Made by a program: the position numbers and the translations under genes | Source of the DNA: Promethearchaeota archaeon | Lineage (GTDB): Archaea; Asgardarchaeota; Lokiarchaeia; Sigyniarchaeales; SOKP01 | Direction: 5' to 3' | Assembly (NCBI GenBank): GCA_008080735.1 | Contig: SHMW01000102.1 | Span: 1 to 12,801, forward strand | Length of the DNA: 12,801 nucleotides | Shown here: positions 1 through 12,801 of the stretch, one piece after another | Layout: each line of letters begins with the position of its first letter | Numbering within the stretch: the first letter of the stretch is position 1 | Notes under the pieces: model-generated | The model's database searches: none | What the model was told of the DNA's origin: nothing | The model's input: only the letters and a program-made list of their open reading frames with translations

Positions 1-81
1 TCGTTAATGCACACCGCCAAGCAAGTATTCGAGGATAAGGCTTTAGAGGGACTGAGTTTACCAGATCCATGGATAGAATAA
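1..81 (+). CDS. 3' end of a gene (partial), probably the split [NiFe]-hydrogenase large subunit VhuA/MvhA lacking its C-terminal Ni-binding segment
   Basis: Frame 1 reads SLMHTAKQVFEDKALEGLSLPDPWIE-TAA(79-81). SLMHTAKQVF resembles the helix that precedes the VDEGxLNxxEMxxRAYDPC segment in group 3c large subunits, and that missing segment is encoded separately at 1600-1752. Only 26 codons are visible. Confidence 0.45.
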   Translation, partial: SLMHTAKQVFEDKALEGLSLPDPWIE

Positions 82-129
82 ATAAAATATATTTTTTAAT
101 TAATTTCAAATATAAAAGAAGTGAGAATT

Positions 130-639
130 ATGGTAAGTGTTGATTATGAATTAAGAAAAAAAGTAATGGATGCTCATATCCATGATACACTGAAATACTG
201 TTATCAATGTAATCGTTGCACTGATAATTGCCCTATTTCCAAAGTTGCTCCAGAGAGATATGATCCAAGAAGTATTATCTTAAGTTCGTTTCTTGGTATT
301 AAGCCGAGTGTTTTAGAAGCAGAAGACCCATTTGCATTGTGGGGCTGTACAATATGCGATACGTGTGATGAGGTATGTCCGCAAAATATAGAATTGACTG
401 AGATTTTTGCTATATTAAAAAATATGAGCATTAAGAGAGGTGAAGGCCCTGAATATTATACTCAACAAGCATCGACAATTTACGAGAACGGGAAGGCAAT
501 TCCTATGCAATCTGCTATTGAGAGAAGACGAGACGATTTAGGGCTCCCTAAGATTGAAGCTCCTGATGTTCAGGAGATTCAAACAATACTAAATAAATCC
601 AAATTAAATGTAATTTTAGATAAAAATAAAGAGGAATAA
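130..639 (+). CDS. hdrC: Heterodisulfide reductase subunit C (2x[4Fe-4S])
   Basis: Two ferredoxin motifs, CYQCNRCTDNCP and WGCTICDTCDEVCPQ, and an HdrC-like C-terminus (RRDDLGLP). Lies directly upstream of hdrB. Start is ATG 130 or GTG 121. Confidence 0.92.
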   Translation: MVSVDYELRKKVMDAHIHDTLKYCYQCNRCTDNCPISKVAPERYDPRSIILSSFLGIKPSVLEAEDPFALWGCTICDTCDEVCPQNIELTEIFAILKNMSIKRGEGPEYYTQQASTIYENGKAIPMQSAIERRRDDLGLPKIEAPDVQEIQTILNKSKLNVILDKNKEE

Positions 640-641
640 AA

Positions 642-1529
642 ATGGCAAAAGTAGATGAATACAAGTTATTCGAAGGTTGCGTAATTGGAAATAGGATTCC
701 GTTCATCGAAGCTTCTGCAAGGAAAGTATTCGATAAATTAGGAATCAATACTTCTGAAGCTGCGTTCGCATGTTGCCCAGATCCTACTGGTATGAAACAA
801 GTCGACCATTCAAGCTGGCTGGCCATGGGTGCTCGAAATCTCACTCTTGCTGAGGATGAGGGAAAAGATATCGTATCATTATGTAATGGATGTTTCCAGA
901 CCCTAAAAGTAGTAAATCATGAATTAAAACATAATGAACATGAAAAAGCAAAAGTTAATGAAATATTGAAATCTGTTGATAAAGAATTTAAAGGGACGAT
1001 TAATGTAAAACATTTTGTAGAACTTCTTTCTGAAGTTAAACCAGAGAAAATTAAGGAAAATATCGTTCACGACTTTTCTGGACTCAAAGTTGCATGCCAT
1101 ACTGGGTGCCATTATAACAGACCTTCAGAAATCCTTCAAACCGATGATCCAATGGAGCCAACAAGACTAAGAGAAATCGTCAAATTAACAGGTGCGACAC
1201 CTGTAGATTATGAGGAAGAGATGCTTTGCTGCGGGGCGGGAGTGGGTAATGCCGAGGAAGAACCATCGATGCAAGTACTTAAAAATAAATTTGACAGCGC
1301 CTTAAGGGCAGGAGCTGAATGCTTCGTCATCAACTGTCCTGCGTGCTTCCAACAGATGGACACCAATCAGAGAAATCTTAAGAAATTATTCGATGAGGAT
1401 TATAACATCCCTATCCTATACGTGACAGAACTCTTGGCACTTTCATTCGGAATTAGTCCAGACGATATCGGAATGAGATATCACCGAGCACGAGCAAACG
1501 CACTTTTAGAGAAATACAATCTCAAATAA
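642..1529 (+). CDS. hdrB: Heterodisulfide reductase subunit B (CCG domains)
   Basis: Two CCG domains: EGC...ACCPD...SLCNGC and HTGCHY...MLCCGAG...NCPAC, plus IPILYVTELLAL. GAGGA SD-like motif upstream, 2 nt after the hdrC stop. Confidence 0.95.
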   Translation: MAKVDEYKLFEGCVIGNRIPFIEASARKVFDKLGINTSEAAFACCPDPTGMKQVDHSSWLAMGARNLTLAEDEGKDIVSLCNGCFQTLKVVNHELKHNEHEKAKVNEILKSVDKEFKGTINVKHFVELLSEVKPEKIKENIVHDFSGLKVACHTGCHYNRPSEILQTDDPMEPTRLREIVKLTGATPVDYEEEMLCCGAGVGNAEEEPSMQVLKNKFDSALRAGAECFVINCPACFQQMDTNQRNLKKLFDEDYNIPILYVTELLALSFGISPDDIGMRYHRARANALLEKYNLK

Positions 1530-1599
1530 AATATAACAATCAATATTATTAACAATTAAAATCTATTTCCAATAGGAATAATAACCTTACATAGTAAAA

Positions 1600-1752
1600 A
1601 TGAGCGAAGATATTGACGAAGGAGTAGTAAATCTCTTGGAAATGATAGTTCGCTGTTATGATTGCTGACTATCGTGCGCAGCTCACATCACAGTTGTTGA
1701 TGAAGAGGGCAAAGAGGTTTACTCACGTAAACTAAATGTTGGTTTGGGATGA
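1600..1752 (+). CDS. vhuU: Selenocysteine-containing F420-non-reducing hydrogenase subunit U (separately encoded C-terminal Ni-binding peptide of the large subunit), 50 aa, Sec23 (TGA 1666-1668)
   Basis: Translates as MSEDIDEGVVNLLEMIVRCYDC-U-LSCAAH-ITVVDEEGKEVYSRKLNVGLG*. The TGA falls at the first Cys of the hydrogenase RxYDPCxxCxxH motif, and similarity continues past it. A cleavable-type extension follows His29, and a SECIS-like hairpin lies downstream. Absent from the ORF track. Confidence 0.93.
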
Positions 1753-1809
1753 AGGTCCAATAAAAAATAGAGATTGGACACGACTACCCTGCGCGGGTTA
1801 TAACCAACA
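1737..1809 (+). promoter_or_regulatory. Eukaryote-like SECIS element no. 1 (vhuU)
   Basis: ATGA 1749-1752; stem GTCCAAT 1755-1761 / ATTGGAC 1773-1779; 11-nt loop AAAAAATAGAG; GA 1782-1783; side hairpin ACCC-TGCGC-GGGT 1786-1798; outer helix TGTTGGTT 1737-1744 / AACCAACA 1802-1809. The core lies 83 nt downstream of the Sec codon. Confidence 0.85.
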
Positions 1810-1815
1810 AATTTT

Positions 1816-3150
1816 CTATTTTTCTATCTTTTTTGCGAATAAATTAAACCCAGAAACCTTAGTAATTTCTACATTGACAAATTCTCCGTAATTTCCCGAA
1901 TAATCCTCAATAAAGACATTTTTATAAGCAAAATTCCTTCCAAATACTTGCTTCTGTGTTGATCCTTCATGTAATACCAAAACTTTCCCACGCCATCCCA
2001 ACCATTTTTCGTTAATGTACTCCAAACTATGTCTAAATAAATTTGATAAGCGGGTAGATCTTTCTTTTATGATCTGACTCTTTAATTGAGTCATTTTTTT
2101 TGCCTCTGTACCCGGTCTGGGTGTGAACTGGGAAATATTTAAAATTTCTGGTTGAAGCCATTTAATAAAATTTATTGTCTTATAGAAGTCATATTCCGAT
2201 TCCCCGGGAAATCCGCATATTATATCAGTCGAGATAGTAAGATATGGAAGAGTCTCTCTAAGAATGGCTATTTTCCCTATAATATCTGAAAGTGTGTAAG
2301 GTCGCTTCATCCTTTGTAGTACCAGATCACTAGCAGATTGTATTGGAATATGTAAAAATTGGTAAATCTTTCCAAATTCAAGAATTTCGATAATATGGTT
2401 TAGATTATTGATGAGAAATTGTGGATTTATCATACCGAGCCTCAAAAAGAATTCATAGTCAAGGCCATTTATCATTTCCATTATCTCATTTAAGTTTGCT
2501 CCATTATATCTATAAGTGCTGCAATCTTGGGATGTTAAATAAATCTGCTTAATTCCTTGTTTCAATTGATGCTGGACAGATTTTATGATACTAGTTGGTG
2601 GATAACAATTAAGCCGTCCGCGTGCGTTTTTCACACAGCAATATGTACATGCCCCGAGGCAACCTTCTGAGATCGGAATTATCCCCGTTCGTTTCCCTTT
2701 CGGATAATTCACTGCATACTTTGCTTTATCATATTTTTGATCTGAAATTACAACAAGATTATGTTGACCTGTGTTAATTTTTTCTACAATAGAAGGAATT
2801 TGAAATATTGAATTCAACCCTATAATCGCAGAGAAATTAGGAATAATCTTTTTTATTTTTTGAAGATAACTGGAAGAAATATGAGGCAAACACCCTGCGA
2901 TTATTATCTTTTTGGAAGGATTTTTTTGTGTGAATTTATTTAGTACCTTGAGTCGTGCTCTAATTTTATTTTCTGTTTGTTCTTTCACACCGCATGTATT
3001 AATAATTATTATTTGTGCCAACTTAAACTCTACCTTTTGATATCCTACTTTCTGTAAAAGGTCGGTTATAATATATGAATCCGCTTTATTTGCGGCACAA
3101 CCATAAGTCTCAATATAAAATGTTTTAGCTTGCGGTGATAAATTTTTCAA
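1816..3150 (-). CDS. Archaeal MiaB-like radical-SAM tRNA methylthiotransferase (e-MtaB/CDKAL1-type, t6A37 to ms2t6A)
   Basis: N-terminal UPF0004 domain (YIETYGC, INTC, AGCLP), radical SAM motif GCLGACTYC, HIPIQSAS, TDIICGFPGE and a C-terminal TRAM domain. TTG start. Confidence 0.9.
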   Translation of the reverse strand: MKNLSPQAKTFYIETYGCAANKADSYIITDLLQKVGYQKVEFKLAQIIIINTCGVKEQTENKIRARLKVLNKFTQKNPSKKIIIAGCLPHISSSYLQKIKKIIPNFSAIIGLNSIFQIPSIVEKINTGQHNLVVISDQKYDKAKYAVNYPKGKRTGIIPISEGCLGACTYCCVKNARGRLNCYPPTSIIKSVQHQLKQGIKQIYLTSQDCSTYRYNGANLNEIMEMINGLDYEFFLRLGMINPQFLINNLNHIIEILEFGKIYQFLHIPIQSASDLVLQRMKRPYTLSDIIGKIAILRETLPYLTISTDIICGFPGESEYDFYKTINFIKWLQPEILNISQFTPRPGTEAKKMTQLKSQIIKERSTRLSNLFRHSLEYINEKWLGWRGKVLVLHEGSTQKQVFGRNFAYKNVFIEDYSGNYGEFVNVEITKVSGFNLFAKKIEK

Positions 3151-3285
3151 AATTAGCCCAAATTATCCATTTAGTTATATATACTCTATAATAGGGTAAT
3201 ATCGAAACGATAAAAAAATTTTTTAGTTAAAAATATCTATAATAAAAAACAATATATCATCATCATTAATATAGAGGAGAATGAA

Positions 3286-3738
3286 GTGGTAAAATTCTAT
3301 TATTGTCCCGTCTGTAAAAAAGAGATCGAACCCGAAGATCGGATCCGGAAACCAATGGATTCTCTGGAAAAAGTCGCATGGGCTATTGTTATTATTGGAA
3401 CCGTTGGAATTGGATTAATCCCCTTCTTATTATATTATTTCTATTATAAGAAACGGAATCATTGTCCAACATGTTATGGTAAGTTAACTCAATCAAGTCA
3501 ACCATTCGAAAGACCGAAAGAGGAAGAAGTAGAACCAAAAACACCTCGCGAGAAAGTTCTAAAAAAAGCGGGAAAAAAAATTGAGCGAAAAGAGACCCTA
3601 CAAACCTCTGAAGAGTCTAAAAAAGAAAAGAAAGATGAAGATAAGATCTTTTGTCCATACTGCGGTACGGAGTTGAGTAAAAGAACCGCTAAATGCCCAA
3701 ACTGCGGTACACGTATTAAAGACCGAATTCAAAAATAA
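3286..3738 (+). CDS. Membrane-associated zinc-ribbon protein (LITAF-like N-terminal domain, charged linker, C-terminal zinc ribbon)
   Basis: CPVC, then a roughly 25-aa hydrophobic stretch, then HCPTC; Lys/Glu-rich linker; CPYC...CPNC at the C-terminus. GAGGAG SD at 3274-3279 before the GTG start. Confidence 0.75.
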   Translation: MVKFYYCPVCKKEIEPEDRIRKPMDSLEKVAWAIVIIGTVGIGLIPFLLYYFYYKKRNHCPTCYGKLTQSSQPFERPKEEEVEPKTPREKVLKKAGKKIERKETLQTSEESKKEKKDEDKIFCPYCGTELSKRTAKCPNCGTRIKDRIQK

Positions 3739-3849
3739 ATGATCTCTGCAAACCAATAGACTTAATAACTTTGATGGTGAAATAGATATAATGAGATTTA
3801 ATTGTTAGCATTTATCATATAAAAAAAAATAATATGGATTGATTATAAA

Positions 3850-4626
3850 ATGCCAAGAGGAAGAAAAGCTCGAAGCGCACCTGAAACAGCACCAGACCCC
3901 CTTGATGAATATAGTATGTGGGATAAAAGAGTCGCAAGTGTATTCCTGTATGCAACCATTATCGCTTCCATCTTTATCGCATCAGGAATGTGGGCATTAA
4001 TCATAGAAAGATTGATTATCTCAGGATTATGGTTTGATATAATTGGCTGGAATATTTGGCTTCAAATAGCTCTTTGGGCTGGAATTATTACAGGCCATCT
4101 TATCATAATTGTACTTTTTTACACTCTATTCAGAGGGGGGACTTTAAAAATATGCAGAGTAATTTTTAAGGACAGAAAAGTCGCAAAAAAATATGAAGAT
4201 TTTGATACTCTCAGATGGATTATAGGAGTTGCGGTTTTGGGTGGTTTGTTGACAATATTTTTCCTATTAGTAGGATTAGTCCCTCCATTTTTGGGATTAA
4301 TTGGAGACTTCTTTATCTTCATGTTTGGCCATTTTGAGATTTGGAGATGGCTCTTAGATCTCGGAATATTCATTTTGATAATCCTTGGTATATTTTTTGC
4401 GGTTTTATATTTCTGGAACCATGGAGTGTACTATGTGGTGAAGAATATTAAGCAAATTGAAGAAGAGATTGAGGTCGACGAAAGAATTAAAGAAGAACAA
4501 TTGAAGGATGCCGATGAGAAAACTCTTCGAAAAGTCTACAAGAAGGACACTGGGAAAAGAGCAACATACAAAGGAAAAGAAACGAAAGGCTACTTGGAAT
4601 GGAAGAAGAAGCATGGATTAAAATAA
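3850..4626 (+). CDS. Hypothetical integral membrane protein (about 4 TM helices) with a basic C-terminal domain
   Basis: 258-aa ORF with an ATG start, four long hydrophobic segments and a charged C-terminus. Confidence 0.85.
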   Translation: MPRGRKARSAPETAPDPLDEYSMWDKRVASVFLYATIIASIFIASGMWALIIERLIISGLWFDIIGWNIWLQIALWAGIITGHLIIIVLFYTLFRGGTLKICRVIFKDRKVAKKYEDFDTLRWIIGVAVLGGLLTIFFLLVGLVPPFLGLIGDFFIFMFGHFEIWRWLLDLGIFILIILGIFFAVLYFWNHGVYYVVKNIKQIEEEIEVDERIKEEQLKDADEKTLRKVYKKDTGKRATYKGKETKGYLEWKKKHGLK

Positions 4627-4640
4627 TCTAAATAAGATAT

Positions 4641-4664
4641 CTCTTTATTTTTCTCTTTATTTTT
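4641..4664 (+). terminator. Putative U-rich archaeal terminator (tandem CTCTTTATTTTT x2)
   Basis: Perfect 12-nt tandem repeat with T-runs, starting 14 nt after the stop codon of 3850-4626. Confidence 0.4.
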
Positions 4665-4731
4665 AACGATTTATACAAATCTCAAAGATAACCTAATCAG
4701 AGAGGTTCTAATTTGTTTACACTTGATTTAA

Positions 4732-5028
4732 ATAACTACTCGAGATGAATTTAAGAAAATTAGTACCAATTTGGGTTTCTCTGGCGCCATTGTTGTTGAT
4801 ATAACGATGAATAATTTAACATATATTTCACTTGCCTTACCTGATGGAGTTTATTATTGGAGGGTATGCTGTCAAGATCTTGCACGAAATTGGGGGAACT
4901 GGAGTAATGTAGACTCATTCACAGTTAAGATACAATCAAGTAATATTTCGCTCGGATTTTATTTTCTATTGATCGCGCTGGTAACTGGAGTAATCATTAT
5001 CTATAAAAAACATTCTCAAATCTTTTAG
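4732..5028 (+). pseudogene. 5'-truncated remnant of a surface protein (FN3/Ig-like C-terminal half plus Loki-CTERM-like membrane anchor)
   Basis: ISTNLGFSG...LPDGVYYWRV...D...NWGNWS is the second half of an FN3-like domain, followed by ISLGFYFLLIALVTGVIIIYKK. There is an in-frame TAA at 4729-4731 and no signal peptide. Confidence 0.6.
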
Positions 5029-5149
5029 AAATAAATATCATGAAATTTTATATGTTGCTTTTTTTTCATATTTATCTCTTAGATTTTCGATTTAAGGTAA
5101 GAAAATAAGAAATATTAAAAAATAAAGATAATAATTAAATTTTGAAAAT

Positions 5150-6004
5150 TCATCTTCGCATCATTCTCGGATTTCGGAATAAGTCGACCTCTGTTTTCGG
5201 GAGTCGATAATCTGTAGTACCAGTCTTTTTCATTTGTTTGAATGAGCGTTTAATCATTTTTTCACTATCCTTCATAAATTCAATCGAGCATGCAAATAAG
5301 ATTAATTGCTTATTGAAGGTGGTATCCTTTGCGTAATCTTCGTTGAAGATTTCTACTTCATATTCGTTCTGAATTGGCTGAGAATCTATTCGTGCTACTT
5401 TCACATCTCCTACGAAAATATCAAAATTTTTACCAAAAGATATTAGCTTGCTTTTTGCTAGGACCATTTGGAATTTATCTCCCTTCTTTTCTGGCAACAA
5501 GGGCCATGTCCATTGATCACCTAGTAAGCGCCACCCTTTCACTACTCGATATAAGTTATAGTCCCGTGGTAATTGCAAAAAGAATACGGGAGCAGGTCTT
5601 TTAACTTCCCAACTCTGGACTAATGAATGAGCTACACTTAATTCTACTCCTCCATGGAAATTCCCCCCACTAAGGTCTTTGCCATCAATTTCTTCCTCCA
5701 TTATAGTGAAGATACGCAACACAAACCTTTTGTATTCATCATCTGGAGTTTCTTCCCATTCTTCTTTATTGAATGCTAAAACAAACTTCTTTTCTCCATC
5801 AACTTCTATATCTCCTTCCATTTCAAAGCTTTTACTGTACCACCTCGTCTTGGCTTGATATTTCATCTCCTGATGGAGCCCTAGCTCTTCGTCATGAAGA
5901 CGCGTACGCCAGAAATTAACTTTTATCTTTTTATAGACGATTTTTTCTGGCTCGGGATCTTCTTCACTTGGTACGACATCTACATCTTGTTCTTTTTTTG
6001 CCAA
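5150..6004 (-). CDS. Hypothetical protein, probable LURP-one/scramblase/tubby-C-like fold
   Basis: 284 aa of alternating beta-strand pattern, with KLISFGKNFDIF...VARID...YEVEI...D...LILFACSIEF near the C-terminus. TTG start with AAGTGA upstream. The CDS is well supported; the fold call is tentative. Confidence 0.65.
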   Translation of the reverse strand: MAKKEQDVDVVPSEEDPEPEKIVYKKIKVNFWRTRLHDEELGLHQEMKYQAKTRWYSKSFEMEGDIEVDGEKKFVLAFNKEEWEETPDDEYKRFVLRIFTIMEEEIDGKDLSGGNFHGGVELSVAHSLVQSWEVKRPAPVFFLQLPRDYNLYRVVKGWRLLGDQWTWPLLPEKKGDKFQMVLAKSKLISFGKNFDIFVGDVKVARIDSQPIQNEYEVEIFNEDYAKDTTFNKQLILFACSIEFMKDSEKMIKRSFKQMKKTGTTDYRLPKTEVDLFRNPRMMRR

Positions 6005-6182
6005 AATATATCACTTTTTTCAAATTATTAAATTATACAATAGTGCTTATTAAATAAATGATTAATTTATTCATTTATAGTTTTTGTTTCTAATGGATTG
6101 ATCTTAGAAGTAAGATATCAAAAAACTAAGCTATAAAACAAAGGATAGTATGATTTGAGTAGAGAAGGAATGCTATGAAGTT

Positions 6183-7394
6183 CTAAACAAATAACTCTGT
6201 TGGGGTTGTTCTGCATTGACGTTTATTTATAGTTTTGTCAATTGATTGTAAGAAATCTGATTGGATTATAATCTCTGAGTTTCTCCTAATTGCAAACATT
6301 CCCGCTTCAGTACAGATCGCTTTAATATCCGCTCCAGAAGCGTCCTTGGTGATGTTGACTAGATGTTTTAGATTAACAGATTTATCAAGATTCAATTTAC
6401 GCGTGTGGATTTGAAAGATCTGTTCACGGGCAATTTCATTTGGCATTGGAAACTCTATAATTCTATCAAATCGCCCCGAACGGAGAAGAGCAGTATCCAA
6501 AATATCGATTCTATTTGTCGCTCCTATGAATTTGATATCTCCCCTCTCTGAAAATCCATCAAGTTCACTAAGCAGCTGCATAAGTGTTCTCTGAACCTCT
6601 CTATCACCAGACGTAGAATCTGTCAACCGCGTTGCACCTATCGCGTCTAATTCATCAATTAATAGTATAGCGGGTGCTTTTTCACGGGCTAAATTAAATA
6701 TTTCCCTTACAAATCTAGCACCTTCACCTATATATTTTTGGACAAGTTCCGATCCGATAACCCGTATAAATGCAACATCAGTCTCATGTGCGACGGCTTT
6801 CGCGAGCAATGTTTTTCCAGTACCCGGCGGACCATGGAACAAAATTCCTTTAGGAGGTTCAATTCCGACTTTAAGAAATAATTCTGGTTTCTTTAAGGGC
6901 AATTCAACCATTTCTCGTACTTCTTGTATCTGATCCTCCAACCCTCCTACATCAGCATAGCTTATGTCAGGAATATTGTCAATAACTTCCATTCCCCGAA
7001 TAAATGGGTCATAGTTCATTGGTAATATTTCCATAATCGAATATGTGTGCTGATTTAATGCGACCTCTATTCCTGATTCAATTGAATCTTTCACTTTTTT
7101 AGAAGTAGAAACGATAAAGCTCGGTCCACTTGAAGATTGAATTATTACGCGATTTTTATGAGGATCCAGCACATCAATTACCCTACCCGTTATAAGAGGG
7201 GGTTCTCTCAAGTGGTCTATCTCATTTCGTATACCGTGAATTTCTTGTTCCAATCGAAGCCTTTCAGCTTCCAAAAGATGACGCTCGGATTCAAGATTTC
7301 TTATGCGCTTTTCAAGATGTTTTACATAATTGAGTAGATATAAATTATCTTTCTCTTCTCGCTTATCTTCGTCCTTATTTAGTGAAGTATTCAT
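6183..7394 (-). CDS. pan: Proteasome-activating nucleotidase (AAA+ ATPase)
   Basis: N-terminal coiled coil and OB domain, Walker A GPPGTGKT, pore loop KYIGEG, Walker B IDELD, SGDREVQRT, GRFDR, and a C-terminal LFV (HbYX-like). Confidence 0.95.
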   Translation of the reverse strand: MNTSLNKDEDKREEKDNLYLLNYVKHLEKRIRNLESERHLLEAERLRLEQEIHGIRNEIDHLREPPLITGRVIDVLDPHKNRVIIQSSSGPSFIVSTSKKVKDSIESGIEVALNQHTYSIMEILPMNYDPFIRGMEVIDNIPDISYADVGGLEDQIQEVREMVELPLKKPELFLKVGIEPPKGILFHGPPGTGKTLLAKAVAHETDVAFIRVIGSELVQKYIGEGARFVREIFNLAREKAPAILLIDELDAIGATRLTDSTSGDREVQRTLMQLLSELDGFSERGDIKFIGATNRIDILDTALLRSGRFDRIIEFPMPNEIAREQIFQIHTRKLNLDKSVNLKHLVNITKDASGADIKAICTEAGMFAIRRNSEIIIQSDFLQSIDKTINKRQCRTTPTELFV

Positions 7395-7509
7395 TTAATT
7401 GGTGGGATTTATTTTTTCCTATCTTAAGCTAATGGAATTATTTTGCATATATATCATTTTCTATTTAATTTGAAAATAATGATTTTTGTAAGAGGGATAT
7501 AGTGCTTTG

Positions 7510-7646
7510 TTATTTTAGCCCGATCAATGGTAATGCCTCTCTAGTTGTCATTAAATGCTCTATGTTGAATCTGGATTTCTCAAAGCCTTTCCAACCTCTT
7601 TTGATTTATTTGGGGGATATGTGAAAGTCACCATAAAAAAGGCCAT
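7510..7646 (-). pseudogene. Internally deleted or frameshifted remnant of a small archaeal hypothetical protein
   Basis: GAGGTGA SD at 7656-7662, ATG 7646, then MAFFMVTFTYPPNKSKEVGKA. Protein-like sequence continues in another frame as FEKSRFNIEHLMTTREALPLIGLK-TAA(7512-7510). Confidence 0.55.
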
Positions 7647-7930
7647 TAAGACTTTTCACCTCACTTTAATTATTCTTATTTTTTTACATTTTTTTTCAAA
7701 TTTTATAATATAAGAATAGTTGCGAATTTAAATATAACTAAAACTGAAAATATTTTATGAGAATAATGATCATTCTTGATCAAATGAATAAAAATTGTTA
7801 CGAATTTCTTTATTCATCGATTTTTTTTGAGAATTTAATTTTTGCTTTAGATGAAAATATAAGGGTTAAAAGGTATTCTTAATAAAACTATTATATAAAA
7901 ACCTAATAATAGTAAGTTAATGATAGAAAT

Positions 7931-9061
7931 ATGTCCAAGAACATATTAAAGGTAGGAGTAATAGGCTGCGGGATGGTAGCGAATATTGGCCATTTACCAG
8001 CTTATCAGAATTCTCCTCTTGCTGAAGTGGTTGCCGTTGCCGACCCACTTAAAGCCCATCTTAAGAAAGTTCAAAATAAGTTTAACATACCGAAAGGATA
8101 CGAGGATGCGAACGAACTTATTGATGATCCTAATATTGATGCAGTTAGTATTTGCTCTCCTCATTGGCTTCACGCAGAACAAGCAATTAGAGCAGCAGAA
8201 AATGGAAAGCATATTTTATGCGAAAAACCAATTGGTCTAAGCTTAGAAGAGATAGATGAGATGATTAAAGTTGTTGAAAAGAATGATGTTATTTTCCAAA
8301 CCGCCACCCAGAAGAGATTTGATTTGGGAAACCAATATATTAAGGAAGGAATTCTCAAAAAAGAGATAGGTACTATTTTTCAAGCATCAGTATTTTGGTA
8401 TCATTCTATGGCTCAATTTTTAGAAGAAAAACCGACTAAAGAATTGATTCAGGAAATTGGATTATGGAGATTGACTGATAAACGGTGTGGTGGTGGAGAT
8501 CTTTTAGATCATGGCCCCCATTATTTTGATCTGTTCAGGTGGTGGTTTGGTCCTGTAGAAAGTGTGGATGCACGGATAAGACGCATTCATGAAACTAGAG
8601 TAAATGAGGATCATTCTTTGGTTATATTGACTTTTAAGGAGTACGATGTCATTGCGCTCTTCGAGCGTTCAGAAGCCATTGTAGGTGATGTGTACGGTGA
8701 TGAGAGGGGAAGGATTCATGGAACCCAAGGGAATTATACATTCAGCGTTCAGGCGGAATATAAAAAGAAACCAATGAAAATCGAAAAGCAGATTAAGGAT
8801 AAGAAAACCTATAAGCTTATAAAACAAAATATCTTTCTCTCGAAGGATCCTATGGAACAACCGTATGCTCGAGAAATACGTATTTTTATTAATCAAGTGT
8901 TAGGAGGATCAAATGAAGATGTGGATTTTCCAGAAGAATGGATCCCCACTATATATGATGGAAGATCTGCCTTGGAAATTGTGTTAGCCTCATATGAATC
9001 TCAACGAAGGAATCAAAGAATTCAATTACCCTTGGAAAATTGTAAACCACTTAATTGGTAA
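7931..9061 (+). CDS. Gfo/Idh/MocA family NAD(P)-dependent oxidoreductase
   Basis: VGVIGCGMVA Rossmann motif, HILCEKP, and GGGDLLDHGPH. Confidence 0.92.
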   Translation: MSKNILKVGVIGCGMVANIGHLPAYQNSPLAEVVAVADPLKAHLKKVQNKFNIPKGYEDANELIDDPNIDAVSICSPHWLHAEQAIRAAENGKHILCEKPIGLSLEEIDEMIKVVEKNDVIFQTATQKRFDLGNQYIKEGILKKEIGTIFQASVFWYHSMAQFLEEKPTKELIQEIGLWRLTDKRCGGGDLLDHGPHYFDLFRWWFGPVESVDARIRRIHETRVNEDHSLVILTFKEYDVIALFERSEAIVGDVYGDERGRIHGTQGNYTFSVQAEYKKKPMKIEKQIKDKKTYKLIKQNIFLSKDPMEQPYAREIRIFINQVLGGSNEDVDFPEEWIPTIYDGRSALEIVLASYESQRRNQRIQLPLENCKPLNW

Positions 9062-9128
9062 AACTCCTAAATTCTTAATTTACTGAGAATTGCTGATATA
9101 AAGTTGTTAAAGAATTAATTATTTTATG

Positions 9129-9530
9129 TTATTTAATAATTTCCTTAAATTCTTGAATTATTTTTAATGTGTCTTCTTGAAAATGTTTTAAATAGCTAAA
9201 GATCTTTTCAGAATCGATTTTAATATACTGGTGCACCAAAAAATTTCTCAACTTCTTAAATTCCATGATCAGATCATAGTTTTTGAGTTTTGGTTTTAAT
9301 AGTTCAAGAATTGAATCTTCGGATGTGGGAGGGCCTAAATTAAAAAATTTTACCAGTTGAGTACAAATTTGAATTACCGCTTCGATAATATTTTGTATTT
9401 TTCGCTCGATAGCGGCCTGAAGTTTTAAATCTCCAAGGAATTCTTCTTTGTTTCCCGGCGACCATTCTTCTAATAAATTCAATTGATTTTCAATAAAAGC
9501 AATTCTTTGAAGAATCCGTTCATAAGCCAC
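9129..9530 (-). CDS. HepT-like (DUF86) HEPN ribonuclease toxin
   Basis: AAIERKIQNIIEAVIQIC and the catalytic RNFLVHQY (RX4HXY) motif. Probable start is GTG 9530, overlapping the upstream MNT gene by 11 nt; the ORF track start is 9557. Confidence 0.88.
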   Translation of the reverse strand: MAYERILQRIAFIENQLNLLEEWSPGNKEEFLGDLKLQAAIERKIQNIIEAVIQICTQLVKFFNLGPPTSEDSILELLKPKLKNYDLIMEFKKLRNFLVHQYIKIDSEKIFSYLKHFQEDTLKIIQEFKEIIK

Positions 9531-9900
9531 TTTTGACCGACTCCAAATATAATTCATAATATGGGCGGAATGATTCCCATTCCTTTATGATCTCGATGAA
9601 AATATCAAAAATTTGAGAGTAGTCCTTGTAAAATAGAATTTCCCCTTTGATCGCCTCTTTCGCGATAATGATGGGCATATCGGTTAGGAAATGCAGATCA
9701 AACTTTTCTGGGAATTGTAAAAGATATTTTAAAGATTTGAGATTTGAGGTAGGCATTCTAACTATGCCAAGATCGATATCATTATAAGTGTCAGATTTAA
9801 GAGCGCTCCCATATAAAATGGCAGCTAGAATATCTTTATCTTGTTTTAGTTTCTTAATTATTTTCCACAAACTTTTTTTATCATTATCTGAAAGATGCAT
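9520..9900 (-). CDS. Minimal nucleotidyltransferase (MntA-like antitoxin)
   Basis: ILYGSALKSDTYNDIDL (GS...DxD) motif; overlaps the HepT gene. Start is ATG 9900 or TTG 9912. Confidence 0.88.
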   Translation of the reverse strand: MHLSDNDKKSLWKIIKKLKQDKDILAAILYGSALKSDTYNDIDLGIVRMPTSNLKSLKYLLQFPEKFDLHFLTDMPIIIAKEAIKGEILFYKDYSQIFDIFIEIIKEWESFRPYYELYLESVKSGL

Positions 9901-10159
9901 AGAAACTCTCAAACAAATTTTTTACATATATTAATATAAAAAACACTCTTAAAATTTCAATACTTAATATCAGTATTAACTTAAACTGATATATATAATC
10001 ATAAAATGCTCTTATATTTTATATTTAAAGGATTTCTAATAATGCTTAGATTTATAATTTTTTACTAAGAGCCGTAAGAAAGTAAACCTATAGTTAAATT
10101 AATATTTTAATCGGTAATATTAAGCAATAAAAAATATTTAGAAAAAAAATACTTGAAGA

Positions 10160-10357
10160 GTGGTTTCAATTTCAAAAAATAGGTTAAAGATTGGGAATAA
10201 AAAGATAGTCTTGATACTTTTAATCCTTGCTGCAATCGCATCTGTTATTTCCATTGCTATATTTATTGTTTTAAATCAACTTGACAATGGAGAACCCTCA
10301 GGGTGAGCATGTATAACCTTCCTAATTTCTTTATATTTTGAAATAATGCTAATCTAA
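10160..10357 (+). CDS. Candidate novel small membrane selenoprotein, 65 aa, Sec49 (TGA 10304-10306), UxC motif
   Basis: GTG 10160 gives MVSISKNRLKIGNKK-IVLILLILAAIASVISIAIFIVL-NQLDNGEPSG-U-ACITFLISLYFEIMLI-TAA(10355-10357). A SECIS homologous to the vhuU one has its core 21 nt after the TAA. The start codon is uncertain. Confidence 0.7.
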
Positions 10358-10369
10358 AAAATAATTCAA

Positions 10370-10434
10370 TCCAATAGGATGAGTCTTATGGAAAAATGAT
10401 AGCCATAAGAGGACTGCCTTGCGAAGGTTTTGGA
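10370..10434 (+). promoter_or_regulatory. Eukaryote-like SECIS element no. 2
   Basis: ATGA 10379-10382; perfect stem TCTTATGG 10384-10391 / CCATAAGA 10403-10410; 11-nt loop AAAAATGATAG; GA 10412-10413; side hairpin GCCTT-GCG-AAGGT 10416-10428; outer helix TCCAA 10370-10374 / TTGGA 10430-10434. Aligns without gaps to SECIS no. 1. Confidence 0.85.
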
Positions 10435-10533
10435 CTAAAAGATATCAAAAGAAAAACTAGTTTTCTTAATCTAATTAAATATATTTATCATCTGGCACTT
10501 GGGAAAATTTAATGATGAAAATAATGGTGAAAA

Positions 10534-10609
10534 TAGATTTTAAATCTAATTAAAATAATGTAAAAGTAAAAGATATTTTTATATCTAAGAATTTAAATCT
10601 AAAAGATTT
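10534..10609. repeat. Three related inverted repeats upstream of the HEPN-MNT pair (possible operator)
   Basis: TAGATTT-T-AAATCTA 10534-10548; AGATAT-TTTT-ATATCT 10571-10586; AAATCT-AAA-AGATTT 10595-10609. Confidence 0.35.
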
Positions 10610-10651
10610 TATTTATAGTAGGTGTGAAATTTAAGTAATTAAAGAGTCAAC

Positions 10652-11036
10652 ATGGATCGAACTAAAGATTGGTTAGAGCAAGGAAAATCAGATTTAAAAG
10701 CTGCAAATCATCTTTTAGATACAAATGATTTTTCTTGGTCTTGCTTTTTAGCGCAACAAACTGCGGAAAAGGCATTACAAGCATTGGGGGAAAACATAAA
10801 TATTTTTTTATGGGGCCATGATTTGGTGGATCTAATAGAAGAGTTAGAAAAAAAGATAAAAATTCCGGAAAAAATCTTAGATAATAGCAAAACTCTAAAT
10901 TTGTATTATATACACAAGATATCCCGATGCGTTTACAAGTGGGCATCCTTCTGAAAAATTTTCTGAGCAGCAAGCTATAGATGCAATAAATTTAGCAAAG
11001 GATATATTGGAATATGTACAAGAAAAAATTAAATAA
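10652..11036 (+). pseudogene. HEPN-domain protein (COG2250-like), frameshifted at about 10913
   Basis: WLEQGKSDL...CFLAQQTAEKAL...GHDL...LNLYYI in the first frame. The conserved continuation TRYPDAFTSGHPSEKFSEQQAIDAINLAKDILEYVQEKIK* resumes at 10914 in the next frame and ends at TAA 11034-11036. Confidence 0.85.
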
Positions 11037-11457
11037 AATAACAGAACTCTTGAAAAATCATCTCAAAAGGGACAAATTAATAGAATTTTTGAAAAAATTT
11101 TATTCAAAATATCAAGCTGAATTCATAATTCTTTTTGGATCAAGCGCTAAAGGGTATTTCAATTATAGAAGTGATATCGATTTGTTAATTGTGAGTGATT
11201 CTATAGAAGGGGATTACTTTGAAAAATTAAGAAAAATGTATGATATTTCATCGGATGGGATTGACTTTTTTGTATATAATATAGATAAATTTGATGAAAT
11301 GGTCAAGGAATTCCATCCAATTACTTTAGAGGCACTATATAACGGAATTTTATTATATGATAAGGGTATGGGAAAAAAATATAAAAAACGAGTTAAAAAA
11401 TTGTTAGAAAATGATACTATTCGAAGATCTAAAAATTCATGGACAATAAATAACTAG
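11014..11457 (+). CDS. Minimal nucleotidyltransferase (MNT) domain protein
   Basis: ILFGSSAKGYFNYRSDIDLLIV motif; overlaps the restored HEPN C-terminus by 23 nt. Confidence 0.9.
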   Translation: MYKKKLNKITELLKNHLKRDKLIEFLKKFYSKYQAEFIILFGSSAKGYFNYRSDIDLLIVSDSIEGDYFEKLRKMYDISSDGIDFFVYNIDKFDEMVKEFHPITLEALYNGILLYDKGMGKKYKKRVKKLLENDTIRRSKNSWTINN

Positions 11458-11878
11458 TTTGCAAGATTAAAACAATTTTTCTACAATCTTTAATAATCTC
11501 TTTTGTACTGATATAAAATACATAAGCCTTATCTTGCTTCTTAAAAAGTTTAAAAAATTTCTAAAAGGATTTCTGGTTAAATTAACAAATCCTCTAAATA
11601 TTTATTTTTAGTTTCTAATCCCTTCCTAGAATTTCAATAATTATCTAATATTTATCTATTAGTTTAATATAGAAAAGTGAAATTAAAAAAAAGATAAGTC
11701 TCGGCAACAACTGTAAATTAGAATAACCAAGAGATTCTTAAGTTATATATAGTGTTGCTAATTATTACTTACTGCTTATTGATTTGGTACTTTGTAAAGC
11801 TTTTATTTTATATGAATCTTATTACGCGATAATATAATGCTATAAAGAACAGAACATTATTTAATCGAAAAACTCTAT

Positions 11879-12124
11879 TTAAAAGCGAAATCCACTTCTT
11901 TCTTTCCGAGGTGCTTTTTCTGTTACAGAAACGTTCTCTGCTTGAGGTCCTTTTTTGCCTTCTACTTTTTTAAACTCAACCTTATCATCTTCGTTTAACG
12001 ATTTATAATCGGCGTCGTCCCCCTCAATAGCGGAGTAATGAACGAAAACATCCTCATCATCTTCGGAATTAATAAATCCATAGCCTTTTCGGCTGTCGAA
12101 CCATTTTACTGTTCCTTTTGTCAA
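11879..12124 (-). CDS. csp: Cold-shock domain protein (CspA family)
   Basis: [11 protein letters not shown]1 KGYGFI, RNP2 VFVHYS, and [11 protein letters not shown] start. Confidence 0.93.
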
Positions 12125-12393
12125 ATTTAAAACCTTTTTGTTAAAAAATGTAAATTTTTTTTATATTACTAGTGTTCTTCGTAAAGAACTAAATAGTTTA
12201 ATGAATCTTTAATGATAAACTTTTCCTTTCATAGACCTTCTAATGGTGAAGTTTTTTCGAGAAAGAATTGATTTCTTAATAATAATGTAAAACCTGTGCT
12301 ATTTTTAATTAATACGACATTTGGGAGGAATAGTTTAGAATTTAGAAACTCATTTAATTGCTTGGTGAAAATCTTATTTTATGGTAGAAGACT

Positions 12394-12540
12394 CTATTTT
12401 TTCAAGGAAGGGAGAAATTCAATCAAATCAATTGTCGAATATATTTTTATCTTTTTCTGGGTGCTTTTAAGGTGTTTATCATTGGACCATATATGAGATT
12501 TAAGAGCTAAGGCGAGAGCTAAATATCGTTTGTCCTTATA
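12394..12540 (-). pseudogene. C-terminal remnant of a PIN-domain (VapC-like) nuclease
   Basis: Minus strand reads YKDKRYLALALALKSHIWSNDKHLKSTQKKIKIYSTIDLIEFLPSLKK-TAG, matching the PIN pattern KDxxYLALAL...IWSNDKxL. An in-frame TAA lies five codons upstream and there is no start codon. Confidence 0.75.
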
Positions 12541-12709
12541 AAAATTTAATTTTTATCCGCGTAAAAAGCATAACAATTCAATTTTAATATTATATTGGTA
12601 AATTTGCTGTTAAATTTTAGTCCTTATCAATTTAAATATGAAACTGTCATAATGTGACTCCATCGAATTACAATTTATAAAAAATTCATTAATAATTTGT
12701 GAATTAACA

Positions 12710-12801
12710 ATGGAAAAAAAATATATAATTGCCATCGTGATAACCTTCGCTTTAATTGGGCCTGATATAGACACCAAAATTATACCAAATATTTTTTTAT
12801 C
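12710..12801 (+). CDS. Possible 5' end of a secreted or membrane protein (partial)
   Basis: ATG 12710 gives MEKKYIIAIVITFALIGPDIDTKIIPNIFL, open to the window edge, with a basic then hydrophobic N-terminus. Confidence 0.3.
   Translation, partial: MEKKYIIAIVITFALIGPDIDTKIIPNIFL

Follow-up and report, generated by a model that had tools for sequence, protein, structure and literature searches.

The small ORF described here raises a simple question, namely whether an in-frame TGA that follows a single predicted membrane helix ends a 48-residue peptide or is read as selenocysteine (Sec) within a somewhat longer protein. The ORF lies in the window (the whole stretch of DNA that was analysed, 12,801 nt, which is the entire 12.8-kb contig C102) of a metagenome-assembled genome (MAG) of ~4.1–4.15 Mb that has 33.6% GC and is 93% complete. 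The relatives of its PAN ATPase gene are Promethearchaeota MAGs, which assigns the genome to this group of Asgard, Lokiarchaeia-type archaea. A preliminary description of this DNA had read the ORF as a membrane selenoprotein with its own SECIS element, and the analysis supports that reading through a conserved TGA, a covarying SECIS, a Cys codon 3′ of the TGA and the absence, in the papers and collections covered, of any catalogued family to which the protein could be assigned. In our judgement the locus is very probably a genuine gene with its own transcription, whose product is a single-pass membrane selenoprotein of 65 residues with Sec specified by UGA-49.

The gene occupies positions 10160–10357 on the forward strand, with a GTG start at 10160, 65 codons including the one UGA (Sec) and a TAA stop at 10355–10357. 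The 5′ limit of amino-acid conservation with the homologue from another genome of the same genus (G006) coincides with GTG 10160, and the ORF matches the family profile with an E value of 2e-15. The N-terminus is basic, with five Lys or Arg residues and no Asp or Glu among the first 20, and leads into a transmembrane (TM) helix at residues ~14–41 (10199–10282, forward strand), which has a hydropathy peak of 3.19 and is predicted by AF2 as a helix over residues 14–41 with pLDDT 74–90. A polar loop then ends in G-E-P-S-G directly before the in-frame UGA of codon 49 (10304–10306, forward strand), and the next two codons, GCA-TGT, give Ala and Cys51 (10310–10312, forward strand), the putative partner of Sec in a U-x-C motif. 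The 16-residue C-terminal tail (10307–10354, forward strand), which would be translated only upon recoding of the UGA, is modelled by AF2 as a helix at residues 51–64 with pLDDT ~58. When run on an alignment of 21 sequences AF2 returned a helix-loop-helix only, with a mean pLDDT of 67.7 and low confidence around the Sec. This layout, from basic N-terminus to TAA, is the one given in the preliminary description, whose coordinates proved exact. It had also seen a second hydrophobic segment after the TGA; the tail is indeed hydrophobic in the window (mean KD 2.18), but tail hydropathy in relatives runs from polar to hydrophobic (−0.43 to 2.2), so that no second span of the membrane is conserved. 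By the positive-inside rule the topology is predicted to be N-in/C-out, with the Sec outside.

A block upstream of the gene with a TATA-like TTTATAAT (10043–10073, forward strand) is near-identical in G006 and may be the promoter; the upstream flank is also common to G006 further out (86.7% identity at −300 to −121). A TTTTTAA(A/G) box 50–60 nt upstream is seen in other genera, together with purine-rich SD-like motifs. The presence of a TATA-like box at this distance and a purine-rich SD-like motif in most members suggests a stand-alone transcription unit, i.e. that the small ORF is transcribed on its own account.

The element behind the ORF is of the lokiSECIS (Asgard type I eSECIS-like) class. 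In the published definition a lokiSECIS lies near the stop codon and consists of AUGA, a 9-bp stem and GA, rarely AA, after the stem, with an apical loop of 11 nt in which the first five positions are mostly A and the last is an ultraconserved G that usually follows an A (PMC4989117). The core in the window (10379–10413, forward strand) has all of these features: ATGA at 10379–10382, a 9-position stem (10383–10391 paired with 10403–10411), an A-rich 11-nt loop ending in AG (AAAAAUGAUAG, 10392–10402) and GA at 10412–10413. The stem strands, GUCUUAUGG and CCAUAAGAG, form eight Watson–Crick pairs plus a G.G pair beside the core. The element begins 24 nt past the TAA stop, and the distance from TGA to ATGA is 75 nt; this spacing and the 83 nt at vhuU had both been given correctly beforehand. 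Directly 3′ of the core is a side hairpin, CCUU-GCG-AAGG (10417–10427, forward strand), and complementary flanks (UCCAA/UUGGA, 10370–10374 with 10430–10434, spanning 10370–10434 on the forward strand), as read from the sequence, would form an outer (lower) stem that closes a three-way junction around core and side hairpin. Analogous complementary flanks occur at vhuU and in the relatives, with a register that varies. The core is predicted to be of the kink-turn type and to direct Sec insertion.

In an alignment of 28 SECIS sequences AUGA and GA are invariant. Pairing in the 9-position stem extends to ~91.4–92.5% of cells, each of the nine pairs shows double-sided changes, and the covariation score was reached by none of 500 shuffles; controls with a slid register were 39–46% paired. 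For the side hairpin 88% of cells are paired and two of the three pairs covary. Of the strict SECIS pattern the 4.1-Mb genome has seven instances (behind two HdrA–VhuD pairs, one PrxL gene, vhuU, the window ORF and two more ORFs that are small or orphan), and each of six genomes simulated with a first-order Markov model has none. A covariance model (R1) built from the elements of 20 relatives, with the window's genome excluded, found the window element as its best match in the whole genome (71.7 bits, E = 8e-12). The six significant matches (E < 1e-4) were this element, three at HdrA–VhuD, one at PrxL and one zinc-ribbon orphan, all of them behind UGA-containing ORFs, and the remaining listed matches all had E > ~3 in the 4.1-Mb genome. 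With filters off R1 also recovered, at 34.7 bits, the SECIS of the window's vhuU gene. A 16-base motif covering the 3′ GA and the side hairpin has just two occurrences in the genome, one after vhuU and one after the window ORF, and the side hairpin is found behind vhuU, PrxL and VhuD of this genome as well as in the elements of the family. The window hairpin is thus of the same RNA class as the SECIS elements of known selenoprotein genes. No SECIS family was matched when the window was scanned with Rfam at E ≤ 10, the Loki type being outside the coverage of those models.

Some further observations were made on the other elements of this genome. The vhuU gene in the window follows hdrC (121–639) and hdrB (642–1529), starts with ATG at 1600 and has its Sec TGA at 1666 within the motif D-C-U-L-S-C; its SECIS lies at 1749–1783 (ATGA at 1749), so placed that the vhuU stop codon TGA (1750–1752) is the TGA within the AUGA core. 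This element has GA after the stem, where AA has been reported for Loki VhuU, and it shares the side hairpin and the outer stem with the element of the small ORF. On contig C10 (~34960–35180, minus strand; L129:2445–2700) an orphan lokiSECIS that scores 54.8 bits with R1 stands behind a zinc-ribbon ORF of ~39 codons (CxxC...C-P-L-U, with a second TGA near the end) that adjoins two PrxL selenoprotein genes with SECIS elements of their own. On contig C7 (~24714–25250, minus strand; L132) a strict-pattern element with the loop AUAAAUCUUAG, not reported by R1, is situated ~150 nt after an ORF of ~135 codons that reads ...L-D-P-G-C-U-U-E-K... across two adjacent TGAs; this could be a further selenoprotein outside the catalogues, or else a double stop, TGA-TGA, followed by a hairpin that arose by chance.

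As regards the machinery for Sec insertion, the genome contains SepSecS (E = 1.8e-116) and SelB (243.9 bits, above the cut-off), and its known Sec genes include HdrA–VhuD, PrxL and vhuU. No tRNA-Sec was found by ARAGORN or with Rfam RF01852 in this 93%-complete MAG; a candidate on contig C15 was rejected as an intron-containing tRNA-Ser.

Homologues were sought by a six-frame search of relatives followed by a profile search; a related-locus search with the window protein alone as query gave no match. The homologue in G006 is 53–55% identical (two aligners) and has the same length, TGA position and stop; between the window and G006 the SECIS region is 90% identical and the coding sequence 69–78%. 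The gene and its SECIS were found as a pair at 30 of 30 loci, each from a different species-level genome, and the architecture is common to all 30: a basic N-terminus, one TM segment, an N...GGG loop, the TGA at the aligned column and a tail of 14–33 residues, with a lokiSECIS lying 57–117 nt past the TGA and 4–46 nt past the stop. Among 400 genomes of the phylum the profile matched, at E ≤ 1e-4, 70 of the 134 belonging to the GTDB family of the window (by genus 43 of 54, 23 of 42, 2 of 6 with the window's genome excluded, and 2 of 10), and elsewhere in the phylum it gave only four weak matches, none with TGA at the Sec column. The family is restricted to one archaeal family-level clade; closed MAGs are available for its two large genera, and the four single-contig genomes that the order has outside this GTDB family gave no match. 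In every match that spans the Sec column the codon there is TGA, about 60 profile matches being scored as having one TGA and none as having only TAA or TAG.

The residues around the Sec were also compared across the 30 loci. U-x-C (x being A, G, P, Q, V or L), with Cys at +2, was found in 23, C-G-U, with Cys at −2, in four, and no nearby Cys in three, so that the UxC site put forward in the preliminary description holds for most members but is reversed or reduced to Sec alone in the rest. The swapped C-G-U pairs were aligned onto the same two columns as U-x-C, which places Cys on the Sec column. The interchange of U-x-C and C-x-U points to the two residues working as a pair; the lack of a nearby Cys in three of the 30 members means that a Se–S dyad cannot be the universal mechanism.

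Several members show peculiarities of their own. At six loci of one genus (L133, L134, L135, L138, L141 and L146) a second TGA ends the ORF only 6 nt upstream of the SECIS AUGA; the two UGAs are 51 nt apart and the first would be recoded while the second presumably terminates. In G069 (L159) a second TGA comes directly after U-P-C, three codons past the first. The homologue in G003 (L021/L152), from the genus of the window, keeps the TGA, the A-C, the tail and the SECIS but lacks a canonical start in its frame, for the conserved GTG is shifted by one base, and there is a TAG two codons upstream of the aligned region. The missing start could be due to a frameshift, an assembly error or the use of a non-canonical start.

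The neighbourhood of the gene was compared in the same way. In the window it lies between two divergent HEPN/MNT (DUF86/nucleotidyltransferase-type) pairs, at 9129–9912 and 10652–11457, and such flanks are particular to this genus. In one of the other genera an 8-TM protein and, frequently, MFS transporters are nearby and in another TrmB and an FGGY kinase; no neighbour that might indicate a pathway is conserved across genera, recurrence being seen within genera only. As the flanks differ between genera, the island setting does not characterise the family as a whole. The 8-TM protein (~378 residues, ~8 TM segments, no Pfam family) is encoded directly upstream on the same strand at 12 loci of one genus (L137, L142, L143, L145, L147–L149, L156, L158–L160 and L162). 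It is a possible partner of the selenoprotein and did not turn up in the window's genus; a 258-residue membrane protein encoded in the window is unrelated to it. The downstream HEPN gene (10652–11032) departs from the HEPN C-terminal motif, which we take to be Y-Y-I-P-T-R-Y-P, shortly before its stop at 10954, and the frame then runs on through two TGAs. The gene probably belongs to a toxin–antitoxin system and has decayed or undergone a frameshift; it has no link to the SECIS.

If the gene is read as we propose, the ribosome would decode UGA-49 as Sec under the direction of the eukaryote-like SECIS in the 3′UTR, and one N-in/C-out helix would anchor the product in the membrane. With the N-terminus predicted to be cytoplasmic from the positive-inside rule, the Sec/Cys pair would come to lie a few residues outside the membrane, where a flexible Gly/Pro-rich linker would set it at the outer surface, followed by a short, variable and mostly amphipathic tail. 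CxC and CxU redox motifs are well known from other proteins, among them the CPC of Mia40, the CGC mimics of PDI and the C-G-U of Sep15/Selenof. Members of the present family likewise have two chalcogen residues one residue apart (U-P-C, U-G-C and C-G-U), whereas the known motifs are held in folded thioredoxin-like or helical CHCH domains and this one would sit in a flexible loop beside a membrane anchor. Because of this resemblance, which is one of analogy, we tentatively favour, at somewhat less than even confidence, a minimal membrane-tethered selenol/thiol redox centre that would cycle through a selenenylsulfide and have thiols, disulfides or (poly)sulfide outside the cytoplasm as its substrates. 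A selenenylsulfide couple would be the simplest chemistry for the pair, with chelation of soft metals as the main alternative.

This alternative keeps the gene as a genuine selenoprotein and takes the Sec and Cys as a ligand site for soft metals or metalloids (Hg, Cu(I), Cd or As) on the outer face of the membrane, the role being capture, hand-over or sensing instead of redox catalysis. A selenolate and a thiolate two residues apart chelate well and would do so equally in the C-x-U order, and the 8-TM protein directly upstream at the 12 loci, with MFS transporters nearby, would fit such a role. On the other hand, the family is not accompanied across genera by any conserved gene known for metal resistance or transport, the Sec stands alone in three of the 30 members and neither Pfam nor NCBIfam gave a match to an HMA or Mer-type family. 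We consider the metal-site reading unlikely, while giving it real weight.

A second alternative denies recoding altogether: the TGA would be a true stop, the product a 48-residue membrane peptide and the hairpin a kink-turn RNA with some other role, in protein binding, mRNA stability or termination. Public gene calls do end at the TGA. An HMM search of 1.84 billion representative sequences gave 34 clusters, most of them 44–54 residues long and ending exactly before the TGA, and NCBI labels the fragments of 44–48 residues ‘hypothetical protein’. Five of the 34 clusters have W at the Sec position, the caller having used code 4; these were rejected as Trp homologues since they are code-4 gene calls, one of them letter-for-letter the same as a TGA locus. 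The test of the open frame is uninformative in this respect, the frame after the TGA being no longer than the +2 frame, which runs into downstream genes. Nor are the substitution rates uniform: dN/dS of the tail is 0.58 relative to G006 and 0.06–0.6 in several pairs but ~1 or above in several close pairs, all on very small counts (before the TGA it is 0.12–0.8). Against a true stop, the substitutions in the tail at codon positions 1, 2 and 3 numbered 58, 36 and 70 in ten taxon-disjoint pairs (chi-square P = 0.004), a coding-like distribution, and nine of the ten pairs had no indels in the tail, so that by these measures the frame does continue as coding sequence past the TGA. A stop would moreover have to be TGA in all ~60 orthologues, whereas the real stops of the 30 loci are mostly TAA (20, with 8 TGA and 2 TAG), a Cys codon two positions past a stop would not be conserved, and the hairpin is of the class found behind VhuD, PrxL and VhuU. 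The strongest single argument that the tail is translated is the conserved Cys codon 3′ of the TGA combined with the exclusive use of TGA. We regard the true-stop reading as very improbable.

It might also be supposed that a membrane microprotein with Cys at this position has recently been broken by a TGT- or TGC-to-TGA nonsense mutation and that the hairpin is there by chance. A candidate Cys form is present in an environmental contig: P0031 has 79 residues, no TGA and no SECIS downstream, its C-V-C aligns on U-x-C with an hhalign probability of 95.7%, and it is the only Cys homologue found and likely the Cys form of the family. A recent mutation is hardly credible, however, when four genera and ~70 genomes have kept the TGA and it is accompanied in every case by a covarying SECIS whose strict pattern is not expected by chance. 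Equally negligible is the notion that the SECIS serves another gene such as the downstream HEPN gene, as a 5′-UTR SECIS of which one archaeal case is documented (PMC4989117), for while the HEPN frame does extend across two TGAs upon read-through, in 30 genomes it is always the small ORF that precedes the SECIS and the neighbours are TrmB, ARMT1-like, MFS or hydrolase genes.

With a membrane selenoprotein as the favoured reading, it was of interest whether the family had been recorded before. The 2016 study of Loki began its search from SECIS elements and described no additional family (PMC4989117). A survey of 2024, which covered more than 400 Asgard genomes, gathered representatives of families reported earlier and searched for Sec/TGA pairs, arriving at seven families: SelD, FrhA/VhuU, HdrA, FrhD/VhuD, PrxL, AhpF-N-like and DsbA-like (PMC11227280). 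A 2026 review gives the same list of seven. The present family is absent from these 2016, 2024 and 2026 selenoproteome papers and from further full-text literature available without subscription. No Pfam or NCBIfam family reaches its cut-off for the small ORF and its relatives, and by the same two collections there is no homology to the seven published Asgard families, in agreement with the earlier statement that the protein belonged to no recognised family. The family is, as far as its sequences allow it to be judged, a new selenoprotein family served by a known recoding system.

Among known systems the gene resembles the Lokiarchaeal VhuU/FrhA, HdrA–VhuD/FrhD and PrxL genes in having a 3′UTR element of the form AUGA-9-11-9-GA with an A-rich loop ending in AG and a side hairpin, whereas the products of those genes are soluble redox enzymes or subunits and this one is a predicted membrane-anchored microprotein of 65 residues with no recognisable fold. 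The zinc-ribbon microprotein of the same genome is likewise encoded by a tiny UGA-containing ORF with its own lokiSECIS that gene callers miss, but it is soluble with a C-terminal Sec and differs in sequence and architecture. Among eukaryotic proteins SelK and SelS are similarly short, with one TM helix and a Sec after a Gly/Pro-rich flexible stretch, and in SelS the Sec pairs with a Cys as a selenenylsulfide. The likeness had been called architectural only, and so it is: there is no sequence or profile similarity (for none of the 21 members did Pfam give SelK or Selenoprotein S as a match at E ≤ 1), the present family occurs in one archaeal family only, and its Sec lies 16 residues from the C-terminus (14–33 in the relatives) rather than in the penultimate or antepenultimate position. 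The predicted topology is also the opposite, the Sec being extracytoplasmic by the positive-inside rule whereas that of SelK and SelS faces the cytosol.

These features raise the possibility, which we put forward as a doubtful one, of a new class of fold-less, membrane-tethered selenium microproteins that would present a single selenol (usually with a Cys) at the cell surface of one Lokiarchaeial family for extracellular redox or sulfur exchange, e.g. with syntrophic partners. In that case the protein would be the first membrane-anchored selenoprotein of the archaea and an independent counterpart of the eukaryotic SelK/SelS design, decoded by means of the eukaryote-like SECIS. The Asgard selenoproteomes published so far rest mainly on homology to selenoproteins already known, and their seven families are all soluble redox proteins; the present gene indicates that lineage-specific Sec-only microproteins do exist behind eukaryote-like SECIS elements and that gene callers systematically truncate them. 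The family would enlarge the substrate set of the Asgard Sec-insertion system. It also adds dozens of SECIS sequences that covary and have a third arm in common, and these are useful in defining what the SECIS-binding factor recognises.
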